From IMG/VR virus record IMGVR_UViG_2778261424_000010, positions 1 through 41,171 of that record: a stretch of DNA of 41,171 nucleotides. One strand, written 5' to 3'. Positions 1-41,171 of this stretch are shown in pieces (positions within the stretch are counted from its first letter, which is position 1; each line of letters begins with the position of its first letter). The position numbers were made by a program, and so were the translations under genes. Source of the stretch: a virus. Its lineage: Duplodnaviria; Heunggongvirae; Uroviricota; Caudoviricetes. The notes beneath the pieces were generated by a model. The model was not told the DNA's origin and made no database searches. It saw only the letters and a program-made list of their open reading frames with translations.

Positions 1-1194
1 ATGATCACCGACACAAAGCTCAGGAAGGCGCTCGGCAAGAAAAGAGATGATATCGAGATTATTTCTGATTCGCACGGGCTCAACGCCAGAATCAGCCAGG
101 CCGGAAAAATATCATTTTTCTATCGGTATCGCTGGGCCGGTAAAGCGGTAAAACTCAATGTTGGTGATTATCCTGCAATGAGTATCACCCAGGCAAGAGA
201 GCGTCGCCAACAATTCAGAAACTGGTTAACTGAGGGACTGGATCCGCGAGAGCAGGTGAAGCTGGATAAGCAGACCCGACAGGAAGCGATGTCCGTTGCC
301 GAAGCGTTCAATTACTGGATTGAAAGGCACTGTATCGCTAACGGGCTAGTTAAAGTCGATTACTATCGCCAGGTGTTTGAGAAACATATCGCCGAACCGA
401 TGAAGAATGTCAAAGTCGATAACACAGCGAAAATGCACTGGATCAACGTCTTCGATTCTATAGAAAGCAGGGTGATGGCTCATTACATGCTTTCGCTGTG
501 CAAACGGGCGTTTAGGTTCTGCGTTAACAGAAGTGTGATCGCCTCAAACCCACTCGAGGGATTACTGCCATCTGATGTCGGGCAAAAGCCTAAAAAGAGA
601 ACTCGCAGGATGGACGATGACGATCTGCGCAAAATCTATCAGTGGTTGAAAAGCCATATGTCGATAGAGTCCGTTTTCCTGGTGAAATTTATTATGCTTA
701 CCGGATGCCGTACGGCTGAGATTCGACTTAGTGAGAGATCATGGTTTCGATTGGATGATAATGAGTGGGTCGTGCCTGCGGGCAGTTATAAAACTCGGGT
801 ACATATTAGAAGGGGACTCTCAGACGCCGCCGTTAACCTGGTCAGAAATCACCTCAAGAAAATAAACACCAATCACCTGGTGACTTCACAACGTAAAATT
901 GATGGCGGGATCAAAGATTCGCCCGTTCATTCACCTGTGGCATCCAATTACGCCCGTTCTATTTGGAATGGAACAGGTATGGCAGAGTGGTCGCTTCATG
1001 ATATGAGGCGGACGATAGCCACAAATCTCTCTGAGTTAGGTTGCCCGCCGCACGTAATTGAAAAGCTGCTCGGGCATCAGATGGTGGGGGTTATGGCGCA
1101 TTACAACCTTCATGACTATATCGATGATCAGAAACACTGGCTCCGCGTTTGGCAGAGCCATCTTGAAGAGATCATCGGAGAGCCCTTCAGTTAA
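1..1194 (+). CDS. int: Tyrosine recombinase / phage integrase (P4-type)
   Basis: 397-aa ORF; C-terminal catalytic region with R..H..R..Y pattern (HDMRRT, LLGH, YNLHDY); ORF begins at window base 1 so 5' end could lie upstream. Confidence 0.88.
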
Positions 1195-1433
1195 TTTATC
1201 TTCTTTTTATCCTCCCACTCTTTGATTGACTCAGAGCGCCAGCGGTTAGGGTTGCCGGGCCAGTCAGGGGGTGGGAACGGGCATACGAAGCCCCGAGGCA
1301 TTGTGTCTGCACTTTGCCATGACCAAAGGGTTTTGCGTGAAATTTTGTAGCGACTGGTCAGGTCTGACGTTACCAAAATATCATCCATAGCTCTCTCCAG
1401 TTGCCCGTTCGGGCCATTCAAAATCTTTTTCAA
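1191..1433 (-). CDS. AlpA-like DNA-binding protein / putative excisionase
   Basis: Small ORF convergent on int; sequence [22 protein letters not shown]...MPRGF resembles AlpA/Xis-type HTH; TTG start overlapping stop of upstream ORF (alternative ATG at 1388). Confidence 0.55.
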
Positions 1434-1672
1434 CCAACCTGCCCGGGCAGGGAGCGGAGACGGCGCATGCCGGTCATCGCTGTGGCCACGTAGCTCGCCT
1501 TTCGGTTCACCACCTCCACCCAGACTTTCACGCCTTCAACCTTCACCGTATAAGTCTCTTTCATCTTGCTTCGCCCATAGTCGCCATATGTTTGCAAGTG
1601 AGCCGCCAGCGCAACATCGCAAGCGCGGCGACCAATAGGTGATTGCTTACTGCGATTAATCAGCTTCATCAT
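1430..1672 (-). CDS. Hypothetical small phage protein
   Basis: ORF translationally coupled to downstream xis-like ORF; no motif recognised. Confidence 0.3.
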   Translation of the reverse strand: MMKLINRSKQSPIGRRACDVALAAHLQTYGDYGRSKMKETYTVKVEGVKVWVEVVNRKASYVATAMTGMRRLRSLPGQVG

Positions 1673-1777
1673 CACTGCACTCCCAAAGTGGCTACGACAT
1701 CACTCGCTGTTTCGCGGGTACTGCCTTTGCTGGATATAGCCCGGTGCGCCCTGGCCTGCGGTAAAATGGTGTGCGTT

Positions 1778-2395
1778 TCATGCTGCACGCTCTGTGATTT
1801 TCTGAATTTCCGATTCCAGATCTGCAAGGAAGCTCTTAACCTCAGATTCGATTTCGCGCGCCAGCTCTTCATCGAAATGAATCCGCTTCTTGAAATAGGC
1901 GAGGTCAGGCGGCAGGCGATCATCGAAACTAACGAAATCACACCATTTCCGCCCGGTGCACATCATCTGTGCATGCATTTGCAGCATGTACTGGCGCTTT
2001 GGCTCACCAGTTTTCAGCGTTTCAAGATGGGTCCAGGTGTTGGGGCATTTGATTTCGATAAGCCCGTCGTCGTTGACAAGTCCGTCCGGGCTGGCTGCGA
2101 ATCCGGGTATGGTTGGGTGATCGATGAGCCCAACTTCAGTGATTGCCGCATTGAACTCATTCAGCGCGTACATTTCGCGTGCCACTGGCTCAAGTTCAGT
2201 GCCGCGCATCATCGCGGCATTCGAAAACCCTTCCTCCAGCTTCCCGGTCAGCCGTTGGCAAATCAGCTCGGCCATGTAGTTCTGGCGGCTGGTGGAGTAG
2301 CCCGACTTAGTCCGGGCCATGACATCAGCCAGGCGACTGGCTGTGACCTTGCCGCAGCGCGCAGCAAACCATTCAGGGGTGCGTTGCTCTATCAT
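1778..2395 (-). CDS. YqaJ-like viral recombinase exonuclease (lambda Exo-like)
   Basis: 205-aa ORF beginning MIEQRTPEWF..R, typical YqaJ/PD-(D/E)xK exonuclease N-terminus; directly upstream of and overlapping recT. Confidence 0.75.
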   Translation of the reverse strand: MIEQRTPEWFAARCGKVTASRLADVMARTKSGYSTSRQNYMAELICQRLTGKLEEGFSNAAMMRGTELEPVAREMYALNEFNAAITEVGLIDHPTIPGFAASPDGLVNDDGLIEIKCPNTWTHLETLKTGEPKRQYMLQMHAQMMCTGRKWCDFVSFDDRLPPDLAYFKKRIHFDEELAREIESEVKSFLADLESEIQKITERAA

Positions 2396-3153
2396 TCAGC
2401 CTCCGTCTCTGCGACATTGACAGGTTCGGCGTTGTCGACAGCAAGACTCATGTCATACATGCGTCGTTTCTCAACTGCGCCGATCACCTGTTTCTCTTCG
2501 GCGCTCAGCGCCACCCAGAACTCCTGATACTTAACGGTTCCAAGGCGCGCGGCGGACTCACCTTTTGCGATCAGTTCCGGGCGGCGGCTATCTGATTCAT
2601 GGCCCGCATGAACCTCTGCCGTTGTTCCTTCAATTACTCGCTCTGCCTCGTCCTGGTCGAAGATGCCAGCGAAACCAAAGGCCAGACGCGCGCACTGGAT
2701 CAGCGTCTTGTGGCGAAGCATGCGGGTAGGGTGGGACTGCCATGGCTGAGTGTTGCGTTTGCACTCTCCCATGTACTCGGTGACGATGGTCGGGTGCTTA
2801 CGGTCTTTGCGGTAAATCTTGCAGGTACACGCGCCTTCCTCCTTGTCGTAAGAGAATTCCATGCCGTCAAACTGAGGATGTTCGTTGATAATGCGAGCCC
2901 ATCCATCAACGCCGACGACCGGGACAATCCCGCCTTTATCTGGAAAGGCATAAATCTCTTTGGTCCATGGGTTCAGGCCGTACTGGTTGGCGACGATTAG
3001 CAGGGCTGTAAATTGCTCGTCCGTGACGTTGCCACCTTTGAACGCTGTATTCTTCAGCGTATTCATCAGGTCTGTACCGGCATCCATGCCGAGGCGTGCG
3101 GCCAGTTTCCCGGCCATGGTGGAAAGTGCAGTACTCATTGTTAAATCCCTCAA
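2392..3153 (-). CDS. recT: RecT-family single-strand annealing recombinase
   Basis: 253-aa ORF with RecT-like core (GLNPW..., VPVVGVDGWARI); paired with exonuclease. Confidence 0.8.
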   Translation of the reverse strand: MRDLTMSTALSTMAGKLAARLGMDAGTDLMNTLKNTAFKGGNVTDEQFTALLIVANQYGLNPWTKEIYAFPDKGGIVPVVGVDGWARIINEHPQFDGMEFSYDKEEGACTCKIYRKDRKHPTIVTEYMGECKRNTQPWQSHPTRMLRHKTLIQCARLAFGFAGIFDQDEAERVIEGTTAEVHAGHESDSRRPELIAKGESAARLGTVKYQEFWVALSAEEKQVIGAVEKRRMYDMSLAVDNAEPVNVAETEAE

Positions 3154-3156
3154 AAA

Positions 3157-3441
3157 TTAAAACGGGCAGCCGGTACGGTGTTCCCAGTCGTATTCCGCCT
3201 GGGCGTAAGCAACTACCGAAATGAAATCGTTGTAGGCCTCGCCAGCTTTATCGCTGCGAAGCCCTTCGTATGGGCTGGAGTCTATCGGGATCGTGAAGTG
3301 GAAGAGGCCGGACGGCTCTTTAGGCATCATGTCGATGATTTTCTGCGCCCGGTCGTCGATCCACTTCTCTTTCTCGTCGGTGATCTGCTGCTCAGCCCAG
3401 CGCCGATCTTCGATGCGGTCGTAAGTGAGGTATGCGTTCAT
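3157..3441 (-). CDS. Hypothetical early protein
   Basis: 94-aa ORF in early-left operon; no motif recognised. Confidence 0.4.
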   Translation of the reverse strand: MNAYLTYDRIEDRRWAEQQITDEKEKWIDDRAQKIIDMMPKEPSGLFHFTIPIDSSPYEGLRSDKAGEAYNDFISVVAYAQAEYDWEHRTGCPF

Positions 3442-3448
3442 GGTTGCC

Positions 3449-4420
3449 TCAGTAATGAATTTTCGCGCAGGGGATCAGGTCATCTTTCAGAGCGGTAAGC
3501 ACTTCGATAGCCTGCTCGCGGGTTAAGCTGGTTTGGCTGGTGAGCGCGTTAACGATGTTGGTGCCGACCGTCTTGCGGTGCTTAACGTCAGCTTCACGCT
3601 TTGCCTGCTCATCGGCGAGGCGCTTCTCTTCGGCCAGGCGGGCATCTTCGGCCTGTTTGGCCTTCAGGCGCTCGGCTTCAACCGCCGCGGCTTTTTCGCG
3701 TTCCGCCCTGGCTTCCGCTTCCTGCTTCTCGCGATCTGCACGCTGTTCCGCTTCGACGCGCTGGCGCTCCGCCAGTTCAGCGCGGGCTTTCTCTTCGGCT
3801 TCACGGCGCGCTGCGGCTTCAATCTCCGCTTTGTGCTTCGCTTCGGCATCGCGGCGGGCTTGTTCTGCCGCTTCCTGTTTCAGCCGCTCATCACGTTCAC
3901 GCTGAGCCTGTTCCGCCAGACGGCGCTGCTCTTCGCGGTCACGGTCAAAATCCTTGTTCATCAGTAGAGCCATTTCGTGGTCCGCTTCGAACTTGGCAGC
4001 CAGCTCCTGATCGAACCTGATGTTCATCTCCAGCGCTTCGGCGTGCATCGCGTTCATGGCTTCTTCAGCCTTAATGCGTTCCTGCTCGGCTTCCCATTCG
4101 GTGAGTGGGCGGCGGGTCGCATCGCGCAGCTCGTCGCAGGCATCAACGAATCGCTTAATTTCGGCCTCAGCCGGACGCACAGCCTCTTTCAGGCGCTTCA
4201 GGTACTCACGGCCCGGCTTTTCGATTGCCGTCTTGCTGCGGGACACCTGCGCTGCCAGAGAGGCAACACGGTCACGGCCTTTCTTCGTGGACAGGTCCGG
4301 CACTTCGTTTACAGCCTGGCGGATTTGCTCAAGGTACGCGTCAAGGCCGCCCGCTACGTAAAGCACTGGGGCCTGTTCCGGCTTGATTTCGATGACAGTT
4401 AAGTCCGTTACTTCGCTCAT
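3449..4420 (-). CDS. Hypothetical protein with long charged coiled-coil (E/A/R/K-rich) region
   Basis: 323-aa ORF; central region is low-complexity AEEKARAELAERQR-type repeats; opposite strand shows multiple shadow ORFs. Confidence 0.5.
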   Translation of the reverse strand: MSEVTDLTVIEIKPEQAPVLYVAGGLDAYLEQIRQAVNEVPDLSTKKGRDRVASLAAQVSRSKTAIEKPGREYLKRLKEAVRPAEAEIKRFVDACDELRDATRRPLTEWEAEQERIKAEEAMNAMHAEALEMNIRFDQELAAKFEADHEMALLMNKDFDRDREEQRRLAEQAQRERDERLKQEAAEQARRDAEAKHKAEIEAAARREAEEKARAELAERQRVEAEQRADREKQEAEARAEREKAAAVEAERLKAKQAEDARLAEEKRLADEQAKREADVKHRKTVGTNIVNALTSQTSLTREQAIEVLTALKDDLIPCAKIHY

Positions 4421-4490
4421 GGTTTCTCCTGAAATTTGGATGTGCAGATCCCGCCCGCGTAATGCCAGGCCGATCGGTTGAATAGGGTGG

Positions 4491-4688
4491 TTACTGCTGC
4501 GCGATGGATTTCGCCGGGAACTCGCCGTTGCGGATGATGCTTTCTACCGGCCAGCACTCAGCTGACACTTTCTGCTCTGTAGCTGCCAGGCTGCATTCCT
4601 GCTGGCTGTCGTAAACGCCGAGAATGACATCCTGATAATCACCGTTGGTCATTGCCACGGTCAGGACGAGTGCGAATAAAGTTTCCAT
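4491..4688 (-). CDS. Small hypothetical protein (hydrophobic N-terminus)
   Basis: ATG at 4688 overlapping stop of upstream small ORF (TGATG); N-terminal METLFALVLTVAM hydrophobic stretch. Confidence 0.35.
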   Translation of the reverse strand: METLFALVLTVAMTNGDYQDVILGVYDSQQECSLAATEQKVSAECWPVESIIRNGEFPAKSIAQQ

Positions 4689-4816
4689 CAGTGAAGAGTC
4701 CTCCCGATGGCGACGGCGTAAAGGCGTTTTGCTTCTTCCCACGCCGGAGCATTGCGATGGAGCACCGCGAACGACGCGAGCCGTTGGGCCTCTCTGATCT
4801 GCTGCTGGTTTACCAT
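4688..4816 (-). CDS. Small ORF (42 aa), hypothetical
   Basis: Hand-translated MVNQQQIREAQRLASFAVLHRNAPAWEEAKRLYAVAIGRTLH; below ORF-track size cut-off; coupled to next ORF. Confidence 0.25.
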   Translation of the reverse strand: MVNQQQIREAQRLASFAVLHRNAPAWEEAKRLYAVAIGRTLH

Positions 4817-4956
4817 GATTTCCTCTTGGCCTTATCGCGGCGAACGGAACGGTTAATACAAGACTTCAACGCATTTATTCAGTGTTTCAATGGGCGGTGG
4901 ATGGCCGCCGGTTGTCATAAATGGGCAGACTCGAAAATCTGCCTATGTATGGCCGA

Positions 4957-4977
4957 TAAAAAACCCGCCGGAGCGGG
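4957..4977 (-). terminator. Rho-independent terminator downstream of orphan 222-aa gene
   Basis: Minus-strand hairpin CCCGCTCCGGCGGG followed by U-tract (plus strand AAAAAACCCGCCGGAGCGGG). Confidence 0.55.
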
Positions 4978-5646
4978 TCATTCATTCTTTGGTATGCCGC
5001 AAAGGGCGTTTAGCGTTTCAACGGGAATGGCAAGTGCGGTGCTGGTCGCTTCACGGCGTTCCACCTCAGGCAAATATGGCACTGCCTCAGGCCACATCTC
5101 AGCCAGTTTTTTAACAGTTGAGACTTTGGTTAGAGCACCTTTAACCTGCAATTGGAAGGCATCAACTTCATCGTAAAGAACGTTGATGGTTACCGTCGAT
5201 TCAGTGAGTCGGTCGTGTAATTTTCCAACTTTCTTCAGCGTGCTGTAACTTTCAGGAACGAAACCCGAATCAATTACAGGCGCGAAGGAAGCTCCGAAGA
5301 ACAGGTCGCTTTCAAGATCGTGCTTACCAATATGTTTTCCACGGTGGCGATAGCGATGATCCAAACCGTTCCTGGCTAATTCGTGATACTCACCATTAAT
5401 AATGACCTTTAAAATTGCAGTTTTAGCGCCGACCTTCATCTTGATGAAGGAGTTATCTTTGAAATCTTCCCGAGCCTTAGTTATTTGCTCATCGCTAGTG
5501 TTTTCCTGCTTGAGCAATGCCTGTCGAATTTCTTCAACAATTTTCGCCCTCTCATTAACCGCAGCTTTCGCTTTCTCAAACAATGGGGATGCGAGAAGCA
5601 GGTTATGGCATAGCTGATTTTTAATTTCGTTGTTAAGACGAATCAT
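4978..5646 (-). CDS. Orphan 222-aa protein of unknown function in immunity-region accessory slot (candidate exclusion/defence gene)
   Basis: First ORF leftward of OL-like operators; SD GAGGGT upstream of ATG; followed by terminator; soluble, not Arg-rich; R-x4-H spacing (RNGLDH) present. Confidence 0.6.
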   Translation of the reverse strand: MIRLNNEIKNQLCHNLLLASPLFEKAKAAVNERAKIVEEIRQALLKQENTSDEQITKAREDFKDNSFIKMKVGAKTAILKVIINGEYHELARNGLDHRYRHRGKHIGKHDLESDLFFGASFAPVIDSGFVPESYSTLKKVGKLHDRLTESTVTINVLYDEVDAFQLQVKGALTKVSTVKKLAEMWPEAVPYLPEVERREATSTALAIPVETLNALCGIPKNE

Positions 5647-5692
5647 TGACTTACCCTCTGTCGTTACCCGCTGATGCGGGAGAAATGCTTTG

Positions 5693-5722
5693 TGGTGGAG
5701 TGCTACGGATTCGAACCGAAGT
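5693..5722 (-). other. tRNA 3'-end-like fragment (T-arm GGTTCGAATCC plus ...CTCCACCA); no complete tRNA
   Basis: Minus-strand reads ACTTCGGTTCGAATCCGTAGCACTCCACCA; no matching 5' acceptor strand found within 80 nt. Confidence 0.3.
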
Positions 5723-5918
5723 TTTCATGGGTGATCAGTCCATGCAGGCCCAGCCACACCCCATTACAAAACATTCCAGTTACGCACCATTGCCGCTCTC
5801 CCTGAGCCCGCCGGGCGTCCGACGCATGGTTTACTGTCGCGCCGTTCGACTGACCGAATCTCCACTTCGCCGCTGGCTAACTTCGCTCAGCTGTCGATGT
5901 TTCGTTTCGATGGGGTAA

Positions 5919-5999
5919 ATTTAGCGTGATGCTAAATTATGCGCAATAGCAAAATGCTAAATTGTTGAATGGTTTTATTTAGCGTATTGATTAATAAGC
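5919..5999. promoter_or_regulatory. OL-like operator cluster (TTTAGC-N5-GCTAAA inverted half-sites)
   Basis: TTTAGCGTGATGCTAAA at 5919-5935 plus TAGCAAAATGCTAAA and TTTAGCGTATTGATTAA nearby; same motif recurs in cI-cro intergenic region. Confidence 0.5.
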
Positions 6000-6033
6000 G
6001 ATTAAAAATTTACAGCGAAGGAATTCGGGACGT

Positions 6034-6058
6034 AAAAAAGCCCGCGCGATGGCGGGCT
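6034..6058 (-). terminator. Rho-independent terminator downstream of repressor gene
   Basis: Hairpin GCCCGC-GCGAT-GGCGGGC with U-tract on minus strand. Confidence 0.5.
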
Positions 6059-6077
6059 TGAGGGGTTTTGCGTGAGG

Positions 6078-6755
6078 TTATGGGATGTTTAGTATTTTGG
6101 CATCAACCACAACGCCGATGATTTTGCAGTTTCCATTAATTTCTAGCATTGGATATGCGGGGTTAAGGGGCTTTAGGAAGCGTCTGCCGGCATCGATTAC
6201 AAGCTTCTTAAAGGTCGCTTCGTTATCGCCTTCTAGCTTCGCGACAACCAGCTTTCCGTTGCGCGGCTCGACTTCAGGATCAACAAGTATCGCTGCTCCC
6301 TCGGGTATGCTCAGTCCAGCCGGGGAGGTCATAGAATCCCCTTTAACGTCCAGCCAGAATGAATCTTCTGAGCAGTCAACAGTCGTGTCATACCAGCGAT
6401 CTATCGCTCTTCGGTGATAAGGTTCTACAGCTTCCATCCATTGCCCCGCGCTTACCCAGCTGATTACAGGATAACTTCCTTTTGTCTCGTTCAGTCCTCG
6501 AAATGCAACGTTCGAAGGTTCTTCACTGGCGTGTAAAACATCCATCCAGCCAAAAGGCAGATCAAGCGCAGTTTCAATTTTGCGAGCCATCTTATCGCCG
6601 ATATTGCGATGAGGGTTTGGTCCCAGTAGCTGGCTAAGCGCAGCCGGACTTGTCTCGATGAGCTCGGCAAACTGCGCTTTGGTCATTCCAGACTCGTGCT
6701 GACGCTTCTCGTACAGCGCTTCCAGGTTGGCTTTTCTGATTTCTTTATTTTCCAT
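6078..6755 (-). CDS. CI-like prophage repressor (HTH plus LexA/S24 peptidase-like C-terminal domain)
   Basis: Start at internal ATG (MENKEIRK...); HTH region AQFAELIETSPAALSQL; C-terminal LVDPEVEPRNGKLVVAKLEG..ATFKKL typical of S24 autocleaving repressors; divergent from cro. Confidence 0.8.
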   Translation of the reverse strand: MENKEIRKANLEALYEKRQHESGMTKAQFAELIETSPAALSQLLGPNPHRNIGDKMARKIETALDLPFGWMDVLHASEEPSNVAFRGLNETKGSYPVISWVSAGQWMEAVEPYHRRAIDRWYDTTVDCSEDSFWLDVKGDSMTSPAGLSIPEGAAILVDPEVEPRNGKLVVAKLEGDNEATFKKLVIDAGRRFLKPLNPAYPMLEINGNCKIIGVVVDAKILNIP

Positions 6756-6770
6756 ACCTGCATTGTTACT

Positions 6771-6840
6771 GCTTTTAGCAAAATGATAAATGTGCAAATT
6801 GCTAAATGATGCTTGCGTAGTATTTAGCATAACGCTAAAC
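6771..6840. promoter_or_regulatory. OR-like operator cluster between repressor and cro
   Basis: TTTAGCAAAATGATAAA, TTGCTAAATGATGC, TTTAGCATAACGCTAAA (6823-6839) in the 116-bp divergent intergenic region. Confidence 0.55.
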
Positions 6841-6871
6841 TCCAAATCAAACGACTCACCCGGAGACACCA

Positions 6872-7105
6872 ATGAGCACTGAACTACACCGCTGGCGCAA
6901 GGCCGCCACTACCGACGAATGGGCGCAGCTCGCAAAGTTGGCTAACACGACGCCAGGTTACCTGGACCAGATCGCCTACGGAAATCGCCGGGCATCTCCA
7001 GAAATGGCATCTGCTATCGAGAAAGGCACGAAGAATTTTCACCGCCAGGCTCCGGTCCTAAAAGAAAGCCTGGTATTCGCATCGCCGCGTGATACTGCGG
7101 CCTAA
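6872..7105 (+). CDS. Cro-like HTH regulator
   Basis: 77-aa ORF divergent from repressor; HTH-like AQLAKLANTTPGYLDQIAYG. Confidence 0.6.
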   Translation: MSTELHRWRKAATTDEWAQLAKLANTTPGYLDQIAYGNRRASPEMASAIEKGTKNFHRQAPVLKESLVFASPRDTAA

Positions 7106-7122
7106 CCACGAAAGGGAAAGCA

Positions 7123-7665
7123 ATGCATTCACTTGCGTATCAACACAATACCGGAATACACCCGGGAGCGATGATAAACCGCGCTCAACCTAAGGCGGCG
7201 CCAGACCACGAAAAGATCCGCGATGCGGTCCGGGCATGGTCTTCGGCGCTGGACAATCAGGACGTCGTTTCGGCACTGATCATCAACGAATACCGGGAGC
7301 AGGGCGGTACCGCCATCAGCTTCCCGGAAGACATCAGCCGGGCGCGCCAGAAGCTGTTTCGCTTCCTCGATAACCGTTTCGACTCTGAGCAGTACCGCGA
7401 GAACGTGCGCCAGCTGACACCCGCAATCATGGCGGTCCTGCCGGTTGAGTATCGCACTCGCCTGATCGGTGCCGATTGCAAAATGTCTCGCCTGGCTGAG
7501 GCCGAGAAAGAACTCGCAGAGGCTAAACAGGCAGTGCTGCTGGACGCTCCAGAGCATCAGAAGCTGAAAGAGGTAAGCGAGGGTATAGCGTCGCTGTTCC
7601 GCCTCATGCCTGAGCAGGTAGGGCCGCTGATGACGATGGTTACGTCGATGCTGGGGGCTATGTGA
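7123..7665 (+). CDS. Early regulatory protein in cII position (YdaT-like, tentative)
   Basis: 180-aa ORF immediately after cro; family assignment by position and memory only. Confidence 0.35.
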   Translation: MHSLAYQHNTGIHPGAMINRAQPKAAPDHEKIRDAVRAWSSALDNQDVVSALIINEYREQGGTAISFPEDISRARQKLFRFLDNRFDSEQYRENVRQLTPAIMAVLPVEYRTRLIGADCKMSRLAEAEKELAEAKQAVLLDAPEHQKLKEVSEGIASLFRLMPEQVGPLMTMVTSMLGAM

Positions 7666-7901
7666 TGGGAAGTTTCAAAAATGGCGAAAGCCAGTCTGCG
7701 CTAACAGAACTGGCCTTCAGATGCAAATCGTGTGCACTCATTGCAGGAGGAATAATGGCAAAAAATCCACGCTATTACCATACCGCTGTACATAAAAACA
7801 TAACCCGCGACCGCTTCATCCGCTCGGTTAACCCGATTGTGGCAGAGAAGATGCGCGCCATCCTGGAAGAACTGAAACGTAAGGAGAGTGGCCGTGGGTA
7901 A
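7665..7901 (+). CDS. Hypothetical small protein
   Basis: ATG overlapping upstream stop (ATGTGATGG). Confidence 0.3.
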   Translation: MGSFKNGESQSALTELAFRCKSCALIAGGIMAKNPRYYHTAVHKNITRDRFIRSVNPIVAEKMRAILEELKRKESGRG

Positions 7902-8790
7902 CGTATCTAATTTAGCCGAAGCCAGAGAGGCCAGAAGGCTCCAGAAACCGCGCACGAATGACGGTAAGGGGTTTGCCTTGCTGCACCGTAAAATTATGGA
8001 TGTGCCGTTCTACAAGGATGCTGAGGCGGCTCATTTGTGGGTTCACCTGCTCCTGCGTGCCAATCACGAACAGACACTGGTATCCACGGATGTCGGCGAT
8101 GTGATCTGTGAACGCGGAGAGTTCATCACCGGGCGCAACACACTGGCAATGGAAACGGGTTTGACCGCTGATCGCGTTAAATCACTGCTCCGTAAATTCC
8201 AGAACCTGGGCATGATCACCACCAAATCGAACAACCGTTTTACTGTTCTAAAAGTGGTCAAATATGACGAATATCAGTCAAATTTTTGTCCAGCCGATGC
8301 CCAGCCAGTGTCCAGCGCAAACGCAGTTATATCAATGCCTGCGGAGGTGGAGTGTCCAGCCGATGTCCAGCCAGTGTCCACAGATAACAATATATTAAAT
8401 AACTCTCTTACTAACGTAAGAGAGTGTGCATCAGCAGCAGAAAAACCAGAGCAGAAAAAACCTTCTCTCAGCTGTGAGCAGGTAGTCGAGGTTTACCATC
8501 GCGTACTGCCTGAAGCCCAGAGCATCAGGATACTGACTGACAAGCGCCGTGCTCTGATCCGCACCTTCTGGCAGAAGGCCGGGAAAGTAACTCAGCAGCT
8601 CGACGGCCATAAGTTCACCTTGAGCGACTGGGAATCGTATCTGAGCTACATCGCCACTAACTGCCGCTGGATGCTGGAGAACCGCCCAGACCAGCGCACG
8701 GGACGCACATGGCGCCGCAAGGCTCTCGAATACTTCCTGAACGTGGATGTGTATGCCAAGACGCGCGAGGGGGCCTGTGATGACCTCTGA
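7894..8790 (+). CDS. Replication initiator (lambda O-like) containing origin iterons
   Basis: GTG start 7 nt after AGGAG; internal direct DNA repeats plus AT-rich tract; followed by overlapping DnaB-like helicase. Confidence 0.6.
   Translation: MGNVSNLAEAREARRLQKPRTNDGKGFALLHRKIMDVPFYKDAEAAHLWVHLLLRANHEQTLVSTDVGDVICERGEFITGRNTLAMETGLTADRVKSLLRKFQNLGMITTKSNNRFTVLKVVKYDEYQSNFCPADAQPVSSANAVISMPAEVECPADVQPVSTDNNILNNSLTNVRECASAAEKPEQKKPSLSCEQVVEVYHRVLPEAQSIRILTDKRRALIRTFWQKAGKVTQQLDGHKFTLSDWESYLSYIATNCRWMLENRPDQRTGRTWRRKALEYFLNVDVYAKTREGACDDL
8287..8381. repeat. Iteron-type direct repeats (putative ori) inside initiator gene
   Basis: TGTCCAGCCGATG(C/T)CCAGCCAGTGTCCA(G/C) at 8287-8315 and 8353-8381, followed by AT-rich segment. 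Confidence 0.5.
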
Positions 8791-10213
8791 AATCCTGACC
8801 GTACCCCACAACGTCGAAGCAGAGCAGAGCGTCATCGGCGGACTCCTGCTGGACGATGACAACAGCGAGCGTGTTCAAAAAGTGCTGGCAATGCTCAAGC
8901 CTGAGTCGTTTTACATCCGGGTTCATCAGATCGTCTTTGCTGAATTACGTGACATGTTCCGAGCTAACAAGCCAGTCGATGGGTTGACGCTTTTCGACTC
9001 TCTGGAAAGCAAAGGACTTACGGAGCAGATCGGCGGTTTCGCCTACATCGCGCAGATCGCAAAAAACACACCGAGCGCTGCAAACATCGTGGCATACGCT
9101 GCATCAGTCCGCGAAGCCGCAATGGAGCGCTATGGCATCAGCCGACTGACCGAAGCTACTGAGCTGCTGTATTCCCGCAATGGCATGAGCGCCACGCAGA
9201 AGTACGAGGCAATTCAGGGTGTTTTCACCCAACTCGCAGACCATTCAAAAACCGGAAGTCGTCGTGGGTTGCGGTCGTTCGGCGAGGTTATGGATGACTG
9301 GGTGGCAGATCTGGAGAAGCGATTTGACCCTTCAGGCGAACAGCGCGGAATGAGTACCGGAATCCCGTCACTCGACCGACTGCTGGCGCCGAAAGGTCTG
9401 GTTAAAGGCTCTCTGTTCGTGATTGGCGCAAGGCCAAAGATGGGCAAGACAACCCTATACGGGCAGATGGCGATCAACTGCGCGGTTCGTGAGAAAAAGC
9501 CAGCGCTGATGTTCAGCCTGGAAATGCCAGGCGACCAGATCCTCGAAAAACTGGTTGGTCAGAAGTCGGGCATTAACCCGAGCATTTTTTACATGCCCGC
9601 CACGGATGATGCCGATGACCAGTACCAGGGCGACTACGACGGCGACTTTAAGAAAGCGATCGCCACAGCCGGTCGGTTGAGTGAAATCGACATGCTATAC
9701 ATCGACGACACTCCAGGCCTGTCACTGGCGCACATCGTTAGCGAAAGCCGCCGAATCAAGCGCGAGAAGGGCTGCGTAGGAATGATTCTGGTTGACTACC
9801 TGACGCTGATGACCGCCGAAAAAGCCGACCGTAATGACCTGGCCTACGGGATGATCACCAAAGGTCTGAAGAATCTCGCAAAAGAGCTTGGCTGCGTCGT
9901 CGTGCTGCTGACCCAGCTCAACCGCGAACTGGAGAAGCGAGTGAATAAACGCCCGTTACCGAGCGATTCCCGCGACACAGGACAGATTGAGCAGGACTGC
10001 GACTACTGGGTTGGTATCCACCGGGAAGGTGCTTTCGATGACAGCGTGCCGCCGGGAGAAACCGAGTTAATCCTGCGACTCAATCGCCACGGCAGTACCG
10101 GAACGGTTTATTGCAATCAGATCAACGGGGCAATTTACGACACAGACCAGCAGGCCGCCGCCGCAGAACGCCGCGGGCGTGAGCAGCAGCCGAAAAAGAA
10201 AGGGGGATTCTGA
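8780..10213 (+). CDS. dnaB: Replicative DNA helicase (DnaB family)
   Basis: N-terminal EAEQSVIGGLLLD and Walker A GARPKMGKT; RecA-like C-terminal domain. Confidence 0.85.
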   Translation: MTSEILTVPHNVEAEQSVIGGLLLDDDNSERVQKVLAMLKPESFYIRVHQIVFAELRDMFRANKPVDGLTLFDSLESKGLTEQIGGFAYIAQIAKNTPSAANIVAYAASVREAAMERYGISRLTEATELLYSRNGMSATQKYEAIQGVFTQLADHSKTGSRRGLRSFGEVMDDWVADLEKRFDPSGEQRGMSTGIPSLDRLLAPKGLVKGSLFVIGARPKMGKTTLYGQMAINCAVREKKPALMFSLEMPGDQILEKLVGQKSGINPSIFYMPATDDADDQYQGDYDGDFKKAIATAGRLSEIDMLYIDDTPGLSLAHIVSESRRIKREKGCVGMILVDYLTLMTAEKADRNDLAYGMITKGLKNLAKELGCVVVLLTQLNRELEKRVNKRPLPSDSRDTGQIEQDCDYWVGIHREGAFDDSVPPGETELILRLNRHGSTGTVYCNQINGAIYDTDQQAAAAERRGREQQPKKKGGF

Positions 10214-10557
10214 TGACCATAACAATCCACGGGCAGATTCATGCAGCCCTGCGTAACAACCCGGGCCTGAACAGTGCTCGTATTGCCAGCATGATCGGCA
10301 TGACCACCAAAAAGATTTCCGGCCCGTTAAGCACGTTGTTTGCAGACGGCCTGATCGAGTTCGAAGGTAAGCATGGCCAGCGGCTGTATCGGCTGACCAG
10401 CTACGGAATGAAATACGCACCGGAAACCATACCTGCCATGCCGAAGGGTAATTCGAAGCTGGTGCAGCGCACAGAGAAAAACGTGATCTGCCAGGAGTGC
10501 CGCAACAGCGCGGCTATGAAGCGAGTATTGATGGTTTGGGGGAGGGCAGGGGTATGA
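10213..10557 (+). CDS. Hypothetical protein (possible winged-helix)
   Basis: 114-aa ORF coupled to neighbours; ends GRAGV with 18-bp junction repeat. Confidence 0.4.
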   Translation: MTITIHGQIHAALRNNPGLNSARIASMIGMTTKKISGPLSTLFADGLIEFEGKHGQRLYRLTSYGMKYAPETIPAMPKGNSKLVQRTEKNVICQECRNSAAMKRVLMVWGRAGV

Positions 10558-10802
10558 GCGAATGGAGTGATTATCGCTGGATGGTTAGGACCATGGCGAA
10601 GGATAACGGTGTAACGCTCATCAGCATCGCCAAGCACTGCGGCGTATCGAACAGGAAACTTAATCAGATTCTCCAAGCGGGGCCATCCAAAGAACAGGAA
10701 GAACTCATAGCCGAAGCTCTGGGCTGCGCAGGGTGTGACCTTGCGGAAATCCACAGGCAAATGGGCGAGTTATCAGACAAGTACGGGAGGGCAGGGGTAT
10801 GA
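10554..10802 (+). CDS. Hypothetical protein
   Basis: ATG inside GGGAGGGCAGGGGTATGA junction; ends GRAGV again. Confidence 0.4.
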   Translation: MSEWSDYRWMVRTMAKDNGVTLISIAKHCGVSNRKLNQILQAGPSKEQEELIAEALGCAGCDLAEIHRQMGELSDKYGRAGV

Positions 10803-11095
10803 AAATTTACATCGCAGGACCAATGACAGGTTACGAAAATTACAACCGTCCGATGTTTAACGCAGTAGCACAGCAGATGTTATCAGGTGGTCATGTGGCA
10901 TTAAATCCGGCCACGCTCCCGGATGGTTTATCTCAGCGTGAGTATATGGACATCTGCCTGGCGATGCTTCGCTGCGCCGACGCCATTCACATGCTGCATG
11001 GGTGGCAAGAGTCGGAAGGTGCCGTCGCTGAGCATGCCATGGCTAAAAAGCTGGGAATTAAAATTTCTTACCAATTTGAAGGAGCTGCCGCATGA
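10799..11095 (+). CDS. DUF4406-like / nucleoside 2-deoxyribosyltransferase-like small protein
   Basis: 98-aa ORF MKIYIAGPMTG...; resembles DUF4406 family by memory. Confidence 0.45.
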   Translation: MKIYIAGPMTGYENYNRPMFNAVAQQMLSGGHVALNPATLPDGLSQREYMDICLAMLRCADAIHMLHGWQESEGAVAEHAMAKKLGIKISYQFEGAAA

Positions 11096-11388
11096 AACCA
11101 ACATACGAAGAACTTGAAGCCAAGTGCGCGGCTCTGGCTGCGGAGAATGCGGGGCTGAATAACTTCATTAAGGCTGATTGCTGGGTCTGGGATGACAAAG
11201 CCGAAGAATATATCGACGCAGTTGATTGTATGCCAGAAATCCCGGCAACAGACGCTTTCCTGGCTGAAGTGCGGGCCAGCGGTGTGGAGATGCTTGCCAG
11301 AGAAACAGAAAAACTCGGATGGCATGAATCAACAGTAAGATTTGTGCTGAAGTTCGCTGCCCAAATTCGTAAAGGAGCGCAGTCATGA
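11092..11388 (+). CDS. Hypothetical protein
   Basis: 98-aa coupled ORF. Confidence 0.35.
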   Translation: MKPTYEELEAKCAALAAENAGLNNFIKADCWVWDDKAEEYIDAVDCMPEIPATDAFLAEVRASGVEMLARETEKLGWHESTVRFVLKFAAQIRKGAQS

Positions 11389-11570
11389 AAAACCGTAAAG
11401 CCAAAATCATCGTTCTTCGCGCTCTGAAAAACTGCTACCCGCGCCAATGGCTGAATGTAAGCAATCGACGCATGGTTCTCTTCACGCTCGGTGGTGTTAG
11501 CCGTGAAGGGCATCAATTCAAAAAGAGCGCAGCACAGAATCGCTGGAAGAATCATGTGAGGTTCCAATGA
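11385..11570 (+). CDS. Hypothetical small basic protein
   Basis: 61-aa coupled ORF. Confidence 0.3.
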   Translation: MKNRKAKIIVLRALKNCYPRQWLNVSNRRMVLFTLGGVSREGHQFKKSAAQNRWKNHVRFQ

Positions 11571-12322
11571 GCAACATCGACAAACATGCCGTCCAAGCAG
11601 TTGCCGATTTGAAAGCTGGTTACACCCTCGGTCACGCTGATGTGGCAATCCTGAACGAGTTGGCGCGTATCGCGCTGGCATCGCTCGAAGCGGAGGCTGT
11701 GGCTGATGTTGTCGCATGGTCTTCGCCAAACGAAGAGCGAACCTGTGATATCCGTATGCGTCGTCATGATATCAAGCCTGGCTCGCTCTACACCGCACCG
11801 CCAGCGCCGGAATTCTACAAGATAGGTGACGCCACCATGCGCCACATCTTCACGCCCGCTGTCATAACTGATGTTTCTGACATGCAGGCTGTGTTTGACC
11901 AGATTGAAACCGTGTTGGCAGGAATGTGGCAGCCAGCACCGGTATCTGTGCCTGATGAGCTAACCCGCGAAGAGTACAAGCGTCGGTTCATGGAAGATGA
12001 CTCTTTTGATGACACTTTCCGAGGTGGCTGGAACGCCTGCCGCGCCGCCATGCTTCATGGTGCCGAACCTGTAAGTAATCGTGATGAGTTGACAGACGGT
12101 TGGGTGGCTTGCAGTAAGCGGATGCCAAGCCCATCAACAGGTGTGATAGTTGCTGCGCCATGGCAATCAGCTCCTGGCGGCTATGCAATGAAGTGGGCAA
12201 CAAATTGCCCTGGGCATCCGGATGCAGATATAGATGGCTGGATTATACCAGGAGCATCATGGAGCCCAACCCACTGGATGCCGCTGCCGGCAGCGCCGCA
12301 GCAGGAAGATATTATTTGCTGA
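11567..12322 (+). CDS. Hypothetical protein with DUF551-like C-terminus
   Basis: 251-aa ORF; C-terminal W/P-rich segment (WIIPGASWSPTHWMPLP). Confidence 0.4.
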   Translation: MSNIDKHAVQAVADLKAGYTLGHADVAILNELARIALASLEAEAVADVVAWSSPNEERTCDIRMRRHDIKPGSLYTAPPAPEFYKIGDATMRHIFTPAVITDVSDMQAVFDQIETVLAGMWQPAPVSVPDELTREEYKRRFMEDDSFDDTFRGGWNACRAAMLHGAEPVSNRDELTDGWVACSKRMPSPSTGVIVAAPWQSAPGGYAMKWATNCPGHPDADIDGWIIPGASWSPTHWMPLPAAPQQEDIIC

Positions 12323-12323
12323 T

Positions 12324-12761
12324 CTAAGATGGTCTGTATGTAACAACCACCCCTAACTTACTGCCTACCGCATTGAGAGAATTAGAAATAGTTGTATAGG
12401 TTTCTTTGGGGGTGGTGTTTCTTCCTTCTTCTAAAATAGACGCAATAAGATTCAGATTCCACGAGGCCTTAAGGACATCTTTGTATCGAGGAAGGAGACG
12501 TAAAGTAGCCAACATTCCATACAAGGGTATGGCATTAGATTTTGACAACAGCAAAGCTGACGCCTGTTTGATTTCGTTTATTACTTCGCTTTTCGCATTG
12601 ATGCTAAGGATTTTATTTTGCTCACGCAGGAGAATGGCCGAAACCATCCCCAAATGTTCCTTGAATGAAATGTAAGGATCAAGCATGGATTTTACAAATA
12701 TCTGACCCAACACAAACACTGAAACACCAGTAATGACGGTAGTAAACACCCCATTATTCAT
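12324..12761 (-). CDS. Antisense cargo gene: N-terminally membrane-anchored 145-aa protein, unknown function
   Basis: AT-rich ORF on opposite strand to flanking nin genes; N-terminal TM VFTTVITGVSVFVLGQIFV. Confidence 0.5.
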   Translation of the reverse strand: MNNGVFTTVITGVSVFVLGQIFVKSMLDPYISFKEHLGMVSAILLREQNKILSINAKSEVINEIKQASALLLSKSNAIPLYGMLATLRLLPRYKDVLKASWNLNLIASILEEGRNTTPKETYTTISNSLNAVGSKLGVVVTYRPS

Positions 12762-12821
12762 AACCAGGCCATCCCTTCTGTTTTTTATCCCGATATCATA
12801 ATCTACGGATTGTTTAACAAG

Positions 12822-12959
12822 CTAGATCAAATCCAGCCTTCCCTGAAGTACTAATTGCAAATGTATTTTGTGAATCATCCCGGCGGGTAGAGATTTATAA
12901 ACCAGCATCAAGACACCAATGGCCTCTTCGAAGGCCTTTCTCTTATGTTGATTTTCCAT
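12822..12959 (-). CDS. Small hydrophobic ORF (about 45 aa) upstream of antisense cargo gene
   Basis: MENQHKRKAFEEAIGVLMLVYKSLPAGMIHKIHLQLVLQGRLDLI; same strand, 60 nt upstream of 12324-12761 gene. Confidence 0.3.
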   Translation of the reverse strand: MENQHKRKAFEEAIGVLMLVYKSLPAGMIHKIHLQLVLQGRLDLI

Positions 12960-13129
12960 AATCAACCAGCCATAATTTAACCGTCGTCGGAGTTGAACGC
13001 CCGACGGTAAGACTTCTGCGCATTTAAGGGGACTTAAATGCGACCACAATATGAACTTCTCACCTTGTCACAGATGCAGAAATGCACCTGCGATTTTCTG
13101 TATTCTGCGTTACCTCTCGGAGGTGGCGT

Positions 13130-13567
13130 ATGAAACAGCCTGTTTTCTACCTCCGCGACGAACGCGTTCGCGATAACCTCATCGACTACATCAGGAAGCT
13201 GCCTGTTAACGACGCTCTGCCGCTCGTGGTGAAGTTTTCTGAGGCTGACCGCACTCTCGCCCAAAACGACCTCTTCCACGCTCTCTGTGGCGATACAGCG
13301 AAGCAATTGCAATGGGCTGGCAAGTCGCGCGACCTCGCTTCATGGAAAGTCCTGTATGTCTCAGGCCATGCCATTGCCACCGGTAAGCCTGGTGAAGTGG
13401 TGCCGGGTCTGGAAGGGGAGTTCTGCGCCATCCGGGAAAGCACTGCGAAGATGGGCATCCGTCGCATGACCAGTCTCATCGAATACAGCCAGGCATTTGC
13501 TGTGCAAAACGGCGTGCAACTCCGTGAAGTTCGCTACTCAGGTGATTACTTCGGGAGGGTTGCGTAA
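13130..13567 (+). CDS. ninB: NinB (Orf-family recombination protein)
   Basis: MKQPVFYLRDERVRDNLIDYIRKLP... resembles lambda NinB; nin-region context. Confidence 0.7.
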   Translation: MKQPVFYLRDERVRDNLIDYIRKLPVNDALPLVVKFSEADRTLAQNDLFHALCGDTAKQLQWAGKSRDLASWKVLYVSGHAIATGKPGEVVPGLEGEFCAIRESTAKMGIRRMTSLIEYSQAFAVQNGVQLREVRYSGDYFGRVA

Positions 13568-13737
13568 TGGCTAGCCCTCTCGCTCGCATCATCACCAACG
13601 AAATCTACCGGGTCCGGACACGCACTAAGCGCAAGCCTGAACTCAAGCCATCCGAAATCCCATCACTGCTCGGCTACACCGCGCGACTGACCCAGGTGAA
13701 ATGGGATCGCCTGAAAGCGCGGAGGTCACATGGCTAA
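13567..13737 (+). CDS. ninE: NinE-like small basic protein
   Basis: 56-aa hand-translated ORF (…KRKPELKPSEIP…VKWDRLKARR) between ninB and ybcO-like gene. Confidence 0.45.
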   Translation: MASPLARIITNEIYRVRTRTKRKPELKPSEIPSLLGYTARLTQVKWDRLKARRSHG

Positions 13738-14020
13738 TTTATGCAAAGCGGCACGCGGCCGCGATTGTCAGGTGCGGATCCCCGGCGTATGCAACGGCAA
13801 TCCTGAAACCTCAGTACTGGCTCACATACGTCTTGCTGGTCTATGCGGGACCGGAATCAAGCCGCCTGACCTGATCGCCACCATCGCATGCAGCAGTTGC
13901 CACGACGAGATTGATCGCCGCACCCGTCTGGTCGATGCGGAATTTGCAAAGGAGTGCGCGCTGGAAGGCATGGCTCGCACGCAGGTCATCTGGCTTAAAG
14001 AGGGGCTCGTGAAAGCATGA
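13730..14020 (+). CDS. YbcO-like (DUF1364) putative metal-dependent nuclease
   Basis: 96-aa Cys-rich ORF ([11 protein letters not shown]..., [11 protein letters not shown]) upstream of rusA. Confidence 0.5.
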
Positions 14021-14379
14021 ATGAATACCGCATTAGCCTCCCGTGGCCGCCGAGCAACAACCGCTACTACCGGCATAACCGCGGGCGCACGCACATCAGC
14101 ACAGAGGGGCAGGCGTACCGCGACAGTGTCGCCAGAATCATCAAAGACTCAATGCTGGATATCGGCCTGGCTACACCCGTGAAAATCCGCATTGAGTGCC
14201 ACATGCCGGATCGCCGTCGCCGTGACCTGGATAATCTGCAAAAGGCCGCTTTTGACGCACTCACCAAAGCAGGTTTCTGGCTGGACGATGCTCAGGTCGT
14301 TGATTATCGCGTTGTGAAGATGCCCGTTACCAAAGGTGGAAAGCTGGAACTGACAATCACCGGGCTGGAGGCCGTATGA
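14017..14379 (+). CDS. rusA: RusA Holliday-junction resolvase
   Basis: 120-aa ORF; [11 protein letters not shown]... and [13 protein letters not shown] motifs typical of RusA. Confidence 0.85.
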
Positions 14380-14512
14380 CATTTGAATCCTGTTTTTCCG
14401 ATCACCTCCGCGTTCGCTGGCAGCGGCTTCGCTTATACCACTTTCCCGGCTCTGTGCTAACGGACTACCGGATACTGAAGAATTACGTGAAAACTTATGC
14501 TGGAGAAGCGCT

Positions 14513-15295
14513 ATGAACCTTGAAAACACAGTGAAATACCACTTCGCTAAATCCACACTGATTAGCGATTCTCCGCGCGCTACCGCCTCCGATTCACTGA
14601 CCGGTACCGACATAATGGCTGCCATGGGCATGACGCAGGAACGCGCCGCAATGGGTTACAGCGCCTTCCTCGGCAAGATGGGCATAAGCAATAACGACCG
14701 GGATCGGGCGATCGGTCTGCTGGCTGAGTACGCGATGACAAAATGCGACAAGGTTGCCGCACTGCGTAAGCTCGGTGCCGCGGTTAAACCTCAGGTGATG
14801 CACCAGTTGGCCACCTTCGCTTTTGAGGACTATTCCCGCAGCGCTGCCAGCGTGAAGCAGTGCGATTGTTGTGACGGTCAGGGCTTCATTGAGGCTGACG
14901 TGTTTACCAATAAATTCCGTAAGCCAGAAGGGAGAATGACCGTGTCCGGGATGGTGAAGGTCAAAGAATCCATCAAAGTGCTATGCAAAAAGTGTAATGG
15001 CTCTGGTGTGGTTAGTGCTTCTTGCAGTGATTGCCATGGGCGCGGCAAGGCAGTGAACCAGGCTCTTACTGAGAAACAGGGCGTTCCTGTTCTGGCTGAC
15101 TGTAAGCGCTGCGGAGGGCGTGGGTATGAACGACTTCCGTCGACTGAAGCCTATGCTGCTGTATGCCAGATTACTGACGCCATTAGCCTGGACACCTGGA
15201 AAAAGTCTGTTAAGCCATTCTACGACCTGCTGATCACGAAATTTGATATCGAAGAGTCCTGGGCCGAAAAACAGCTTAAGCAGATAACGCGGTAA
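14513..15295 (+). CDS. Putative late-gene antiterminator (Q-like) with four CxxCxGxG zinc-finger repeats
   Basis: Position between rusA and lysis cassette; followed by terminator; CDCCDGQG, CKKCNGSG, CSDCHGRG, CKRCGGRG repeats. Confidence 0.5.
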   Translation: MNLENTVKYHFAKSTLISDSPRATASDSLTGTDIMAAMGMTQERAAMGYSAFLGKMGISNNDRDRAIGLLAEYAMTKCDKVAALRKLGAAVKPQVMHQLATFAFEDYSRSAASVKQCDCCDGQGFIEADVFTNKFRKPEGRMTVSGMVKVKESIKVLCKKCNGSGVVSASCSDCHGRGKAVNQALTEKQGVPVLADCKRCGGRGYERLPSTEAYAAVCQITDAISLDTWKKSVKPFYDLLITKFDIEESWAEKQLKQITR

Positions 15296-15394
15296 CGCCT
15301 ATAGCGATAGCCTATGATTTTGTCTTGGGCTATTTACTTTTCCCGAATCTGTGTTAATTTTGTCCCAACGATGGGTTAATGCCTTCGTTTCAAG

Positions 15395-15422
15395 CCCTGC
15401 GGATAACACCGTGGGGTTTTTT
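15395..15422 (+). terminator. Rho-independent terminator (tR'-like) downstream of Q-like gene
   Basis: CCCUGCGG-AUAACA-CCGUGGGG hairpin followed by UUUUUU. Confidence 0.55.
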
Positions 15423-15499
15423 GCGTTTCTGGAGACAGCAATACCAAGGTTCGAGACATTCAGGTAAAATTGATGCATTACAGGATGTGAGGTTGGGGA

Positions 15500-16069
15500 A
15501 TGAATAATCTACCCGATGATTACTTTTTGGATGCGGACGACGAACTCGTTGCTTTTCTGGAGAAGCAGGGCGAGGATTGTATACGCGAAATTCACCAGTC
15601 CAACGCACTAAACAAAGAAAATGGCCAGAAGTTATTGAGTATACTCATTGCTGGCGTGGGCTCGTCATTTTTGTTATTAACGCAACGTACAGGTTTTGAT
15701 TACCTCACCGCTGGAATGTCTGTTTTTTTAGTCTACTGGGCAATGTGTGCGGCTTATCTTGTTCGCTGCGTCCTCGTTGTAAGGTCACGAGCTCTCGTGT
15801 CATCGACACCCTATGCGCTTTACCATGATGGCTATAAAGGGTTTACTGAAGATGATTACACTGGTTTTGAGTCGAAAGGATTTTCAGGAAAGCGTTCAAC
15901 ATTGAACGTCTTGCGGCGCTACCGGCTTGCGGATTTAACCAGAATGGCTGAAATGAGTAAAAAAGAGAATGCCAGAATAGGCCGAGAACTAGAAAGGGTA
16001 AGGATCGCTACAATCCTCACCCCTGTTTGTGCACTTGTAATCTCAGTACTTACTTACCTTTTTTTCTGA
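15500..16069 (+). CDS. Cargo gene in Q-to-lysis slot: 189-aa predicted three-TM membrane protein
   Basis: Lies between late terminator and holin; hydrophobic segments at about aa 45-60, 73-94 and C-terminus. Confidence 0.5.
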   Translation: MNNLPDDYFLDADDELVAFLEKQGEDCIREIHQSNALNKENGQKLLSILIAGVGSSFLLLTQRTGFDYLTAGMSVFLVYWAMCAAYLVRCVLVVRSRALVSSTPYALYHDGYKGFTEDDYTGFESKGFSGKRSTLNVLRRYRLADLTRMAEMSKKENARIGRELERVRIATILTPVCALVISVLTYLFF

Positions 16070-16199
16070 TGTTTTCAGCAGAATCGGCAACAAAGGTATA
16101 ACCTGTCCTCAGATTTCTTTCGGCTGGCTGTGGAGCCGGTTTAGGCTGTGGTGCGGGTTGAGGCTTATTTTCTCCAGATGGTTTGTTTGATTCACTCAT
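16050..16199 (-). CDS. Small Pro-rich antisense ORF (49 aa), hypothetical
   Basis: Hand-translated MSESNKPSGENKPQPAPQPKPAPQPAERNL...; GGAGA SD 6 nt upstream of ATG. Confidence 0.25.
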   Translation of the reverse strand: MSESNKPSGENKPQPAPQPKPAPQPAERNLRTGYTFVADSAENIRKKGK

Positions 16200-16292
16200 A
16201 TAATTCTCCATGTTTGATAGGGTTATTTTTGGCGATTTAACGATATCAAATACAGTGATTTGCTGCTAGAGCATGCACTTATCTATAACTCG

Positions 16293-16320
16293 CCCCGGCA
16301 CCCGCTGGGGCTTTTTTATT
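16293..16320 (+). terminator. Rho-independent terminator upstream of holin
   Basis: CCCCGGC-ACCC-GCTGGGG hairpin followed by CTTTTTTATTT. Confidence 0.45.
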
Positions 16321-16433
16321 TCCGGCTCACGGTAATCATCCGCTACGTGCTTTGTTGATAAATCCAACCCGTGAAGCCTGAGCCTATTTCCCCTCATACC
16401 TGAGAGGACTCACAGCAATTAAGAGGGGGCTAA

Positions 16434-16820
16434 ATGTCCGATCCAATTTCCGGTACTGGGCTGGCTGGTGGTGCCCTGACGGGTGCCAGTGTTTATGGAC
16501 TGCTGACCGGAACTGATTACGGCGTTGTATTTGGCGCATTTGCAGGGGCTGTATTCTACATAGCAACAGCAGCGGATCTGAGCGCATCGCGCCGACTGGC
16601 ATATTTTATCGTGTCGTATATTGCCGGGATCCTTTGCTCTGGGTTGGTTGGCTCCAAGCTGGCAAGCTTGACCGGATACAGTGATAAACCTCTGGATGCC
16701 ATTGGTGCCGTAATCGTATCTGCTTTAGCCGTTAAGATCCTGACGTTCCTGAATAATCAGGATATCGGGTCGCTGGTGGCGCTCATAACGCGCCGGGGAG
16801 GTTCAGGTGGAGCTAAATGA
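16434..16820 (+). CDS. Holin
   Basis: 128-aa Gly/Ala-rich multi-TM protein at head of lysis cassette. Confidence 0.65.
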   Translation: MSDPISGTGLAGGALTGASVYGLLTGTDYGVVFGAFAGAVFYIATAADLSASRRLAYFIVSYIAGILCSGLVGSKLASLTGYSDKPLDAIGAVIVSALAVKILTFLNNQDIGSLVALITRRGGSGGAK

Positions 16821-17088
16821 CCCGACAGCAACTATAAACGCGCTGTTATGTGCTTGTGTTGTTATTACTCTGATGTTTTATCGTCGTGGTGATTCGCGGC
16901 ATCGTCCTTGGGTTTCACGTTTAGCCTGGCTGATTACTGTTACATACAGTGCTGTTCCGTTGGCCTATCTCTGTGGGATTTATCCCCATTCCTCATGGCC
17001 CATTATCGTGGCGAATACTATTTTTCTTTCCGTGCTGGTGGCCGTCAGAGGCAACGTTGCACGCCTGGTTGATCATCTGAGGCACTAA
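16807..17088 (+). CDS. Holin-like / lysis-associated membrane protein
   Basis: 93-aa hydrophobic ORF between holin and endolysin. Confidence 0.5.
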   Translation: MELNDPTATINALLCACVVITLMFYRRGDSRHRPWVSRLAWLITVTYSAVPLAYLCGIYPHSSWPIIVANTIFLSVLVAVRGNVARLVDHLRH

Positions 17089-17702
17089 TGAACCAACAAT
17101 TATTTCAAAAGGCGGCTGGTATCAGCGCCGGACTGGCTGTGCGCTGGTTTCAACCAGTAGATGCAGCGATGAAAGAATTCGGCATTACAGCACCCGCGGA
17201 TCAGGCCATGTTCATCGCTCAGGTAGGTCATGAGTCAGGCGGCTTTAGCGCTGTAGTTGAAAATTTGAACTACACACCATCTGCGCTGGTGGCGACCTTC
17301 GGAAAGAGGATCACACAGCAGCAGGCTGATGCGCTTGGCAGAACAACCGAACACGCAGCCCGCCAGGATGCTATCGCCAATCTGGTGTATAGCAACCGCC
17401 TGGGTAACAAAGCGCCCGGCGACGGCTGGAAATATCGCGGCAGAGGGTTAATTCAAATCACTGGCCTCGACAATTATCGCACCTGCGGGGCTGCTCTGAA
17501 GTTAGATTTGGTGACTTCACCTGAACAACTGGAACAGGAACTACAGGCTGCGCGCTCAGCTGCATGGTTCTACACCTCTAAAGGCTGCATGATCTACGGT
17601 GCCGATATTAATCGTGTTACTCGCATCATTAACGGCGGTCTGAACGGTATTGAGGATCGTAAGGTCCGATACAACAAGGCGCGGGCGGCGCTGCTGGTAT
17701 GA
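17088..17702 (+). CDS. Endolysin (GH19 chitinase-like lysozyme)
   Basis: FIAQVGHESGGF and GRGLIQITG motifs typical of GH19 phage endolysins. Confidence 0.8.
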   Translation: MNQQLFQKAAGISAGLAVRWFQPVDAAMKEFGITAPADQAMFIAQVGHESGGFSAVVENLNYTPSALVATFGKRITQQQADALGRTTEHAARQDAIANLVYSNRLGNKAPGDGWKYRGRGLIQITGLDNYRTCGAALKLDLVTSPEQLEQELQAARSAAWFYTSKGCMIYGADINRVTRIINGGLNGIEDRKVRYNKARAALLV

Positions 17703-18091
17703 AGATGAGTTATTGGGCGCTCATTTTAACGTTTATTGCTTGTATTGCTGGTGGTCTTGTCTGGTCAGCGAATCATTACCATGGAAAGTTTCTGGAGGAA
17801 CAGCGGCGCGCTGACGATGCAGAACAGCGCGCTGATTCCTTTGAGACCATCACCGCGAATGTCCTGCGCACCGTAGCAATAACGAACATCATTCTGGAGA
17901 CAAATCAATATGCCAGGCAGCAGATCGCACTGGAGTCACAGAGAACCGAGAACGATATCAAGGCTGCTGTTGCGGATGATGATTGTGCTGTTCGTGTTGT
18001 GCCTGCTGGCGCAGTTAAGCGGCTGCACGAATACGCGAACGGTCTTCGTGCCGGTTCCGGTAGTTCCGTTACCAGCCAGCCTGACGGCTGA
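17699..18091 (+). CDS. Rz-like i-spanin
   Basis: N-terminal TM (YWALILTFIACIAGGLVW) then coiled-coil; follows endolysin. Confidence 0.7.
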   Translation: MKMSYWALILTFIACIAGGLVWSANHYHGKFLEEQRRADDAEQRADSFETITANVLRTVAITNIILETNQYARQQIALESQRTENDIKAAVADDDCAVRVVPAGAVKRLHEYANGLRAGSGSSVTSQPDG

Positions 18092-18254
18092 AACACCCCA
18101 GCCAGATTTACCCGACCCGTTTACGTGGGGAGCAAGTCTTAACCTGAATGTCACGTTGCTGTCAGCGCTGGCGCAGTGCAACAGGGATAAGGCTGATATC
18201 AGGACTTTCGAGAACAACAGGGCAGGACAAACCGATGGCACGATTAAACGTTGA
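17976..18254 (+). CDS. Rz1-like o-spanin (lipoprotein) in +1 frame overlapping Rz
   Basis: Lipobox LLAQLSG|C and Pro-rich mature part; starts inside Rz and extends past its stop. Confidence 0.65.
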   Translation: MMIVLFVLCLLAQLSGCTNTRTVFVPVPVVPLPASLTAETPQPDLPDPFTWGASLNLNVTLLSALAQCNRDKADIRTFENNRAGQTDGTIKR

Positions 18255-18420
18255 AGTTATCCCACCAGACAGCGAGGCGCTGAACGGGATTTTTGCAGAG
18301 ATTGAGCGCAAATATGCGCGTCAGCCGCTGACACCAAAAGTAATTGATGAAATGCAACGCGAAGCGACGCGCCTTGTGCGGCGAATGATAACCACAAAGG
18401 TTACGTTCGTCCGGGACTGA
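18235..18420 (+). CDS. Hypothetical small protein
   Basis: 61-aa ORF from internal ATG (MARLNVEVIPPDS...). Confidence 0.3.
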   Translation: MARLNVEVIPPDSEALNGIFAEIERKYARQPLTPKVIDEMQREATRLVRRMITTKVTFVRD

Positions 18421-18474
18421 CATTACAGAAGCCCTTCACTGAGGGGCTTCGATAATGGAGCACTGGAATTATTC

Positions 18475-19095
18475 ATGAACAGACCACACCCACCAGCGCA
18501 TTTTACGATGCCATCTGACCCGAAGCCTTACATCAGCATAATGCCCGCCAGTGACGTTGGCCAGTGGCTGAATCAGCACATCCTGAGTGATGAGGGTGAC
18601 CTCTACAACCCTGACCACCAGCATTTGCTTGAAGCGGATCTGTGCTTTCTCTGGGCGTCGAACGCTTTCGAGAAAAAAGGGCGTTCCGTGCTGGGACAGG
18701 CGGAAGAAGTGGCAATGCGGGCTGGAGGCTGGCAGAAAGCGCGGATGGAGCAACAGATGTATGAATGGTTCGGCAGGGTGCCGCAGTTCATCATCACGCT
18801 GGCCGCCGATTACTGTTCGCAATGTTCCGATCTGGAGTTCTGCGCGCTGATAGAGCACGAGCTTTATCACATCTGCCAGGCGACAGATGAATTTGGCGCG
18901 CCGAAGTTCACGCAGGAAGGGCAGCCAAAGCTGAAGCTGCGCGGCCATGACGTGGAAGAGTTTGTGGGCGTGGTTCGCCGTTACGGTGCGAGCCGTGATG
19001 TGCAGGAAATGATTGATGCGGCGAATCAGCCAGCGGAGGTTGCTCATCTCGATATTGCCAGAGCTTGCGGGACGTGCATGCTGCGACTGGCTTAA
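18475..19095 (+). CDS. Putative HExxH zinc metallopeptidase
   Basis: HELYH motif (…ALIEHELYHICQ…); between lysis cassette and terminase. Confidence 0.45.
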   Translation: MNRPHPPAHFTMPSDPKPYISIMPASDVGQWLNQHILSDEGDLYNPDHQHLLEADLCFLWASNAFEKKGRSVLGQAEEVAMRAGGWQKARMEQQMYEWFGRVPQFIITLAADYCSQCSDLEFCALIEHELYHICQATDEFGAPKFTQEGQPKLKLRGHDVEEFVGVVRRYGASRDVQEMIDAANQPAEVAHLDIARACGTCMLRLA

Positions 19096-19125
19096 AACTG
19101 GACTGAATAAGACGAATGGTGATTT

Positions 19126-19599
19126 ATGGCTGCATTAAAACCTGATGTGAAAGCCTTCATCATTCAGTCGCTTGCGTGCTATGACACGCCGACGCAGGTG
19201 GTTGAGGCTGTCCAAAAAGAATTCGGGATCAAGATCACCCGCCAGCAGGCTGAATCTCACGACCCCACGAAGGCCAGCGGTAAGACGCTCGCCAAAAAGT
19301 GGATCGAGATGTTCCACGCTACGCGCGAACGGTTCCTGACCGAAACCAGCGACATTCCGATCGCGAACAAATCCTATCGCCTCCGCGTGCTTGACCGCAT
19401 GGCAACCAAAACCGAGGGGATGAAAAACTTCTCCCTGACGGCGCAGCTGATTGAACAGGCCGCGAAAGAGGTTGGCGACGCTTACACCAATAAGCTGAAG
19501 GTTGAAAGCACTGGCAAGGATGGCGGCCCGATCAAGACCGAGACGACCAACCTCACCGCAGATCAGGCCGCAGAGATTTACCGCAAGATGATGGGGTGA
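19126..19599 (+). CDS. Putative terminase small subunit
   Basis: 157-aa ORF upstream of large terminase; assignment by position. Confidence 0.4.
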   Translation: MAALKPDVKAFIIQSLACYDTPTQVVEAVQKEFGIKITRQQAESHDPTKASGKTLAKKWIEMFHATRERFLTETSDIPIANKSYRLRVLDRMATKTEGMKNFSLTAQLIEQAAKEVGDAYTNKLKVESTGKDGGPIKTETTNLTADQAAEIYRKMMG

Positions 19600-19624
19600 T
19601 AGCCGCATGTTGCGGCTATGGATT

Positions 19625-19837
19625 CTAGGCTTGTTTTGGTCGAGTAATACGGCCAAGAGCTTTAATTGCAGCGACTTTGACGTTGTGATTTAGATCCGAA
19701 GATAAATCAAGTAAGCGATTTACATGAGCTGGCGTTGCTGAAGCACTCTCGCCGAGAGCATAAATTGCAGACAATTTTACTTCGTTGTTAAGGTCGTTGG
19801 TTAATTCCAACAACTTAGCGCTAACTGCTGGTGTCAT
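19625..19837 (-). CDS. Antisense cargo gene: 70-aa protein of two HEAT-like repeats
   Basis: ATG with AGGAGG SD 5 nt upstream; repeats LLELTNDLNNEVKLSAIYALGE and LLDLSSDLNHNVKVAAIKALGRI; AT-rich. Confidence 0.5.
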   Translation of the reverse strand: MTPAVSAKLLELTNDLNNEVKLSAIYALGESASATPAHVNRLLDLSSDLNHNVKVAAIKALGRITRPKQA

Positions 19838-19908
19838 AAAACCTCCTGTAATTGGTACATAAACAATATCAACTTTGTTACGCAAAAACTCAATGCCTGG
19901 AATTGTTT

Positions 19909-21531
19909 ATGCCTCTTCCGTTTGAATTCGATTTCAGAAACCCTGATTACCAGATGGTTTTTGAATGGCGGATGGAGCGCTTACAGCGCATTCGCCAGAA
20001 CCCTGAAATGCTACCAGCGCTAAAGCAGTTTTATCGCACCAACCCGGCACAGTTCATCATCGACTGGGGTATGACTACTGACCCGCGTAACATCGATTAT
20101 GGCCTGCCGGTCACCATCCCTTTTCTGCTGTTCCCGAAACAGGAAGAGTGGATTCACTGGATCATGGAGCGGCGCGAACGACTGGAGAACGGCATCACCG
20201 AAAAGAGCCGCGAAATGGGGCTCAGTTGGACCGCGATCGGGCTGGCCTGCTCGCTTTGTCTCTTCAACAAAGAAATGGTTATCGGTTTCGGCTCCCGTAA
20301 AGAGGAATACGTCGACAGCACCGGTGACCCGAAGGCGCTGTTCTGGAAGGCGCGAAAGTTCGTGGAAACACTGCCCATCGAGTTTCGTGGTTCGTGGGAC
20401 GAGAAGAAGCATGCGCCGTATATGCGCGTTGAGTTTCCAGATACTGGCGCGGTTATCAAAGGCGAGGCTGGCGACAATATCGGACGTGGTGACCGTACCA
20501 CGCTCTACCTAGTGGATGAAGCTGCATTCCTCCAGCGTCCTCTGTTGATTGATGCGGCGCTGTCGCAAACCACCCGTTGCCGTATTGACCTGAGCTCGGT
20601 TAATGGCATGGCGAACCCGTTCGCGCAGAAGCGCCACGGCGGAAAGATACCAGTATTCACGTTCCACTGGCGAGATGACCCGCGCAAGGATGAAGAGTGG
20701 TATCGCAGGGAGTGCGAGAAAATCGACAATCCGGTGGTGGTGGCGCAGGAACTTGACCTGAACTACAGCGCATCTGCGGAAGGCGTCCTGATCCCGTCCG
20801 ACTGGGTACAGGCTGCCGTCGACGCGCATATCAAACTTGGTATTCAGCCAACGGGCAAGCGACTGGGCGCGATGGACGTCGCCGACGAAGGCCGGGACAA
20901 AAATGCCTTTTCGACCCGTCACGGCTTCCTTCTGGAGAACGTGCGTGAATGGTCCGGCGTTGGCAGCGACATTTACCAGTCTGTTGAGAAGGTCTTCGGC
21001 TTTTGCGAACAGGACAACCTCGAAGAGTTTCGCTTCGACGAGGACGGCCTGGGTGCTGGCGTTCGCGGCGATGCGCGCGCCATCAACGAACTGCGTTACG
21101 CAGCGCGCCGACCGTCAATACTCGCCACACCGTTTCGTGGTAGCGGCGCGGTATTTGATCCGGACGATGAAGCGGTGCGCGGGGACAACGGACAGGCCGC
21201 ACGCCTGAACAAGGACTTCTTCGCCAACGCCAAGGCCCAGAGCTGGTGGTGGCTACGCAAGCTTTTCCAGAACACCTATCGCGCCGTGGTTGAGGGCATG
21301 GCCTACAACCCGGACGAAATCATCTCAATCAGCAGCGCCATGGCGAGCAAAGACAAACTCATCATTGAGCTGTCGCAGCCGACCTACTCCATTAATGGCG
21401 TGGGGAAAATCGTTGTTGATAAACAGCCTGATGGCACCAAGTCGCCGAACCTCGCCGACTCGGTGATGATCAGCTACGCGCCAATGAATTCAGCCCTGAA
21501 CATCTGGGAGCTGCTAGGGAGACAGGCCTGA
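19909..21531 (+). CDS. Terminase large subunit
   Basis: about 540-aa ORF with ATPase and nuclease regions (LYLVDEAAF…); ORF track begins at upstream TTG 19852. Confidence 0.85.
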
Positions 21532-23000
21532 TGGCACGAAACAAGCAATCCTCTCAGCGAACGGCACAGGCCACCGCTGACGGCTACGAGAACTTCGTCG
21601 CCCGCGTTGGGATGCAGACGCCTAACCAGCATTCAGCATCGACCTACCGGGCGAACTTCACCAGCCGCAACCGCATGCTGGTGGAATGGTCATATCGCGG
21701 TTCGTGGGTTATCGGTGAAGCGGTCGACGCTATCCCGGACGATATGACCCGAAAGGGCATTCGCATCACTTCGGAGATTGACGCCAAAGACCGTGGCACC
21801 CTCGAAGCGCAACTGGATGAGTTGCAGATCTGGGATGCGCTGAACGACGTGCTGAAATGGTCGCGCCTCTACGGCGGCGCGGTCGGCTTCATCATGATCG
21901 AGGGGCAAGCACCAATGACCCCGCTGCGACTCGAAACCATTGGCGAGGGCAAGTTTAAGGGCATTCTCCCGCTCGACCGCTGGATGATTAACCCGGTGCT
22001 GACACGCCGCATTAAAGAGATGGGGCCGGACCTCGGCAAGCCTGAGTTTTACGACGTGGTGACCACCGCAACGGGCATTCCGGCCTGGCGCATCCATCAC
22101 AGCCGCCTGATCCGCTTTGATGGCGTCACGCTGCCATTCCAGCAGAAGATGACCGAAAACGAATGGGGAATGTCGGTTGTAGAGCGTATCTGGGATCGGC
22201 TTACTGCGTTCGATAGCGCTACTGTCGGCGCGGCGCAGCTGGTCTATAAAGCGCATCTGCGTACCTATAGCGTGGAGAAGTTGCGCGAGCTTATCGCGCT
22301 TGGAGGCCCGGCGTTCGAAGCGTTGCTGAAGAACATCGACCTGATCCGCCAGTTCCAGAGCAATGAAGGTATGACGCTCATGGACTCGCGGGATAAGTTC
22401 GAAACCCACCAGTACAGCTTTAGTGGTCTGGATGACATTCTTTCGCAGTTTGCTGAGCAGATCAGCGGTGCCGTTGGTATCCCGCTGGTACGCCTGTTCG
22501 GTCAATCCCCGAAAGGCTTCTCTACTGGTGATGCAGACCTCGCCAACTATTACGACCGGGTGAGCTCATTGCAGGAGCGCCGCTTACGGCTGCCGATGCG
22601 CCGGATACTGGACATTATGCACCGCTCGGAACTCGGAAAGCCGCTGCCGGACGATTTCACGTTTGAGTTTAACCCGCTATGGCAAATGTCAGACGTTGAC
22701 CGATCAACGGTGGCCGTAAACACCACCAACGCGATCAGTACCGCGCTGGGCGACGGATTGATGACGCGTAAGGCGGCGATGACCGACCTGCGCGAAAACT
22801 CTGACGTCACCGGCATCGGGGCATCCATTACCGACGAGGATATCGAGAATGCCGAAGACGAAGCGCCGCCAGGCATCGGCGAACTTGGCGACAAACCGCC
22901 AGAGCCGCCAGGCGGAGATCCGATATCGAACGAGCCTACGGCAGATAGCGCGGGCGGTCGGGGATATCGTAAATGGTCGCTACGATGGTTCAAACGATAG
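21531..23000 (+). CDS. Portal protein
   Basis: 489-aa ORF immediately after TerL; acidic disordered C-terminus. Confidence 0.7.
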   Translation: MARNKQSSQRTAQATADGYENFVARVGMQTPNQHSASTYRANFTSRNRMLVEWSYRGSWVIGEAVDAIPDDMTRKGIRITSEIDAKDRGTLEAQLDELQIWDALNDVLKWSRLYGGAVGFIMIEGQAPMTPLRLETIGEGKFKGILPLDRWMINPVLTRRIKEMGPDLGKPEFYDVVTTATGIPAWRIHHSRLIRFDGVTLPFQQKMTENEWGMSVVERIWDRLTAFDSATVGAAQLVYKAHLRTYSVEKLRELIALGGPAFEALLKNIDLIRQFQSNEGMTLMDSRDKFETHQYSFSGLDDILSQFAEQISGAVGIPLVRLFGQSPKGFSTGDADLANYYDRVSSLQERRLRLPMRRILDIMHRSELGKPLPDDFTFEFNPLWQMSDVDRSTVAVNTTNAISTALGDGLMTRKAAMTDLRENSDVTGIGASITDEDIENAEDEAPPGIGELGDKPPEPPGGDPISNEPTADSAGGRGYRKWSLRWFKR

Positions 23001-23622
23001 CGTCACCGAAATAATGGATGCGCTGGAGCGCTACAGCGAAATCATCACCCCCTGGGCGACTAAGGTTGCTGAGAGCTTCACCGCCGACATTGCGCGCCAG
23101 AATGAAAAGCAGTGGCGTCAGCACAGTCGGAACATCAGCGCAGAACTACGCAACATGGTCGACCGCGCCCCGGTAGGCCAGGTGATGAAATCCATCGTCG
23201 CCGAGCAAATTAAGTACATCAAATCTCTGCCTCTTGAGGCCGCCGATCGGGTGTATGACATTCAGAACAAGGCCATCGAGGCTGTAGTAACTGGTGGCCG
23301 CGCTGAGCCATTCGCGAAAGAGATAGCTGATTCCGGTGACGTGTCACGCTCACGAGCGAACCTTATCGCCCGGACTGAGCTTGGGCGCGCAACCGGTGCA
23401 CTGGATCAGGCGCGTGCGCTGTCAATCGGCTCGAATGGTTATATCTGGCGTACAGCCGAAGATGGCGACGTCCGGCATTCTCATCGAGAGATGGAAGGGA
23501 AGTTTGTCGAATGGGGCCGACCTCCAACGCTTGACGGCATGACCGGTCACGCTGGCGAGCTCCCGAACTGCCGCTGTTACAAAGAAATCGTCTTCCCCAA
23601 CCCTCATTCTTATCTCGCCTGA
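22849..23622 (+). CDS. Head morphogenesis protein (Mu F / SPP1 gp7-like)
   Basis: 257-aa ORF with …ANLIARTELGRA… signature; overlaps portal 3' end by about 150 nt in another frame. Confidence 0.65.
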   Translation: MPKTKRRQASANLATNRQSRQAEIRYRTSLRQIARAVGDIVNGRYDGSNDSVTEIMDALERYSEIITPWATKVAESFTADIARQNEKQWRQHSRNISAELRNMVDRAPVGQVMKSIVAEQIKYIKSLPLEAADRVYDIQNKAIEAVVTGGRAEPFAKEIADSGDVSRSRANLIARTELGRATGALDQARALSIGSNGYIWRTAEDGDVRHSHREMEGKFVEWGRPPTLDGMTGHAGELPNCRCYKEIVFPNPHSYLA

Positions 23623-23636
23623 ATCGCAGGTAAACC

Positions 23637-24869
23637 ATGAAATATTTTTTCAATACCCGGCTGGGGGAAACCCGTTATCAGCTGGCTGACGGCTCGCTAC
23701 TGTGCAAAGACGTGCCGATAGGTCGAACGGGTAAGCAGCTTTACGGCGCTGCCGATCTGCCAAACCTCAAACCCGACAAGCTCGGCGAGATAGTCGTAAC
23801 GCGCTCTCCTGATCAGGTATTCCATCCGGCCACGCTCGCCTCATTCGAAGGGATGAGCATCACGATCCTGCATCCTGAAGATGAAAACGGGAATGTGCGG
23901 CTGGTCAACCCCGAGAACTGGAAAGAGCTTGCGGTCGGGCATCTTCAGAACGTTCGGCGCGGGACTGGTGATCAGTCTGATTTGATGCTGGCTGACCTTA
24001 TCGTCAAAGACGAAAGCGCCATTCAGCTGATCGAAGATGGTCTGCGCGAAGTGTCGTGCGGCTATGACGCTGAGTACGAGCAGACCGAACCCGGAAAAGC
24101 CGAGCAGGTCGATATTACCGGAAACCATGTGGCTCTTGTCCCTAAAGGCAGAGCCGGAAATCGTTGTGCAATTGGAGACAGAGACACAATGGCAAATCAA
24201 AAGAAAAGCTGGTGGACCCGCATGCGCACGGCCATCAAAACGGGTGATGCTGACACCATGAACGAACTGCTGGACTCTGCGCCAGCGGCGGTAACGGGCG
24301 ATGAAGGGGATCTGCCGAGCGGCGTTAACCTCAACATTAATCTTTCACCGCAACAACCATTTCCGGACAAAAAGCCGGAAATGGGCGGAGAGCCAACCGG
24401 CGACGGCGAGGACGATATCAAAACCTTGCTCAAAGCCCTGCTGGCTAAGCTGGAAGGTACTGCAACGGGCGATAACGACGATAAGCCTGACGGCAAAGAT
24501 AACAAAGACCCTACCGGCGACGGTGAGGACGACGAAGAGGAAACCACGATTACCGGTGACGCTGCTTATCGTGCCGAAGTTATCGTTCCGGGTATCGATC
24601 TGAGCCGTAAGGTGAAACCGACCGCGTTCAAACGTGATGTGCTGTCCGCCGCTGACAAAACACTGGTTCGCCAGGTTGTCGGTGATGCAGATATCCGCAA
24701 ATTGCCCAAGCAATCGGTCGATATGGCGTTTAACGCCGTGTCTGAGATTGCCAAAGGGCGAAACACCCGCAGCACCACGGGCGATGCACAACGTCCAAAT
24801 ATGGGCATGACCAGCATCGCTTCCCTGAACAAACAAAACGCCGACTTCTGGTCTAACCGCAAAGGATAA
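23637..24869 (+). CDS. Putative scaffold/prohead protein with acidic linker
   Basis: 410-aa ORF; D/E/G-rich low-complexity middle; position before capsid genes. Confidence 0.45.
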   Translation: MKYFFNTRLGETRYQLADGSLLCKDVPIGRTGKQLYGAADLPNLKPDKLGEIVVTRSPDQVFHPATLASFEGMSITILHPEDENGNVRLVNPENWKELAVGHLQNVRRGTGDQSDLMLADLIVKDESAIQLIEDGLREVSCGYDAEYEQTEPGKAEQVDITGNHVALVPKGRAGNRCAIGDRDTMANQKKSWWTRMRTAIKTGDADTMNELLDSAPAAVTGDEGDLPSGVNLNINLSPQQPFPDKKPEMGGEPTGDGEDDIKTLLKALLAKLEGTATGDNDDKPDGKDNKDPTGDGEDDEEETTITGDAAYRAEVIVPGIDLSRKVKPTAFKRDVLSAADKTLVRQVVGDADIRKLPKQSVDMAFNAVSEIAKGRNTRSTTGDAQRPNMGMTSIASLNKQNADFWSNRKG

Positions 24870-24873
24870 TCCA

Positions 24874-25377
24874 ATGACTGCATATTTGTACCGGATGCCT
24901 GTTGGCATTGCCGGGGCTATCTCTCGCCCGCAGGACTTAACCGTCGAACCGGTGATCCTTAAATCCGCTAACGCCTTCGCTGCCTATGGTCTGGCTGGCA
25001 AATATGACGCTGACGGCTTTTTCGTGCCGCTGGCGGACGGTGACACCGCCGACAAGGTGAAGGGGATCTACGTTCGTCCGTATCCGACCACATCGCAGCC
25101 AGACATGGTTCGCCAGGTGGGGACGGATAAGAACTTCCCGGGTGACGCCATGAAGCGTGGCTACATGACCGTTAATCTCGGCTCTGATTTTGATGCCAGC
25201 ACCATCAAAAAAGGCGACCCGGTATACGTTGTCGTCTCCACTGATGAATCCATCAAAGTGCCGCTGGGCGGCTTCATGTCCACGTCCGTCAGTGGCAAAA
25301 ACGTGGCGCTGACCAACGCCGAATTCACAGGGGCCGGTGACGCTAACGGCAATGCAGAAATCTCCTGGAAGATTTAA
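24874..25377 (+). CDS. Putative head decoration/accessory capsid protein
   Basis: 167-aa ORF immediately upstream of major capsid gene. Confidence 0.4.
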   Translation: MTAYLYRMPVGIAGAISRPQDLTVEPVILKSANAFAAYGLAGKYDADGFFVPLADGDTADKVKGIYVRPYPTTSQPDMVRQVGTDKNFPGDAMKRGYMTVNLGSDFDASTIKKGDPVYVVVSTDESIKVPLGGFMSTSVSGKNVALTNAEFTGAGDANGNAEISWKI

Positions 25378-25388
25378 GGAACAGACGA

Positions 25389-26330
25389 ATGATTACTTTT
25401 GATCAGGCAACCGTTGATAGCTCTGGTGCCTTTCTCATCGGGGAGCTGGAGCGACTCGACCAGACGCTGAACCTGCCGCTGGTGGGTTACACCTGGACCC
25501 GCGATATTCAGCTGCGTGAAGACGTTTCTATCGCAGATGACATTTCCAGCTGGACTAACACCAGTTTTGGCGCTGCTGGTACTGGCGCAAATCCGAACGG
25601 TAAAAACTGGGTAGGCAAAGACTCCACTGCTATTGCTGGCGTGAATGTTGATATCGGCAAAGACGGCAATCCGCTGAACCTCTGGGGCATGGAACTGGGC
25701 TGGACCGTTGTAGAGCTGGCAGCAGCTCAGCAGGTAGGTCGCCCGATTGATACCCAGAAGTACGACGGGATGCAGCTCAAATGGCAGATGGACAACGACG
25801 AGCAGGTTTACATTGGCGATGATGCGCTCGGCCTGAAAGGGCTGGCAAACCTTGTCGGTGTGACGCTGAACAATGCGCCGAAGACCTGGGCGAACTCCAC
25901 CAACGACGAGATTCTCGATAGCGTGAACAGCATTCTGTCGAATGCCTGGGCAGCATCCGGTTATTCCGTCGTGCCTTCTGATCTGCGCATTCCGCCAGAG
26001 CAGTATTCACTGCTGGCGAGCCGTAAGGTTTCCGAAGCGGGTAACCAGTCACTGCTGACCTATCTGGCCGTGAACACTATCGCTTTCCACCAGAACGGCG
26101 TTCCGCTGGAAATCAAAGCGGTTAAATGGCTGAAAGGGCGCGGGGTTGGCGGTAAAGACCGTATGGTCGCCTACACCAACGACAAGAAATATGTGCGCTA
26201 TCCGCTGGTGCCGTTGCAGAGCGTTCCTATCCAGTATCGCGGTCTGTACCAGATTGCGACCTACTACGGCAAGCTCGGTGCGGTTGAGCCAGTGTACAAA
26301 GAAACCCTGTCCTACGTGGACGGTATCTGA
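25389..26330 (+). CDS. Major capsid protein
   Basis: 313-aa ORF in canonical position; strong RBS; size typical of HK97-fold capsid. Confidence 0.65.
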   Translation: MITFDQATVDSSGAFLIGELERLDQTLNLPLVGYTWTRDIQLREDVSIADDISSWTNTSFGAAGTGANPNGKNWVGKDSTAIAGVNVDIGKDGNPLNLWGMELGWTVVELAAAQQVGRPIDTQKYDGMQLKWQMDNDEQVYIGDDALGLKGLANLVGVTLNNAPKTWANSTNDEILDSVNSILSNAWAASGYSVVPSDLRIPPEQYSLLASRKVSEAGNQSLLTYLAVNTIAFHQNGVPLEIKAVKWLKGRGVGGKDRMVAYTNDKKYVRYPLVPLQSVPIQYRGLYQIATYYGKLGAVEPVYKETLSYVDGI

Positions 26331-26371
26331 TAACCAGAACGGCCCCGAAAGGGGCCAGAAGGAAACTGAAA

Positions 26372-26761
26372 ATGGCGAAAGAAAAGCTGGTTACCATCCA
26401 TGTTCACACTCCGTTTACGCTGACGCTCGGCGATCAGTCAAAACAGGAGTTTGGCCGGGGGCGGCATAACGTACCGGAAGAGGTCGCGTCTCACTGGTTC
26501 ACCCAGGCGCACTCTGAGCTTTCCGAAAGCGTGATTAGCGACACCGATGATCTGCAACCCATTATCGACAGCCTGCAAGCGCAGATTGCCGACAAAGATA
26601 AGCAGATTGTCGATAAAGATCAGCTGATTGCCGATCTGAAAGAAGCGCTGCTCAAGCTGCAAGAGCAGAACGACAGCCTGCAAGCGCAGATTGCTGCCGC
26701 CCAGACTGGCGGTAATGGGGCGAAAGATGCCAAAGAATCAAAGCCTGCCAACAGTAAGTGA
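26372..26761 (+). CDS. Hypothetical head-associated protein with coiled-coil
   Basis: 129-aa ORF; repeated QAQIA…DKDQ heptad-like segment. Confidence 0.4.
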
Positions 26762-27134
26762 TTTTCGCCGCGACTTCCCGCAGTTTGCTGACCCTGCCAA
26801 ATATCCCGAAGCGCAAATCGAGTTTCGTCTGAATCTGGCCGATGTGCTGCTAAGCGAAAAGGTCACCGGCAAAAAGTTGTTTCCGTATTTTGCCGAGTTG
26901 TTCGTTGCGCACTACATGACGCTTTGGGCGGCAGATAGCCGGGCGATGCTGGTTGGCGGCCCGGGCGGTTCAACCAATGGTGTTCAGTCCTCTAAGTCCG
27001 TTGACAAGGTAAGCGTCAGCTATGACACCAGCGCGACGCTAAACCCTGACGCAGGCTTCTGGAATAACACCCGATATGGCGCTGAATTTTATCAGCTGAT
27101 CACGATGTTTGGTGCGGGCGGTCGCCAGCTATGA
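26727..27134 (+). CDS. Head-tail connector candidate
   Basis: Internal ATG start ([13 protein letters not shown]…); position between capsid and tail genes. Confidence 0.35.
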
Positions 27135-27685
27135 GTTTCAAAAGCGGTGTGACAACGAGGGTGGATAACGCTCAGGCCATTCTGGATGCGCTCAAATCCA
27201 TCGGTAAAAAAGAAGTGCTGGTGGGCATCCCGGAAGAAGACAGCGAGCGTGAGGATGTTCCGTTTGGTAATGCCGGGATCGGTTACGTCAACGAATACGG
27301 CTCACCAGCGCAAAACATCCCCCCACGCCCGCACCTGATCCCCGGCGTTAAATCGGTAGAGGAACAGACAGTGCCGCAGCTTAAAGCAGCGGCGCAGGCT
27401 GCGCTTGATGGTAATGCGGCGGGTGCGGAAAGATCGCTCAACCGCGCCGGAACGCTGGCCGCTAATGGCGTCAGGCGTTACATGACTATTACCGGCTTTA
27501 CGCCGCTTGCTGACAGCACTGTTGAAGCCCGGGCTCGTCGGGGGCGCAAGGGGGCAACACTGGAACTTGCCCGGCGTGTTGCTGGCGAGCTCCCCGGAAC
27601 CGATCTGGTGAAACCATTAATTGACACCGGGCAATATCGCAGAGCCATTACCCACGTTGTGAGGGATAAAGATGCCGAATCTTGA
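27131..27685 (+). CDS. Head-tail joining candidate
   Basis: 184-aa coupled ORF; position only. Confidence 0.35.
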
Positions 27686-28061
27686 TGTGACGGACGTACT
27701 TTTTGACCCCGATTTTTGCGACTTCAACCTGTGGGTAACGCGTCGCGTGCAAACGGTGGACGATGACGGGATCGGCAGCGACAGTGAAGTTAAAACGCAG
27801 TTTGCCGGAGTTGTTACCGTTGACCGCTCTCTCGAAAACCGACGTATGCAGTCCGGGCAGGTTATCAGTGGCGCGATTCTCATTGTGACAACTGAGCGGC
27901 TGACGCAGGGGCAGACTGGCCGTGATGCCGATATCGTGACGTATCAGAACCGTGATTACCGCGTGACATTCGTCGACCCGTATATAGCTTACGGTGCTGG
28001 CTTTGTCCAGGCACATTGCGAACTGTTGCCGTTTGATGGGGGAACTCCCGTTGAGCAATAA
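27672..28061 (+). CDS. Head-tail joining candidate
   Basis: 129-aa coupled ORF; position only. Confidence 0.35.
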   Translation: MPNLDVTDVLFDPDFCDFNLWVTRRVQTVDDDGIGSDSEVKTQFAGVVTVDRSLENRRMQSGQVISGAILIVTTERLTQGQTGRDADIVTYQNRDYRVTFVDPYIAYGAGFVQAHCELLPFDGGTPVEQ

Positions 28062-28599
28062 CACCAGCACAGAGCGCGGCTGGCTGACACCCACCAGCGG
28101 CGATCCGGATTATGACGAAGCGCTAGACAGGCTGTTAAGCCAGTGGATGCGCAACGTTTCCGGCTTGCCAGCTGGGATGGTTCGCCCGCGCTGGCAGAAA
28201 GATCAGCCGCCACTGCTGCCCATTGAAACGAACTGGTGCGCGTTCGGCGTTACCGGATGGCCCATTGATAACAGTCCTGCATTCACCAATCAGACCGACG
28301 AGGGCGCTGAGCTCTGGCGACATGAAACGTTCGAGTGCATGGCGTCGTTCTATGGCCCGGCTGGTATGTCTTATGCGTCCCGTTTTCGCGATGGCATATC
28401 TGTCCCGCAAAACAATGCTGAGCTGAACGCGCTTGGGCTGTCTCTTGGCGACTATACCGGTCTGACCCCTTTCCCCGAACTTATCAACCAGCAATGGGTT
28501 CGCCGCTACGACATGACGGTGCGCCTGCGCCGGAAGGTTGTGCGCGAGTACGGCATCAAATCGCTGGTGGAAGCGCCAGTCACCTTTTTTGGAGAATAA
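28036..28599 (+). CDS. Tail completion/neck candidate
   Basis: Internal ATG (MGELPLSNNTS…); position only. Confidence 0.35.
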   Translation: MGELPLSNNTSTERGWLTPTSGDPDYDEALDRLLSQWMRNVSGLPAGMVRPRWQKDQPPLLPIETNWCAFGVTGWPIDNSPAFTNQTDEGAELWRHETFECMASFYGPAGMSYASRFRDGISVPQNNAELNALGLSLGDYTGLTPFPELINQQWVRRYDMTVRLRRKVVREYGIKSLVEAPVTFFGE

Positions 28600-28602
28600 A
28601 CT

Positions 28603-29763
28603 ATGACGCAGGGTTTACCTGTATCCAACGTTGTAAACGTTGATGTGATCATCTCGCCGAAAGCGGCTACTGGTCGTAACTTCGGCGCGCTGCTGATCCT
28701 CGGTTCTTCCACTGTCATTCCGGTGCAGGAGCGCGTTCGCCTTTATGCGTCCGTTGAGGACATTGGCGAAGACTTCGGTGTCGACAGCCCGGAATATAAA
28801 GCAGCGCAGGTTTTCTTCAGCCAGTCACCGAAGCCGACACAGGTTTATGTTGGTCGCTGGGCGAAGACGCTGAGTTCTTCCGAGAGTGGAGATACTGAAA
28901 CTATCGTGCAAGCCGTTAATGCCTGCCTGCAATATACCAACTGGTATGGGCTGGTTGTCGCTGATGATGTTGTCGCTGGTGGCGATGTGCTTGATGCTGA
29001 TGACGTGATTGAGGTCGCCAAACTTATTGAAGCGTCCAGCCTTAGCCGTATCTTTGGTGTGACCTCTGCCGACGCCGAGATTATCAGCACGACTTCGACG
29101 ACCGATGTTGCGTCGAAATTAAAGGCTGGCAAGTATGCCCGTACCTTTATTCAGTATTCCACCAGCAGCCCTTACGCAGCGGTTTCTGCTTTCGGTCGTG
29201 CGTTTACTGTCAATTTCAACGGCAGCAATACCACCATTACCCTGAAGTTCAAACAGGAACCAAGCGTAACCTACGAAACGTTGACGGTAGGCCAGGCGGC
29301 TGCGGTGGATACGAAGAATGCGAACGTGTTCGTGTACTACGCCAACGACACGGCGATCCTGCAACAGGGTGTCATGGCGAACGGTGACTTCTTCGACGAG
29401 CGCCACGGGCTCGACTGGTTGCAGAACTACGTTCAGACCAACCTCTATAACCTGCTTTACACCAGCACCACCAAAATTCCGCAGACTGATGCCGGTGTGA
29501 CCCGTCTGCTTTCCAACGTTGAACAGTCCATGGATCAGTCCGTCACGAACGGTCTGGTAGCTGCTGGCGTGTGGAATGGTGGACCTATCGGACAGCTGAA
29601 TTCCGGCGATACGCTGACCAAAGGCTATTACGTGTATGCGCAACCGCTGTCCGAACAGGCGCAGGCCGACCGCGAAGCGCGCAAAGCACCGTTAATCCAG
29701 GTGGCCTGTAAGCTGGCTGGCGCAGTTCATTATGCCGATGTGCAGATCAACGTGGTTCGCTAA
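28603..29763 (+). CDS. Tail sheath protein (DUF3383-like)
   Basis: 386-aa ORF followed by small tube-like ORF; family by memory. Confidence 0.6.
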
Positions 29764-29773
29764 GGAGCGATAA

Positions 29774-30214
29774 ATGGCAACTTATTCTTTTCTCGATGTA
29801 ACCGCGTCGCTCACCGGGCCGACCGGCGTTATCGATCTTGGTCAGGGTTCTGCGAACTCTGAGGAAGGTATCACCCAGACCATGGGCGGCAACAAAAACA
29901 CCATGACCATCGGTGCCGATGGCGAGGTGATGCACAGCCTGCACGCCGATAAGTCAGGCACCATTACGGTGACGCTACTCAAAACCTCCCCGGTGAATAA
30001 AAAGCTGTCTCTGGCGTATAACGCGCAAAGCCAGTCCTCTGCCACCTGGGGCAATAACGTGATCGTCATTCGCAACACGGCATCGGGTGATATTTCTACT
30101 GCGCGTTCGTGTGCATTCCAGAAACAGCCTGATTTCAATAACGCTAAAGAGGGCGGAACCGTCGCCTGGGTATTCGACTGCGGCAAGATTGACCAGCTTC
30201 TCGGGGAGTTTTAA
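29774..30214 (+). CDS. Tail tube protein
   Basis: 146-aa ORF after sheath. Confidence 0.55.
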   Translation: MATYSFLDVTASLTGPTGVIDLGQGSANSEEGITQTMGGNKNTMTIGADGEVMHSLHADKSGTITVTLLKTSPVNKKLSLAYNAQSQSSATWGNNVIVIRNTASGDISTARSCAFQKQPDFNNAKEGGTVAWVFDCGKIDQLLGEF

Positions 30215-30217
30215 CGC

Positions 30218-30643
30218 ATGGAATTCGAAATTAAAGGCGTGAAATATCGCACCGCAAAGCTCAGCGTTTTCGAACAGCTGAAGGTGTCCCGCAAGCTGTT
30301 GCCGGTTCTGGCCGGGATGGTTTCGGACTTCCGGAGCGTTCAGGAGAAGATCAGCAGCAAAGACACCGAAGGCGCGATGGCTACCATCCTGCCAAAGATT
30401 GCCAATGCTGTGTCCGATCTGAGTGATGGCGACGTGGACGCTATCCTGTTCCCCTGTCTTTCCGTTGTTTCACGCGAGCACATGAAAGGCTGGGTGCCGG
30501 TCTGCCAGCATGGCGAAATGGCGTTTGACGATATCGACCTGCTTACCATGCTGCAACTGGTGGCGCGGGTGGTCGCCGACTCTCTGGGAAATTTTTTGCA
30601 AGGACTCCCTACCAGCGAGACGCCCACCCCGCTAGCGGAATAA
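30218..30643 (+). CDS. Tail assembly chaperone (short form)
   Basis: 141-aa ORF directly upstream of tape measure; slippery heptamer near 3' end. Confidence 0.55.
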   Translation: MEFEIKGVKYRTAKLSVFEQLKVSRKLLPVLAGMVSDFRSVQEKISSKDTEGAMATILPKIANAVSDLSDGDVDAILFPCLSVVSREHMKGWVPVCQHGEMAFDDIDLLTMLQLVARVVADSLGNFLQGLPTSETPTPLAE

Positions 30644-30831
30644 CCTTCAACAGCCTGCCGGGCGGTGAAGATTTTATTCTTCGCCCGGCGCTTGCCTTCC
30701 ATATTGACCAGAAAGACCTTAACAGCGGTGCGGTAGACCTTTGCCGCATCGCGCTTCTCAATGACTACCTCGACATGCGCGAGGATAACGACGCCCGGGT
30801 AGATAAATGGAGAGCGGCCAATGAGCGGTAA
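30218..30831 (+). CDS. Tail assembly chaperone, predicted -1 frameshift-extended form
   Basis: A_AAT_TTT heptamer at 30589-30595; -1 frame open from there to TAA at 30829-30831. Confidence 0.45.
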
Positions 30832-33088
30832 CGCAGATACGATTAAAGATTTCCTTGTTTCGCTGGGATTCGATATCGATCAGGCTGGCGCTAATAAGTT
30901 TGAAGCCGTGCTGAAAGGCGTTACAGCTAACGTTCTGAAGGTCGGCGCGGTGGTGGAAGGCGCAGCGCTGAGCATTGTCGGATTTACCACTCAGATCGCG
31001 AACGGTCTGGATAAAATTTACTGGGCATCCCAGCGGACGGGGGCCAGTGTCCAGGGCATCAAAGCGCTGGGATACGCCGCATCGCAAACCGGTGCCAGCG
31101 CCGAGTCGGCTATGTCCTCCCTCGAAGGGCTGGCCGGTTTCATGCGTAGCAATCCGGGCGCGGAAGGCTTCCTGAACCGCCTGGGCGTCCAGACTCGCGA
31201 TGCCAGCGGAAAGATGCGTGATACTGCGGCCATCTTTACTGGCGTTGGGCAAAAGCTCAACAACATGCCGTATTACCGCGCGAAACAATACGCGCAGATG
31301 CTTGGCATCGATGAAAACACGCTGATGGCGATGCGGCGCGGCATGAATGGCTTTACCGCCGATTACCAGTCGATGCTGCAAAAGACAGGGTTCAACGCTG
31401 ATAAAGCGGCTGTTCAGTCCAACAAATTCATGACGTCCATGCGCGGGCTTACGTCGCTGTTCGGCATCATGCGGGACAAGATCGGCTCAAACCTCGCTGG
31501 TGGCCTGGCTGGTTCGCTGGACAGCCTGCGGCGGCGCATCCTCGACAATTTCCCGAAGATTGAAGAGACGCTGACCAGAGTTATTAAAGGCGTGATCTGG
31601 CTTGCGAACGCATTCACGAGAATGGCGTGGCGGCTGATACAGGGCGCTGGCTCTGTCATCGACTGGTGGAAGCGTCTTGACGATGGCAGTAAAAATCTGC
31701 TGAAAATATTCGGTGCTCTACTTGTCGCATGGCGTCTGCTTAATTCTGCGTTCCTGAAATCCCCGATTGGAATTATCACCACGCTGATTCTGGCGATCGG
31801 ATTACTCTATGACGATTATCAGACGTGGAAAGAAGGCGGTAAAAGCCTGATTGACTGGTCCAAGTGGGAGCCTGCAATAGAAAAGGCGAAAAAGGCAATT
31901 CTCTGGCTGCGCGATAAGCTTCTGGGGCTGAAAGATTCTGTTGGTGGATGGCAGAACTCGCTGGAAATTTTGGCTACTTTCATCGCTGGGGTATGGGTAA
32001 CAAAAGTATTGGGAGCATTCGCAAAAATATCCGGTCTTCCGATACCTCCATGGCTTAAATTATGGGGAGCGTATGCTGGTTACCTGGTTTCAGATCGTGA
32101 AAACATAAAAGCCAGTGCTAAATCATCTTTGGACTATACCAAAAGGAACATTGGTGATGCTCTTGCTACGGTTGGCATCAAAACCGACCTTGGGCGAAAA
32201 GATGTTAGCGAGGTAAGAGAATGGCCCGCATGGATGGATTGGCTGCATGGTGGCCCAGGTAAGATTATTCGTCAGGCGCAAAGCAATGGCGTCGTTTATG
32301 GCGATAATGTTCAGCCTGACATTCCCGGGGCGGAACAGCATGTTCGTAGTAATGAAATTGCCCCGCATGAAAGAGATGAAATAAAAAACCGTCAGCAGGC
32401 TGCTAATGGTTATCTTGAAAAAATCTCAGACGGGATTGCCAAAATCGGTAATTTATTTTTCTCCCCGGTTGGAGCTGCTGAAATCTCTCCAAATATATCG
32501 GGTGACCCCTCCCAGTTTGCGCAATCAGTCAAACGTCCACAGGCCACAGCCCAGGGCAAAGTATTGCTCGACTGGATGGGGCCAATGTTCAATAAACTTG
32601 AGTCGCTTTATCAACTTCCAGCTGGTCTATTGAAAAGTGTGGCGATAACCGAGTCAGGTGGTAACCAGTTCGCCATGTCCGGCGCAGGCGCGAAAGGTCT
32701 GTTTCAGTTTATGGATGGTACGGCGCGCGACATGGGCCTTCGCGGAAACGATGTATTCGACCCGCAAAAGTCAGCTCAGGCCGCAGCTAAGTACCTCAGC
32801 CAGCTGTTGCGGCAGAACGGCGGAGACCTTAGCAAAGCACTGGCATCATATAACTGGGGGATCGGGAATGTTAAGCGCTATGGCATGGGGTTAATGCCGC
32901 AGGAAACGCGTAACTACATTCCGAAAGTAATGAGCAACATGCCCACCAGCGCCCCGGTGATTCAGCAGGAAACGAATATTAACATCCACGGCGTTTCCGA
33001 TCCGCGCGAGGCTGCCCGTTTGACTGTTGATCGTCAAAAGGGCGTGAATTCACAGTTAACCCAGCAACTCCCCGCAGGACCGAGATAA
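30821..33088 (+). CDS. Tape measure protein with C-terminal lytic transglycosylase (SLT-like) domain
   Basis: 755-aa ORF; C-terminal …ITESGGNQF…GLFQFMDGTARDMG…YNWG… resembles SLT catalytic motifs. Confidence 0.75.
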   Translation: MSGNADTIKDFLVSLGFDIDQAGANKFEAVLKGVTANVLKVGAVVEGAALSIVGFTTQIANGLDKIYWASQRTGASVQGIKALGYAASQTGASAESAMSSLEGLAGFMRSNPGAEGFLNRLGVQTRDASGKMRDTAAIFTGVGQKLNNMPYYRAKQYAQMLGIDENTLMAMRRGMNGFTADYQSMLQKTGFNADKAAVQSNKFMTSMRGLTSLFGIMRDKIGSNLAGGLAGSLDSLRRRILDNFPKIEETLTRVIKGVIWLANAFTRMAWRLIQGAGSVIDWWKRLDDGSKNLLKIFGALLVAWRLLNSAFLKSPIGIITTLILAIGLLYDDYQTWKEGGKSLIDWSKWEPAIEKAKKAILWLRDKLLGLKDSVGGWQNSLEILATFIAGVWVTKVLGAFAKISGLPIPPWLKLWGAYAGYLVSDRENIKASAKSSLDYTKRNIGDALATVGIKTDLGRKDVSEVREWPAWMDWLHGGPGKIIRQAQSNGVVYGDNVQPDIPGAEQHVRSNEIAPHERDEIKNRQQAANGYLEKISDGIAKIGNLFFSPVGAAEISPNISGDPSQFAQSVKRPQATAQGKVLLDWMGPMFNKLESLYQLPAGLLKSVAITESGGNQFAMSGAGAKGLFQFMDGTARDMGLRGNDVFDPQKSAQAAAKYLSQLLRQNGGDLSKALASYNWGIGNVKRYGMGLMPQETRNYIPKVMSNMPTSAPVIQQETNINIHGVSDPREAARLTVDRQKGVNSQLTQQLPAGPR

Positions 33089-33690
33089 TGGATATTTTAT
33101 CAGCGATTTTTCGCCAGCAATCCCGGCGAATTGGCCTGCTGATCCCCAGCGTGGTCGTCTCCGAAAAGCATTCTGATGTGCTCGAAATTACTGAGCACCC
33201 GGTGGAGAAGCCAACAACGAATAGCGCTTCGGGCTTCATCGCCGATCATGCGTATAAGCGCCCCAGCGAAGTCACAATGGAATGCGGCTTCGCTGGTGGC
33301 GGTTCGTTGCTGGACTTCATTGATACATCTTCAATCGGCCTCAGCGCCGGACTTAGCCCGAAAGAGACCTATCAGCAACTACTGGATCTCCAGTCCTCTC
33401 GGGTGCCGTTCGATGTAGTGACCGGAAAGCGGGTTTACAGCAATATGCTGGTGCGAGCCATCGAGGTGACAACGGATAAAACCAGCGAGAACGTGCTGAA
33501 CTGCACGCTTACCCTGCGTGAAGTGATCATGTCGCAGACGCAGAGCGTTAGCGTTGCAGATAAATCAGATATGCAGGATGGCGTCAGCACATCGGCGGTG
33601 CAGAATTCCGGGATGAAATCCACTACACCGCCAAACGAATCCTTGCTGAGCCAGCTGGGCGGAAGCGTTACATCAGCATTCGGGGGATGA
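33088..33690 (+). CDS. Tail/baseplate assembly protein candidate
   Basis: 200-aa coupled ORF after tape measure. Confidence 0.4.
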   Translation: MDILSAIFRQQSRRIGLLIPSVVVSEKHSDVLEITEHPVEKPTTNSASGFIADHAYKRPSEVTMECGFAGGGSLLDFIDTSSIGLSAGLSPKETYQQLLDLQSSRVPFDVVTGKRVYSNMLVRAIEVTTDKTSENVLNCTLTLREVIMSQTQSVSVADKSDMQDGVSTSAVQNSGMKSTTPPNESLLSQLGGSVTSAFGG

Positions 33691-33691
33691 T

Positions 33692-33997
33692 ATGCAGTTT
33701 AACGAAATACCGCTTTCTCCTGACAATCAGCAGTTCCGCGTTTTGCTGGGCAATACCACGTATACACTCAGGATCATCTGGCGTGATGCGGCTGGCTGGA
33801 TTATGGACGTGATGGATAGCGGCGGTGCTGCGCTTCTTTCTGGCGTACCTCTCCTGACCGGCGTGAACCTATTACGACAATATCCACAGCTTGGCATTGA
33901 TGGCGCGCTGGTGGTGGCGACCGATAAGGGCGCACCAGACGAGCCCACCAAAACCAACCTCGGCACATACAGCCACCTCATTTTCGTACAGGAGTAG
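33692..33997 (+). CDS. Tail/baseplate assembly protein candidate
   Basis: 101-aa coupled ORF. Confidence 0.35.
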   Translation: MQFNEIPLSPDNQQFRVLLGNTTYTLRIIWRDAAGWIMDVMDSGGAALLSGVPLLTGVNLLRQYPQLGIDGALVVATDKGAPDEPTKTNLGTYSHLIFVQE

Positions 33998-33999
33998 AA

Positions 34000-35064
34000 A
34001 TGTCTCTTAACTGGATGCGCCATTTTGAGCTGCAACTGTTGGACCAGAACGGGCAGGGCGTTTCCCTGTCTGACTTTAAGGTCACGTTCCAGATCGAGTG
34101 GGCAGACACACGCTGGCCACGCGTGGCGAACGTGAAAATTTACAACCTTTCGACCGATACCACGAACAAGATACTGGGGCAGGAGTTTGCAAAAATTCGC
34201 ATCATTGCCGGGTATGACGGTATTGCGCCGGATGTTGATGCGAGCCAGGTTGGTGTCGCCCGGGAGATTTCACCAGACCAGGTAGGGCAGGTGAACGGTC
34301 AGAACTACGGCCTGATATTTGACGGTGATATTCGCTTCACCGTCACCGGGAAGGACAACATCACCGATTCCTGGGTGCTGATTCAGGCCATCAGTAACCA
34401 CGAAGCGTTCCTCTACGCGACTACCATCACCACGCTTGCCGCTGGTTATACCGTTGCGGACCTGCACCGGGCGACTATGCAGGATTTCAACGCGTTCGGC
34501 GTGACGCAGGGCATTACCGGTGACTTTCCTGATACCGTGTTTCCTCGTGGCCGTGCGATTTATTCATCCACCCGTAACGTGATGGATAATATTGCTGCGC
34601 AGTGCAAAGCGACATGGCAGCTGGTGGATGGTCAGGTCCAGATGGTGCCGGAGGATAAATATATTCACGAAGCCATTGTGTTGAATGCCGATACTGGCCT
34701 GATCGGTATGCCGCAACAAACGATGGGCGGCGGCGTAAACGTGCGGTGCCTGATAAACCCAAACATCCGTATTAATGGTCTTATCCAGCTCGATCAGGCT
34801 TCGGTGTACCGCGCCGCGCTCGGCAATAGCGAAATCGCACAGTCGCCCGGGCGTATCACCGAAACAGAAGAGAACGGCAACCGTGTGCTGACCGGCACGA
34901 CGTCACAGGCTGCCAGCATTGCGACGGATGGCGTTTATATCGTCAAAGCTATCGACTATACTGGCGACACCAGAGGTCAGGCGTGGTACATGGATTTGAT
35001 GTGTTTTGCGCGTGGCGCTCGTGATCTTTATAGCCCGAAAGCAATGCAAGGGACGACGAATTAG
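34000..35064 (+). CDS. Baseplate hub/late-control-D-like protein candidate
   Basis: 354-aa ORF in baseplate series. Confidence 0.4.
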   Translation: MSLNWMRHFELQLLDQNGQGVSLSDFKVTFQIEWADTRWPRVANVKIYNLSTDTTNKILGQEFAKIRIIAGYDGIAPDVDASQVGVAREISPDQVGQVNGQNYGLIFDGDIRFTVTGKDNITDSWVLIQAISNHEAFLYATTITTLAAGYTVADLHRATMQDFNAFGVTQGITGDFPDTVFPRGRAIYSSTRNVMDNIAAQCKATWQLVDGQVQMVPEDKYIHEAIVLNADTGLIGMPQQTMGGGVNVRCLINPNIRINGLIQLDQASVYRAALGNSEIAQSPGRITETEENGNRVLTGTTSQAASIATDGVYIVKAIDYTGDTRGQAWYMDLMCFARGARDLYSPKAMQGTTN

Positions 35065-35076
35065 TGAGGTGGGGCC

Positions 35077-35421
35077 GTGAGACATTTACTTTGCACTGTT
35101 ACCGTGTTCGCGGTGCTTATATCAGCACCCGCTTTTGCGGATCAGCAATGTGGTGATTTTAAAATCCATTGGGCAGATGATGGCTTAGCCAGAATCAATG
35201 GCGCAAAGCCAGAAATGCAAAAAATCACCTTCCTGAAAAACAAAGGCGATTATAACAATATCAAGATGGATTGGCGTATGGCTACCGATCAGCCTGGAAG
35301 ATGGGTTGGTCTTGAGTACATCAATCGAAACGGCAAAGCCATTCTCAACGCACAGTGGTTGCAAGCCAGCATGGATTCGCCGCGTCAGTATGCAACATAC
35401 GACTGCCGAAAAGTAAAATAG
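35077..35421 (+). CDS. Cargo gene: secreted/periplasmic 114-aa protein with Sec signal peptide
   Basis: GTG start after GAGGTGGGG; signal peptide MRHLLCTVTVFAVLISAPAFA|DQQ; two Cys; AT-rich. Confidence 0.5.
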   Translation: MRHLLCTVTVFAVLISAPAFADQQCGDFKIHWADDGLARINGAKPEMQKITFLKNKGDYNNIKMDWRMATDQPGRWVGLEYINRNGKAILNAQWLQASMDSPRQYATYDCRKVK

Positions 35422-35439
35422 CCCGCCAGATAGGCGGGC
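35411..35439 (-). terminator. Rho-independent terminator for minus-strand cargo gene
   Basis: GCCCGCC-AGATAG-GCGGGC hairpin with U-tract on minus strand. Confidence 0.45.
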
Positions 35440-35444
35440 ATGCG

Positions 35445-35735
35445 TCAAAAATATTGAGCTTTAATTATAATAAACACAATAATTACGAACAGGATGTTTC
35501 TAATTATTTTTTGCTTATGAGTAAGTTGTTTTTTTTCTGTCGATTTCCCGGGAGAGTAAAGGTTAGTGGTATGCGACAGCCCCGTGCCGGGAAGGCCATT
35601 TGTCATCTTTACGCCTTTTTTTCCGATGTTAATGGTGGAACCTTTACCACCAATTGAAGTGCTTACTCCGCTTTTACTAATGTTGATCGCGAGTCCGGGC
35701 GCAATCCGGATTCTTTTACGAAATCTAAATCCCAT
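35445..35735 (-). CDS. Cargo gene: DUF4236-like small protein with C-terminal hydrophobic anchor
   Basis: MGFRFRKRIRIAPGLAINISKSGVSTSIGGKG N-terminus (DUF4236-like by memory); C-terminal ILFVIIVFIIIKAQYF; very AT-rich. Confidence 0.5.
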   Translation of the reverse strand: MGFRFRKRIRIAPGLAINISKSGVSTSIGGKGSTINIGKKGVKMTNGLPGTGLSHTTNLYSPGKSTEKKQLTHKQKIIRNILFVIIVFIIIKAQYF

Positions 35736-35922
35736 TTGTTACTCCTGTAGTCAATAATGCGATGGTGCAGGTCCACTCTATGGCGGCTTCATGGCTGAAA
35801 TTGATTTTCAATGCTTACTTGTTGCAAACATATCCTAATACACCTTGTGAATGTGTGCCATTGCAGCGGAAAAGCCTTACTTCACACTGATGTAGCTTAG
35901 TTACTAAGAGATAATTGATACC

Positions 35923-35947
35923 AAACCAGCTTCGGCTGGTTTTTTTA
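35923..35947 (+). terminator. Rho-independent terminator just upstream of gpV-like gene
   Basis: AAACCAGC-TTCG-GCTGGTTT hairpin followed by TTTT. Confidence 0.55.
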
Positions 35948-35957
35948 TGGGGGTTTT

Positions 35958-36695
35958 ATGCCAATTCCAACTCAATCACAGATCGGGGGTGAGCAGCAGA
36001 CCGCGCAGGCCATTGCCGATTCGGTGTCTACCCAGATGCGCGTAGCGATGCCCGGCATCATTCAGTCGTTCGATCCTGACACTGTTACCTGCACAGTAGA
36101 GGTAGCGCTTCGCGGTATTGTTGGCGATGGCTCCACCGAATTAAAACCGCTGGTGGATGTGCCGGTTATCTTCCCGCGCGGCGGCGGTTGCACGCTGACC
36201 TTTCCGGTAAAAGAAGGCGACGAGTGCCTGCTGATCTTTGCCGACCGTTGCATCGATTTCTGGTGGCAGAGCGGCGGCGTTCAGGAGACCGTCGACCCGC
36301 GCCAGCATGACTTATCTGATGCGTTCGCCATCGTTGGCCCGCAGTCGAAAGCGCAGAAAATAAGCGGTATCAGTACCAGCGCCGCGCAGCTGCGCAGCGA
36401 CGACGGAAGCTCGTTCTTTGAGCTCAACCCCACTACGCAGAAAATTAAAATCGTAGCGCCTGGCGGTCTGGAAGTGGTTACCCCGCTGGCCGACTTCTCG
36501 GCGAAAGTTACCATTCACGGGCTCCTTTCCTGGCTTGGTGGAATGGTGGGTTCTGTTGCTTCTGGCGTTGCATCCAAAATCACTGGCGCTGTCGAGTTTA
36601 TCGGCACCGTTAAAGCTAACGGTAAGTCAATTGATGATACGCACACTCATGGAGGCGTGCAGCATGGCACCAGCAACACAGACGGGGTGAACTGA
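35958..36695 (+). CDS. Baseplate spike / gpV-like protein
   Basis: 245-aa ORF; position before gpW/gpJ-like genes. Confidence 0.5.
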   Translation: MPIPTQSQIGGEQQTAQAIADSVSTQMRVAMPGIIQSFDPDTVTCTVEVALRGIVGDGSTELKPLVDVPVIFPRGGGCTLTFPVKEGDECLLIFADRCIDFWWQSGGVQETVDPRQHDLSDAFAIVGPQSKAQKISGISTSAAQLRSDDGSSFFELNPTTQKIKIVAPGGLEVVTPLADFSAKVTIHGLLSWLGGMVGSVASGVASKITGAVEFIGTVKANGKSIDDTHTHGGVQHGTSNTDGVN

Positions 36696-37048
36696 TGCGA
36701 TACAGACGTGAAGACGCCGACGGTGATTACACTTTCGGGCAGGGTGACGATACTTTCCTTATCGACAGTCCGGAATGTGTCGCCCAGGCAGTAAAAACCC
36801 GCTTCGAGCTGTGGCGCGGTCAGTGGTTTCTCGATCTGACGGAAGGCACGCCGTATGTTCAGTCGGTGCTTGGTAAACAGCGATCTGACGTCTACATCCT
36901 GGCTATACGTGAACGCATACAGGACACACCGGGCGTTCTGTCGATTCTTTCCTTCGATACCAATTATGACGGCACCAGCCGTCGCGTCACCTTCACTTCC
37001 TCCATTGACACAATCTACGGCCAGACGACTGTAACAAGCGAGGCATAA
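36695..37048 (+). CDS. Baseplate wedge protein (gpW/gp25-like)
   Basis: 117-aa ORF coupled to gpJ-like gene. Confidence 0.5.
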   Translation: MRYRREDADGDYTFGQGDDTFLIDSPECVAQAVKTRFELWRGQWFLDLTEGTPYVQSVLGKQRSDVYILAIRERIQDTPGVLSILSFDTNYDGTSRRVTFTSSIDTIYGQTTVTSEA

Positions 37049-38248
37049 ATGGCTTTGAACCTCGACACGCTGGGGCTATCGGCAACGGTAACCGCCCAGG
37101 GGATTAGTGCGCCTGATTACCAGACAATCCTTGATACACTGACCAGCTATTTCAGGCAGATTTACGGTAGTGATGCCTACCTCGAACCAGACAGCAAAGA
37201 TGGGCAAATGGTCGCGCTGGTGGCTCTTGCGGTGCATGACGCTAACAATACCGCTATCGAGATCTACAACTCTTTTTCACCGACGACAGCGCAGGCCGCA
37301 GCGCTTAGCAACAATGTGAAAATTAACGGGATCACGCGAAAAGTAGCGACAAACTCTACTGCTGACCTTCTGTTAACCGGTACGGCAGGCACGACTATCA
37401 CGAATGGCTCCGCACGGGATAAAAACGGCATTATCTGGAATTTTCCAGCGAGTGTGGCGATCGGCGTTGATGGTACTGTGCTGGTGACGGCCACATGTGC
37501 GAATAGCGGTTCGGTTGCGGCGCTGGCCGGGACTATTACCACTATCAACACCCCGACCCGAGGTTGGGTGTCGGTAACCAATCCAGTTGCGGCTACTGTC
37601 GGTTCACCAGCCGAAACCGACGCAGAGCTGCGCATTCGGCAGGGGCAAAGCGTCGCGCTACCATCGATCACACCGTTTGAAGGTGTCGACGGTGCTATCG
37701 CTAATGTTGCTGGCGTGACACGTCACAAACTATATGAGAACGACACTGGGGCAACCGACAGCAACGGGCTGCCGCCACACTCTATTTCCGCCATCGTCGA
37801 TGGAGGGGATGTTACCGAGATAGCCCAGACCATCAGGGGGAATAAAGGGCAGGGAACCGCAACTTACGGTAAAACTTCTGTCACAGTGCCGGATACTTAT
37901 GGTAATCCTCACGTCATCAGTTTTTCGCGCTCTACCGATGTGCCAATTTTCGTAGCCATTACCCTGAAAGTTTTTACCGGCTATACCTCTCAAATCGGCG
38001 AGCAGATTAAACAGGCTGTTGCCGATTATATAAATGGCCTAACAATTGGCGACGACGTTCTGCTGAGCCGTATTTATTCCCCGGCAAACCTCGGCGTTGT
38101 GAGCGGCGGGAATGCCCGCTATTACGATATTACCGACCTGCTGATCGGTAAGTCGTCTGGCAGCGTATCGGCATCAAACATTGATATTGCCTATGATGCT
38201 TCAGCGTCCTGTAGCACCGCGAATATCAGTATCACGGTGACCTCATGA
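37049..38248 (+). CDS. Baseplate J-like protein
   Basis: 399-aa ORF; canonical order W-J-I. Confidence 0.55.
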   Translation: MALNLDTLGLSATVTAQGISAPDYQTILDTLTSYFRQIYGSDAYLEPDSKDGQMVALVALAVHDANNTAIEIYNSFSPTTAQAAALSNNVKINGITRKVATNSTADLLLTGTAGTTITNGSARDKNGIIWNFPASVAIGVDGTVLVTATCANSGSVAALAGTITTINTPTRGWVSVTNPVAATVGSPAETDAELRIRQGQSVALPSITPFEGVDGAIANVAGVTRHKLYENDTGATDSNGLPPHSISAIVDGGDVTEIAQTIRGNKGQGTATYGKTSVTVPDTYGNPHVISFSRSTDVPIFVAITLKVFTGYTSQIGEQIKQAVADYINGLTIGDDVLLSRIYSPANLGVVSGGNARYYDITDLLIGKSSGSVSASNIDIAYDASASCSTANISITVTS

Positions 38249-38925
38249 GCAAATACACCGAACTGATCACTAACTACCACGCTACCAAGCCACTCTTTTT
38301 TGACCATATAGATCTGAGCACCCGCCCGCTGATTGATGTGTCCAGCACTATGTCAGGGCTTATAACAGCCTTCGATATCGATACTGCTGTCGGTGTACAG
38401 CTCGACATCCTCGGTCTGTGGATCGGACGCAGTCGCATAGTCAGCCAGCCAATTGGCGGAGTTTATTTCAGCTGGGACACTGACGGGCTTGGGTATGACC
38501 AGGGCATCTGGCAAGGGCCATATGATCCTGATTCTGGCTATACGACGCTAAGCGATGAGACGTACCGCATCATTCTGAAAGCGAAAATCGCTATCAACAA
38601 CTGGGACGGTCGGAACGACTCTCTGCCTCCCATCCTTGACGCTGCTACCGCAGGCTCAGGCCTGAGGATGCAGATCGTCGACAACCAGGACATGACGATT
38701 TCGGTCTGGGTTTTCCCTGAAACTGATATTTCTGATGTGTCTCTCGAACTGATCGCCGCTATCAAACAGGGCTATCTCACCGTTAAATCAGCTGGCGTAT
38801 GGGCCGGTGATGTTGAAACGCCTTCGGTAGAAACACCGTCAGAAGGCTCTAAATTCTTTGGGTTTGATATGGATAACGAATACATCGGCGGGTTCGATGT
38901 TGGAGCATGGGGGACAATACTCTAA
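38245..38925 (+). CDS. Baseplate/tail protein gpI-like (DUF2612-like)
   Basis: 226-aa ORF between J-like and tail fibre. Confidence 0.45.
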   Translation: MSKYTELITNYHATKPLFFDHIDLSTRPLIDVSSTMSGLITAFDIDTAVGVQLDILGLWIGRSRIVSQPIGGVYFSWDTDGLGYDQGIWQGPYDPDSGYTTLSDETYRIILKAKIAINNWDGRNDSLPPILDAATAGSGLRMQIVDNQDMTISVWVFPETDISDVSLELIAAIKQGYLTVKSAGVWAGDVETPSVETPSEGSKFFGFDMDNEYIGGFDVGAWGTIL

Positions 38926-39824
38926 TGGCAATAAACAACTTTAAACCTTTCGCGCTTGATCCGAACGCTAACGTCACCTCACAAGCTGACTGGGAAGCAC
39001 TTCCGGCTCTGCTTTCAGGGTTTACGGCAGGTAAAGCATCCAGCGCACAGGTCAACAAAGCTATTCGGCAAGCCAGCTTTATCGCGGCAGCGTTGGCGCA
39101 GTACACCGCCAACAAAAGCGGGCTGGATGTGCTTGATGATGGAGACCTGAACGGGTTTATATCCAAAATGGGGACCGCTTTCGGGAAAGATTTCCAGGCG
39201 CTTGATGCCACGCTGTCGGCATTAGCTGGGCTCGCAACAGGTGCAAATAAACTCCCATATTTCACTGGAAATGATACAGCAGCGCAGACTGATTTAACTT
39301 CTGTTGGCCGTGACATTATTGGGAAAAATACTATTGCTGACATTCTCACATACCTTGGTTTGGGAGAAACGATAAATAAAGCCTCCGGAGCTATGCAGAA
39401 ATCGGCTAATGGAGCTGATATTTCTGATGTATCAGCCTTCCGAAATGCGCTCCAGTTAGGGACCGCAGCAACACGAGATGTTGGAGCAGATAATGCCTCG
39501 AAGTTACTGGATTTAGACAGCTTCAGGTCAATGATGTCAGGGAATGGCTACATCTACATTCCATGCATTGCGACGACAGGAAACCCGGTGAAACTTATGT
39601 TGCAGTGGGGAACGGTGGCAACACAAAAGGGAGCTGATGCTGGATATGCCTTACCATTTGCTTTTCCCTATGCAGGCTTATTTGCGACCGGAAACCGTGG
39701 AACATCTGGCTACAATGCCGCGATGAATGTGCGTATTGCCAGCAGAACGCATATCAGTATTCAGAACTGGTCGCCATCCGGAGAGGGCACCGAAGATTGT
39801 TGTTTTATCGCGCTGGGGTATTAA
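38925..39824 (+). CDS. Tail fibre protein (constant N-terminus, variable C-terminus)
   Basis: Start overlaps upstream stop (TAATG); C-terminal region homologous to inverted cassette at 40265-40537; followed by tfa-like gene. Confidence 0.65.
   Translation: MAINNFKPFALDPNANVTSQADWEALPALLSGFTAGKASSAQVNKAIRQASFIAAALAQYTANKSGLDVLDDGDLNGFISKMGTAFGKDFQALDATLSALAGLATGANKLPYFTGNDTAAQTDLTSVGRDIIGKNTIADILTYLGLGETINKASGAMQKSANGADISDVSAFRNALQLGTAATRDVGADNASKLLDLDSFRSMMSGNGYIYIPCIATTGNPVKLMLQWGTVATQKGADAGYALPFAFPYAGLFATGNRGTSGYNAAMNVRIASRTHISIQNWSPSGEGTEDCCFIALGY
39343..39368. promoter_or_regulatory. Candidate Hin/Gin/Pin-type crossover site 1 (inside tail fibre gene)
   Basis: TTCTCACATACC-TT-GGTTTGGGAGAA; 12-2-12 quasi-palindrome; centre TT at codon positions 2-3 of CTT. 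Confidence 0.45.
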
Positions 39825-39826
39825 GA

Positions 39827-40237
39827 ATGAATAAATTTTATAAAGGCTCTTTCTATCCGAAAGCACTAAAAGAGGTATATATCAGCGCCGGTTCATGGCC
39901 TGAAAATGGCGTTGATGTTGATGATGAAACAATGGCAATTTACACAGGCGTAGCGCCACAAGGCAAAACGCTGGGGGCTGATAAAAATGGTAATCCTGCG
40001 TGGATTGATATCCCGCCACTCTCCGCTGAACAACAGATTATTCAGGCTGAACAGAAAAGAACGGTATTGCGTTCTATGGCTGATAAGGAAATAGTCTGGA
40101 GACAGGATGCTTTTGATGCGGAAATCGCGACGGCAGAAGAAACCGCCGCGTTATCTGAATGGAAAAAATACCGGGTGCTGCTGATGCGCGTTGATACCTC
40201 AAAAGCCCCCGATATTCTGTGGCCTCCGCAACCGTAA
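39827..40237 (+). CDS. Tail fibre assembly protein (Tfa-like)
   Basis: 137-aa ORF immediately after fibre gene; AT-rich. Confidence 0.55.
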   Translation: MNKFYKGSFYPKALKEVYISAGSWPENGVDVDDETMAIYTGVAPQGKTLGADKNGNPAWIDIPPLSAEQQIIQAEQKRTVLRSMADKEIVWRQDAFDAEIATAEETAALSEWKKYRVLLMRVDTSKAPDILWPPQP

Positions 40238-40240
40238 CAA

Positions 40241-40264
40241 AAAGCCGCTGTTTGCGGCTTTCTC
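40241..40264. terminator. Bidirectional rho-independent terminator
   Basis: AAAAAGCCGC-TGTT-TGCGGCTTT with T-rich flanks on both strands. Confidence 0.5.
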
Positions 40265-40537
40265 TTATATCCCCAGCGCAAGATAGGTGTAGCTGTCAAT
40301 ATTGTTTGCCGTACCGTTTCCACCCCAGCCATAGAGACTAAACCCGGTCTGCGTGTAATTAACAGATGTTACATACCGATGGTCAGCTGTGATTTTATGC
40401 GGAAGAACGATAAATGGGGTGACATTAAACGGTTTTTTAAAGCTTACCGTAGCATTGGTCGCCTGAACCGAGCCGTGCCCCCATTGCAGCAGCAATCCTC
40501 CCGGTAATTCAAAGTACCCATCAGCCTCCAGTAACCG
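40265..40537 (-). CDS. Silent alternative tail-fibre C-terminal cassette (inverted orientation)
   Basis: Minus-strand ORF aligns with fibre C-terminus (GY…LQWG…PF…ALG end); no credible independent start upstream (stop 11 codons before). Confidence 0.5.
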   Translation of the reverse strand, partial: RLLEADGYFELPGGLLLQWGHGSVQATNATVSFKKPFNVTPFIVLPHKITADHRYVTSVNYTQTGFSLYGWGGNGTANNIDSYTYLALGI

Positions 40538-40563
40538 TTCTCCAAATCCAACCTTTTTTATAA
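40538..40563. promoter_or_regulatory. Candidate Hin/Gin/Pin-type crossover site 2 (inverted relative to site 1)
   Basis: TTCTCCAAATCC-AA-CCTTTTTTATAA; left half matches reverse complement of site 1 right half at 10 of 12 positions; centre at codon positions 2-3 of GTT on minus strand. Confidence 0.45.
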
Positions 40564-40622
40564 CCATCAAAAATCTGGTGATGCTTCGCCGTTTCTCCTG
40601 TTTTCATAACAGGAGAAATCCC

Positions 40623-41171
40623 ATGATTTACGGTTATGCCCGAGTATCAACAAACCACCAGGACACTGAATTGCAACTAACGGCGCTCAAGTCAGCGGGT
40701 TGTGAGAAAATTTTTGAAGAGCATGCCAGCGGGAGGAAATCGAATCGGCCGGTTCTAAAACGGCTGATCGCCACTATGCAGCCGGGGGATGAACTGGTGG
40801 TCTGGAAGCTGGACAGGATAGGCCGCAACGTTCTGCATGCGCTGTTGATGTTCCAGCAGTTACAGGAAAAGGGTATCAACTTCCGCAGTATTACCGATGG
40901 CGTGGATCTCAAAACAGCCAGCGGCCGCTATAACTTTCGTAACATCCTTTCCGCAGCACAATATGAATCTGATCTTAATAGCGAACGTACCTTAGCAGGG
41001 CTGGCCGTAGCCAGGGCAAAAGGGCGAGTTGGTGGTCGCAGGCCTAAGTTCACGGATGAGCAATGGCGGGAAATGGGGGAGCGGATGGCAACCGGTGAAT
41101 CACGACAAAGCGTATCAAAAACGTATGGAGTAGGGCTCTCAACTCTGTATAAAAAGTTTCCAGCTAGCTGA
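40623..41171 (+). CDS. Serine recombinase / DNA invertase (Hin/Gin/Cin/Pin family)
   Basis: MIYGYARVSTNHQ… N-terminus with catalytic Ser; C-terminal HTH; preceded by CTCCTGTT-TTCAT-AACAGGAG palindrome spanning the RBS. Confidence 0.85.
   Translation: MIYGYARVSTNHQDTELQLTALKSAGCEKIFEEHASGRKSNRPVLKRLIATMQPGDELVVWKLDRIGRNVLHALLMFQQLQEKGINFRSITDGVDLKTASGRYNFRNILSAAQYESDLNSERTLAGLAVARAKGRVGGRRPKFTDEQWREMGERMATGESRQSVSKTYGVGLSTLYKKFPAS

What the first reader, a model, noticed from the sequence alone, without database searches (positions are those of the whole stretch)
5693..5760. tRNA 3'-end-like fragment in the leader between OL and the orphan gene
The minus strand reads ...ACTTCGGTTCGAATCCGTAGCACTCCACCA, a T-loop consensus (GGTTCGAATCC) followed by an acceptor-3'-strand-like stretch ending CCACCA. 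I could not find a complementary 5' acceptor strand (GGAGTGC) in the preceding 80 nt, so this is not a complete tRNA gene. Such 3' tRNA fragments are typical of att-site cores left by tRNA-targeting integrases, so this may mark an old integration or module-exchange scar delimiting the orphan-gene cassette; a structured leader RNA is the alternative.
Basis: partly seen in the sequence, partly recalled or inferred. Interest (0 to 1): 0.5.

Follow-up and report, generated by a model that had tools for sequence, protein, structure and literature searches.

The report
tRNA-shaped RNA module in phage leader
The supposed tRNA fragment is a complete tRNA-shaped RNA element in the early-left leader of a phi80/HK639-like prophage, and it is one of about 27 interchangeable RNA cassettes (others mimic a true tRNA or 16S rRNA helix 11) that sit in one conserved hairpin frame and are probably cut out by RNase P.

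Summary
The sequence is there, but it is not a fragment. ARAGORN calls a 70-nt tRNA at 5693-5762(-). Rfam's tRNA model does not, because the D arm is a 3-bp mini-hairpin and the anticodon loop is non-canonical.

The att-scar reading fails. No host tRNA or tmRNA shares this 3' half, the window holds no second copy, and near-identical copies (the window differs from the commonest version at two bases) sit in the same leader position in phage HK639, one E. coli prophage and 18 viral contigs.

The element lies inside a conserved 17-21 bp RNA helix (97% paired, compensatory changes, G.U-rich on the transcribed strand). Across 199 loci that helix encloses about 27 unrelated bodies. Each body is closed by an acceptor-like stem followed by a purine and CCA. 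One body is a bona fide Rfam tRNA and one is a 16S helix-11 mimic.

The window's allele matches the E. coli RNase P consensus: A(-2)U(-1)/G(+1), a 12-bp stack, a T loop and ACCA. The most likely role is RNase P-dependent processing of the pL transcript, releasing a tRNA-like RNA. Any function in trans is unknown. A link to the phi80 "M3" RNA is plausible but unverified.

The parts
6078..6872 (-). LexA/cI-like repressor gene (HTH_3 + Peptidase_S24); context only
   Evidence: ORF; Pfam PF00717 E=2e-29 and PF01381
6038..6059 (-). Intrinsic terminator after the repressor gene, upstream of OL/pL
5918..5962 (-). OL operator palindromes (AATTTAGC-N5-GCTAAATT type) overlapping the putative pL (-35 TTGCGC 5946-5941, -10 TAAATT 5923-5918, start near 5911)
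   Evidence: Read. Positioned by alignment to HK639's annotated 'putative pL'. Inference only; the consensus promoter scan found nothing here.
5790..5911 (-). 5' leader of the pL transcript, about 95% identical to the HK639 pL leader. It includes only the first ~56 nt of HK639's annotated 126-nt 'putL-like antiterminator RNA'.
5763..5775 (-). 5' strand of the basal frame helix (AAUGUUUUG) plus the proximal leader UAAU; A(-2)U(-1) precede the predicted RNase P site
   Evidence: RNase P leader preference from PMC10731613
5693..5762 (-). tRNA-like body: acceptor 5' strand 5762-5756; mini D hairpin 5755-5747; anticodon-like arm 5744-5726 (5 bp, 9-nt loop ACUGAUCAC); variable region 5725-5721; T arm 5720-5704 (loop UUCGAAU; U.U mismatch at 5719/5705); acceptor 3' strand 5703-5697; A73 5696; CCA 5695-5693. 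G3.U70 = 5760/5699.
   Evidence: ARAGORN; sequence; folding
5684..5692 (-). 3' strand of the basal frame helix (CAAAGCAUU), which pairs with 5775-5767
5667..5680 (-). Conserved tail hairpin CCCGCAUCAGCGGG, part of a portable translation-initiation module
5644..5658 (-). Shine-Dalgarno GAGGG (5658-5654) and ATG (5646-5644) of the first pL gene
4978..5646 (-). First pL gene, 222 aa, Nmad5 family (the 'orphan gene' of the finding)
   Evidence: Pfam PF18757 E=9.8e-31; phrog_1965 E=2.7e-49
4962..4979 (-). Intrinsic terminator closing the pL-proximal unit

Best explanation
The element is a complete tRNA-shaped RNA module transcribed as part of the early-left (pL) leader. It sits between the antiterminator-type leader and the ribosome-binding site of the first pL gene (Nmad5 family). 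It is one allele ('type A') of a hypervariable family of structured RNA cassettes found in phi80/HK639-like temperate phages of Enterobacteriaceae. All alleles share a conserved frame: a lower helix AAUGUUUUGG/CCAAAGCAUU, then an acceptor-like upper stem whose 3' strand is followed by a purine and CCA. The body enclosed by the frame is swapped between about 27 unrelated structures.

Most likely mechanism (inferred, not shown): the nascent RNA folds, and E. coli-type RNase P recognises the 7+5 bp acceptor/T-stem stack, the T loop and A73-CCA, then cuts between U5763 and G5762. tRNA-type 3' processing trims back to CCA (5693). This 'punctuation' would separate the leader from the downstream mRNA, leaving the mRNA to begin just upstream of the conserved hairpin 5680-5667. 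It would also release a ~70-nt tRNA-like RNA. That RNA carries the AlaRS identity elements G3.U70/A73 but has no usable anticodon loop.

Shown here: the anatomy, the conservation, the RNA-level helix, the modular family, and the mismatch with att-site expectations. Inferred: cleavage by RNase P, any stabilising role of the 5' hairpin, and any activity of the released RNA in trans.
For: Anatomy: ARAGORN calls a tRNA at 5693..5762(-), against a false-positive rate of 0.02 per shuffled window. The acceptor stem has 7 pairs, and the T loop is GGUUCGAAUCC.

Conservation: 16 of 20 type-A loci carry an identical 96-nt sequence, including phage HK639. In that majority allele the minimum-energy fold is a cloverleaf.

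Frame: every cassette type folds into a 17-21 bp basal helix. On 32 distinct frames 97.1% of cells are paired, against 85.4% in shuffles (0 of 500 reach it) and 30-45% in slid registers. Five pairs show changes on both sides, covering 51 cells. There are about 38 G.U cells against 3 A.C cells, so the helix is RNA on the transcribed strand. The 92-nt hairpin in the window has z = -2.5 and the phi80 version has z = -3.1.

tRNA reading of the frame: the L063 cassette uses the frame's upper stem as its acceptor and scores 36.3 bits on Rfam tRNA, above the gathering score of 29, with E = 1.3e-6. T-loop motifs occur in 5 types.

RNase P determinants, as stated in PMC10731613: a 12-bp stack, the T-psi-C loop, 3' RCCA, U(-1)/G(+1), and optimal A(-2)U(-1). 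The window allele has all of them. G(-2)G(-1) leaders paired to the CCA, as in the general frame, also occur in natural E. coli pre-tRNAs.

Precedent: E. coli RNase P cleaves the phage leader RNAs phi80 M3, P1/P7 C4 and P4 CI. phi80 carries a homologous frame upstream of N.

Transcription context: no terminator lies between pL and the element.

Modularity: cassette type reassorts freely with the upstream context and the downstream gene.
Against: There are no expression or cleavage data. Rfam's tRNA model does not recognise the window element. Within type A there is no compensatory variation, and the window allele carries a U.U mismatch in the T stem that removes the cloverleaf from its minimum-energy fold. 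The distal leader and trailer form a 9-bp helix, and pairing of the 5' leader with RCCA is a known anti-determinant for RNase P. A 20-bp helix is equally a candidate RNase III site. A pure punctuation role does not explain why the bodies are large, diverse and sometimes mimic host RNAs. The phi80 M3 RNA sequence could not be obtained, so its identity with the phi80 cassette is unverified.
Confidence: 0.55

Rival explanations
1. RNase III-type regulatory hairpin, analogous to the lambda N-leader. In this reading the ~20-bp basal helix is the functional part: a processing site that tunes translation or stability of the first pL gene. The distal body would be a tolerated, largely functionless tip that drifts and recombines, and the tRNA likeness would be incidental or a remnant of a captured tRNA.
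For: A long, conserved and covarying helix sits immediately upstream of the ribosome-binding site. The element occupies the position that the RNase III hairpin holds in the lambda N leader (established knowledge), and in phi80 it lies directly upstream of N. The bodies are unrelated in sequence and reassort independently of their neighbours. Variation within a type is not compensatory.
Against: A purine followed by CCA is present after the upper stem in every type. The lower helix is almost invariant in sequence rather than merely complementary. At least 5 types carry T-loop motifs, and one body is a full Rfam tRNA that uses the frame as its acceptor stem. The bodies are 60-170 nt and well folded rather than decayed to minimal loops. 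This reading is not mutually exclusive with RNase P processing.
Confidence: 0.25
2. Host-RNA mimic or decoy acting in trans. In this reading the excised cassettes are small stable RNAs that imitate host RNAs (tRNA acceptor/T-arm, 16S helix 11). They would titrate or misdirect host factors, or defence enzymes that act on tRNA ends or rRNA. Diversifying selection would explain the many types.
For: The type C body matches bacterial SSU rRNA positions 237-283 at 31.3 bits, E = 5.9e-8, and is 92.5% identical to E. coli 16S 243-282 over 40 nt. tRNA-like bodies occur in types A, L063, L016 and L197. Type A carries G3.U70/A73, the alanine identity set (sequence plus established knowledge). The element is the first thing transcribed from pL and lies next to a hypervariable accessory-gene slot. 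The pattern is discrete types with low divergence within each type.
Against: No target is known. Most bodies match no Rfam family. Other rRNA matches are at chance level. The window allele is slightly degraded by its T-stem mismatch. Nothing shows that the RNA accumulates.
Confidence: 0.2
3. att-site core or integration scar derived from the 3' half of a host tRNA or tmRNA gene.
For: The T-loop consensus and a ...CCACCA end are features typical of tRNA-gene att cores.
Against: The element is a complete tRNA-shaped unit. No host tRNA or tmRNA matches it in 5,426 E. coli genomes. The 3' half has 0 matches in 185,579 species-representative genomes. The window has no second copy. The element always lies inside the same conserved leader frame, far from prophage ends.
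Confidence: 0.03
4. Functional decoding tRNA (tRNA-Ile GAU, as ARAGORN labels it), or an antisense immunity RNA of the P1 C4 / P4 CI type.
For: ARAGORN assigns the anticodon GAU. C4 and CI are RNase P-processed RNAs from phage leaders.
Against: Rfam tRNA gives no hit. The D arm is 3 bp with a 3-nt loop. The anticodon loop either has C at position 37 or is 9 nt long. G3.U70 would direct alanine, not isoleucine. No Rfam C4 hit was found. The longest complementarity to the rest of the window is 11 nt, seen twice against about 2 expected by chance. The downstream target region is conserved while the cassettes vary.
Confidence: 0.04

Closest known systems
[quoted passage not shown]
   Same: It is a phage-encoded small RNA of unknown function cleaved by RNase P. 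phi80 carries a homologous frame with its own body directly upstream of gene N (L002 ~1238-1380).
   Different: The M3 sequence could not be retrieved, so it is not known whether M3 is the phi80 cassette. M3 is described as hairpin-like and lacking a T loop, whereas the window allele has a T arm.
P1/P7 C4 RNA and P4 CI RNA (Rfam C4 family)
   Same: They are cut out of a phage leader or immunity transcript by RNase P, and they have an acceptor-like stem with an RCCA-type context.
   Different: No Rfam C4 hit was found. No complementary target was found. The cassettes vary while the adjacent downstream region is conserved.
tRNA-like domain of tmRNA
   Same: It has G3.U70 with A73-CCA, a T arm, a reduced D region and no decoding anticodon arm, and it is an RNase P substrate with U(-1)/G(+1). 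The L016-type cassette gives a weak tmRNA hit, E = 0.006.
   Different: The element has no mRNA-like reading frame or pseudoknots. ARAGORN and Rfam give no tmRNA call for the window. The sequence is unrelated to ssrA.
Lambda N-leader RNase III hairpin
   Same: It is a long hairpin between the antitermination site and the ribosome-binding site of the first pL gene. In phi80 the frame precedes N.
   Different: No sequence relationship was tested or seen. The lambda hairpin is not tRNA-like and is not known to be a swap site for unrelated bodies. This comparison rests on established knowledge, not on a test made here.
tRNA punctuation and tRNA-like processing signals (mitochondrial polycistrons, MALAT1 mascRNA, bacterial YrlA Y RNAs)
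   Same: A tRNA-shaped fold embedded in a longer transcript recruits tRNA-processing enzymes. YrlA likewise combines a long terminal stem with a tRNA-like module.
   Different: No Rfam Y RNA or YrlA hit was found. The resemblance is one of architecture only.

Membership tests
Canonical tRNA (Rfam RF00005) | Score at or above the gathering threshold of the covariance model | tested here: not met
   No hit at the gathering score or at E<=10 in a 501-nt search. By contrast, the L063 cassette in the same frame scores 36.3 bits against a threshold of 29.
Canonical tRNA (Rfam RF00005) | 7-bp acceptor stem, discriminator base and CCA | tested here: met
   G1-C72, G2-C71, G3.U70, G4-C69, U5-A68, G6-C67, U7.G66, then A73 and CCA.
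Canonical tRNA (Rfam RF00005) | T arm: 5-bp stem with a 7-nt UUCRANY loop | tested here: inconclusive
   The loop UUCGAAU is perfect. The stem is intact in 19 of 20 type-A loci (U44.G58), but the window has a U44/U58 mismatch.
Canonical tRNA (Rfam RF00005) | D arm (3-4 bp stem, 7-11 nt loop with G18G19) and a 7-nt anticodon loop with U33 and a purine at 37 | tested here: not met
   The D region is a 3-bp stem with a 3-nt loop. The anticodon-like arm has either a 9-nt loop or an A.C mismatch with C at position 37.
tRNA-gene att core / integration scar | Identity of the fragment to the 3' end of a host tRNA or tmRNA gene | tested here: not met
   No host hit in 5,426 E. coli genomes at E<=10. 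0 exact matches in 185,579 representative genomes.
tRNA-gene att core / integration scar | A second, directly repeated copy marking the other junction | tested here: not met
   Only one match in the window at <=3 mismatches, and only one frame in the window.
E. coli RNase P substrate | Sequence and structure determinants: ~12-bp coaxial stack, T-psi-C loop (optional), 3' RCCA, G(+1), U(-1) | tested here: met
   7+5 bp stack, UUCGAAU loop, A73CCA, G(+1), A(-2)U(-1). The determinants are those listed in PMC10731613.
E. coli RNase P substrate | Actual cleavage by RNase P in vitro or in vivo | not testable with these tools
   Needs a biochemical assay or 5'-end mapping in rnpA(ts) strains.
C4 antisense RNA family (P1/P7 C4, P4 CI) | Covariance-model match, and loops complementary to a target in the same operon | tested here: not met
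   No Rfam hit. The longest complementarity is 11 nt, at chance level.
tmRNA | tRNA-like domain together with a tag reading frame and pseudoknots | tested here: not met
   ARAGORN finds no tmRNA and Rfam finds none. Only G3.U70/A73 and the T arm are shared.
Leader cassette family defined here (frame AAUGUUUUG...RCCA(C)AAAGCAUU + tail) | Left flank, right flank, basal helix, purine-CCA after the upper stem, and the conserved tail hairpin and SD downstream | tested here: met
   The window at 5775-5644 has all of these features. 199 loci in 27 types share them.

The most novel reading that the evidence does not exclude
The conserved acceptor-like frame at the start of the pL operon may be a dedicated expression and processing slot for interchangeable host-RNA mimics: tRNA-like bodies, an alanine-identity minihelix, and a 16S helix-11 copy. 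RNase P and tRNA 3'-processing enzymes would excise these very early in infection. The excised RNAs would act in trans as decoys or sponges for host RNA-binding proteins, or for defence enzymes that attack tRNA ends or rRNA. This would be an RNA counterpart of the hypervariable anti-defence protein slots of phages. Under this reading the type A RNA in the window would be chargeable by AlaRS.
Probability: 0.2. Interest if true: 0.85.

Novelty: new variant of a known kind. Interest (0 to 1): 0.6.

Why it matters
If the processing model is right, a group of temperate enterobacterial phages that includes the classical phi80 and HK639 uses a tRNA-acceptor-like frame to punctuate its earliest transcript. 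The same frame has been turned into a swap site for at least 27 unrelated structured RNAs. This gives a comparative handle on the 50-year-old question of what phi80's RNase P-cleaved small RNA is for. It adds natural non-tRNA RNase P substrates with graded leader-CCA pairing. It also flags unannotated RNA genes next to a hypervariable accessory-gene slot. Neither the HK639 or phi80 GenBank records nor the RefSeq annotation of strain PEC148 marks the element. The 16S helix-11 and tRNA mimics raise the testable possibility of RNA decoys expressed at the very start of infection.

Tried and rejected
1. att-scar hypothesis. I searched E. coli genomes, species-representative genomes, the window and IMG/VR. 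No host tRNA source and no second copy were found, so it is rejected.
2. Functional tRNA or tmRNA. Rfam gathering and E-value scans were negative for the window, and ARAGORN found no tmRNA.
3. Antisense target. An exhaustive complementarity scan of the window gave only two 11-mers, which is the chance level.
4. Co-evolution with neighbours. Cassette type is independent of the upstream context and the downstream ORF. This rejects the idea that the cassette is an operator specific to the downstream protein.
5. Further host-RNA mimicry. BLAST of all bodies against the E. coli rrnB operon gave only the helix-11 match; the other 12-13 nt matches are at chance level. Rfam on the other large types gave nothing convincing.
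6. Compensatory changes within a type. None were found in type C or type A.
7. M3 RNA sequence and the HK639 and phi80 genome papers. These are not held in the library, so the M3 mapping stays open.
8. A putR-like second copy of the leader in the window. None was found by sequence.
9. The weak AgvB hit at the OL operators (E = 0.63) was judged to be chance.

Full report
**Observation.** The minus strand of the window reads GGGGUGUGGCUGGGCCUGCAUGGACUGAUCACCCAUGAAAACUUCGGUUCGAAUCCGUAGCACUCCACCA from 5762 down to 5693. Its statement that no 5' acceptor strand exists is wrong. GGGGUGU pairs with GCACUCC through five Watson-Crick and two G.U pairs, so a search for the exact complement fails. ARAGORN calls a complete 70-nt tRNA at 5693..5762(-), labelled tRNA-Ile(GAU). 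In 100 composition-preserving shuffles of the window it made only 2 calls. The 25-nt T-arm/acceptor string is unique in the window even with 3 mismatches.

Rfam's tRNA model does not match, either at the gathering score or at E<=10 in a 501-nt search. The reason is anatomical. The D arm is a 3-bp/3-nt mini-hairpin. The anticodon-like arm is a 5-bp stem with a 9-nt loop, or in ARAGORN's drawing a stem with an A.C mismatch and C at position 37. So this is a tRNA-shaped RNA, not a decoding tRNA.

**Context.** The window is a lambdoid-type prophage.
- A LexA/cI-like repressor gene lies at 6872-6078(-), followed by a terminator at 6059-6038.
- Operator palindromes and a putative pL follow. They were placed by alignment to HK639's annotated pL.
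- A ~120-nt leader comes next, about 95% identical to the HK639 pL leader.
- Then come the element, a conserved hairpin plus Shine-Dalgarno sequence, a 222-aa gene at 5646-4978, and a terminator at 4979-4962.

The 'orphan' gene is an Nmad5-family gene (Pfam PF18757, E = 1e-30; phrog_1965). No terminator separates pL from the element.

**The att-scar hypothesis fails.**
- Among 5,426 complete E. coli genomes the 70-mer hits a single prophage (strain PEC148, 100% identity). It hits no host tRNA or tmRNA even at E<=10.
- The 3' half without CCA has no exact match in one genome for each of 185,579 species.
- In IMG/VR the 3' half occurs in 19 contigs, always inside the same leader frame.
- The window has no second copy.
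- Phage HK639 carries the same element just upstream of gp44, and it is not annotated there.

**A family, not a one-off.** I scanned IMG/VR and representative genomes for the conserved downstream tail, then for two variants of the right flank. This gave 199 loci with a recognisable cassette. All share a left flank AAUGUUUUG(G) and a right flank (C)CAAAGCAUU. What lies between falls into about 27 sequence-unrelated types of 84-202 nt, and the last 75 loci added only two new types. Hosts are Escherichia, Enterobacter, Citrobacter, Pseudocitrobacter, Scandinavium and Trabulsiella.

Every type folds into a 17-21 bp basal helix closing a multi-branched body. The results for 32 distinct frames are in the table.

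| Measure | Value |
|---|---|
| Cells forming a standard pair | 97.1% |
| Same, in shuffles | 85.4% (0 of 500 shuffles reach the observed value) |
| Same, in slid registers | 30-45% |
| Pairs with changes on both sides | 5 (51 cells) |
| G.U cells | about 38 |
| A.C cells | 3 |

The excess of G.U over A.C means the helix is selected at the RNA level on the transcribed strand.

In every type the 3' strand of the upper stem is followed by a purine (A, G or GA) and then CCA. The CCA is paired to the leader's UGG (UAGU/UAAU in types A and D). The L063 cassette uses exactly this upper stem as its acceptor. It scores 36.3 bits on the Rfam tRNA model, above the gathering score of 29, with E = 1.3e-6. 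This supports reading the frame as an acceptor stem followed by NCCA.

Other bodies also resemble host RNAs:
- T-loop motifs occur in 5 types.
- L016 gives a weak tmRNA-like hit, E = 0.006.
- L197 contains an internal tRNA-Sec-like segment, E = 0.07.
- Type C (28 loci) contains a copy of 16S rRNA helix 11. It matches Rfam SSU positions 237-283 at 31.3 bits, E = 5.9e-8, and is 92.5% identical to E. coli 16S 243-282.

Cassette type reassorts freely with both neighbours. Type A precedes at least 10 different ORFs, and the Nmad5 gene is preceded by five cassette types. The tail (hairpin CCCGCAUCAGCGGG plus GAGGG plus ATG) precedes more than 60 different small ORFs, and in some loci it occurs without any cassette.

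**The window's allele.** Sixteen of 20 type-A loci share an identical 96-nt sequence. The window differs at two sites. At leader position -2 (5764) it has A instead of G. At T-stem position 58 (5705) it has U instead of G, which creates a U.U mismatch. The majority allele's minimum-energy fold is a cloverleaf; the window's is not. The whole 92-nt hairpin is still more stable than shuffles (-30.9 kcal/mol, z = -2.5).

**Mechanism.** The determinants of E. coli RNase P substrates, as summarised in PMC10731613, are these:
- a ~12-bp acceptor/T-stem stack;
- the T-psi-C loop;
- 3' RCCA, which pairs with the P15 loop of RNase P RNA;
- G(+1) and U(-1), with A(-2)U(-1) optimal.

Pairing of the leader with RCCA slows cleavage, but it occurs in natural pre-tRNAs that have G(-2)G(-1). 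The window allele has all the positive determinants: UAAU|G, a 7+5 bp stack, UUCGAAU and ACCA. The general frame has the G(-2)G(-1) arrangement. E. coli RNase P is known to cut other phage leader RNAs: phi80 M3, P1/P7 C4 and P4 CI. phi80 carries a homologous frame with its own body directly upstream of N.

I therefore propose that RNase P cleaves between U5763 and G5762, and that tRNA-type 3' processing trims to CCA. This would separate the leader from the Nmad5 mRNA, whose new 5' end would lie just before a conserved hairpin, and it would release a ~70-nt tRNA-like RNA. These steps are inferred, not shown. G3.U70 with A73 is the established alanine identity set (known from tRNA-Ala, tmRNA and minihelix work), so the released RNA could be an AlaRS substrate. 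This feature is specific to type A and is not a property of the family.

**Rivals.** A lambda N-leader-like RNase III hairpin with a functionless tip explains the long helix and the position. It does not explain the universal purine-CCA, the near-invariant lower helix, or the repeated tRNA-like bodies. It may well coexist with RNase P cleavage. A decoy or mimic acting in trans is the most novel reading the data allow. An antisense (C4/CI-like) role finds no support: the longest complementarity elsewhere in the window is 11 nt, seen twice against about 2 expected by chance.

**Novelty and limits.** None of the records examined annotates the element, and Rfam 15 has no family for it. Full-text searches found no description of it. 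Only the first ~56 nt of HK639's annotated putL-like feature are shared with the window, so whether this phage uses put-type antitermination remains open. All functional statements await RNA-end mapping and nuclease genetics.

Noticed in passing
window 4978-5646 (-): The 'orphan gene' downstream of the element is not an orphan. It belongs to the Nmad5 family (nucleotide modification associated domain 5, PF18757, E = 1e-30; phrog_1965).
   Followed up: partly
L043 4902-4948 (-), and 27 other loci of cassette type C: The body of this cassette type is a near-consensus copy of 16S rRNA helix 11 (Rfam SSU positions 237-283, E = 5.9e-8). Its stem carries UUGG/CCAA where E. coli 16S has UAGG/CCUA, so it differs from the E. 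coli version (Rfam consensus alignment; E. coli rrsB).
   Followed up: partly
L063 11356-11426 (+): This cassette is a bona fide tRNA by Rfam (36.3 bits) with a truncated anticodon arm. Its acceptor stem is the conserved frame helix itself.
   Followed up: partly
window 5644-5692 (-), and >130 loci: The tail CAUUUCUCCCGCAUCAGCGGGUAACGACAGAGGGUAAGnnAUG is a portable translation-initiation linker. It precedes more than 60 different small ORFs, and in some contigs it follows a coding gene with no RNA cassette.
   Followed up: partly
window 5866-5911 (-); L002 1007-1052; L001 1507-1552: The first ~45 nt of the pL transcript (CCAUCGAAACGAAACAUCGACAGCUGAGCGAAGUUAGCCAGCGGCG) are nearly identical in N/nut-dependent phi80 and in put-type HK639 and this window. 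Their function is unknown.
   Followed up: no
window 5790-5845 (-) vs L001 1576-1701: Only the first ~56 nt of HK639's annotated 126-nt putL-like antiterminator RNA are present in the window. After that the window runs straight into the cassette frame. No putR-like second copy was found by sequence.
   Followed up: partly
window 23967-23977 (+): An 11-nt stretch, GGUGAUCAGUC, is perfectly complementary to the anticodon-like loop of the element. Two 11-mers of this kind were found and about two are expected by chance.
   Followed up: yes
L142 and L148 (Methanomicrobiales / Methanolinea MAG contigs): Two archaeal MAG records contain the enterobacterial prophage tail sequence. This is probably binning contamination.
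   Followed up: no
window 5934-5978 (-): There is a weak Rfam hit to the AgvB anti-sRNA (18.1 bits, E = 0.63) over the OL operator region. It is probably chance.
   Followed up: no
L008, L012, L015, L120 (upstream of the tail): Some phi80-like leaders lack the canonical frame. In the same position they carry a different hairpin (CCAGUCCAUUCGAAGUUGAGUGGGCUGG).
   Followed up: no

Follow-up and report, generated by a model that had tools for sequence, protein, structure and literature searches.

The nin region of this phage is interrupted by a short A+T rich segment whose coding strand is opposite to that of its neighbors, and the question is whether the segment is acquired cargo, how many genes it carries, and what its product might do. 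The window, as the whole 41,171-nucleotide stretch analyzed here is called (IMG/VR record IMGVR_UViG_2778261424_000010), has a DUF551 gene at 11567-12322 (+; Pfam DUF551, E 2e-12) and ninB at 13130-13567 (+; Pfam NinB, E 6e-39). The slot between them is occupied by an antisense ORF of 145 amino acids at 12324-12761 (-), the stop codon of which is one base away from the DUF551 stop. The flip of the coding strand that was described in the original prediction is therefore seen, the ORF being on the minus strand and both flanks on the plus strand. The same prediction read 12324-13049 as one laterally acquired cassette. Up to about 12916 this holds, and the DNA is cargo, but 12960-13049 belongs to the backbone, where it forms part of the leader of ninB. 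We are highly confident of the anatomy that results, namely, a one-gene, laterally exchanged, A+T rich antisense moron, of about 12323-12916, for a bitopic inner-membrane protein.

The base composition of the segment is distinct. GC content is 0.39-0.41 over 12300-13000 as against 0.54-0.58 on each side, and for 12323-12916 it is 0.401, whereas the DUF551 gene has 0.549 and ninB 0.559. When 594-bp windows are taken over the whole 41 kb (mean 0.53, sd 0.04), 12323-12916 ranks at the 0.15th percentile, which makes it essentially the lowest-GC stretch of that length. An A+T richness that had been judged by eye is thus borne out by computation. The composition is not uniform with that of the neighbors, a match to a nin protein is absent, and these two results support the earlier claim of laterally acquired, compositionally distinct antisense cargo for a membrane-anchored protein. 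The segment has the marks of a moron: a composition of its own, and presence or absence at one site among related phages. The features on which the following account draws are, in the cargo and at its right-hand junction:

12324-12761, minus strand: coding sequence of the 145-aa protein, assigned to PHROG 7512; stop codon TAG at 12324-12326

12690-12752, minus strand: predicted single N-terminal transmembrane (TM) helix, codons 4-24, with near-invariant G12, G19, and Q20, followed by K24 and an invariant P29

12762-12916, minus strand: cassette-specific upstream region (5' UTR and presumed promoter), GC 0.40

12795-12800, minus strand: TATGAT, a -10-like box, of which T1, A2, and T6 are invariant in 8 diverged loci

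12822-12959, minus strand: 45-aa open frame, judged not to be a gene, which spans the cassette/backbone junction antisense to the DUF1367 fossil and the backbone terminator

12855-12890, plus strand: fossil 5' end of a DUF1367-type gene, 11 codons reading LQMYFVNHPGG and then a stop

The 145-aa ORF is a real gene. Its dN/dS, determined pairwise against six homologous loci, is 0.12-0.26, indicating purifying selection, and residues 1-143 match positions 1-140 of the 141-position profile of phrog_7512 (E 1.3e-57). Purifying selection and the large size of the family together argue that the ORF is not a chance one. The same DNA in Escherichia coli KL53 is annotated by RefSeq/PGAP as coding for a hypothetical protein, WP_023306327.1. 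Length, TM helix, and motifs are shared with PHROG 7512 (WP_023306327.1, WP_012300440.1, WP_016240784.1, and orf109 of D6), and by these sequence features the protein is a member of that already known, functionally uncharacterized phage protein family. The unannotated phrog_7512 is the only PHROG match of the protein at E<=1; in Pfam, which has no model of the family, there is no match. A search of the literature found no mention of the family or its accessions. A routine nin-region protein (NinA-NinH, Rap/NinG, RusA, or NinB/Orf) was considered and rejected, as Pfam, NCBIfam, and PHROG gave no nin-family match for the 145-aa protein, though ninB itself was recognized.

The second gene that had been proposed for the cassette, a small hydrophobic ORF of 45 amino acids, does not survive comparison with other loci. 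In favor of it are an ATG-started open frame on the same strand, 60 bp upstream of the 145-aa gene, and a faint similarity to phrog_24589 (E 0.34), on which one could imagine a two-gene cassette with the 45-aa product as a small hydrophobic antitoxin, toxin, or co-factor of the 145-aa protein. The hydrophobicity of the frame is only moderate (15-residue maximum of 1.43), and PGAP/RefSeq annotation of the identical DNA does not call it. By tblastn, the frame is found only at loci where the 145-aa gene is at least 98.6% identical, that is, in the same DNA, and never at loci where the 145-aa homologue is 42-70% identical. In six Enterobacter loci, ATT replaces its ATG, the downstream sequence is unrelated, and other, shorter ORFs are open at its position. 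Nor is there room for the frame in Citrobacter and Atlantibacter prophages, where the 145-aa homologue lies only 74-94 bp from its divergent neighbor. The codons themselves have other origins: the first 14 belong to the backbone leader of ninB, are kept in cassette-free phages, and overlap the terminator hairpin, and the rest run antisense to the fossil DUF1367 start. A toxin-partner or toxin-antitoxin cassette was therefore rejected, there being no co-conserved second gene at 28 chromosomal and further distant loci and no conserved partner throughout the family. The small ORF is not co-conserved and straddles the junction of cassette and backbone, and the two-gene reading, to which we would give hardly any credence, is essentially refuted. 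Since the 45-aa frame fails these comparative tests, the cargo is a single gene preceded by about 155 bp of cassette-specific DNA.

The upstream DNA is about 70% identical to that of Atlantibacter-type loci as far as 12886, and the sequence beyond about 12945 diverges from the Enterobacter loci. An alignment of eight loci shows a TAnnAT box 34-39 nt ahead of the ATG (variants TATGAT, TACGAT, TACCAT, TAAAAT, and TAGGAT), which is the sole conserved promoter-like element for the 145-aa gene. No convincing -35 was found near the box, and a scan of the minus strand for the sigma-70 consensus gave weak candidates only, with 8-of-12 matches. No minus-strand terminator was predicted for the gene. The gene would thus appear to have its own promoter, which is probably weak or regulated. 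The interval 12960-13080, proposed originally for the promoter, is conserved backbone, which phi80, HK639, and cassette-free E. coli prophages have as well. The upstream region may also record where the module came from. The fossil LQMYFVNHPGG, when translations are compared, corresponds to the N-terminus of the Atlantibacter DUF1367 protein, LQIDLVKHPGGVFSP, and in Atlantibacter prophages the 145-aa homologue is divergent from the DUF1367 gene. The comparison indicates a divergent arrangement of the Atlantibacter type, of which the fossil start is a remnant, as the source from which the module was captured.

The DNA to the right of the cargo has a conserved structure of its own, with the following features:

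12917-13129, plus strand: non-coding leader of ninB, about 210 bp, backbone and not cargo

12921-12946, plus strand: predicted backbone intrinsic terminator, GGCCTCTTCGAAGGCC and a T-run, found by terminator scan, the right-hand limit of the cargo

12948-12965: inverted repeat TTGATTTTCCATAATCAA, arms conserved, loop variable

12948-12976, plus strand: sigma-70-like site TTGATT-17-CATAAT

about 12985-13011: hairpin, seen by eye

13019-13042: perfect 10-bp palindrome CGCATTTAAG/CTTAAATGCG, annotated as 'IR4' in phi80

13075-13092: second terminator-like hairpin

The leader is conserved in phi80, HK639, three cassette-free E. coli prophages, and Enterobacter and Kosakonia prophages. The terminator at 12921-12946 is kept in two cassette-free E. 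coli prophages with changes in the loop only (TTCGAA to TTCGGA or TCCGGA). Rfam gave no match for the leader, which could serve as a cluster of terminators like tR2, as a regulatory leader, or as a region for protein binding.

The gene keeps to one slot in lambdoid prophages, and the module moves between their backbones, as the following comparisons suggest. At all loci examined in lambdoid prophages of Enterobacter, Kosakonia, Citrobacter, Atlantibacter, and E. coli, the homologue is in the same slot and in the same antisense orientation, which are kept despite a protein identity of only 52-70% among the enterobacterial homologues. One Kosakonia chromosomal copy (locus L022) has a different prophage context. 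In cassette-free relatives the slot holds forward genes, such as one for the theta subunit of DNA polymerase III or for small hypothetical proteins. Of 5,426 complete E. coli genomes, 12 have the full segment and 1,205 the adjoining ninB leader. The window and the KL53 prophage have mosaic blocks in common only and are not the same prophage as a whole. In IMG/VR prophage contigs, a block that is 97-99% identical extends from 12269 (or 12026) to 13139 of the window, and in the same contigs the proteins on the two sides are far less alike, the rest of the DUF551 gene product being 27-54% and NinB about 32% identical. A near-identical block within divergent DUF551 and NinB backbones argues for exchange by recombination in the DUF551 domain and the ninB leader. 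The moron thus opposes early rightward transcription, with the DUF551 gene, the final accessory gene in the replication block, on one side and the ninB leader on the other, and it passes between lambdoid backbones by recombination in these two flanks.

The claim that the protein has an N-terminal TM helix and a soluble helical domain agrees with hydropathy and structure prediction. The hydropathy peak is at residues 5-23 (Kyte-Doolittle 19-residue mean of 2.06, the maximum of the protein), and the remainder is all-helical in AlphaFold2 models. These were made from alignments of 19 and 63 sequences, with pLDDT of 78.5 and 83.3, respectively, and are the same model: a continuous helix 3-46 (pLDDT 85-95), with which helices 58-77, 93-112, and 119-136 pack. 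The protein is accordingly modeled as a TM helix joined to a basic, up-down four-helix bundle. The orientation in the membrane can be judged from the family. In 219 members, the TM helix begins at about residue 5, the mean number of Lys and Arg is 0.29 in the N-tail as against 2.13 in the 15 residues past the helix, and the C-terminal domain has a net positive charge in 81%. By the positive-inside statistics, an N-out/C-in topology is favored and the bundle is probably cytoplasmic. The conserved residues are P29 (invariant), G12, G19, Q20, K24, F33, K34, G38, S41, Q48, P79, Y81, P91, L103, and N104, and conservation analysis shows no set of Asp, Glu, His, or Cys of a catalytic type. The TM helix is among the best-conserved stretches of the protein, and its strong conservation argues for a role beyond anchoring. 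Fold searches in BFVD and the PDB returned generic helical bundles only, with no match at E<0.4.

The family is far wider than lambdoid prophages. When 1.84 billion cluster representatives were searched with a profile, 1,585 proteins matched at E<=1e-3 and 694 did so at E<=1e-10. Nearly all are of 130-180 aa, and among their named sources are Enterobacteriaceae, Burkholderiales, Clostridium botulinum, and Chloroflexota. GTDB species genomes, when scanned, extend the range to Psychrobacter, Halomonas, Marinobacter, Vibrio, Nostoc, Acidobacteriota, deltaproteobacteria, Filobacillus, and one archaeal metagenome-assembled genome (Aenigmatarchaeota). Of 60 diverse relatives, all match phrog_7512. 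The gene is always a singleton: no neighbor is shared among 28 non-redundant chromosomal loci, and the genes downstream of distant members are mutually unrelated.

On mobile elements, members turn up repeatedly in accessory slots. In the P1-like phage D6, the member (orf109) is between humD and phd/doc, and in 47-kb phage-plasmids it adjoins a RelE/HTH toxin-antitoxin pair and a Rha regulator. In PLSDB, 348 plasmid records have a member, and 264 of these are typed as conjugative, IncX1 included, where the member is in the maintenance region near resolvase, hns/hha/topB, and dinQ. In satellite-like elements its flanks are a protease-capsid fusion gene and an AAA_25 gene, to which it is antisense. 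In a C. botulinum prophage it is co-oriented with the early genes, upstream of terminase; the next gene downstream of this copy (locus L011, 5576-6067) codes for a 163-aa protein of comparable build, in which a hydrophobic N-terminal segment is followed by a part that looks helical by eye, and for which BLAST detects no similarity to the family. A copy in the IncF plasmid p1658/97 (locus L063, 4977-5416) matches by tblastn in two pieces and is annotated as a 114-aa protein, which suggests that it may be frameshifted or decaying.

Other members are found near defense genes in some cases and near housekeeping genes in others. Loci L050, L012, L054, and L065 are clear cases of defense neighbors. 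In L050, from an uncultured bacterium (1-6600), a 199-aa member is 13 bp downstream of a TmtA-like gene (Tiamat-like, SACS/HATPase; E 2e-59), which itself follows a gene for a DrmD-like SNF2 helicase (E 1e-112); the trio could be one defense operon with the family member as its membrane component. Distant members also have as neighbors two type II methylases and a type IIG/I restriction-methylase, or a divergent LexA-C5-methylase fusion, or a ParE toxin gene on one side and an E1/Ubl/E2/JAB operon on the other. Among 106 genes at most two positions from the 28 chromosomal members, 16 PADLOC model names were found at E<=1e-10, including PDC-S39, mad3, mad8, type IV restriction enzyme, Tmn, PD-Lambda-3_A, PbeA, Avs4, and AriA. 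The 16 is a count of PADLOC names and not of proteins, and as an uncontrolled count it makes any enrichment of defense genes suggestive only. The same 106 neighbors include many housekeeping genes, for example those for GcvP, SRP54, HisG, and DNA polymerase III delta'. In five Psychrobacter species (loci L076-L080, 3728-8441), the member follows, at a distance of 5 bp, a conserved gene for a 1,410-aa protein, probably hrpA; only the Psychrobacter neighbor set gave DUF3418/DEAD/Helicase_C matches in Pfam, which were obtained for the set and not assigned to individual proteins. The Psychrobacter arrangement is a stable chromosomal one, in contrast to the contexts on mobile elements.

The locus can be compared to three groups of known systems. 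The morons of lambdoid phages, such as lambda bor and lom and gp15 of HK97, are extra transcription units of deviant composition that are variably present and expressed from the prophage. The 145-aa gene resembles them in its deviant GC, its presence or absence at a fixed slot, and an orientation independent of the surrounding operon. Unlike with them, a flanking promoter-terminator pair could not be recognized, the one conserved signal being the -10-like box. Prophages also code for small membrane proteins of superinfection exclusion, among them HK97 gp15, lactococcal Sie2009, P22 SieA, SieB of lambda and P22, and T4 Imm, and Sie2009 genes sit beside the integrase gene. The 145-aa protein is likewise small, membrane-anchored, and encoded by a single gene in an accessory slot of a prophage, and one distant relative is directly beside an integrase gene, as with Sie2009. 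However, exclusion families are narrow and host-specific, whereas PHROG 7512 is found in many phyla and on conjugative plasmids and chromosomes, and the bulk of the 145-aa protein is predicted to be cytoplasmic, which is another difference. No homology to SieA/SieB, HK97 gp15, Imm, Sie2009, or Cor was found among annotated PHROG and Pfam families at E<=1 or in the fold searches. As to the single-protein and membrane-effector systems in PADLOC, the family is similarly sporadic, on mobile elements, and at home in neighborhoods with restriction-modification, Tiamat-like, DISARM-like, MADS, Avs, and PARIS-like genes. It differs from those systems in having no enzymatic or NTPase domain and in the many members that are in housekeeping neighborhoods. 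None of the 5,027 models of PADLOC-DB v2.0.0 matches the 145-aa protein, and 60 relatives searched with these models gave a single, chance-level match to SduA (E 0.0045). An i-spanin, Rz-like, with an N-terminal TM helix and a helical domain of about 150 aa, was also considered and rejected. The lysis genes are far from this antisense gene of the nin region; just one same-strand ORF is embedded in it (12581-12682, 33 aa), in which no obvious lipobox of a lipoprotein partner is seen by eye; and topology statistics that favor a cytoplasmic domain disfavor an i-spanin.

The only clue to what the protein does is where its gene is found. Our best guess, which we offer tentatively, is a lysogen-expressed exclusion or abortive-infection protein that acts at the inner membrane against incoming mobile DNA; an exclusion function is plausible from genomic context and not from homology. 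The gene would be transcribed in the lysogen from its own weak promoter, which is the most likely arrangement because the gene opposes lytic transcription. The product would have a four-residue N-tail outside, the TM helix with its conserved Gly and Gln residues, and the basic four-helix bundle in the cytoplasm. The bundle might bind or sense a component of the invader or of the host at the membrane, and the TM helix might associate with itself or dock on a partner in the membrane. This could lead either to superinfection exclusion, by blocking the entry of DNA, or to abortive infection, by compromising the membrane; we weigh the two about equally. Receptor-specific exclusion fits poorly with so broad a phylogenetic range and with carriage on conjugative plasmids, and a generic membrane mechanism is slightly favored. 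That PHROG 7512 as a whole is an unrecognized but widespread family of single-protein, membrane-anchored defense or exclusion factors that lack an enzymatic domain, with which lambdoid prophages, phage-plasmids, satellites, IncX conjugative plasmids, and chromosomal defense islands in many phyla would keep out phages or plasmids at the inner membrane, is a possibility about which we are rather doubtful.

Some of the same observations would suit a membrane protein that benefits the host or the element outside of defense, for example in envelope stress, membrane homeostasis, or the modulation of a protease or transporter, and that serves as a fitness or maintenance factor. A family of such breadth (1,585 representatives, many phyla, and an archaeal genome), the frequent housekeeping flanks, the synteny downstream of the probable hrpA in the five Psychrobacter species, the IncX1 position near resolvase, hns/hha, and dinQ, and the lack of a homologue among the PADLOC defense models are all consistent with it. 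A general membrane role is a fair possibility given the many chromosomal members that adjoin housekeeping genes. A fitness factor fits less well with a gene as sporadic within a species as the 12 of 5,426 E. coli genomes imply, with its recurrence in moron and accessory slots and near restriction-modification, Tiamat-like, DISARM-like, and ubiquitin-like systems, or with the lack of a conserved neighbor indicating a pathway; we consider such a role the main rival and somewhat less likely than defense. Much less likely is an accessory protein of the lytic cycle, such as a membrane tether or a regulator of replication, recombination, or lysis timing. The position between the replication module and the nin recombination module would suit such a protein, as would the co-orientation with early genes, upstream of terminase, in C. 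botulinum. But the gene is antisense to the pR-type operon at all enterobacterial loci, is carried by conjugative plasmids and by chromosomes that have no phage genes, and is missing from most closely related phages; moreover, it lies outside the lysis cassette, and no ORF for a lipoprotein is seen embedded in it.

The feature can be described as a prophage moron for a small membrane protein, which is not surprising in itself and is a cheap candidate for experiment. Were exclusion or abortive infection by the 145-aa protein true, the defense repertoire would gain a very small, domain-poor, and pan-bacterial protein family (at least 1,500 clusters at 50% identity, with neither a Pfam nor a PADLOC model). 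The DUF551-ninB slot of lambdoid prophages would then be a cargo position worth mining, and one anti-invader module would be common to phages, phage-plasmids, and conjugative plasmids. Were it not true, the annotation is still corrected from two genes to one, the boundaries of the cargo are fixed, and a structured ninB leader is documented.

The window has one other low-GC patch, at 35077-35735 (GC 0.41-0.43), flanked by large forward ORFs at 34000-35064 and 35958-36695. It comprises a 114-aa ORF at 35077-35421 (+), the N-terminus of which is signal-peptide-like, and an antisense 96-aa ORF at 35445-35735 (-), which begins with MGFRFRKRIRIAPG and ends in a hydrophobic tail. The patch may be a second moron.

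Follow-up and report, generated by a model that had tools for sequence, protein, structure and literature searches.

Which kind of gene is carried between the antiterminator gene Q and the lysis genes of this prophage, and what might its product do there? The window, by which we mean the whole analysed stretch of 41,171 nucleotides, is a lambdoid prophage. Around the slot, its genes are arranged on the plus strand in the order RusA, YlcG-like ORF, Q, an ORF encoding 189 amino acids, two holin-family genes, GH19 endolysin and Rz-like spanin (Table 1). In Stx phages, the slot downstream of pR'-tR' is occupied by stx (PMC6266700). A sequence-only reading of the window had assigned the 189-aa ORF to such a stx-type slot and regarded it as a single-gene cargo, expressed by Q-antiterminated readthrough and matching nothing recognisable, with superinfection exclusion, abortive infection or lysis timing as candidate functions.

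The control elements that frame the slot closely resembled those of lambda. Q exhibited 38% identity with lambda Q (tblastn). The pR'-like promoter downstream of it consisted of a -35 element TTTACT (15333-15338), a 16-nt spacer and a TGn-extended -10 element TAATTT (15355-15360). This site received the top plus-strand sigma-70 score within 15296-16440 and ranked above the 99.99th percentile of the window. Just 3' of the promoter, CAACGATGGGTTAAT was identical to lambda in 15 of 15 nt, corresponding to the start of the pR' transcript region, and AACGATGGGTTAAT at 15367-15380 matched the early transcribed region of lambda pR'. By comparison with lambda, we would expect the predicted pR' to act as a promoter. 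A tR'-like terminator follows about 25 nt past the predicted pR' start region and is kept in mEp237 and E. coli KL53. Folding of the RNA from 15362-15430 yielded -24.4 kcal/mol (z -2.6), and no good hairpin with a T-run was found on the minus strand of the same segment. The terminator at the distal end of the slot folded with -17.5 kcal/mol (z -3.3), its minus-strand fold being not significant and devoid of a T-run. The number of terminator-like sites between 13.5 and 18.5 kb was not above chance (7 vs 4.9 ± 2.0 in shuffles), and these two were the top-ranked among them. An Rfam scan of 15200-16500 returned no match. All elements named by the sequence-only reading were recovered within 3 nt of their positions, namely a Q-like gene followed by a terminator (placed at 15395-15422), the 189-aa ORF with three hydrophobic segments, and a second terminator (placed at 16293-16320) ahead of the holin.

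Table 1 Features of the Q-to-lysis region (positions in the window)
Feature	Position	Strand	Support or remark
RusA	14017-14379	+	upstream of YlcG-like ORF and Q
Antiterminator Q, lambda-Q family, DnaJ-type zinc-finger region	14513-15295	+	PF03589, E 1.9e-45; phrog_127
pR'-like late promoter and initial transcribed region	15333-15380	+	alignment to lambda 44.5 kb region
tR'-like intrinsic terminator	15392-15425	+	11-bp stem 15392-15419 and T-run
Exchangeable cassette: leader, large gene, convergent small gene, most of own terminator	15435-16306	.	junction comparison
Conserved block CATTCAGGTAAAAT with -10-like TAAAAT (15465-15470), 30 nt 5' of large-gene ATG	15457-15470	+	candidate promoter
Large gene, 189-aa predicted inner-membrane protein	15500-16069	+	phrog_11870
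Small convergent gene, 49-aa basic proline/lysine-rich peptide	16199-16050	-	phrog_14506
Conserved block TGATATCGTTAAATCGCC with extended -10-like TGnTATCGT, upstream of small gene	16231-16248	-	candidate promoter or leader
Cassette terminator	16292-16321	+ only	8-bp GC stem 16292-16311 and T6
Lysis cassette	16434-18091	+	PF16931, PF05449, PF00182; phrog_198, 217, 181, 214
Holin	16434-16820	+	PF16931
Second holin-family protein	16807-17088	+	within lysis cassette
GH19 endolysin	17088-17702	+	within lysis cassette
Rz-like spanin	17699-18091	+	within lysis cassette

Junction comparison revealed that the content of the slot is exchangeable. The window is homologous to mEp237 and to the E. coli KL53 prophage throughout Q, pR' and tR'; this homology ends at 15434 and restarts at 16307. 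Five states of the slot were observed in the shared backbone: it was empty in KL53, contained the present cassette in 6 of 5426 complete E. coli genomes, carried in W619 an allele of this two-gene cassette that has diverged strongly, a 213-aa ORF in mEp237 (gp56) and YPE10, or a 136-aa ORF on the minus strand. A search of the alternative cargos gave no match to defence families. The GC content of the cassette is 0.43-0.46, as compared to 0.52-0.59 in the flanks. Two non-coding blocks, CATTCAGGTAAAAT ahead of the large gene and TGATATCGTTAAATCGCC ahead of the small one, were better conserved than the proteins. The former was conserved in 9 of 11 aligned loci; the motif GGTAA[AG]AT recurred 28-34 nt upstream of the large-gene ATG in 44 of 79 viral loci, and the similar TTCAGGTAAAGT was present in a distant locus (L026). 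As a candidate promoter it scored 7.4, between the 99.9th and the 99.99th percentile, with a poor -35 element. The latter block was nearly invariant in nine loci, its conservation exceeding that of the coding sequence, and TGnTAT[CT]GT was present in 60 of the 80 viral loci. In 2000, Juhala and colleagues are said to have described a moron as an additional gene, equipped with a promoter and a terminator of its own, that is inserted where two genes directly neighbour each other in related phages. Here we found presence or absence at a fixed site (15434/16307), an own terminator and a deviant base composition. Judged from its sequence organisation, the slot holds a self-contained two-gene moron, its promoter elements being candidates; this assignment is based on the own terminator, the conserved, putatively promoter-like blocks and the exchangeable junctions. 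The assumption of stx-type cargo was thereby borne out, as the cassette lies downstream of pR'-tR' in a slot that is empty or otherwise filled in siblings. The cargo had to be extended from a single gene to two, since a convergent gene encoding 49 aa accompanies that of the membrane protein.

This small gene encodes the peptide MSESNKPSGENKPQPAPQPKPAPQPAERNLRTGYTFVADSAENIRKKGK and shares 20 nt with the 3' end of the large gene. A GGAG motif is located 7 nt ahead of its ATG, and a further in-frame ATG lies upstream at 16211. It was intact (47-53 aa) in all nine loci with a full-length large gene, all indels being multiples of three, and pN was smaller than pS in 36 of 36 pairs from these nine loci (mean 0.31 vs 0.66). 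The small gene is a real coding gene under purifying selection. The peptide was found by local tblastn without low-complexity filter. Of 18 diverse loci, 16 possessed a proline/lysine-rich convergent ORF overlapping the 3' end of the large gene, even where the relatives share only 22-30% identity (e.g., MSQPNQPVIPQPAPERRE..., MSNKKEKSPPPPPPPPPQK..., MSNQKSSQSKSPKSTKPAAP...); the two remaining, distant loci possessed convergent ORFs of other composition that were not proline-rich. The relatives with 22-30% identity stem from unrelated prophages and one Thiodiazotropha genome. Among 80 IMG/VR viral loci, which represent 59 distinct large-gene DNA sequences and carry an intact large gene throughout, the small ORF was recognised by a composition rule in 76. 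Tblastn by itself detected 70 cases; when six of the ten missed loci were checked by eye, all six carried the ORF. Because the small gene is intact, shows pN < pS and was found in 16/18 and 76/80 loci, we regard both genes as a unit: their pairing is obligate. Proline runs of the peptide reach a length of nine in one relative. Across the 18 loci, the charges of the acidic N-terminus of the large protein and of the basic peptide were not significantly complementary (rho -0.27, p 0.27).

The large protein gave a single direct family match, phrog_11870, whose function is not known, and no direct match in Pfam, NCBIfam, PADLOC or PDB sequences. Its ORF is conserved in 115 protein clusters (90% identity). 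Hydropathy analysis indicated hydrophobic segments at residues 44-62, 69-93 and 169-189. Residues 1-43 carry a net charge of -8 and residues 94-168 one of +6 (16 K/R); according to the positive-inside rule, this distribution suggests a cytoplasmic N-terminus, a periplasmic loop at 63-68, a cytoplasmic section at 94-168 and an external C-terminus, in agreement with the acidic cytoplasmic N-terminus that had been proposed earlier. An AF2 model computed from a 40-sequence alignment (pLDDT 83) comprised three long helices (14-62, 68-92, 134-188), with cytoplasmic helical extensions that continue directly into TM1 and TM3. Residues 1-43 and 94-168 are thus predicted to form together a helical cytoplasmic domain. 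Homology to a holin, an antiholin or a lysis regulator, which would have made the gene simply part of the lysis cassette, was sought in Pfam, PHROGs and NCBIfam; neither the protein nor any of 73 relatives matched such a family, nor a spanin family.

The relatives of the protein pointed in another direction. A search of 1.8 billion representatives with a profile built from close homologues recovered 102 clusters with proteins of 155-200 aa, and all 73 aligned relatives (73/73) formed one BLAST-connected family. When these 73 were scanned with PADLOC models, five matched PycTM (PDLC02364) with a best E-value of 1.5e-8, two matched a second PycTM model and one matched the CBASS '2TM effector' model (4e-5). 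The matches that we inspected were co-linear and near full length: P0204 (5.5e-4) covered positions 7-116 and P0191 positions 10-151 of the 160 profile positions. The member with the match at 1.5e-8 is probably P0139, for which a stored (precomputed) Pfam match to PF18967 (PycTM) exists. P0139 shares 30% identity over 174 aa with the window protein (BLASTP, E 9e-20) and matched the A1 profile at 7e-22; hhalign gave a probability of 99.4. Our own Pfam scan of the 73 relatives, at odds with the stored match of P0139, reached PycTM only at E 0.016 and in one member. By elimination, the member with the best PADLOC match falls in a 46-member subgroup that includes the window protein. The link between the window protein and PycTM is transitive, running via such intermediates, as the protein itself matches no PycTM model. 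PycTM and PucTM have been described as proteins of the 'pJV1-spdB3 family 3TM' that combine three TM segments with a helical part in the cytosol, and EcPucTM assembles into a hexamer in which the TM2 helices line a channel of ~15 Å (bioRxiv 10.64898/2026.08.12.744502). This layout of three TM helices and a helical cytosolic region was found in the window protein by hydropathy and by AF2, and the match of the predicted architecture was counted in favour of the kinship. In summary of these comparisons, the large protein appears to be distantly related to PycTM, as a remote member of that superfamily. The earlier impression of a protein that matches nothing can therefore be replaced by remote homology to PycTM through its relatives (PF18967 for P0139; PADLOC for 5/73). 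Fold searches were uninformative, and a further homologue search from the distant subgroup was unproductive. Membership in SLATT was considered and dropped, as only two NCBIfam SLATT_1 matches at 0.029 were obtained among the 73 relatives.

Known PycTM effectors depend on a cyclic nucleotide as signal, and no source of one is evident at this locus. In three genomes with the identical gene, the precomputed Pfam matches within ±10 kb of it included no cyclase family, and no cyclase was seen in the contexts of distant relatives that were examined. The adjacent cyclase (PycC/PucC) by which Pycsar and Pucsar systems are recognised is therefore not part of the cassette in these contexts. What did adjoin the distant relatives were genes of the lysogenic state. 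A cI or S24 repressor gene lies directly upstream of the pair in L026, L027, L029 and L035, which is the position of rex in lambda; in L026, the micro-gene begins 15 nt after cI on the same strand. Another relative adjoins an integrase (L016), another a Phd/ParE pair (L018), and a further one lies antisense inside the early-left region (L013). In the distant prophage L035, the relative is two genes away from a sponge-family gene (Acb2/Tad1 hairpin). The slots of the distant relatives thus had cI, integrase or toxin-antitoxin neighbours and never lysis genes. These relatives fall outside the Enterobacterales clade, and their positions are typical places of accessory genes that are expressed in the lysogen. 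In the close clade, holin or endolysin genes were found within 2.5 kb downstream in 67 of 76 loci, while Q types and lysis-gene types vary among the cassette-bearing loci.

Taken together, the cassette is best described as a new two-gene arrangement in which a putative PycTM-like effector lacks a cyclase and is accompanied by a conserved micro-ORF. As for its function, we tentatively favour, at somewhat less than even confidence, a cyclase-independent membrane effector of PycTM type that is controlled by the convergent micro-gene and serves abortive infection or exclusion; the need of known PycTM effectors for a cyclic nucleotide signal speaks against it, as do the transitive nature of the PycTM link, the poor -35 element of the candidate promoter and the presence of its motif in only 44 of 79 loci, the neighbouring lysis genes in the close clade and the two distant loci whose convergent ORFs are not proline-rich. 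The mechanism that we infer comprises membrane damage, regulation by the micro-gene, activity of the cassette in the lysogen and a defence phenotype, and could proceed as follows. The large protein would oligomerise in the inner membrane and, once freed from control, permeabilise or depolarise the cell, whereby infection of the lysogen by other phages would be aborted or excluded. Control would emanate from the convergent micro-gene, either through its transcript, which would be complementary to the 3' end of the mRNA of the large gene, or through the basic proline-rich peptide, which might directly target the acidic N-terminus in the cytoplasm. As long as Q is absent in the lysogen, tR' would block transcripts from pR' and insulate the cassette, and both genes would run from their own weak candidate promoters. 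Upon induction, Q-modified polymerase would cross tR', the large gene, the small gene in antisense and the second terminator before reaching the holins. As a consequence of this passage, the large protein would rise and the small gene would be silenced only when lysis is imminent, so that a toxic membrane effector could safely be carried in this slot. The proposed Q-antiterminated readthrough is retained in this scheme for induction, but is unlikely to be the sole route of expression in view of the conserved promoter-like elements, which are candidates. Of the functions suggested by the sequence-only reading, abortive infection or exclusion gained support from the remote PycTM homology and the lysogen-type positions of distant relatives. 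A lysis-timing factor became less plausible, as relatives outside this clade are not linked to lysis genes and this lysis cassette also functions where the slot is empty.

A role in lysis nevertheless deserves consideration, because the gene is located between pR'-tR' and the holins, so that late transcription must cross it, and because of the lysis genes that lie within 2.5 kb in most close-clade loci (67/76). The protein could be a late lytic accessory made from the Q-antiterminated transcript, acting as a holin trigger by depolarisation, as an antiholin or as a late block of re-adsorption or superinfection, with the micro-gene keeping it off in the lysogen. Holins are triggered by loss of the proton-motive force, and a membrane-perturbing protein could plausibly alter their timing. 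We consider this explanation fairly improbable: no likeness to any holin, antiholin or spanin family was found in Pfam, PHROGs or NCBIfam, the slot contains unrelated ORFs or nothing in siblings whose holin-lysozyme cassette differs, and the type of lysis genes varies freely among cassette-bearing loci. Moreover, distant relatives adjoin cI, integrase or a toxin-antitoxin pair rather than lysis genes, and the cassette brings along a terminator as well as promoter-like motifs. The same cI and integrase neighbourhoods are typical for exclusion genes. A small inner-membrane protein from a prophage moron would suit a non-lethal superinfection exclusion in which DNA entry is blocked and the cell survives, as with P22 SieA, T4 Imm or HK97 gp15. 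Yet SieB, Imm and RexB families were absent from the Pfam matches (E up to 0.05) of the 73 relatives, and the sole detectable kinship is with pore-type effectors of abortive infection. An obligate convergent partner also resembles the control of a toxic product more than an accessory of a passive blocker, so that we deem exclusion of this kind unlikely.

The obligate pairing would also be expected of a selfish toxin-antitoxin system, whose membrane toxin would be paired with a labile antitoxin (a peptide, an antisense RNA or both) and which would stabilise the prophage by addiction without any role in defence. Convergent 3' overlap is known from the type I systems txpA/RatA and bsrG/SR4, which the arrangement resembles, and one distant relative adjoins the Phd/ParE pair (L018). 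On the other hand, the putative toxin (155-200 aa, three TM) far exceeds the size of type I toxins and its partner is a conserved protein-coding gene. We give addiction alone a small probability; it overlaps with the preferred abortive-infection effector, as addiction and abortive infection are not mutually exclusive. Even less probable, in our view very much so, is an anti-defence decoy, that is, a PycTM look-alike that binds the cyclic-nucleotide signal or poisons host PycTM by co-assembly and thereby shields late phage development. Such a decoy would account for a homologue of a host effector on phages without a cyclase, for its expression with late genes (as its position suggests) and for the L035 relative near the Acb2/Tad1-hairpin gene. 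The putative promoter of its own, the terminator and the cI- or integrase-adjacent positions, however, suggest that the genes are expressed in the lysogen; an obligate convergent partner would be superfluous for a harmless decoy, and its ligand binding is hypothetical. Finally, the cassette might represent an undescribed, widespread two-gene class of immunity or toxin modules, in which a pore of PycTM type is gated by the convergent proline-rich micro-protein instead of a cyclic nucleotide. Synthesis of the micro-protein would depend on smooth translation of its proline runs, and a phage disturbing transcription or translation would cause its loss and release the pore. We regard this possibility as improbable.

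The effector that we favour can be placed among described systems. It resembles PycTM/PucTM in size (155-200 aa), in three TM helices with a helical cytosolic region, in kinship via intermediates and in carriage on mobile elements. It differs in that an adjacent cyclase was missing in every context examined, and in that a convergent micro-ORF, absent from the described systems, accompanied every member checked. With lambda RexA/RexB, the cassette shares the principle of a prophage-borne, membrane-based abortive infection by two components, one of them in the membrane, which is the candidate function here, and several distant relatives lie immediately downstream of cI. There is no sequence similarity between the two (no RexB match in the 73 relatives), RexB has four TM segments, and RexA is a large sensor co-transcribed with RexB, whereas the partner in the cassette is a convergent peptide of 49 aa. 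Like stx and other Q-to-S cargo, the cassette is located downstream of pR'-tR' and upstream of the holin, is crossed by Q-modified polymerase and is exchangeable. Its product, in contrast to the secreted toxin encoded by stx, is a predicted membrane protein retained by the cell, and it has promoter-like elements of its own as well as a convergent putative regulator. Type I toxin-antitoxin systems (txpA/RatA, bsrG/SR4; hok/sok, which excludes T4) offer a parallel in the convergent transcript overlapping the 3' end, in their presence in prophages and in a membrane-active product, which is proposed here. The cassette protein is three to four times larger and has three TM segments, and the transcript on the other strand codes for a conserved peptide that is subject to purifying selection. 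A hydrophobic toxin of less than ~60 aa with a non-coding antisense antitoxin, as characteristic of type I, was thus not found, while the convergent 3' overlap was.

We found no description of this cassette in the searchable literature. If our interpretation is true, many temperate phages, in Enterobacterales and other groups, would use the PycTM fold without a cyclase and under a different kind of control, and a defined two-gene candidate would be added to the defences borne by prophages. It would also suggest a reason why toxic cargo gathers in the Q-to-holin slot, namely that strong expression occurs there only near lysis. The cassette is common and compact, and its small ORF may be the key regulatory part despite its patchy annotation as hypothetical. 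In the PGAP annotation of E. coli AR_0119, the small gene corresponds to WP_162842358.1. The micro-gene is called by PGAP, in the pPE4 GenBank record and in some assembly gene calls, is skipped by others, and bears the bare label hypothetical wherever it is annotated.

A homologue of the large gene of the cassette, which encodes a predicted three-TM protein, was present in 11 loci, of which three came from phage records and eight from reference genomes. In 3 of these 11 (L009, L010 and L011, 4001 onward) it was disrupted by truncation, by another ORF lying inside it or by a frameshift; the copies on viral contigs were all intact (80/80).

For the relative P0139, the stored Pfam table gives PF18967 (PycTM) as a strong match. 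This conflicts with our own hmmscan of the same protein set, in which the best E-value for PycTM was 0.016, a discrepancy that probably arises from a different Pfam version or E-value computation. In the immunity region of prophage L035, a gene with a Pfam match to Acb2/Tad1-hairpin, a cyclic-nucleotide sponge family, is followed two genes downstream by a relative of the large gene, and this locus could represent a mixed islet of defence and anti-defence genes.

Features discussed in this part, with their positions
Feature	Locus and position	Strand	Basis or remark
pR'-like late promoter and earliest transcribed bases	window 15333-15380	+	near-identity to lambda
P0139, large-gene relative with stored PF18967 entry	L029 5001-5567		stored Pfam table
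Large-gene relative and sponge-family gene, prophage immunity region	L035 4174-5546		Pfam match
145-aa ORF, hydrophobic N-terminus	window 12324-12761	-	strand opposite to neighbouring nin-region genes
Micro-peptide of distant relative, 9 consecutive prolines	L027 532-660	-	sequence
Micro-peptide of distant relative, 5 consecutive prolines	L031 2096-2236	-	sequence
Distant relative with apparently swapped charges	L037 116-792		large gene and convergent ORF
Alternative slot cargo, 213-aa ORF (mEp237 gp56)	L001 3912-4553; L024 1068-1709		sibling prophages
Alternative slot cargo, 136-aa ORF	L025 770-1180	-	sibling prophage

The convergent partner of the large gene, the micro-ORF, encodes a small peptide that in two distant relatives carries uninterrupted proline runs. 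Since the translation of such runs normally requires EF-P, it is possible that the micro-ORF serves as a sensor of translation status. Sixteen other loci pair an acidic N-terminus of the large protein with a basic peptide; at L037 the N-terminus instead has a net charge of +2, and it faces a convergent ORF whose product is strongly acidic, at net -13. This apparent swap is a single case, and the correlation between N-terminus and peptide charge across loci was not significant.

Upstream of the cassette, all 15 positions of CAACGATGGGTTAAT in the pR' region are the same as in lambda (15/15). Despite the near-lambda promoter and initial transcribed bases, Q, which contains a DnaJ-type zinc-finger segment, shares only 38% identity with lambda Q. 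The predicted pR'-to-tR' transcript is far shorter (~55-60 nt) than that of lambda (194 nt).

Among the 213-aa and 136-aa cargos found in the same slot of sibling prophages, the sole PADLOC match was a weak CasR-like one (E 0.007) to the 213-aa ORF. Within the window itself, the 145-aa ORF may be a further moron.

Follow-up and report, generated by a model that had tools for sequence, protein, structure and literature searches.

The gene at 18475..19095 (+ strand) of the window, by which we mean the whole analysed stretch of 41,171 nucleotides of a Caudoviricetes virus (IMG/VR record IMGVR_UViG_2778261424_000010), belongs to the family PF18894 ("PhageMetallopep"), and it forms a fixed pair with the gene that follows it, which encodes a small terminase (TerS) of the DUF2280 type, the protein that picks out viral DNA to be packaged. 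It is also the first conserved gene of the packaging operon. When related loci were gathered with a 17-sequence PF18894 alignment, a DUF2280 gene lay directly downstream of PF18894 in all 167 informative loci, at a gap of 10-59 nt, and the spacer between the two genes measured 30-33 nt in 150 of 152 loci. The spacer of the window (19096..19125, +) is 30 nt long and carries the Shine-Dalgarno sequence GGTGA. The same adjacency is seen in HTH-fused distant members, and it occurs in Pseudomonas, Acinetobacter and Vibrio phages. Furthermore, the phage record counts for PF18894 and DUF2280 are equal (Acinetobacter 62, Pseudomonas 44, Vibrio 8, Burkholderia 7). A search for more distant phage relatives with the divergent seeds P0224 and P0270 retrieved an identical set of 144 phage records. 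Gene adjacency does not prove that PF18894 and TerS interact functionally or physically.

The sequence-only reading had placed the gene between the lysis and the packaging modules. In the window, a holin gene (16434-16820), a gene for a GH19-type endolysin (17088-17702) and one for an Rz-like spanin (17699-18091) lie upstream and packaging genes downstream, but the placement misdescribes the gene: across the family PF18894 is the conserved first packaging gene, tied to DUF2280, and only 13 of 169 loci have an Rz lysis gene no more than 700 nt away. The genes upstream of PF18894 are diverse, making up 101 clusters in 161 loci, and no third conserved partner was found on that side. A portal gene is among the packaging-side genes downstream of PF18894 in the window. 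Two plasmid records were examined as candidates for a terminase-independent plasmid context, which was rejected as both are prophage remnants and keep DUF2280 downstream of PF18894. On an Acinetobacter plasmid, an intact PF18894 gene stands beside a broken terS, and this could hint at terminase-independent use.

DUF2280 is a small terminase, because the sequence of its final 30 residues follows the type of large terminase (TerL) and because its tail is shared with a Terminase_2 TerS that serves a 96%-identical TerL. The DUF2280 gene of the window (19126..19599, +) encodes 157 aa and matches Pfam PF10045 at E=9e-50. In most loci the gene occupies the TerS position, abutting or overlapping that of TerL, and in the Burkholderia phage Magia it is annotated as "terminase small subunit". 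According to a review of TerS proteins, small terminases are about 15-21 kDa in size and TerL is bound by the TerS C-terminus in lambda and P22. The TerL-matching module of the window TerS is its C-terminal tail, residues 119-157 (19480..19596, +). Over the last 30 aa, TerS identity is 65.1% within a TerL cluster versus 17.2% between clusters, and over the N-domain it is 74.3% within versus 65.7% between. The TerL type is thus mirrored by the TerS tail but not by PF18894 or the N-domain of TerS. The TerL partners of the cassette make up at least nine unrelated clusters, and PF18894 and the DNA-recognition N-part of TerS are transferred together by recombination to these unrelated TerLs, with only the last ~30 TerS residues exchanged. 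A search of DUF2280 against PDB sequences gave no match.

A natural swap illustrates this exchange. The TerL of the window (19909..21531, +; its true start is M20 of the listed TTG ORF) and the protein annotated as TerL in phage vB_EcoM-606R2 are 96% identical across 540 aa, in an alignment that begins at residue 20 of the window ORF. In that phage, however, the 96%-identical TerL is preceded by a Terminase_2 TerS and there is no PF18894; the tail of this Terminase_2 TerS is 64% identical to that of the window TerS. In addition, 181 Salinibacter phage records have a DUF2280 terminase without PF18894. Because DUF2280 occurs without PF18894 in Salinibacter phages and a near-identical TerL works with a Terminase_2 TerS, packaging as such does not require PF18894.

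The 54-nt spacer upstream of PF18894 contains a hairpin (18421..18457, +; MFE -21.6 kcal/mol, z = -4.64), and none of 200 shuffles was as stable. It has no T-run and is not among the predicted terminators; it marks the boundary between variable and conserved genes and is not a canonical terminator. No promoter was found directly upstream of PF18894. A moron origin of the gene was rejected, as it has no promoter of its own and its GC content matches that of the neighbour genes, whereas the morons here differ in GC. A cis element such as a pac site inside PF18894, which might have explained the linkage, found no support either, since diversity at synonymous sites stays level over both the PF18894 and the DUF2280 gene; PF18894 is under purifying selection at the protein level. 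A natural in-frame PF18894-DUF2280 fusion (P0271), a single lineage assembled independently in at least four metagenome samples, indicates that PF18894 is physically compatible with TerS. Programmed stop-codon read-through to such a fusion was rejected, because the spacer frames are split 20/34/20 with no preference and 17 of the 20 in-frame spacers hold a stop. ORFs of 398 and 695 aa labelled DUF2280, which had been candidates for further PF18894 fusions, are actually decayed prophages fused to tail genes.

The product itself is, judged by its sequence, a typical short-form, full-length PF18894 member. The ORF is ATG-initiated, has 206 aa and lies, with its HELYH, where the sequence-only reading had put it, as both the ORF list and the DNA confirm; the peptide quoted there, CSQCSDLEFCALIEHELYHICQATDEF, corresponds to residues 114-140. 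In a Pfam scan the product matches PF18894 at E=2.6e-43 over profile positions 2-134 of 134, with a score of 147.7 bits versus a gathering cut-off of 23.7, and PF18894 is present in all 132 aligned homologues. The product also matches PHROG 513 (E=2.7e-97), which is the equivalent of PF18894 in that database. Thus it shares with PF18894 and PHROG 513 the full-length match and the invariant HExxH, and does not differ from them. An N-terminal R-P-x-P-P motif (18481..18495, +) is conserved (R3 73%, P4 90%, P6 89%, P7 86%), and this confirms the annotated start as the true one, or nearly so. The product appears to be soluble and single-domain: it has no hydrophobic segment (maximum Kyte-Doolittle value 0.83), and no signal peptide or membrane segment was found in it.

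The HELYH motif (H128-E129-L-Y-H132; 18856..18870, +) is the candidate zinc-binding and catalytic motif and lies at the C-terminal end of a predicted helix. The six-frame translation of the window contains two HExxH motifs, versus 2.3 expected by chance, and ~0.6% of 206-aa proteins would carry it by chance. An HExxH in one sequence is therefore at chance level, and it is conservation, not the lone motif, that is evidence. The protein has 3501 homologues, and the family, with 893 representative clusters, shows an essentially invariant HExxH. Among 131 diverse representatives (clusters at 50% identity), H128 and E129 are conserved in 100% and H132 in 99%; the refutation that had been proposed, namely that the motif is not conserved among homologues, thus does not apply. 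In the alignment A1 of homologues, H128, E129, H132, H158, G171 and C198 are invariant, and the full ten-residue ligand pattern is retained in 95 of the 131 sequences.

The third zinc ligand may be sought in H158-D159-V-E161 (18946..18957, +), where H158 is conserved at 98%, D159 at 93% and E161 at 95%. H158 is the best candidate and E161 the alternative, since H158 is substituted in 2 of the 131 sequences and E161 in ~6. The active site is probably H128-E129-x-x-H132 plus H158, in which three His would bind the metal and the Glu would be catalytic, and the invariance of the Glu favours catalysis over purely structural metal binding. Cysteines need a correction. The region around HELYH had been described as Cys-containing, but its CSQC is conserved at only 20% and is not a family trait (C114 20%, C117 20%, C123 76%, C134 ~0%). 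The conserved cysteines, which the earlier description did not mention, are at the C-terminus in C198-G-T-C201 (19066..19077, +; C198 98%, G199 96%, C201 89%). By analogy with proabylysin and Wss1, this motif is a candidate cysteine switch or, otherwise, a second metal site, to which the conserved His pair H48-Q-H50 (18616..18624, +; H48 98%, H50 95%) might possibly contribute together with C198 and C201. In the AF2 model, the tail carrying C198 and C201 has a pLDDT of 76 dropping to 51.

The fold was approached with two AlphaFold models, one full-length (pLDDT 94.8) and one of the core only, residues 53-186 (pLDDT 96.1). The AF2 secondary structure consists of strands, a helix (85-99), a strand (105-110) and a helix (119-131) that carries HExxH, an order compatible with the zincin fold. 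Nevertheless, Foldseek with the full-length and core models gave no match in the PDB at E<=0.001, zincins included (TM 0.13-0.26), and the core-only search did not retrieve the structures of 4JIU, Wss1 or Spartan. Searches of the PDB by phmmer and by profile, with the window protein and alignment A1, gave nothing meaningful. A zincin fold is thus unconfirmed, and it is the motif block that suggests it. In a published HHpred analysis, a homologue from the Burkholderia phage vB_E192a was related to the minigluzincin proabylysin (4JIU) with 93.7% probability. SprT-like Pfam matches are weak, being seen in 6 of 132 members with a best E of 0.012, below the gathering score, and the window protein has no match to SprT-like (PF10263) at E<=0.1. 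When A1 was aligned by hhalign with SprT (YggI) of E. coli, the strand-helix-HExxH blocks were paired, at a probability of 4.7% and over 32 columns, a likeness at the level of the motif only. With a limit of E<=1, none of the 132 members matched Peptidase_M78 (PF06114), and an NCBIfam scan of the protein gave no matches. In the literature on PF18894, DUF2280 and JBD44 gp16, functional data were not found, nor any member with a published activity. Consequently, the proposal that the gene encodes a small zinc metallopeptidase keeps the support of the conserved motif, the PF18894 membership and the published HHpred link to 4JIU; on the other side, neither a PDB match for the fold nor a report of peptidase activity in any member was found.

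Several known systems resemble PF18894 in part. HExxH proteases encoded beside the gene of their HTH DNA-binding substrate protein are represented by ImmR-ImmA and DdrO-IrrE; ImmA/IrrE proteins (M78, COG2856) are sometimes fused to an HTH and have their third ligand ~26-29 residues after the motif. PF18894 is similar in that its HExxH gene is fixed beside the gene of a DNA-binding partner, in its HTH fusions and in the spacing of its candidate third ligand, but its neighbour is a terminase subunit, not a repressor, and it sits in a late operon, not an immunity region. Proabylysin, like the PF18894 protein, is a small soluble HExxH protein with a C-terminal tail. It is latent because its own tail fills the cleft and touches the zinc, and the conserved C-terminal tail of PF18894 with its invariant Cys is comparable. 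In contrast, the PF18894 protein is about twice as large, shows no Foldseek similarity and has its candidate third ligand His 26 residues past the motif, and proabylysin is archaeal with no phage or DNA context.

The SprT, WLM (Wss1) and Spartan proteins share with PF18894 the HExxH and a third His (a candidate in PF18894), the block that aligns with E. coli SprT, and an association with DNA, which for PF18894 would come through HTH fusions and the DNA-binding partner. Wss1 has DNA-activated proteolysis and a cysteine switch, and SprT of E. coli carries a zinc ribbon at its C-terminus. However, PF18894 falls below the Pfam threshold, pairs with SprT by hhalign at the low probability given above and has no Foldseek match to Wss1 or Spartan structures; moreover, its setting is phage packaging and theirs is DNA repair, so the likeness concerns the proposed logic and not membership. 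The HNH protein of the HK97 gp74 type resembles PF18894 as a small metal-dependent enzyme (predicted for PF18894) encoded beside the terminase genes and missing in many related phages, although HNH and HExxH proteins are unrelated in fold and motif. As reported in a paper citing Kala et al. 2014, GP74 of HK97 stimulates cos cleavage by TerL, and this is a precedent for an accessory metal enzyme that can assist the terminase. An HNH gene is adjacent to PF18894 in only 2 of 169 loci. Phages of Acinetobacter and Burkholderia have HNH genes next to the cassette, and because both genes occur together in some phages they are not substitutes for each other.

We give about an even chance to the reading that we prefer, in which the PF18894 protein would be a zinc hydrolase, and probably a protease kept latent, that acts as an accessory packaging-initiation factor at the TerS-DNA complex; zinc binding, hydrolysis, latency, substrate and packaging role are here what we infer. 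The protein, cytoplasmic, single-domain and zinc-hydrolase-like, would reach the DNA through TerS or, in roughly one cluster in four, through an N-terminal HTH of its own, and its conserved C-terminal Cys tail would keep the protease inactive. Its target may be TerS or some other protein bound to the DNA where packaging is initiated, and the working logic would be like that of the minigluzincin, Wss1 and SprT enzymes. A more specific form of this reading is put forward tentatively and is rather unlikely as it stands: PF18894 would be a regulated proteolytic third component of the terminase, a zincin of minimal size whose fold resembles no solved structure, docked on the N-part of DUF2280 or on DNA via an HTH, held latent by the Cys tail, activated at the initiation complex and cleaving TerS or a DNA-bound obstacle. 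Cleavage by such a third component would govern the timing or the frequency with which packaging series begin.

A protease with no part in packaging, which rides with terS at the start of the late operon and acts against a host protein or a competing element (take-over, anti-defence or anti-satellite), is an alternative that we consider possible yet doubtful. It would agree with the dispensability of PF18894 both for DUF2280 packaging in Salinibacter phages and for the TerL type of the window. The family is restricted to phages of Proteobacteria, as expected of a lineage-specific target, and the identity of 60-68% between enterobacterial and Pseudomonas phages, that is, across host genera, fits a conserved cellular target; the intact gene beside a decayed terS on the Acinetobacter plasmid and the location at a boundary where variable genes gather point in the same direction. 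On the other hand, constant adjacency to one TerS family with a spacer fixed at 30-33 nt is unlike accessory effectors, and the real morons here vary freely, as the 101 upstream clusters show, and differ in GC. A PADLOC scan gave no defence-system match for PF18894 or DUF2280, HTH fusions indicate DNA rather than a cytosolic target, and fusion to TerS is tolerated.

The protein might also be no protease at all but a zinc-binding third subunit of the DUF2280 terminase that recognises or cuts the packaging site, either as a DNA-recognition cofactor or as a nuclease with an HExxH site, and we regard this as improbable. The swap described above accords with it, as PF18894 plus the N-domain of DUF2280 replace the single N-domain of Terminase_2 before the same TerL, and so does the N-terminal HTH extension present in 35 of 131 clusters (~27%). 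Likewise, HNH endonucleases in the same position in HK97-type phages assist cos cleavage, HNH genes adjoin the cassette in the phages named above, and the fold matches no known peptidase. But the invariant Glu of HExxH and the SprT-like strand-helix-HExxH block are hallmarks of zincin peptidases, and the published HHpred result points to a peptidase; besides, TerL has its own nuclease, and the DUF2280 terminases of Salinibacter phages need no such subunit.

A prohead (head-maturation) protease is very improbable: the gene encodes a putative protease near head genes, and no classical one was recognised among the window head proteins scanned, but it lies upstream of terS and not between the portal and capsid genes, it co-occurs with unrelated head modules, one of which has its own S49 prohead protease, and it tracks TerS and not the type of portal or capsid, as the portal type of the window is found in no more than 23 loci, and its TerL type in 11. 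Hardly credible is a transposase or a cell-wall peptidase of the lysis cassette, since the former, a label carried by PHROG 513 and by GenBank/RefSeq phage records including ZF40 gp39, JBD44 and phiPSA1, conflicts with PF18894 being the sole Pfam domain of the window protein, which has no DDE, HUH, recombinase or transposase catalytic domain and lacks the N-terminal HTH extension, and the latter, suggested by the location after the lysis genes in the window, conflicts with the missing signal peptide and membrane segment and with the rarity of a nearby Rz. The transposase label arises because HTH_Tnp_1-type matches occur in the N-terminal extensions of a few longer homologues (only 4 of 132 members), and on the sequence evidence it is unsupported.

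PF18894 is already catalogued in Pfam and bears the NCBI name "putative metallopeptidase", so the family is known and its context is new; an obligate companionship of PF18894 with a small terminase was not found in the searchable literature. PF18894 travels with the DNA-recognition half of TerS among nine or more unrelated packaging motors, so that an orphan family now has a concrete position in the phage life cycle, one that can be tested. In addition, DUF2280 is identified as a small terminase, a "transposase" annotation propagated through PHROGs and several phage records is corrected, and a confidently predicted fold without a solved relative is flagged. If a protease does act on the initiation complex, it would be a new layer of control in the packaging of temperate phages of Acinetobacter, Pseudomonas, Klebsiella, Burkholderia and Vibrio, and such phages matter for transduction and for the design of phage therapy. 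If, moreover, PF18894 were a third component of the terminase, it would be the first protease shown in the machine that initiates phage DNA packaging.

The window carries an integrase, DnaB, antiterminator Q and lysis, packaging, head and tail genes and is that of a temperate phage or prophage; over the PF18894 region its nearest sequenced relative is Citrobacter phage Omnitron (98% protein identity). The PF18894 gene (18475..19095, + strand) has an ATG start and encodes 206 residues, and both this ORF and its HELYH motif (residues 128-132, inside the peptide of residues 114-140 quoted by the sequence-only reading) are present where that reading had placed them. Six-frame translation of the window gives two HExxH motifs where chance predicts 2.3, and some 0.6% of proteins of 206-aa size would carry one, so that the weight of the motif rests wholly on homologues. 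Upstream of the gene lie a holin (16434-16820), a GH19-type endolysin (17088-17702) and an Rz-like spanin (17699-18091), and between Rz/Rz1 and PF18894 there is a small ORF (18148-18420, probable start 18235) whose match to PHROG 12811, of unknown function, begins at residue 30. The 54-nt spacer directly 5' of the gene contains a stable hairpin (18421-18457, GAAGCCCTTC...GAGGGGCTTC core; -21.6 kcal/mol, z = -4.64), which is not a canonical terminator because it has no T-run. Downstream follow the DUF2280 gene (19126-19599), TerL and then the portal.

The window protein matches PF18894, "Putative phage metallopeptidase", over its full length (E=2.6e-43) and PHROG 513 (E=2.7e-97); its membership of PF18894 is virtually certain, and among the known protein groups with which it was compared as a possible relative, this is the only one to which it can be assigned. 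Neither the NCBIfam models nor PADLOC gave a match, the PDB held no relative by sequence, and neither a hydrophobic segment nor a domain beyond PF18894 was found in the protein. Homologues number 3501 in a large protein database, and when 1.84 billion cluster representatives were searched exhaustively, 893 clusters emerged at E<=1e-3, 155 of them at E<=1e-30. Among 131 near-full-length representatives (34-85% identity to the query), H128 and E129 never vary (100%) and H132 is kept in 99%; the motif thus withstands the refutation test proposed for it, namely lack of conservation among homologues. The cysteines singled out in the same reading are not features of the family (C114 20%, C117 20%, C123 76%), and it had missed H48-x-H50 (98% and 95%), H158-D-x-E161 (H158 98%, D 93%, E161 95%), C198-G-x-C201 (C198 98%, G 96%, C201 89%) and the near-invariant G171 and N-terminal P-x-P-P. 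Substitutions affect H158 in only 2 of the 131 sequences and E161 in about 6, which points to a three-His site as the likeliest active-site arrangement.

The AlphaFold2 model, built from a 132-sequence alignment, has a pLDDT of 94.8 and a pTM of 0.89, and its confidence drops only over the last ~15 residues, where the Cys motif sits. The predicted secondary-structure elements follow one another as they could in a zincin: several strands come first, then helix 85-99, strand 105-110 and helix 119-131, at whose end HExxH sits. Foldseek with the full-length model found nothing significant among 350,542 PDB chains (best E=0.82, TM about 0.2), and in a viral model library it retrieved nothing but predictions likewise named "putative phage metallopeptidase". 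The search was repeated with a model of the core alone (residues 53-186, pLDDT 96.1) to let minimal zincins surface; this too gave nothing significant, and no zincin was among the top 50. By contrast, for the homologue in Burkholderia phage vB_E192a, an independent, published HHpred search gave 93.7% probability to PDB 4JIU, that is, proabylysin, a minigluzincin which is latent as its own C-terminal tail fills the cleft and contacts the zinc. The remote-homology tests run here were weak: Pfam SprT-like matched below threshold in 6 of 132 members, and hhalign against authentic E. coli SprT gave 4.7% probability over 32 columns, which match up the strand-helix-HExxH blocks of the two proteins. 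The active-site element is zincin-like, but the global fold, as modelled, is not recognisably like any solved structure, and a zincin fold for the protein is putative.

The genomic context was analyzed in 169 loci: IMG/VR and bacterial genomes (one per species) contributed 80 each, and phage loci made up the rest. The description of the gene as lying between lysis and packaging modules does not hold for the family, in which an Rz spanin lies within 700 nt in only 13/169 loci and a same-strand DUF2280 gene is next downstream in all 167 loci with room for it (gap 10-59 nt, median 31). After start codons had been refined, 150/152 loci had a spacer of 30-33 nt. Of the two loci lacking DUF2280, one is a 684-nt contig and the other a linear phage record that stops at this place, with an HNH gene before its end. 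The ORFs upstream are diverse, with 101 clusters in 161 loci, the PHROG 12811 type preceding PF18894 in only 6/169; the large ORF after DUF2280 belongs to at least nine unrelated clusters, and the TerL type of the window occurs in just 11 loci. Annotated Pectobacterium, Pseudomonas, Acinetobacter and Vibrio phages share the order PF18894, DUF2280, TerL with a different upstream gene in each, and metagenome members fused to a helix-turn-helix (HTH), 40-45% identical, keep this order with different portals, capsids and proteases downstream. The PF18894/DUF2280 counts in phage records are 62/62 for Acinetobacter, 44/44 for Pseudomonas, 8/8 for Vibrio and 7/7 for Burkholderia, and divergent seeds retrieve the same 144 phage records. 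The cassette is very probably real and functionally meaningful.

The spacer (19096-19125 in the window, and its equivalents) contains a Shine-Dalgarno sequence and short direct repeats, GAC..GAC or, in another spacer type, ATGAC-N5-ATGAC, which could be a regulatory or protein-binding element. An HNH gene adjoins PF18894 in 2/169 loci. Such a gene lies directly downstream of it in Burkholderia phage vB_PL1 (locus L004) and upstream in Acinetobacter phage Ab105-2phi (L003), so in these phages the putative metal-dependent enzyme PF18894 and a metal-dependent HNH enzyme of a different kind both sit beside terS as accessories. Two plasmid records proved to be decaying prophages with DUF2280 still downstream. 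In one of the 67 Acinetobacter plasmid records, A. pittii p1_100004 (L173, 4474-6243), the one looked at for the state of terS and terL, PF18894 is intact, the adjacent terS frameshifted and terL truncated, which could reflect recent decay or a gene kept for another use.

DUF2280 proteins are of the size, and lie at the position, expected of a small terminase (TerS), and their genes abut or overlap terL. When pairs of loci with the same TerL cluster were compared with pairs of different TerL clusters, the last 30 residues of DUF2280 were 65.1% versus 17.2% identical, its first 100 residues 74.3% versus 65.7%, and PF18894 76.8% versus 69.0%; this conservation pattern of DUF2280 fits the architecture of a TerS. 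In addition, Escherichia phage vB_EcoM-606R2, whose TerL is 96% identical to that of the window, lacks the PF18894 gene, and its TerS, directly after Rz, is a Pfam Terminase_2 protein that over its last 39 residues shares 64% identity with the DUF2280 tail of the window. This natural swap confirms, at the sequence level, that DUF2280 is the small terminase. The swap and the co-variation of the tail together indicate that what PF18894 accompanies is the DNA-recognition part at the N-terminus of one TerS family, and not the motor, the head or the lysis cassette. The dependence is one-sided: DUF2280 (33% identity), TerL and portal are present in 181 Salinibacter phage records, in which tblastn found no PF18894. 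In Salinibacter phage 4_20 (L170, OR896284.1, 2932-5599), TerL and portal come after DUF2280, and the upstream gene encodes an unrelated multi-pass membrane protein of 172 aa for which Pfam gave no match.

The mechanically called TerL ORF of the window (19852-21531) begins at a TTG (19852), and alignment to the annotated 96%-identical TerL places the true start at the ATG at 19909; Pfam gave no match for this TerL type at E<=0.1. Between the terS stop (19599) and this start a low-GC island (19600-19908, 0.425 against about 0.55 in the flanks) is inserted; in vB_EcoM-606R2 terS and terL abut. On its minus strand an ORF of 86 aa (19625..19885) with HEAT-repeat-like sequence and a weak PADLOC match to HEAT-ARM_XIII (E=1.7e-4) resembles a moron at an unexpected location.

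Several explanations of the linkage were considered. A role in head maturation is unlikely, since the head modules found with the gene are unrelated to one another, and one of them encodes an S49 protease of its own. That PF18894 is itself a moron finds no support, its GC content (0.55-0.58) being that of its neighbours and no promoter being found before the gene. Nor is there support for a pac-type DNA site hidden in the gene: synonymous diversity is roughly flat along it (0.35-0.54), which with the high amino-acid conservation indicates that selection acts on the protein. A Rosetta-stone search of a 5.8-billion-protein database with concatenated PF18894 and DUF2280 yielded a single fusion cluster, P0271 (374 aa, with both Pfam domains), and different assemblers recovered the identical ORF from four or more gut metagenome samples; in it the stop codon has become Trp, followed by an 11-codon linker into the TerS start. 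P0271 shows that a covalent PF18894-TerS linkage is tolerated in circulating phage, in one lineage only. Spacer frames of 20/34/20 and stops in 17/20 in-frame spacers lend no support to programmed read-through. In two prophages (L066, 1599-2795, and L147, 5644-7731) an in-frame junction joins the DUF2280 N-domain to sequence resembling a tail fibre or a tape measure; both are deletion remnants and not functional fusions.

PHROG 513 carries the label "transposase", as do homologues in ZF40, JBD44 (RefSeq), phiPSA1, vB_SosS_Oslo and others; the unsupported label also stands in GenBank/RefSeq records of YMC11/02/R656 and vB_AbaS_TRS1, and other records name the protein "toxin", "proteasome subunit beta" or "indoleacetamide hydrolase". 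The label probably originates from longer homologues: 35/131 representative clusters have N-terminal extensions of 40-117 residues, most with an HTH signature, and a few members match HTH_Tnp_1, HTH_8 (Fis type) or MerR. These extensions are DNA-binding modules without a catalytic transposase domain, and the annotation is unsupported and propagated between records.

The analysis establishes the family, the invariant HExxH/H158/C198 set, the TerS cassette, its modular exchange against other TerS N-domains, protein-level selection, the HTH fusions and a tolerated fusion to TerS. Beyond this, the protein is probably a metal-dependent hydrolase, in which zinc would be bound via H128, H132 and H158 with E129 as catalytic base. 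It may act at the TerS-DNA initiation complex, reaching DNA via TerS or its own HTH, and the C-terminal Cys tail might, by analogy with proabylysin and Wss1, hold it latent until engaged; it would act either on TerS or on some other protein bound to DNA. Such work in packaging, on TerS or on a DNA-bound protein, is a tentative assignment. Of the two main rivals, an effector against a host or competing-element protein, merely riding with terS, is rather unlikely, and a non-proteolytic third terminase subunit, zinc-binding or nuclease-like, is less probable still. For the packaging hydrolase proposed here, the nearest working analogues include ImmA/IrrE-type proteases, which are paired with an adjacent HTH substrate, by that pairing; minigluzincins and SprT/Wss1 proteases, by site and latency logic; and HK97 GP74, as an accessory metal enzyme of a terminase.

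No functional study of the PF18894 family was found in the searchable literature, and the sole paper found citing it lists it as an accessory gene with no role assigned; the window gene is a fresh member of an already known, functionally uncharacterised family. As first stated, a metallopeptidase-like gene is an ordinary finding. The main new result is the PF18894-DUF2280 genomic context, and it is the coupling to TerS, the identity of DUF2280 as a TerS and the orphan fold that are worth following.

What the first reader, a model, noticed from the sequence alone, without database searches (positions are those of the whole stretch)
19625..19837. Antisense 70-aa two-HEAT-repeat mini-protein inserted between the terminase subunit genes
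An AT-rich minus-strand gene with a near-ideal AGGAGG SD sits between the putative small and large terminase genes. It encodes two tandem PBS-lyase/HEAT-like repeats (LLELTNDLNNEVKLSAIYALGE and LLDLSSDLNHNVKVAAIKALGRI). A free-standing two-repeat HEAT protein is unusual and the location inside the packaging module is atypical; it may be a protein-binding decoy acting on a host or phage target.
Basis: partly seen in the sequence, partly recalled or inferred. Interest (0 to 1): 0.55.

Follow-up and report, generated by a model that had tools for sequence, protein, structure and literature searches.

The report
Mini HEAT-repeat accessory gene between terminase genes
A real, conserved 70-residue gene for a minimal two-repeat HEAT protein lies backwards between the two DNA-packaging genes of an E. 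coli prophage; it is an optional add-on cassette from an uncharacterised family found only on enterobacterial prophages and on more than 1,200 IncI conjugative plasmids, and its binding partner is unknown.

Summary
The ORF at 19625-19837 (-) has an AGGAGG 4 nt before its ATG and encodes a 70-aa, four-helix, two-repeat HEAT protein (Pfam HEAT_2 E=1.7e-8; AlphaFold pLDDT 92; best structural matches are artificial alphaRep binders).

It is a 309-bp low-GC cassette placed exactly between the terS stop and the terL start. Of 342 complete E. coli genomes with this junction, 337 have the empty form (TGA-TC-ATG). So does phage Omnitron, whose TerL is 100% identical. The gene is therefore dispensable for packaging.

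The protein is not a one-off. At least 139 clusters of 66-72-aa relatives exist, all in Enterobacterales mobile elements.
- In prophages the gene is always antisense to the late operon and head-to-head with a terminase gene.
- It is also present in about 1,215 IncI plasmids next to excA, where it alternates with hha in the same slot.
- The plasmid copy still carries a relic of a terS 5' end, so it came from a phage.

dN/dS is 0.04-0.25. Residues at the alphaRep "binding" positions (Y26, E30, K59, R63) and R66 are conserved across the family.

Best reading: a moron expressed in the carrier state that binds a conserved host or invader protein, not the phage's own terminase. The target is unknown and no literature was found. 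Interest is moderate.

The parts
19126..19599 (+). Small terminase-type gene (DUF2280, 157 aa); left flank of the cassette. Its last ~30 codons (19510-19599) encode a tail, ...GKDGGPIKTETTNLT..AAEIYRKMMG*, shared by unrelated TerS families that pair with this TerL type.
   Evidence: Pfam PF10045 E=9e-50; PGAP annotation; conserved tail.
19599..19619 (.). Perfect 9-bp stem / 3-nt loop hairpin between the convergent terS and HEAT genes. It starts at the last base of the terS stop codon. Likely 3' end or stability element of the HEAT transcript; there is no U-tract on the minus strand.
   Evidence: RNA fold dG -13.3 kcal/mol, z=-5.8, 0 of 200 shuffles as good. Most relatives inspected (Yersinia, Salmonella, Pantoea, IncI, E. 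soli, Citrobacter) have a GC-rich hairpin after the stop, some with T-runs; none was obvious in Proteus or NG54.
19600..19908 (.). The inserted cassette (309 bp, GC 0.41). In relatives without it, the terS stop and terL start are separated by only 'TC'.
   Evidence: Alignment with the empty site of ECONIH5 and with a filled site carrying a different TerS; 337 of 342 E. coli genomes are empty; phage Omnitron is empty; GC.
19625..19837 (-). CDS of the 70-aa two-repeat HEAT protein. Helices 3-12, 18-29, 36-45, 51-65. Family-conserved residues Y26, E30, K59, R63, R66.
   Evidence: dN/dS 0.04-0.25.
19842..19847 (-). Shine-Dalgarno AGGAGG, 4 nt upstream of the ATG at 19837.
   Evidence: Strong SDs (AAGGAGG, AGGAGG, AAGGAG) at the same place in Yersinia, Salmonella, Proteus and NG54 relatives.
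19865..19893 (-). Inferred sigma-70-like promoter of the HEAT gene: TTGAGT (19893-19888), 17 nt, GATATT (19870-19865). It lies in the 71-nt spacer shared with the divergent terL start, and its -35 is 15 nt from the terL ATG.
   Evidence: 8 of 12 consensus matches. The same TTGAnn-17-nATATT at the same distance (27-29 nt from the ATG) occurs in Yersinia and Salmonella relatives although the spacer is otherwise unconserved. The stricter built-in scan (9 of 12) found nothing. Inference only.
19909..21531 (+). Large terminase (540 aa); right flank, divergent from the HEAT gene. In cassette swaps the first ~33 nt of terL travel with the cassette.
   Evidence: PHROG 2 E=2.4e-31; PGAP 'TerL protein'; 99.8% identical to the TerL of an empty-site prophage and 100% to phage Omnitron; swap boundary.

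Best explanation
The region is a moron: a self-contained accessory cassette of inferred promoter, strong SD, 70-codon ORF and hairpin. It is inserted exactly between the stop of terS and the start of terL of a mosaic lambdoid prophage with a SEN34-like head module.

It encodes a minimal two-repeat, alphaRep/PBS-type HEAT protein from a family confined to mobile elements of Enterobacterales.

Proposed mechanism, with status of each step.
1. The gene is transcribed from its own promoter against the direction of late transcription. It would therefore be made in the lysogen or plasmid-carrying state and be shut down by head-on late transcription after induction (inferred).
2. The product is a soluble four-helix module (shown by prediction).
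3. It acts by binding one conserved partner through a face carrying Y26, E30, K59, R63 and R66 (inferred from conservation).
4. It is not part of the packaging machine (shown by presence/absence).
5. The same family is kept under purifying selection on IncI plasmids that have no terminase. HEAT alleles 62% identical also sit between terminase genes that are 98-99% identical. The partner is therefore most likely a conserved host protein, or a protein of an invading element, and not the phage's own terminase (inferred).

The identity of the partner and the phenotype are unknown.
For: Cassette nature:
- The insert spans exactly 19600-19908. The empty site reads TGA-TC-ATG.
- Only 5 of 342 E. coli genomes with this junction carry it, that is 5 of 5,426 complete genomes. 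A second allele is present in 2 more.
- The TerL of an empty-site prophage is 99.8% identical, and that of the isolated phage Omnitron 100% identical with an empty junction.
- GC is 0.41 against 0.55-0.57 in the flanks.
- There is a hairpin after the stop and a positionally conserved promoter-like element.
- The same cassette occurs with a different TerS family (window against Z1322), and more divergent alleles occur in the same slot with a third.

Protein:
- HEAT_2 E=1.7e-8; pLDDT 92; alphaRep matches; dN/dS 0.04-0.25.

Family and contexts:
- 139 clusters, nearly all 66-72 aa, Enterobacterales only.
- In all 26 IMG/VR loci and all other prophage loci scored, every identified late-gene neighbour is in the opposite orientation. 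The gene is head-to-head with terL (65-74 nt) or terS, directly or behind one further same-strand ORF.
- 1,215 plasmids, 1,201 of them conjugative and IncI-typed where inspected, carry a sister clade next to excA.
- A relic of a terS 5' end lies upstream of the gene in Citrobacter prophages and IncI plasmids.

Conserved surface:
- E30 99%, R63 98%, R66 93%, K59 80% and Y26 78% across 87 sequences. Y26, E30, K59 and R63 fall at positions corresponding to those I recall as randomised in alphaRep libraries; R66 lies just after the second ALG motif.

No co-variation with the phage's own terminase:
- L046 has flanks 98-99% identical to Z1322, but its HEAT protein is 62% identical to the window protein (which differs from the Z1322 protein at one residue). 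There is no blastn similarity to Z1322 across the cassette.
Against: - No expression data were found. The promoter is only an 8 of 12 match, and the built-in scan found none.
- The hairpin lacks a U-tract on the HEAT strand.
- No partner was identified and no phenotype is known.
- The strict head-to-head association with terminase genes of four different families could mean a functional link to packaging instead of a module-boundary effect.
- Absence from all 50,697 deposited phage genomes is unexplained.
- Two HEAT repeats give a small binding face. The protein may need to oligomerise or to stack on another repeat protein.
Confidence: 0.6

Rival explanations
1. Packaging interference (TerI-like superinfection exclusion). 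The lysogen-expressed mini-HEAT protein binds a terminase component of competing phages and blocks their DNA packaging. One candidate is the conserved C-terminal TerS tail ...AAEAYRKMMG that docks TerS to this TerL type. The resident phage would escape because late transcription runs head-on through the gene and silences it after induction.
For: - The gene is head-to-head with terminase genes in every prophage context, across four terminase families.
- It is antisense inside the late operon.
- There is a precedent in Listeria phi10403S. There, a 65-aa protein encoded antisense within lytic genes and transcribed in lysogeny (TerI) blocks packaging by targeting the terminase, and alternative unrelated genes occupy the same slot (bioRxiv 10.1101/2025.02.27.640495).
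- A plasmid-borne copy could equally protect its host from phages.
- The family is absent from deposited phage genomes.
Against: - The family's conserved face is the same in clades linked to unrelated terminases and on plasmids. The TerS tails differ completely between those terminase families.
- There is no homology evidence linking it to TerI.
- No self-immunity gene is present in the single-gene cassette.
- Module boundaries are generic moron sites, and that alone can explain the position.
Confidence: 0.15
2. Hha-like modulator. The mini-HEAT protein is a functional substitute for Hha. It would bind a nucleoid-associated protein (H-NS/StpA) or another global regulator to tune silencing of the element's own AT-rich or transfer/late genes and lower its cost to the host.
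For: - In IncI plasmids the HEAT cassette (459 bp) and an hha cassette (302 bp) are mutually exclusive occupants of the same slot between conserved flanks next to excA.
- About 303 plasmids have hha at this slot. HEAT is present in 1,215 plasmids in a separate protein search, and the sampled non-hha rows carry it at this slot.
- Both are about 69-aa all-helical cytoplasmic proteins.
- The target must be conserved across Enterobacterales.
Against: - There is no sequence relationship (hhalign probability 1.4%), and the cassettes have opposite orientations.
- Sharing a slot may only mark a recombination hotspot. The same plasmid region also holds pnd, dqlB and finQ.
- No hha was seen at the prophage position.
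Confidence: 0.1
3. The element works mainly in cis or as RNA. An antisense transcript or a convergent promoter between terS and terL would damp leaky or late expression of terL through transcriptional interference or RNase III cleavage of the sense-antisense duplex. The ORF would be secondary.
For: - The gene is always antisense and its promoter region abuts or overlaps the terminase start.
- The insertion breaks the TGA-TC-ATG translational coupling of terS and terL.
Against: - There is strong purifying selection on the protein (dN/dS 0.04-0.25), with synonymous sites saturated between alleles while the HEAT signature is kept.
- The strong SD is conserved.
- The gene is kept on plasmids, where it is convergent with excA and has no terminase to regulate.
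- No Rfam family matches.
Confidence: 0.05
4. Non-functional remnant: a decaying fragment of a longer HEAT-repeat gene, or a chance ORF in a spacer.
For: - The gene is very rare in E. coli chromosomes (7 of 5,426 genomes).
- No function is known.
Against: - Length is uniform at 66-72 aa, with conserved start and stop, in 139 clusters.
- dN/dS is far below 1.
- The fold is predicted with high confidence.
- The gene is present in about 1,215 plasmids.
Confidence: 0.03

Closest known systems
alphaRep artificial repeat proteins / thermostable PBS-type HEAT-like repeats (e.g. PDB 3LTJ, 4JW2, 4JW3, 8AW4)
   Same: - Same repeat: a helix-turn-helix of about 31-33 residues with the ...D.(D/N)..V(K/R)..A(A/I).ALG.I signature.
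- A profile of the family hits alphaReps at E down to 5e-22, with TM 0.78-0.83 and rmsd 1.3-2.3 A.
- alphaReps bind proteins through the face formed by the second helices.
   Different: - Natural, not designed.
- Only two repeats and no capping repeats.
- The alphaRep hypervariable positions are here conserved across the family (Y26, E30, K59, R63). This implies one fixed partner, not a library of specificities.
Phage morons (accessory transcription units in late operons of lambdoid phages; reviewed in 'The moron comes of age', PMC3594210)
   Same: - Present or absent between near-identical genomes.
- Placed exactly between two genes.
- Deviant base composition.
- Putative own promoter and a hairpin at the 3' end.
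- Dispensable for lytic growth.
   Different: - Sits between terS and terL, breaking their translational coupling.
- Antisense orientation is an invariant family trait.
- The same gene family also lives on conjugative plasmids.
- No phenotype is known.
TerI of Listeria prophage phi10403S (TERi system; bioRxiv 10.1101/2025.02.27.640495)
   Same: - Small (65 aa) protein encoded on the opposite strand inside lytic genes of a prophage.
- In the Listeria case it is constitutively transcribed in lysogeny.
- Its slot holds alternative unrelated genes.
   Different: - Different host phylum and a different position (early module).
- TerI comes with two self-immunity genes.
- Terminase targeting by the HEAT protein is pure conjecture.
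Hha/YmoA family (plasmid and chromosomal H-NS co-regulators)
   Same: - About 69-aa helical cytoplasmic protein of mobile elements.
- Occupies the very same slot next to excA in about a fifth of IncI plasmids.
   Different: Not homologous, a different fold class, opposite gene orientation, and no evidence of H-NS binding.

Membership tests
HEAT repeat proteins (Pfam PF13646 HEAT_2 / PF02985 HEAT) | Significant profile match above the curated threshold | tested here: met
   HEAT_2 35.1 bits against 27.7, E=1.7e-8; HEAT 31.0 against 23.5, two stretches.
HEAT repeat proteins (Pfam PF13646 HEAT_2 / PF02985 HEAT) | Tandem antiparallel helix pairs forming a solenoid | tested here: met
   AlphaFold2 pLDDT 92 with helices 3-12, 18-29, 36-45 and 51-65. 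Foldseek gives TM about 0.8 to alphaRep HEAT-like structures. The model is a prediction, not a solved structure.
PBS lyase HEAT-like repeat (PF03130) / bilin lyases (CpcE/F, NblB) | Match above threshold to the PBS-lyase repeat or to lyase equivalogs | tested here: not met
   PF03130 15.6 bits, below 20.9. NCBIfam hits to CpcF, NblB and 'putative lyase' PRK09687 are only 13-20 bits against cut-offs of 200-300. The similarity is in repeat flavour only.
Phage moron | Extra DNA between two adjacent genes of otherwise near-identical phage genomes | tested here: met
   309 bp against 'TC' between the terS stop and the terL start; flanks 99% identical and TerL 99.8-100% identical.
Phage moron | Own promoter and terminator (independent transcription unit) | tested here: inconclusive
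   Promoter-like TTGAGT-17-GATATT with 8 of 12 matches, positionally conserved in three genera, but missed by the stricter scan. The 9-bp hairpin has z=-5.8 but no U-tract. Some relatives have clear bidirectional terminators.
Phage moron | Base composition different from the neighbours | tested here: met
   GC 0.41 against 0.55-0.57; lowest 1.4% of windows.
Phage moron | Expressed from the repressed prophage and conferring a phenotype on the lysogen | not testable with these tools
   No transcriptome or phenotype data were found.
Hha/YmoA family | Sequence or profile homology to Hha | tested here: not met
   hhalign of the pESBL Hha against the family profile gives probability 1.4%. No Pfam HHA hit.
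Known anti-phage defence proteins (PADLOC-DB v2) | Specific match to a defence-system component | tested here: not met
   Only a generic repeat match to a 1,972-position HEAT-ARM model (18-27 bits over about 55 residues).
TerI-like packaging inhibitors (Listeria TERi) | Inhibits DNA packaging by binding the terminase; accompanied by self-immunity genes | not tested
   There is only a layout analogy. The cassette contains a single gene.
Terminase / packaging machinery component | Required and universally present alongside this TerL type | tested here: not met
   Absent from 337 of 342 E. coli prophages with this junction and from the phage Omnitron genome with an identical TerL; SEN34 and vB_EcoM-606R2 match only from inside terL onward.

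The most novel reading that the evidence does not exclude
The mini-HEAT proteins are a new class of natural 'mini-binder' used by enterobacterial prophages and IncI plasmids while resident in a cell. One version is a TerI-like inhibitor that caps or blocks a terminase component of competing phages. The other is a non-homologous replacement for Hha that plugs into the H-NS silencing system. Either way, the gene would be switched off automatically by head-on late or transfer transcription. This would give a function to a conserved unknown gene carried by most IncI1 resistance plasmids.
Probability: 0.2. Interest if true: 0.7.

Novelty: new variant of a known kind. Interest (0 to 1): 0.45.

Why it matters
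The gene itself is already in RefSeq under a generic name, but nothing is known about it.

The analysis shows it belongs to a compact, uncharacterised family that is specific to mobile elements.
- It is about as small as a HEAT-repeat protein can be.
- It moved from prophages to IncI conjugative plasmids, which are major carriers of ESBL genes in E. coli and Salmonella.
- It is maintained there in more than 1,200 sequenced plasmids under purifying selection.
- It alternates with hha at one locus.

Finding its partner would assign a function to a core-like IncI gene. It could also reveal a new way in which resident elements manipulate the host or exclude competitors. A natural two-repeat alphaRep with a fixed binding face is also of interest to protein engineers.

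If it turns out to be a neutral passenger, it remains a clean example of a moron that splits a translationally coupled terS-terL pair without harm.

Tried and rejected
- A single-sequence search of the 5.8-billion-protein set gave only 7 close relatives. The wider family appeared only after distant members found in species-representative genomes were added to a profile.
- An exhaustive profile search of 1.8 billion representatives was swamped by long multi-repeat HEAT proteins (15,259 hits, the top 150 almost all over 500 aa). It was useless for finding small relatives.
- tblastn of three family members against 50,697 GenBank phage records found no match.
- PHROGs, PADLOC and NCBIfam gave no specific family.
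- BFVD viral structures contained no characterised analogue.
- Rfam found nothing in the region or in the window.
- The built-in promoter scan found none.
- Seven literature searches, using accession numbers and 'HEAT repeat' with IncI1, excA, prophage, moron or pCol1B9, found no paper on this family.
- The pESBL TnSeq paper turned out to concern a plasmid with the hha allele.
- The R64 record was not in the plasmid collection.
- The supplement of the Salmonella 4/74 transcriptome paper held no per-gene data for the plasmid gene.
- A fragment-of-a-larger-gene origin, for example from E. coli YibA, was considered. There is only an approximately 20-bit match to the PRK09687 'putative lyase' model (which I recall as the YibA family), and I saw no YibA structure among the PDB profile hits.
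- Co-evolution with the phage's own terminase was considered and rejected because of L046.
- Neighbours of the gene in other contexts gave no functional clue. These were a 145-159-aa ORF in Citrobacter, an 88-aa membrane ORF and a 94-aa IncI ORF.

Full report
**1. The observation**

The minus-strand ORF 19625-19837 is present as described. It has an ATG at 19837, AGGAGG at 19847-19842 (4 nt upstream) and a TAG stop at 19627-19625. It encodes 70 aa.

It lies between a DUF2280 small-terminase-type gene (19126-19599) and the large terminase (19909-21531). A Phage_portal_3 gene follows. The window is 100% identical here to a prophage of E. coli AR_0118. There, PGAP annotates the ORF as 'HEAT repeat domain-containing protein'. 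That record uses an 86-aa TTG start that overlaps terL. The SD and every homologue point to the 70-aa form.

The HEAT assignment is solid.
- HEAT_2 scores 35.1 bits (E=1.7e-8) and HEAT 31 bits, both above their gathering scores.
- The AlphaFold2 model has four helices at mean pLDDT 92.
- Its best PDB matches are artificial alphaRep HEAT-like binders, with TM 0.78-0.83 and rmsd 1.3-2.3 A.
- A family profile hits alphaReps down to E=5e-22.
- The PBS-lyase model itself is below threshold.

**2. It is an inserted cassette**

In 337 of the 342 complete E. coli genomes that share this junction, the terS stop and the terL start are separated by two bases (TGA-TC-ATG). In the window they are separated by 309 bp, 19600-19908.

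- The TerL of an empty-site prophage is 99.8% identical to the window's.
- The isolated Citrobacter phage Omnitron has a 100% identical TerL and an empty junction. The cassette is therefore dispensable for packaging and lytic growth.
- The insert has GC 0.41 against 0.55-0.57 in the flanks, which puts it in the lowest 1.4% of windows.
- A perfect 9-bp hairpin (19599-19619; dG -13.3, z=-5.8) lies between the convergent terS and HEAT genes. Most relatives inspected have a hairpin at this place, some with T-runs.
- In the 71-nt spacer shared with the divergent terL start there is a TTGAGT-17-GATATT element (19893-19865). It recurs at the same distance from the ATG in Yersinia and Salmonella relatives, although the spacer is otherwise unconserved. 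It is only an 8 of 12 match, and the stricter built-in scan reported nothing. The promoter is therefore inferred, not shown.
- No Rfam family matches.

**3. The protein belongs to a family specific to mobile elements**

A single-sequence search found only seven close relatives. Distant copies found in species-representative genomes were then added to a profile. This recovered 139 clusters. Nearly all are 66-72 aa and all named ones come from Enterobacterales: Escherichia, Salmonella, Citrobacter, Enterobacter, Pantoea, Serratia, Proteus, Yersinia, Rahnella, Erwinia and Sodalis.

Three contexts emerged.

(i) A clade 46-100% identical to the window protein. It is always antisense, 65-74 nt head-to-head with the same TerL family. 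It occurs in E. coli, Salmonella, Yersinia, Proteus and the metagenomic phage NG54, with three unrelated TerS families upstream.

(ii) A clade 36-45% identical in Citrobacter, Enterobacter and Pantoea prophages. It is antisense between the lysis genes and terS and head-to-head with terS, directly or behind one other moron ORF. These prophages carry three other TerL families.

(iii) A clade 41-43% identical on conjugative plasmids, IncI-typed where inspected. It is tail-to-tail with the entry-exclusion gene excA and occurs in 1,215 of 72,556 plasmid records, including pCol1B9 of S. Typhimurium SL1344.

In all 26 IMG/VR loci and every other prophage locus scored, the identified flanking late genes run in the opposite direction. 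No member occurs in 50,697 deposited phage genomes.

**4. How the cassette moves**

- Upstream of the gene in Citrobacter prophages there is a decayed copy of a terS 5' end. It reads LVLTDKLEMCCCEYLIGLN, against the functional MALTDKQEMFCREYLIDLN of the Enterobacter soli prophage, where the HEAT gene abuts terS (E=1.5e-5).
- The DNA alignment extends this homology to the IncI plasmids (MALTYKQE...). The plasmid copy therefore descends from a prophage cassette that took the start of terS with it.
- In viral contig L046 the flanks are 98-99% identical to E. coli Z1322. The 346 bp from the terS stop to 33 nt inside terL have no blastn similarity, and the encoded HEAT protein is only 62% identical to the window protein. 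This second allele occurs in two further E. coli genomes.
- Synonymous sites between the alleles are saturated. This is therefore replacement of an old allele by recombination, not rapid local evolution.
- The junction has at least three states: empty, allele 1 and allele 2.

**5. Selection and surface**

dN/dS is 0.04-0.25 in every informative comparison, in both the phage and the plasmid clades.

Across 87 full-length members the most conserved residues include the structural A/L/G positions. They also include E30 (99%), R63 (98%), R66 (93%), K59 (80%) and Y26 (78%). Aligned to alphaReps, Y26, E30, K59 and R63 fall at consensus positions that, as I recall, are the ones randomised to create binding specificity (own knowledge of the alphaRep design).

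The differences between alleles 1 and 2 are mostly conservative (K/R, V/I, L/I, E/D) and leave these positions unchanged. This points to one conserved partner and not to an arms race at the interface.

**6. What it most likely does**

- Shown: it is an optional, mobile, protein-coding cassette. It encodes a small soluble HEAT module, is not required by the packaging machine, and is maintained by selection in prophages and plasmids.
- Inferred: it is transcribed from its own promoter against late transcription. It would therefore be made in the lysogen and silenced by head-on transcription after induction. It works by binding a conserved partner.
- Plasmids without any terminase keep the gene, and its alleles do not co-vary with the adjacent terminase. 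The phage's own terminase is therefore an unlikely partner. A conserved host protein, or a protein of invading elements, is more likely. I put 0.6 on this overall reading. The moron part is near certain and the partner class is about even odds.

**7. Rivals**

(a) A TerI-like packaging inhibitor of competing phages. In Listeria, a 65-aa antisense-encoded, lysogeny-expressed protein targets the terminase, and its slot hosts alternative genes. The invariable position next to terminase genes fits this. The unrelated terminases and TerS tails across clades and the plasmid clade argue against a terminase-specific face. Confidence 0.15.

(b) An Hha-like modulator. In IncI plasmids a 459-bp HEAT cassette and a 302-bp hha cassette are alternative occupants of one slot between conserved flanks. 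About 303 plasmids have hha there, and HEAT is present in 1,215 plasmids in a separate search. The proteins are unrelated, and the slot lies in a generally variable region. Confidence 0.1.

(c) A cis or antisense-RNA regulator of terL. This is contradicted by the protein-level selection and by the plasmid context. Confidence 0.05.

(d) A remnant or chance ORF. Effectively excluded. Confidence 0.03.

**8. Comparison with what is known, and novelty**

By sequence and predicted fold it is a member of the HEAT-repeat superfamily. It is closest to the PBS/alphaRep type but is not a bilin lyase. By genome anatomy it is a moron. It is not a member of Hha, of any PADLOC defence family, or of any annotated PHROG.

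No paper on the family was found. BFVD holds no characterised viral analogue.

I rate it a new variant of a known kind: a moron whose cargo is a minimal HEAT binder shared between prophages and IncI plasmids. Interest is moderate (0.45). The gene is real and the family pattern is new and clean. The function is unresolved and the gene is already annotated generically.

**9. Side observations**

- Every TerS that precedes this TerL type ends in the same ~30-residue module...GKDGGPIKTETTNLT..AAEAYRKMMG*. This holds whether the TerS is DUF2280, a 190-aa family or Terminase_2. TerS proteins of other TerL families lack it. It is probably the TerL-docking tail and the left recombination boundary of the cassette.
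- Pantoea prophages carry a RelA_SpoT-domain gene next to their HEAT gene.
- The window contains other low-GC probable morons at 12324-12761 (-) and 35077-35735.

Noticed in passing
window 19510-19599 (+); also L002, L004, L006, L022, L032: Three unrelated small-terminase families (DUF2280 157 aa, a 190-aa family, Terminase_2 335-340 aa) that sit upstream of this TerL type all end in the same ~30-aa tail, ...GKDGGPIKTETTNLT..AAEAYRKMMG*. TerS proteins paired with other TerL families lack it. It is probably a portable TerL-docking module and the left boundary for module and cassette exchange.
   Followed up: partly
L023 3751-4209 versus L024 3253-3554 (IncI plasmids pEC404/03-2 and pESBL-EA11): In IncI plasmids the mini-HEAT cassette and an hha cassette are mutually exclusive occupants of one slot next to excA, between conserved flanks. 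About 303 plasmids have hha there. HEAT is present in 1,215 plasmids in a separate search.
   Followed up: yes
L025 ~4930-4990, L007, L008, L023 ~3925-3990 (upstream of the HEAT gene): There is a decayed relic of a terS 5' end (LVLTDKLEMCCCEYLIGLN; MALTYKQE...) upstream of the HEAT gene in Citrobacter prophages and IncI plasmids. It shows phage-to-plasmid transfer of the cassette together with its upstream region.
   Followed up: yes
L046 3929-4240; E. coli CAU16175 and EPSSH018: A second, anciently diverged HEAT allele (62% aa identity) sits at the same terS/terL junction between flanks 98-99% identical to those of allele 1. The junction therefore has three states: empty, allele 1 and allele 2.
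   Followed up: yes
window 19838-19885 (-); RefSeq WP_136769304.1: PGAP calls an 86-aa version from a TTG at 19885. That ORF runs to 24 nt from the terL ATG and overlaps the alternative TTG-start terL ORF (19852). The SD, the homologues and WP_032214630.1 support the 70-aa ATG start at 19837.
   Followed up: yes
CP115737.1 (Citrobacter phage Omnitron) 20105-20498: An isolated phage with a TerL 100% identical to the window's has the empty junction. No member of the mini-HEAT family occurs in any of 50,697 deposited phage genomes, although prophages and plasmids carry it.
   Followed up: partly
L029-L031 5238-6313 (Pantoea prophages): A 348-358-aa RelA_SpoT-domain gene, possibly a CapRel-like toxSAS defence gene, lies tail-to-tail with the HEAT gene in the lysis-terminase gap. 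This marks the gap as a cargo hotspot.
   Followed up: no
L007 3350-3829, L025 4449-4886 (Citrobacter prophages): A 145-159-aa ORF with no Pfam match precedes the HEAT gene on the same strand, forming a two-gene antisense cassette upstream of terS.
   Followed up: partly
window 12324-12761 (-): A low-GC, antisense 145-aa ORF with no Pfam match lies between a DUF551 gene and ninB. It is probably another moron in the nin region.
   Followed up: partly
window 35077-35735: A low-GC island lies inside the tail/baseplate module. It holds a 114-aa ORF with a signal peptide (35077-35421, +) and a convergent 96-aa ORF (35445-35735, -). They are likely further morons.
   Followed up: no
window 5693-5762 (-): ARAGORN calls a tRNA-Ile (GAT) here, but the Rfam gathering-threshold scan of the window reports no tRNA. 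It may be a false positive or a degenerate tRNA-like sequence.
   Followed up: no

What the first reader, a model, noticed from the sequence alone, without database searches (positions are those of the whole stretch)
30589..30831. Predicted -1 programmed ribosomal frameshift in the tail assembly chaperone
Near the 3' end of the chaperone gene the in-frame heptamer A_AAT_TTT (30589-30595) fits the X_XXY_YYZ slippery pattern. The -1 frame is open from there for about 78 codons and terminates at 30829-30831, overlapping the tape-measure start. This reproduces the conserved G/GT (lambda) and E/E' (P2) chaperone frameshift architecture.
Basis: partly seen in the sequence, partly recalled or inferred. 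Interest (0 to 1): 0.4.

Follow-up and report, generated by a model that had tools for sequence, protein, structure and literature searches.

The report
Tail chaperone -1 frameshift site
The tail-assembly chaperone gene of this prophage-like myovirus almost certainly makes a second, longer protein by a programmed -1 ribosomal frameshift, which is a well-known phage trick already predicted for related phages, so the finding is sound but ordinary.

Summary
The chaperone ORF (30218-30643, Pfam Phage_TAC_15) contains, in frame, CTG GGA AAT TTT TTG. The -1 frame is open from there to TAA at 30829-30831 and overlaps the tape-measure ATG at 30821.

- The -1 extension is a conserved protein: it hits Pfam DUF6889, has dN/dS of about 0.2, and varies mostly at third codon positions.
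- It has no start codon of its own.
- Conservation in the -1 frame begins immediately after the T-run.
- Synonymous variation in the 0 frame collapses exactly at GGA AAT TTT TTG.
- The two-frame layout recurs in 78 of 81 intact bacterial loci and 39 of 40 phage records.

One refinement concerns the slip site. T_TTT_TTN is present in all 81 intact loci and is the same heptamer as phage P2's annotated E/E' site. Sequence alone cannot tell which site dominates.

I found no conserved stimulatory RNA structure. Frameshift products are already annotated for homologues in phages Mulock and Magia. This is a new member of a known kind, of low interest.

The parts
29774..30214 (+). Tail tube gene (context; it lies immediately upstream of the chaperone)
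   Evidence: Pfam KPP10_Orf10, E = 5.8e-60. The sheath gene (DUF3383/phrog_205) lies at 28603-29763.
30218..30643 (+). Tail assembly chaperone ORF in the 0 frame, 141 aa, stop TAA at 30641-30643
   Evidence: Pfam Phage_TAC_15, E = 4.4e-33; phrog_1688 'tail assembly chaperone', E = 4e-57. Translation.
30586..30598 (+). Slippery run G_GGA_AAT_TTT_TTG, made of three overlapping in-register X_XXY_YYZ heptamers
   Evidence: Among 80 distinct homologues, synonymous codon use collapses here: GGA 76/80, AAT 77/77, TTT 80/80, TTG 71/72. Neighbouring codons vary freely.
30589..30595 (+).
   Evidence: Present in 76 of 81 intact bacterial loci. Six of seven distant relatives have NNT_TTT in the same register; in four this is a true heptamer: A_AAT_TTT in an Acinetobacter phage, C_CCT_TTT in two Burkholderia phages, G_GGT_TTT in a Ralstonia phage. 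In E. coli reporters it shifts at 11.4% with a strong pseudoknot and 0.07% without one (Sharma 2014, Table S3).
30592..30598 (+). Heptamer T_TTT_TTG (P site Phe UUU, A site Leu UUG)
   Evidence: T_TTT_TTN is present in all 81 intact bacterial loci. It is the only heptamer left in L112, L120, L145, L152 and L161. It is the same heptamer and register as the annotated -1 site of phage P2 E/E+E'.
30592..30831 (+). Coding extension in the -1 frame (FFARTPYQRD...KWRAANER, then TAA at 30829-30831). It adds 78 residues after the slip and gives a 204-aa fusion.
   Evidence: Codon-position entropy is 0.72/0.60/1.42. dN/dS is 0.20 in this frame and 1.5-1.6 in the other two. The window has no ATG/GTG/TTG in this frame before the conserved domain.
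30709..30816 (+). DUF6889 domain match inside the -1 extension (fusion residues 165-200)
   Evidence: Pfam PF21829, E = 1e-10, 41.6 bits against a cut-off of 23.9. phrog_4364, E = 2.4e-17. The -1 extensions of the Acinetobacter and Burkholderia relatives also hit it.
30809..30814 (+). GGAGAG Shine-Dalgarno sequence of the tape-measure gene, embedded in the invariant Trp-Arg codons (TGG AGA G) of the -1 extension
   Evidence: Sequence. Trp is invariant in 76 of 76 extensions. TGGAGAG recurs upstream of the tape-measure ATG in most homologues. That it acts as a ribosome-binding site is an inference.
30821..33088 (+). Tape-measure gene with a C-terminal SLT lytic transglycosylase domain. Its ATG overlaps the end of the -1 extension.
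   Evidence: phrog_2276, E = 1.3e-219; Pfam SLT, E = 1.9e-24.

Best explanation
This is a programmed -1 ribosomal frameshift of the lambda G/GT and P2 E/E+E' type.

Most ribosomes translating the chaperone gene (30218-30643) stop at TAA 30641-30643 and make the 141-aa chaperone. A small fraction slip back one base on the run G_GGA_AAU_UUU_UUG (30586-30598). The slip is either on A_AAU_UUU, where tRNA-Asn moves AAU to AAA and tRNA-Phe moves UUU to UUU, or one codon later on U_UUU_UUG. These ribosomes then read 78 more codons in the -1 frame to TAA 30829-30831. The result is a 204-aa protein with the chaperone domain, a probably disordered linker, and a C-terminal DUF6889 element.

Shown here: the two-frame architecture, the coding nature of the -1 frame, the lack of an independent start, and selection on the slippery nucleotides.

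Inferred by analogy with lambda gpG/gpGT: both products bind the tape-measure protein through the shared N-terminal domain, the extension recruits the tube protein, the ratio of the two products matters, and neither ends up in the virion. The efficiency is unknown. With no conserved stimulator detected, I guess roughly 0.5-10%.
For: - Gene order is sheath, tube, chaperone, tape measure.
- There are three in-register heptamers, and the -1 frame is open to the tape-measure start.
- The -1 extension hits DUF6889 and phrog_4364.
- Across 76 distinct homologous extensions, codon-position entropy is 0.72/0.60/1.42. The Arg two codons after the -1-frame FF (the fourth codon of the extension) is invariant although its codons switch between CGN and AGR.
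- dN/dS is 0.20 in the -1 frame and about 1.5 in the other frames. In the overlap, the -1 frame is more conserved (1.30 bits) than the 0-frame tail (1.97 bits).
- Synonymous variation in the 0 frame collapses exactly at GGA AAT TTT TTG.
- The -1 frame is open for 77-84 codons from the T-run to a stop at the tape-measure start in 78 of 81 intact loci from different species.
- In L112, L152 and L161 a -1-frame stop immediately precedes the T-run, which pins entry to that spot.
- 38 of 77 loci, including the window, have no ATG/GTG/TTG upstream of the conserved domain, and no start position is conserved.
- Database entries for 'DUF6889 family protein' have arbitrary N-termini and lengths of 46-75 aa. 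PGAP starts the E. coli entry at an ATA codon.
- 39 of 40 phage records match the fusion protein in two frames.
- Distant relatives keep a slippery site at the homologous position.
- GenBank annotates frameshift products for the homologues in Mulock and Magia, and the Magia paper states it.
- P2's annotated -1 site is the same T_TTT_TTG heptamer in the same kind of gene.
Against: - There is no protein-level or reporter evidence for this gene family. All support is comparative.
- I found no conserved stimulatory RNA structure. Without stimulators, the three heptamers shift at only 0.07-0.12% in E. coli reporters. Native efficiency is therefore uncertain, although P2's TTTTTTG site also has no reported downstream structure, and its frameshift efficiency is reported as 2-3 times that of lambda.
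- One of the two peptide patterns used to collect the 80 bacterial loci contained DSLGNF. This biases the amino acids at the site, though not the codon choice. The phage tblastn set does not share this bias.
Confidence: 0.9

Rival explanations
1. The mechanism is the same, but the productive slip is on U_UUU_UUG (30592-30598) or G_GGA_AAU (30586-30592), not on the reader's A_AAU_UUU. The junction would read ...GNFLARTP... for U_UUU_UUG. For the other two sites it would read ...GNFFARTP....
For: - T_TTT_TTN is present in all 81 intact bacterial loci. A_AAT_TTT is lost in five (L112, L120, L145, L152, L161) and G_GGA_AAT in ten.
- The Leu codon is TTG or TTA in 72 of 72 cases and never CTN.
- P2 uses T_TTT_TTG for E/E+E' in E. 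coli with no downstream structure.
- The Bordetella phage IFTN9 keeps only G_GGA_AAT.
Against: - In E. coli reporters with a strong stimulator, A_AAU_UUU shifts at 11.4%, U_UUU_UUG at 0.77% and G_GGA_AAU at 1.05%.
- The last two T's of the run also encode the second Phe of the -1 product, so their conservation does not prove they are used for slipping.
Confidence: 0.4
2. DUF6889 is a separate small gene translated from its own, possibly non-canonical, start codon, as PGAP annotates it. No frameshift is involved.
For: - RefSeq annotates a 63-aa 'DUF6889 family protein' CDS corresponding to window 30640-30831.
- Some relatives have an ATG inside the -1 ORF, and annotators call a separate gene there: Edwardsiella ZHS_22 and BgManors32 gp60.
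- 23 of 77 loci have an ATG at codon +29.
Against: - The PGAP start is ATA, and I saw no Shine-Dalgarno sequence upstream of it.
- The window has no ATG/GTG/TTG in the -1 frame before codon +34, and neither do 37 other loci. No start position is conserved.
- Annotated N-termini are inconsistent.
- Strong -1-frame conservation (FFARTP..., with an invariant Arg) starts at the T-run, about 17 codons upstream of the PGAP start.
- The suppression of synonymous change at the slippery run would be left unexplained.
Confidence: 0.04
3. The long product arises from transcriptional slippage. RNA polymerase adds an extra U on the T6 run, so a fraction of mRNAs carry the two ORFs in one frame.
For: - A T6 run preceded by A3 is a homopolymer context.
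- Natural DNA variants with T7 exist that fuse the frames, which shows the run is indel-prone.
- Sharma et al. link the under-representation of U7 and A7 runs to such slippage.
Against: - From general knowledge, efficient bacterial transcriptional slippage needs runs of about 8-9 or more identical bases. T6 is short.
- Homologous genes in Acinetobacter and Burkholderia phages have only T4 at the site yet keep the two-frame architecture. Polymerase slippage therefore cannot be the family-wide mechanism.
- The register-specific conservation of the P-site codon (AAT, CCT, GGT) fits tRNA re-pairing, not polymerase slippage.
Confidence: 0.04
4. The open -1 frame is a chance feature, or the locus is a decayed gene carrying a sequencing or mutational indel. 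Nothing is programmed.
For: - In-frame heptamers are common: 23 in 18.4 kb.
- A few prophage copies are indeed broken: L107, L147, L156 and L161.
Against: - dN/dS is 0.2 only in the -1 frame, and the extension hits a Pfam domain.
- The layout is identical in 78 of 81 intact loci, in 79 of 80 near-identical viral contigs and in 39 of 40 phage genomes.
- The 0-frame stop lies about 10-18 codons after the slippery site in the intact loci.
Confidence: 0.01

Closest known systems
Phage P2 gpE / gpE+E' (-1 frameshift in the FETUD tail operon of an E. coli myovirus)
   Same: - Both are contractile-tail phages of enterobacteria.
- A small chaperone ORF lies directly upstream of the tape-measure gene.
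[quoted passage not shown]
- The extension ends in a short domain of about 37-40 aa whose last codons overlap the tape-measure ATG (AATGAG...TAA in both).
- No downstream RNA structure is found.
   Different: - There is no detectable sequence homology. P2 has Phage_TAC_7 plus Phage_P2_GpE, and this locus has Phage_TAC_15 plus DUF6889. hhalign probability is 0.3% or lower.
- The fusion here is larger (204 aa against 142 aa).
- This locus has two additional overlapping heptamers.
Phage lambda gpG / gpGT
   Same: - The chaperone lies between the major tail gene and the tape-measure gene.
- Low-level -1 frameshifting near the end of the first ORF makes a fusion protein.
- The ratio of the two products is functionally important (30:1 in lambda). 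This supplies the mechanistic model for what the two products do.
   Different: - Lambda is a siphovirus.
- Its heptamer is G_GGA_AAG (Lys in the A site). The homologous-looking G_GGA_AAT here has Asn in the A site and is a poor shifter in E. coli (1.05% against 43% with the IS3 pseudoknot).
- There is no Pfam-level similarity; only Phage_TAC_15 is hit.
Annotated chaperone frameshifts in Klebsiella phage Mulock (MN098327) and Burkholderia phage Magia (MT701587)
   Same: - They belong to the same protein families, Phage_TAC_15 plus DUF6889.
- Mulock carries the same slippery run, GGGAAATTTTTTG, at the homologous codons. Its chaperone region is about 69% identical at the nucleotide level.
- Both GenBank records carry a joined 'tape measure chaperone frameshift product' CDS. 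The Magia paper mentions the frameshift.
   Different: - Those are bioinformatic annotations in other phages.
- Magia has C_CCT_TTT rather than the A/T run.
- The E. coli RefSeq copy that is 99.9% identical to the window's chaperone region is annotated as two separate genes with no frameshift.

Membership tests
G/GT-type tail assembly chaperone frameshift (Xu, Hendrix & Duda 2004 architecture) | Two overlapping ORFs lie between the major tail or tube gene and the tape-measure gene. | tested here: met
   Tube 29774-30214, chaperone 30218-30643, -1 ORF to 30831, tape measure 30821-33088.
G/GT-type tail assembly chaperone frameshift (Xu, Hendrix & Duda 2004 architecture) | The second ORF is in the -1 frame, overlaps the 3' end of the first, and lacks its own start codon and ribosome-binding site. 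| tested here: met
   The -1 frame is open from 30529 to 30831. The window has no ATG/GTG/TTG before codon +34, and no start position is conserved across 77 loci.
G/GT-type tail assembly chaperone frameshift (Xu, Hendrix & Duda 2004 architecture) | An X_XXY_YYZ slippery heptamer lies in the 0-frame register within the overlap. | tested here: met
   There are three: G_GGA_AAT, A_AAT_TTT and T_TTT_TTG at 30586-30598.
G/GT-type tail assembly chaperone frameshift (Xu, Hendrix & Duda 2004 architecture) | The slippery site and the two-frame layout are conserved in relatives beyond what the protein sequence requires. | tested here: met
   T_TTT_TTN is present in 81 of 81 loci. Codon choice at the site is fixed while flanking codons vary. 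78 of 81 loci have an open -1 frame, and 39 of 40 phage records match in two frames.
G/GT-type tail assembly chaperone frameshift (Xu, Hendrix & Duda 2004 architecture) | The fusion protein is made at a low, fixed percentage. Both products are needed for tail assembly and are absent from virions. | not testable with these tools
   This needs mass spectrometry, a western blot, reporter assays and genetics.
P2 E/E+E' protein families (Pfam Phage_TAC_7 + Phage_P2_GpE) | Sequence homology to gpE and to the E' extension. | tested here: not met
   hhalign of alignment A3 against P2 E+E' gives probability 0.3%. The extension profile against E' gives 0.1%. Pfam scans show no cross-hits.
P2 E/E+E' protein families (Pfam Phage_TAC_7 + Phage_P2_GpE) | A T_TTT_TTG slip heptamer near the end of the chaperone ORF. 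| tested here: met
   P2 has GGT TTT TTG, with the annotated frameshift site directly after it. The window has T_TTT_TTG at 30592-30598.
Lambda gpG/gpGT | A G_GGA_AAG heptamer, and homology to gpG and gpT. | tested here: not met
   The window has G_GGA_AAT, with Asn rather than Lys in the A site. Pfam reports only Phage_TAC_15 and DUF6889.
Pfam Phage_TAC_15 (PF21822) + DUF6889 (PF21829) | Scores above the curated gathering thresholds. | tested here: met
   114.9 bits against a cut-off of 22, and 41.6 bits against 23.9.
Stimulated bacterial -1 frameshift sites (dnaX / IS911 / IS3 type) | A conserved hairpin or pseudoknot 5-9 nt downstream of the heptamer. | tested here: not met
   RNAalifold gives -1.1 kcal/mol over 76 sequences. 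The mean MFE z-score is -0.5. Two candidate helices pair no better than shuffled controls. There is no Rfam hit.
Stimulated bacterial -1 frameshift sites (dnaX / IS911 / IS3 type) | A Shine-Dalgarno-like element about 10-14 nt upstream. | tested here: inconclusive
   GGGTGG at 30567-30572 is the best anti-SD match within -200..+60 nt of the site, averaged over the loci. It lies 13, 16 and 19 nt from the three heptamers, is absent in some clades, and also encodes Arg-Val-Val.
Transcriptional slippage sites | A homopolymer run of roughly 8-9 or more A or T (from general knowledge). | tested here: not met
   The run is T6 here and only T4 in the Acinetobacter and Burkholderia homologues.

The most novel reading that the evidence does not exclude
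The run G_GGA_AAU_UUU_UUG works as a tandem slippery site with no stimulator. Ribosomes get two or three consecutive chances to slip, which would yield two trans-frame isoforms (...GNFFAR... and ...GNFLAR...). Natural T6/T7 length variation of the run, with T7 fusing the frames as in E. coli ISC7, would shift the ratio of short to long chaperone. DUF6889 would then be a tube-recruiting 'T domain' family that is made only by recoding and is currently mis-annotated as a free-standing gene in many enterobacterial genomes.
Probability: 0.25. Interest if true: 0.35.

Novelty: new member of a known kind. Interest (0 to 1): 0.2.

Why it matters
The main value is for annotation. In the RefSeq E. coli genomes I checked, the locus is split into a 'phage tail assembly chaperone' and a free-standing 'DUF6889 family protein' that starts at a non-canonical codon. 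Older records call the small ORF 'lytic transglycosylase'. Recognising the frameshift gives DUF6889 a context: it is the recoded C-terminal extension of a tail chaperone.

The locus is also a clean natural example of three overlapping slippery heptamers. Each of them is the sole candidate in some relative, which could be useful for studying how slip sites drift. It does not change what is known about phage tail assembly or recoding.

Tried and rejected
1. **Downstream stimulatory structure.** RNAalifold on 76 homologous regions gave essentially nothing (-1.1 kcal/mol). MFE z-scores for the 70 nt after the site averaged -0.5. A candidate long-range helix, CUCCCC:GGGGAG, with ideal 6-nt spacing paired in 65% of cells against 64.5% in shuffles. 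A stable hairpin in the window itself (30664-30685; the 30596-30700 region has z = -2.66) is about 70 nt away and is not conserved (61% paired against 62% in shuffles). I rejected all of these as conserved stimulators.
2. **Rfam scan of 30300-31000.** It returned only a sub-threshold ssnA hit on the minus strand.
3. **Homology to P2 E/E'.** I tried profile comparisons and Pfam cross-scans and found none.
4. **Structure.** AlphaFold2 modelled the chaperone domain confidently (pLDDT 80-96). Residues 127-161 came out disordered, and the C-terminal helices had low confidence. Foldseek against the PDB gave no hit with E < 0.8. phmmer against PDB sequences and a scan of NCBIfam also gave nothing.
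5. **The Mulock genome paper.** It does not mention the frameshift; only the GenBank record does.
6. **Christie 2002 (P2).** The paper is not held in the library, so P2's roughly 10% efficiency rests on my memory and on a review's statement that it is 2-3 times that of lambda.
7. **The first viral-contig scan.** It returned only near-identical loci, which were of little use for conservation tests.
Full report
**1. The observation**

The 141-aa ORF at 30218-30643 reads ...GTC GCC GAC TCT CTG GGA AAT TTT TTG CAA GGA....

The -1 frame is open from 30529 to TAA at 30829-30831. A slip at the heptamer adds 78 residues and gives a 204-aa product.

A heptamer alone is not remarkable. The structural genes of the window contain 23 in-frame heptamers in 18.4 kb. 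However, only 4.5% of codon positions have a -1 frame open for 80 or more codons (median 11). This heptamer's -1 frame alone fills an otherwise empty 177-nt gap in a tightly packed gene cluster. The one other case that runs well past its gene (33037) simply reads into the next gene.

**2. What the genes are**

| Coordinates | Identification | Evidence |
|---|---|---|
| 28603-29763 | Tail sheath | DUF3383, phrog_205 |
| 29774-30214 | Tail tube | KPP10_Orf10 / DUF3277 |
| 30218-30643 | Tail assembly chaperone | Phage_TAC_15, E = 4e-33; phrog_1688 |
| 30821-33088 | Tape-measure protein with C-terminal SLT domain | phrog_2276, Pfam SLT |
| Downstream of 33088 | Baseplate proteins | |

The -1 extension itself matches Pfam DUF6889 (41.6 bits, cut-off 23.9) and phrog_4364.

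The chaperone region is 96.8% identical to Citrobacter phage Omnitron. It is at least 95% identical to prophages in 37 complete E. coli genomes.

**3. Is the -1 frame really translated, and from where?**

I collected 80 loci from different bacterial species, with 47-100% chaperone identity, plus phage Mulock.

- **Open frame.** In 78 of 81 intact loci the -1 frame runs 77-84 codons from the T-run to a stop at the tape-measure start. The exceptions, L107, L147 and L161, plus the disrupted chaperone in L156, look like decayed prophages.
- **Coding signature.** Across 76 distinct extensions, per-codon-position entropy in the region unique to the -1 frame is 0.72/0.60/1.42. dN/dS by the Nei-Gojobori method is 0.20 in the -1 frame and 1.5-1.6 when the same bases are read in the other two frames. 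The extension is as conserved as the chaperone body (1.13 against 1.14 bits).
- **Where conservation starts.** It begins immediately after the T-run, with FF-A-R-T-P. The Arg is invariant even though its codons switch between CGN and AGR. In the overlap, the -1 frame (1.30 bits) is more constrained than the 0-frame tail (1.97 bits).
- **Upstream boundary.** The -1 frame closes 0-21 codons upstream of the T-run in most loci. In L112, L152 and L161 a stop lies directly before the T-run.
- **No start codon.** 38 of 77 loci, including the window, have no ATG/GTG/TTG between that upstream stop and the conserved domain. No start position is conserved.
- **Database entries.** 'DUF6889 family protein' entries have arbitrary N-termini and lengths of 46-75 aa. 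PGAP starts the E. coli copy at an ATA codon, which corresponds to window 30640.

Together these results exclude a chance ORF and argue strongly against an independently initiated gene.

**4. Selection on the slippery nucleotides**

Synonymous codon diversity in the chaperone gene is normal up to Ser122. For example, Asp121 is GAT 41 and GAC 37. It then collapses:

| Residue | Codon use at the site |
|---|---|
| Gly124 | GGA 76/80 |
| Asn125 | AAT 77/77 |
| Phe126 | TTT 80/80 |
| Leu127 | TTG 71/72 |

Elsewhere in the same gene, Asn is mostly AAC, Phe is about 55% TTT, and Leu is mostly CTG.

One of the two search patterns used to collect these loci contained DSLGNF. That biases the amino acids at the site but not the codons.

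**5. Which heptamer?**

Counts among the 81 intact loci:

| Heptamer | Present in |
|---|---|
| T_TTT_TTN | 81/81 |
| A_AAT_TTT | 76/81 |
| G_GGA_AAT | 71/81 |

In L112, L120, L145, L152 and L161 only T_TTT_TTN survives.

T_TTT_TTG is also the annotated -1 site of P2 E/E+E'. There it reads GGT TTT TTG in the same register, with no downstream structure.

First, six of seven distant relatives found by tblastn carry NNT_TTT with Phe UUU in the A site, and several of them lack the T6 run:

| Phage | Site |
|---|---|
| Acinetobacter Ab105-1phi | A_AAT_TTT A |
| Burkholderia BgManors32 and Magia | C_CCT_TTT A |
| Ralstonia PY059YO380 | G_GGT_TTT_TTC |
| Edwardsiella ZHS | GAT_TTT |
| Burkholderia E192a | TCT_TTT |
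| Bordetella IFTN9 | G_GGA_AAT only |

Second, E. coli reporter data from Sharma et al. 2014, Table S3 give these -1 frameshift percentages:

| Heptamer | No stimulator | IS911 stimulators | IS3 pseudoknot |
|---|---|---|---|
| A_AAU_UUU | 0.07 | 0.36 | 11.4 |
| U_UUU_UUG | 0.12 | 0.25 | 0.77 |
| G_GGA_AAU | 0.07 | 0.11 | 1.05 |

I conclude that the slip occurs within 30586-30598. The two sites give products that differ by one residue (...GNFFAR... against ...GNFLAR...), which mass spectrometry could distinguish.

**6. Stimulators**

I found no conserved downstream structure.

The window's own downstream 105 nt fold somewhat better than shuffled sequences (z = -2.66). However, the stable hairpin lies about 70 nt away and is not conserved.

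An SD-like GGGTGG at 30567-30572 is the best anti-SD match near the site when averaged over the loci. It coincides with an unusual preference for CGG and GTG codons. Its spacing of 13-19 nt and its patchy distribution leave this inconclusive.

Absence of a stimulator is normal for this class of site; P2 has none either.

**7. Mechanism and function**

The steps shown here are the two-frame architecture, the coding -1 extension, entry into the -1 frame at the T-run, and selection on the slippery bases.

The following are inferred from lambda and P2. A minority of ribosomes slip -1, giving a short-to-long ratio that matters for assembly. The shared N-terminal domain binds the tape-measure protein. 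The extension recruits the tube protein. Neither product is in the virion.

The AlphaFold2 model fits this picture only weakly. It shows a confident chaperone domain whose last helix ends at the slip site, then about 35 residues predicted as disordered, then low-confidence C-terminal helices that cover DUF6889.

The invariant Trp-Arg codons near the end of the extension (TGG AGA G) contain the GGAGAG Shine-Dalgarno sequence of the tape-measure gene. The -1 stop overlaps the tape-measure ATG. Translational coupling is therefore possible.

**8. Comparison with known systems and novelty**

The architecture is that of lambda G/GT and P2 E/E+E', and it even shares P2's heptamer. There is no detectable sequence homology to either.

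Within the same protein families (Phage_TAC_15 plus DUF6889), joined frameshift products are already annotated for Klebsiella phage Mulock, which has an identical GGGAAATTTTTTG run, and for Burkholderia phage Magia. The Magia paper states that a programmed frameshift was identified.

The E. coli RefSeq copy that is 99.9% identical to the window's chaperone region is annotated as two genes with no frameshift.

The finding is correct, is a new member of a known kind, and is of low interest beyond improving annotation.

Noticed in passing
L163:1895-1910 (Logan SRR23924998); proteins P0004 and P0121: A variant of the same locus has T7 instead of T6 (GGGAAATTTTTTTG). The chaperone and DUF6889 are then fused in one frame as a 213-aa protein. 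About ten fused members of 212-213 aa exist, including CDL28562.1 from E. coli ISC7 and a UniRef100 entry shared by 10 E. coli records. This could be homopolymer sequencing error, a decaying prophage, or a real variant in which the ratio of short to long product is inverted.
   Followed up: partly
window 30640-30831; L002:2367-2558: PGAP annotates the -1 ORF as a free-standing 63-aa 'DUF6889 family protein' that starts at ATA. Other database entries for the family start at arbitrary points and are 46-75 aa long. Older records name them 'lytic transglycosylase', apparently by proximity to the SLT-bearing tape-measure gene. This looks like a systematic mis-annotation of a frameshift extension.
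   Followed up: yes
window 30567-30572: GGGTGG, formed by codons CGG GTG G of Arg117-Val118, is the strongest anti-Shine-Dalgarno match within -200..+60 nt of the slip site, averaged over 77 loci. Arg117 uses the rare CGG codon in 46 of 69 loci and Val118 uses GTG in 72 of 80. It could be an upstream stimulator, but the spacing of 13-19 nt is long and some clades lack it.
   Followed up: partly
window 30664-30685: There is a local 8-bp hairpin, GGUGAAGA/UCUUCGCC, inside the -1 extension, and a long-range stem forms around it. The 30596-30700 region folds with z = -2.66. The hairpin is not conserved in homologues and is too far from the slip site to be a classical stimulator.
   Followed up: yes
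window 35064-35958: An 893-nt interruption of the tail and baseplate gene cluster holds two ORFs. One is a small plus-strand ORF (35077-35421) with a signal-peptide-like N-terminus and no Pfam hit. The other is a minus-strand DUF4236 protein (35445-35735). This looks like a moron or cargo insertion.
   Followed up: partly
L107, L147, L156, L161: Four of the 80 bacterial loci have a truncated or rearranged -1 extension or a disrupted chaperone gene. The hosts are Enterobacter, Izhakiella, Apirhabdus and an Arsenophonus MAG. These are probably decaying prophages.
   Followed up: no
window 28467-28643: [quoted passage not shown] Their -1 frame is open for 58 codons and runs 44 nt past the stop into the sheath gene start. 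This is probably chance.
   Followed up: no
window 30894-30936 (minus strand): There is a sub-threshold Rfam hit to the ssnA RNA (19.6 bits against a gathering score of 37.3, E = 0.02) inside the tape-measure gene. It is most likely chance.
   Followed up: no
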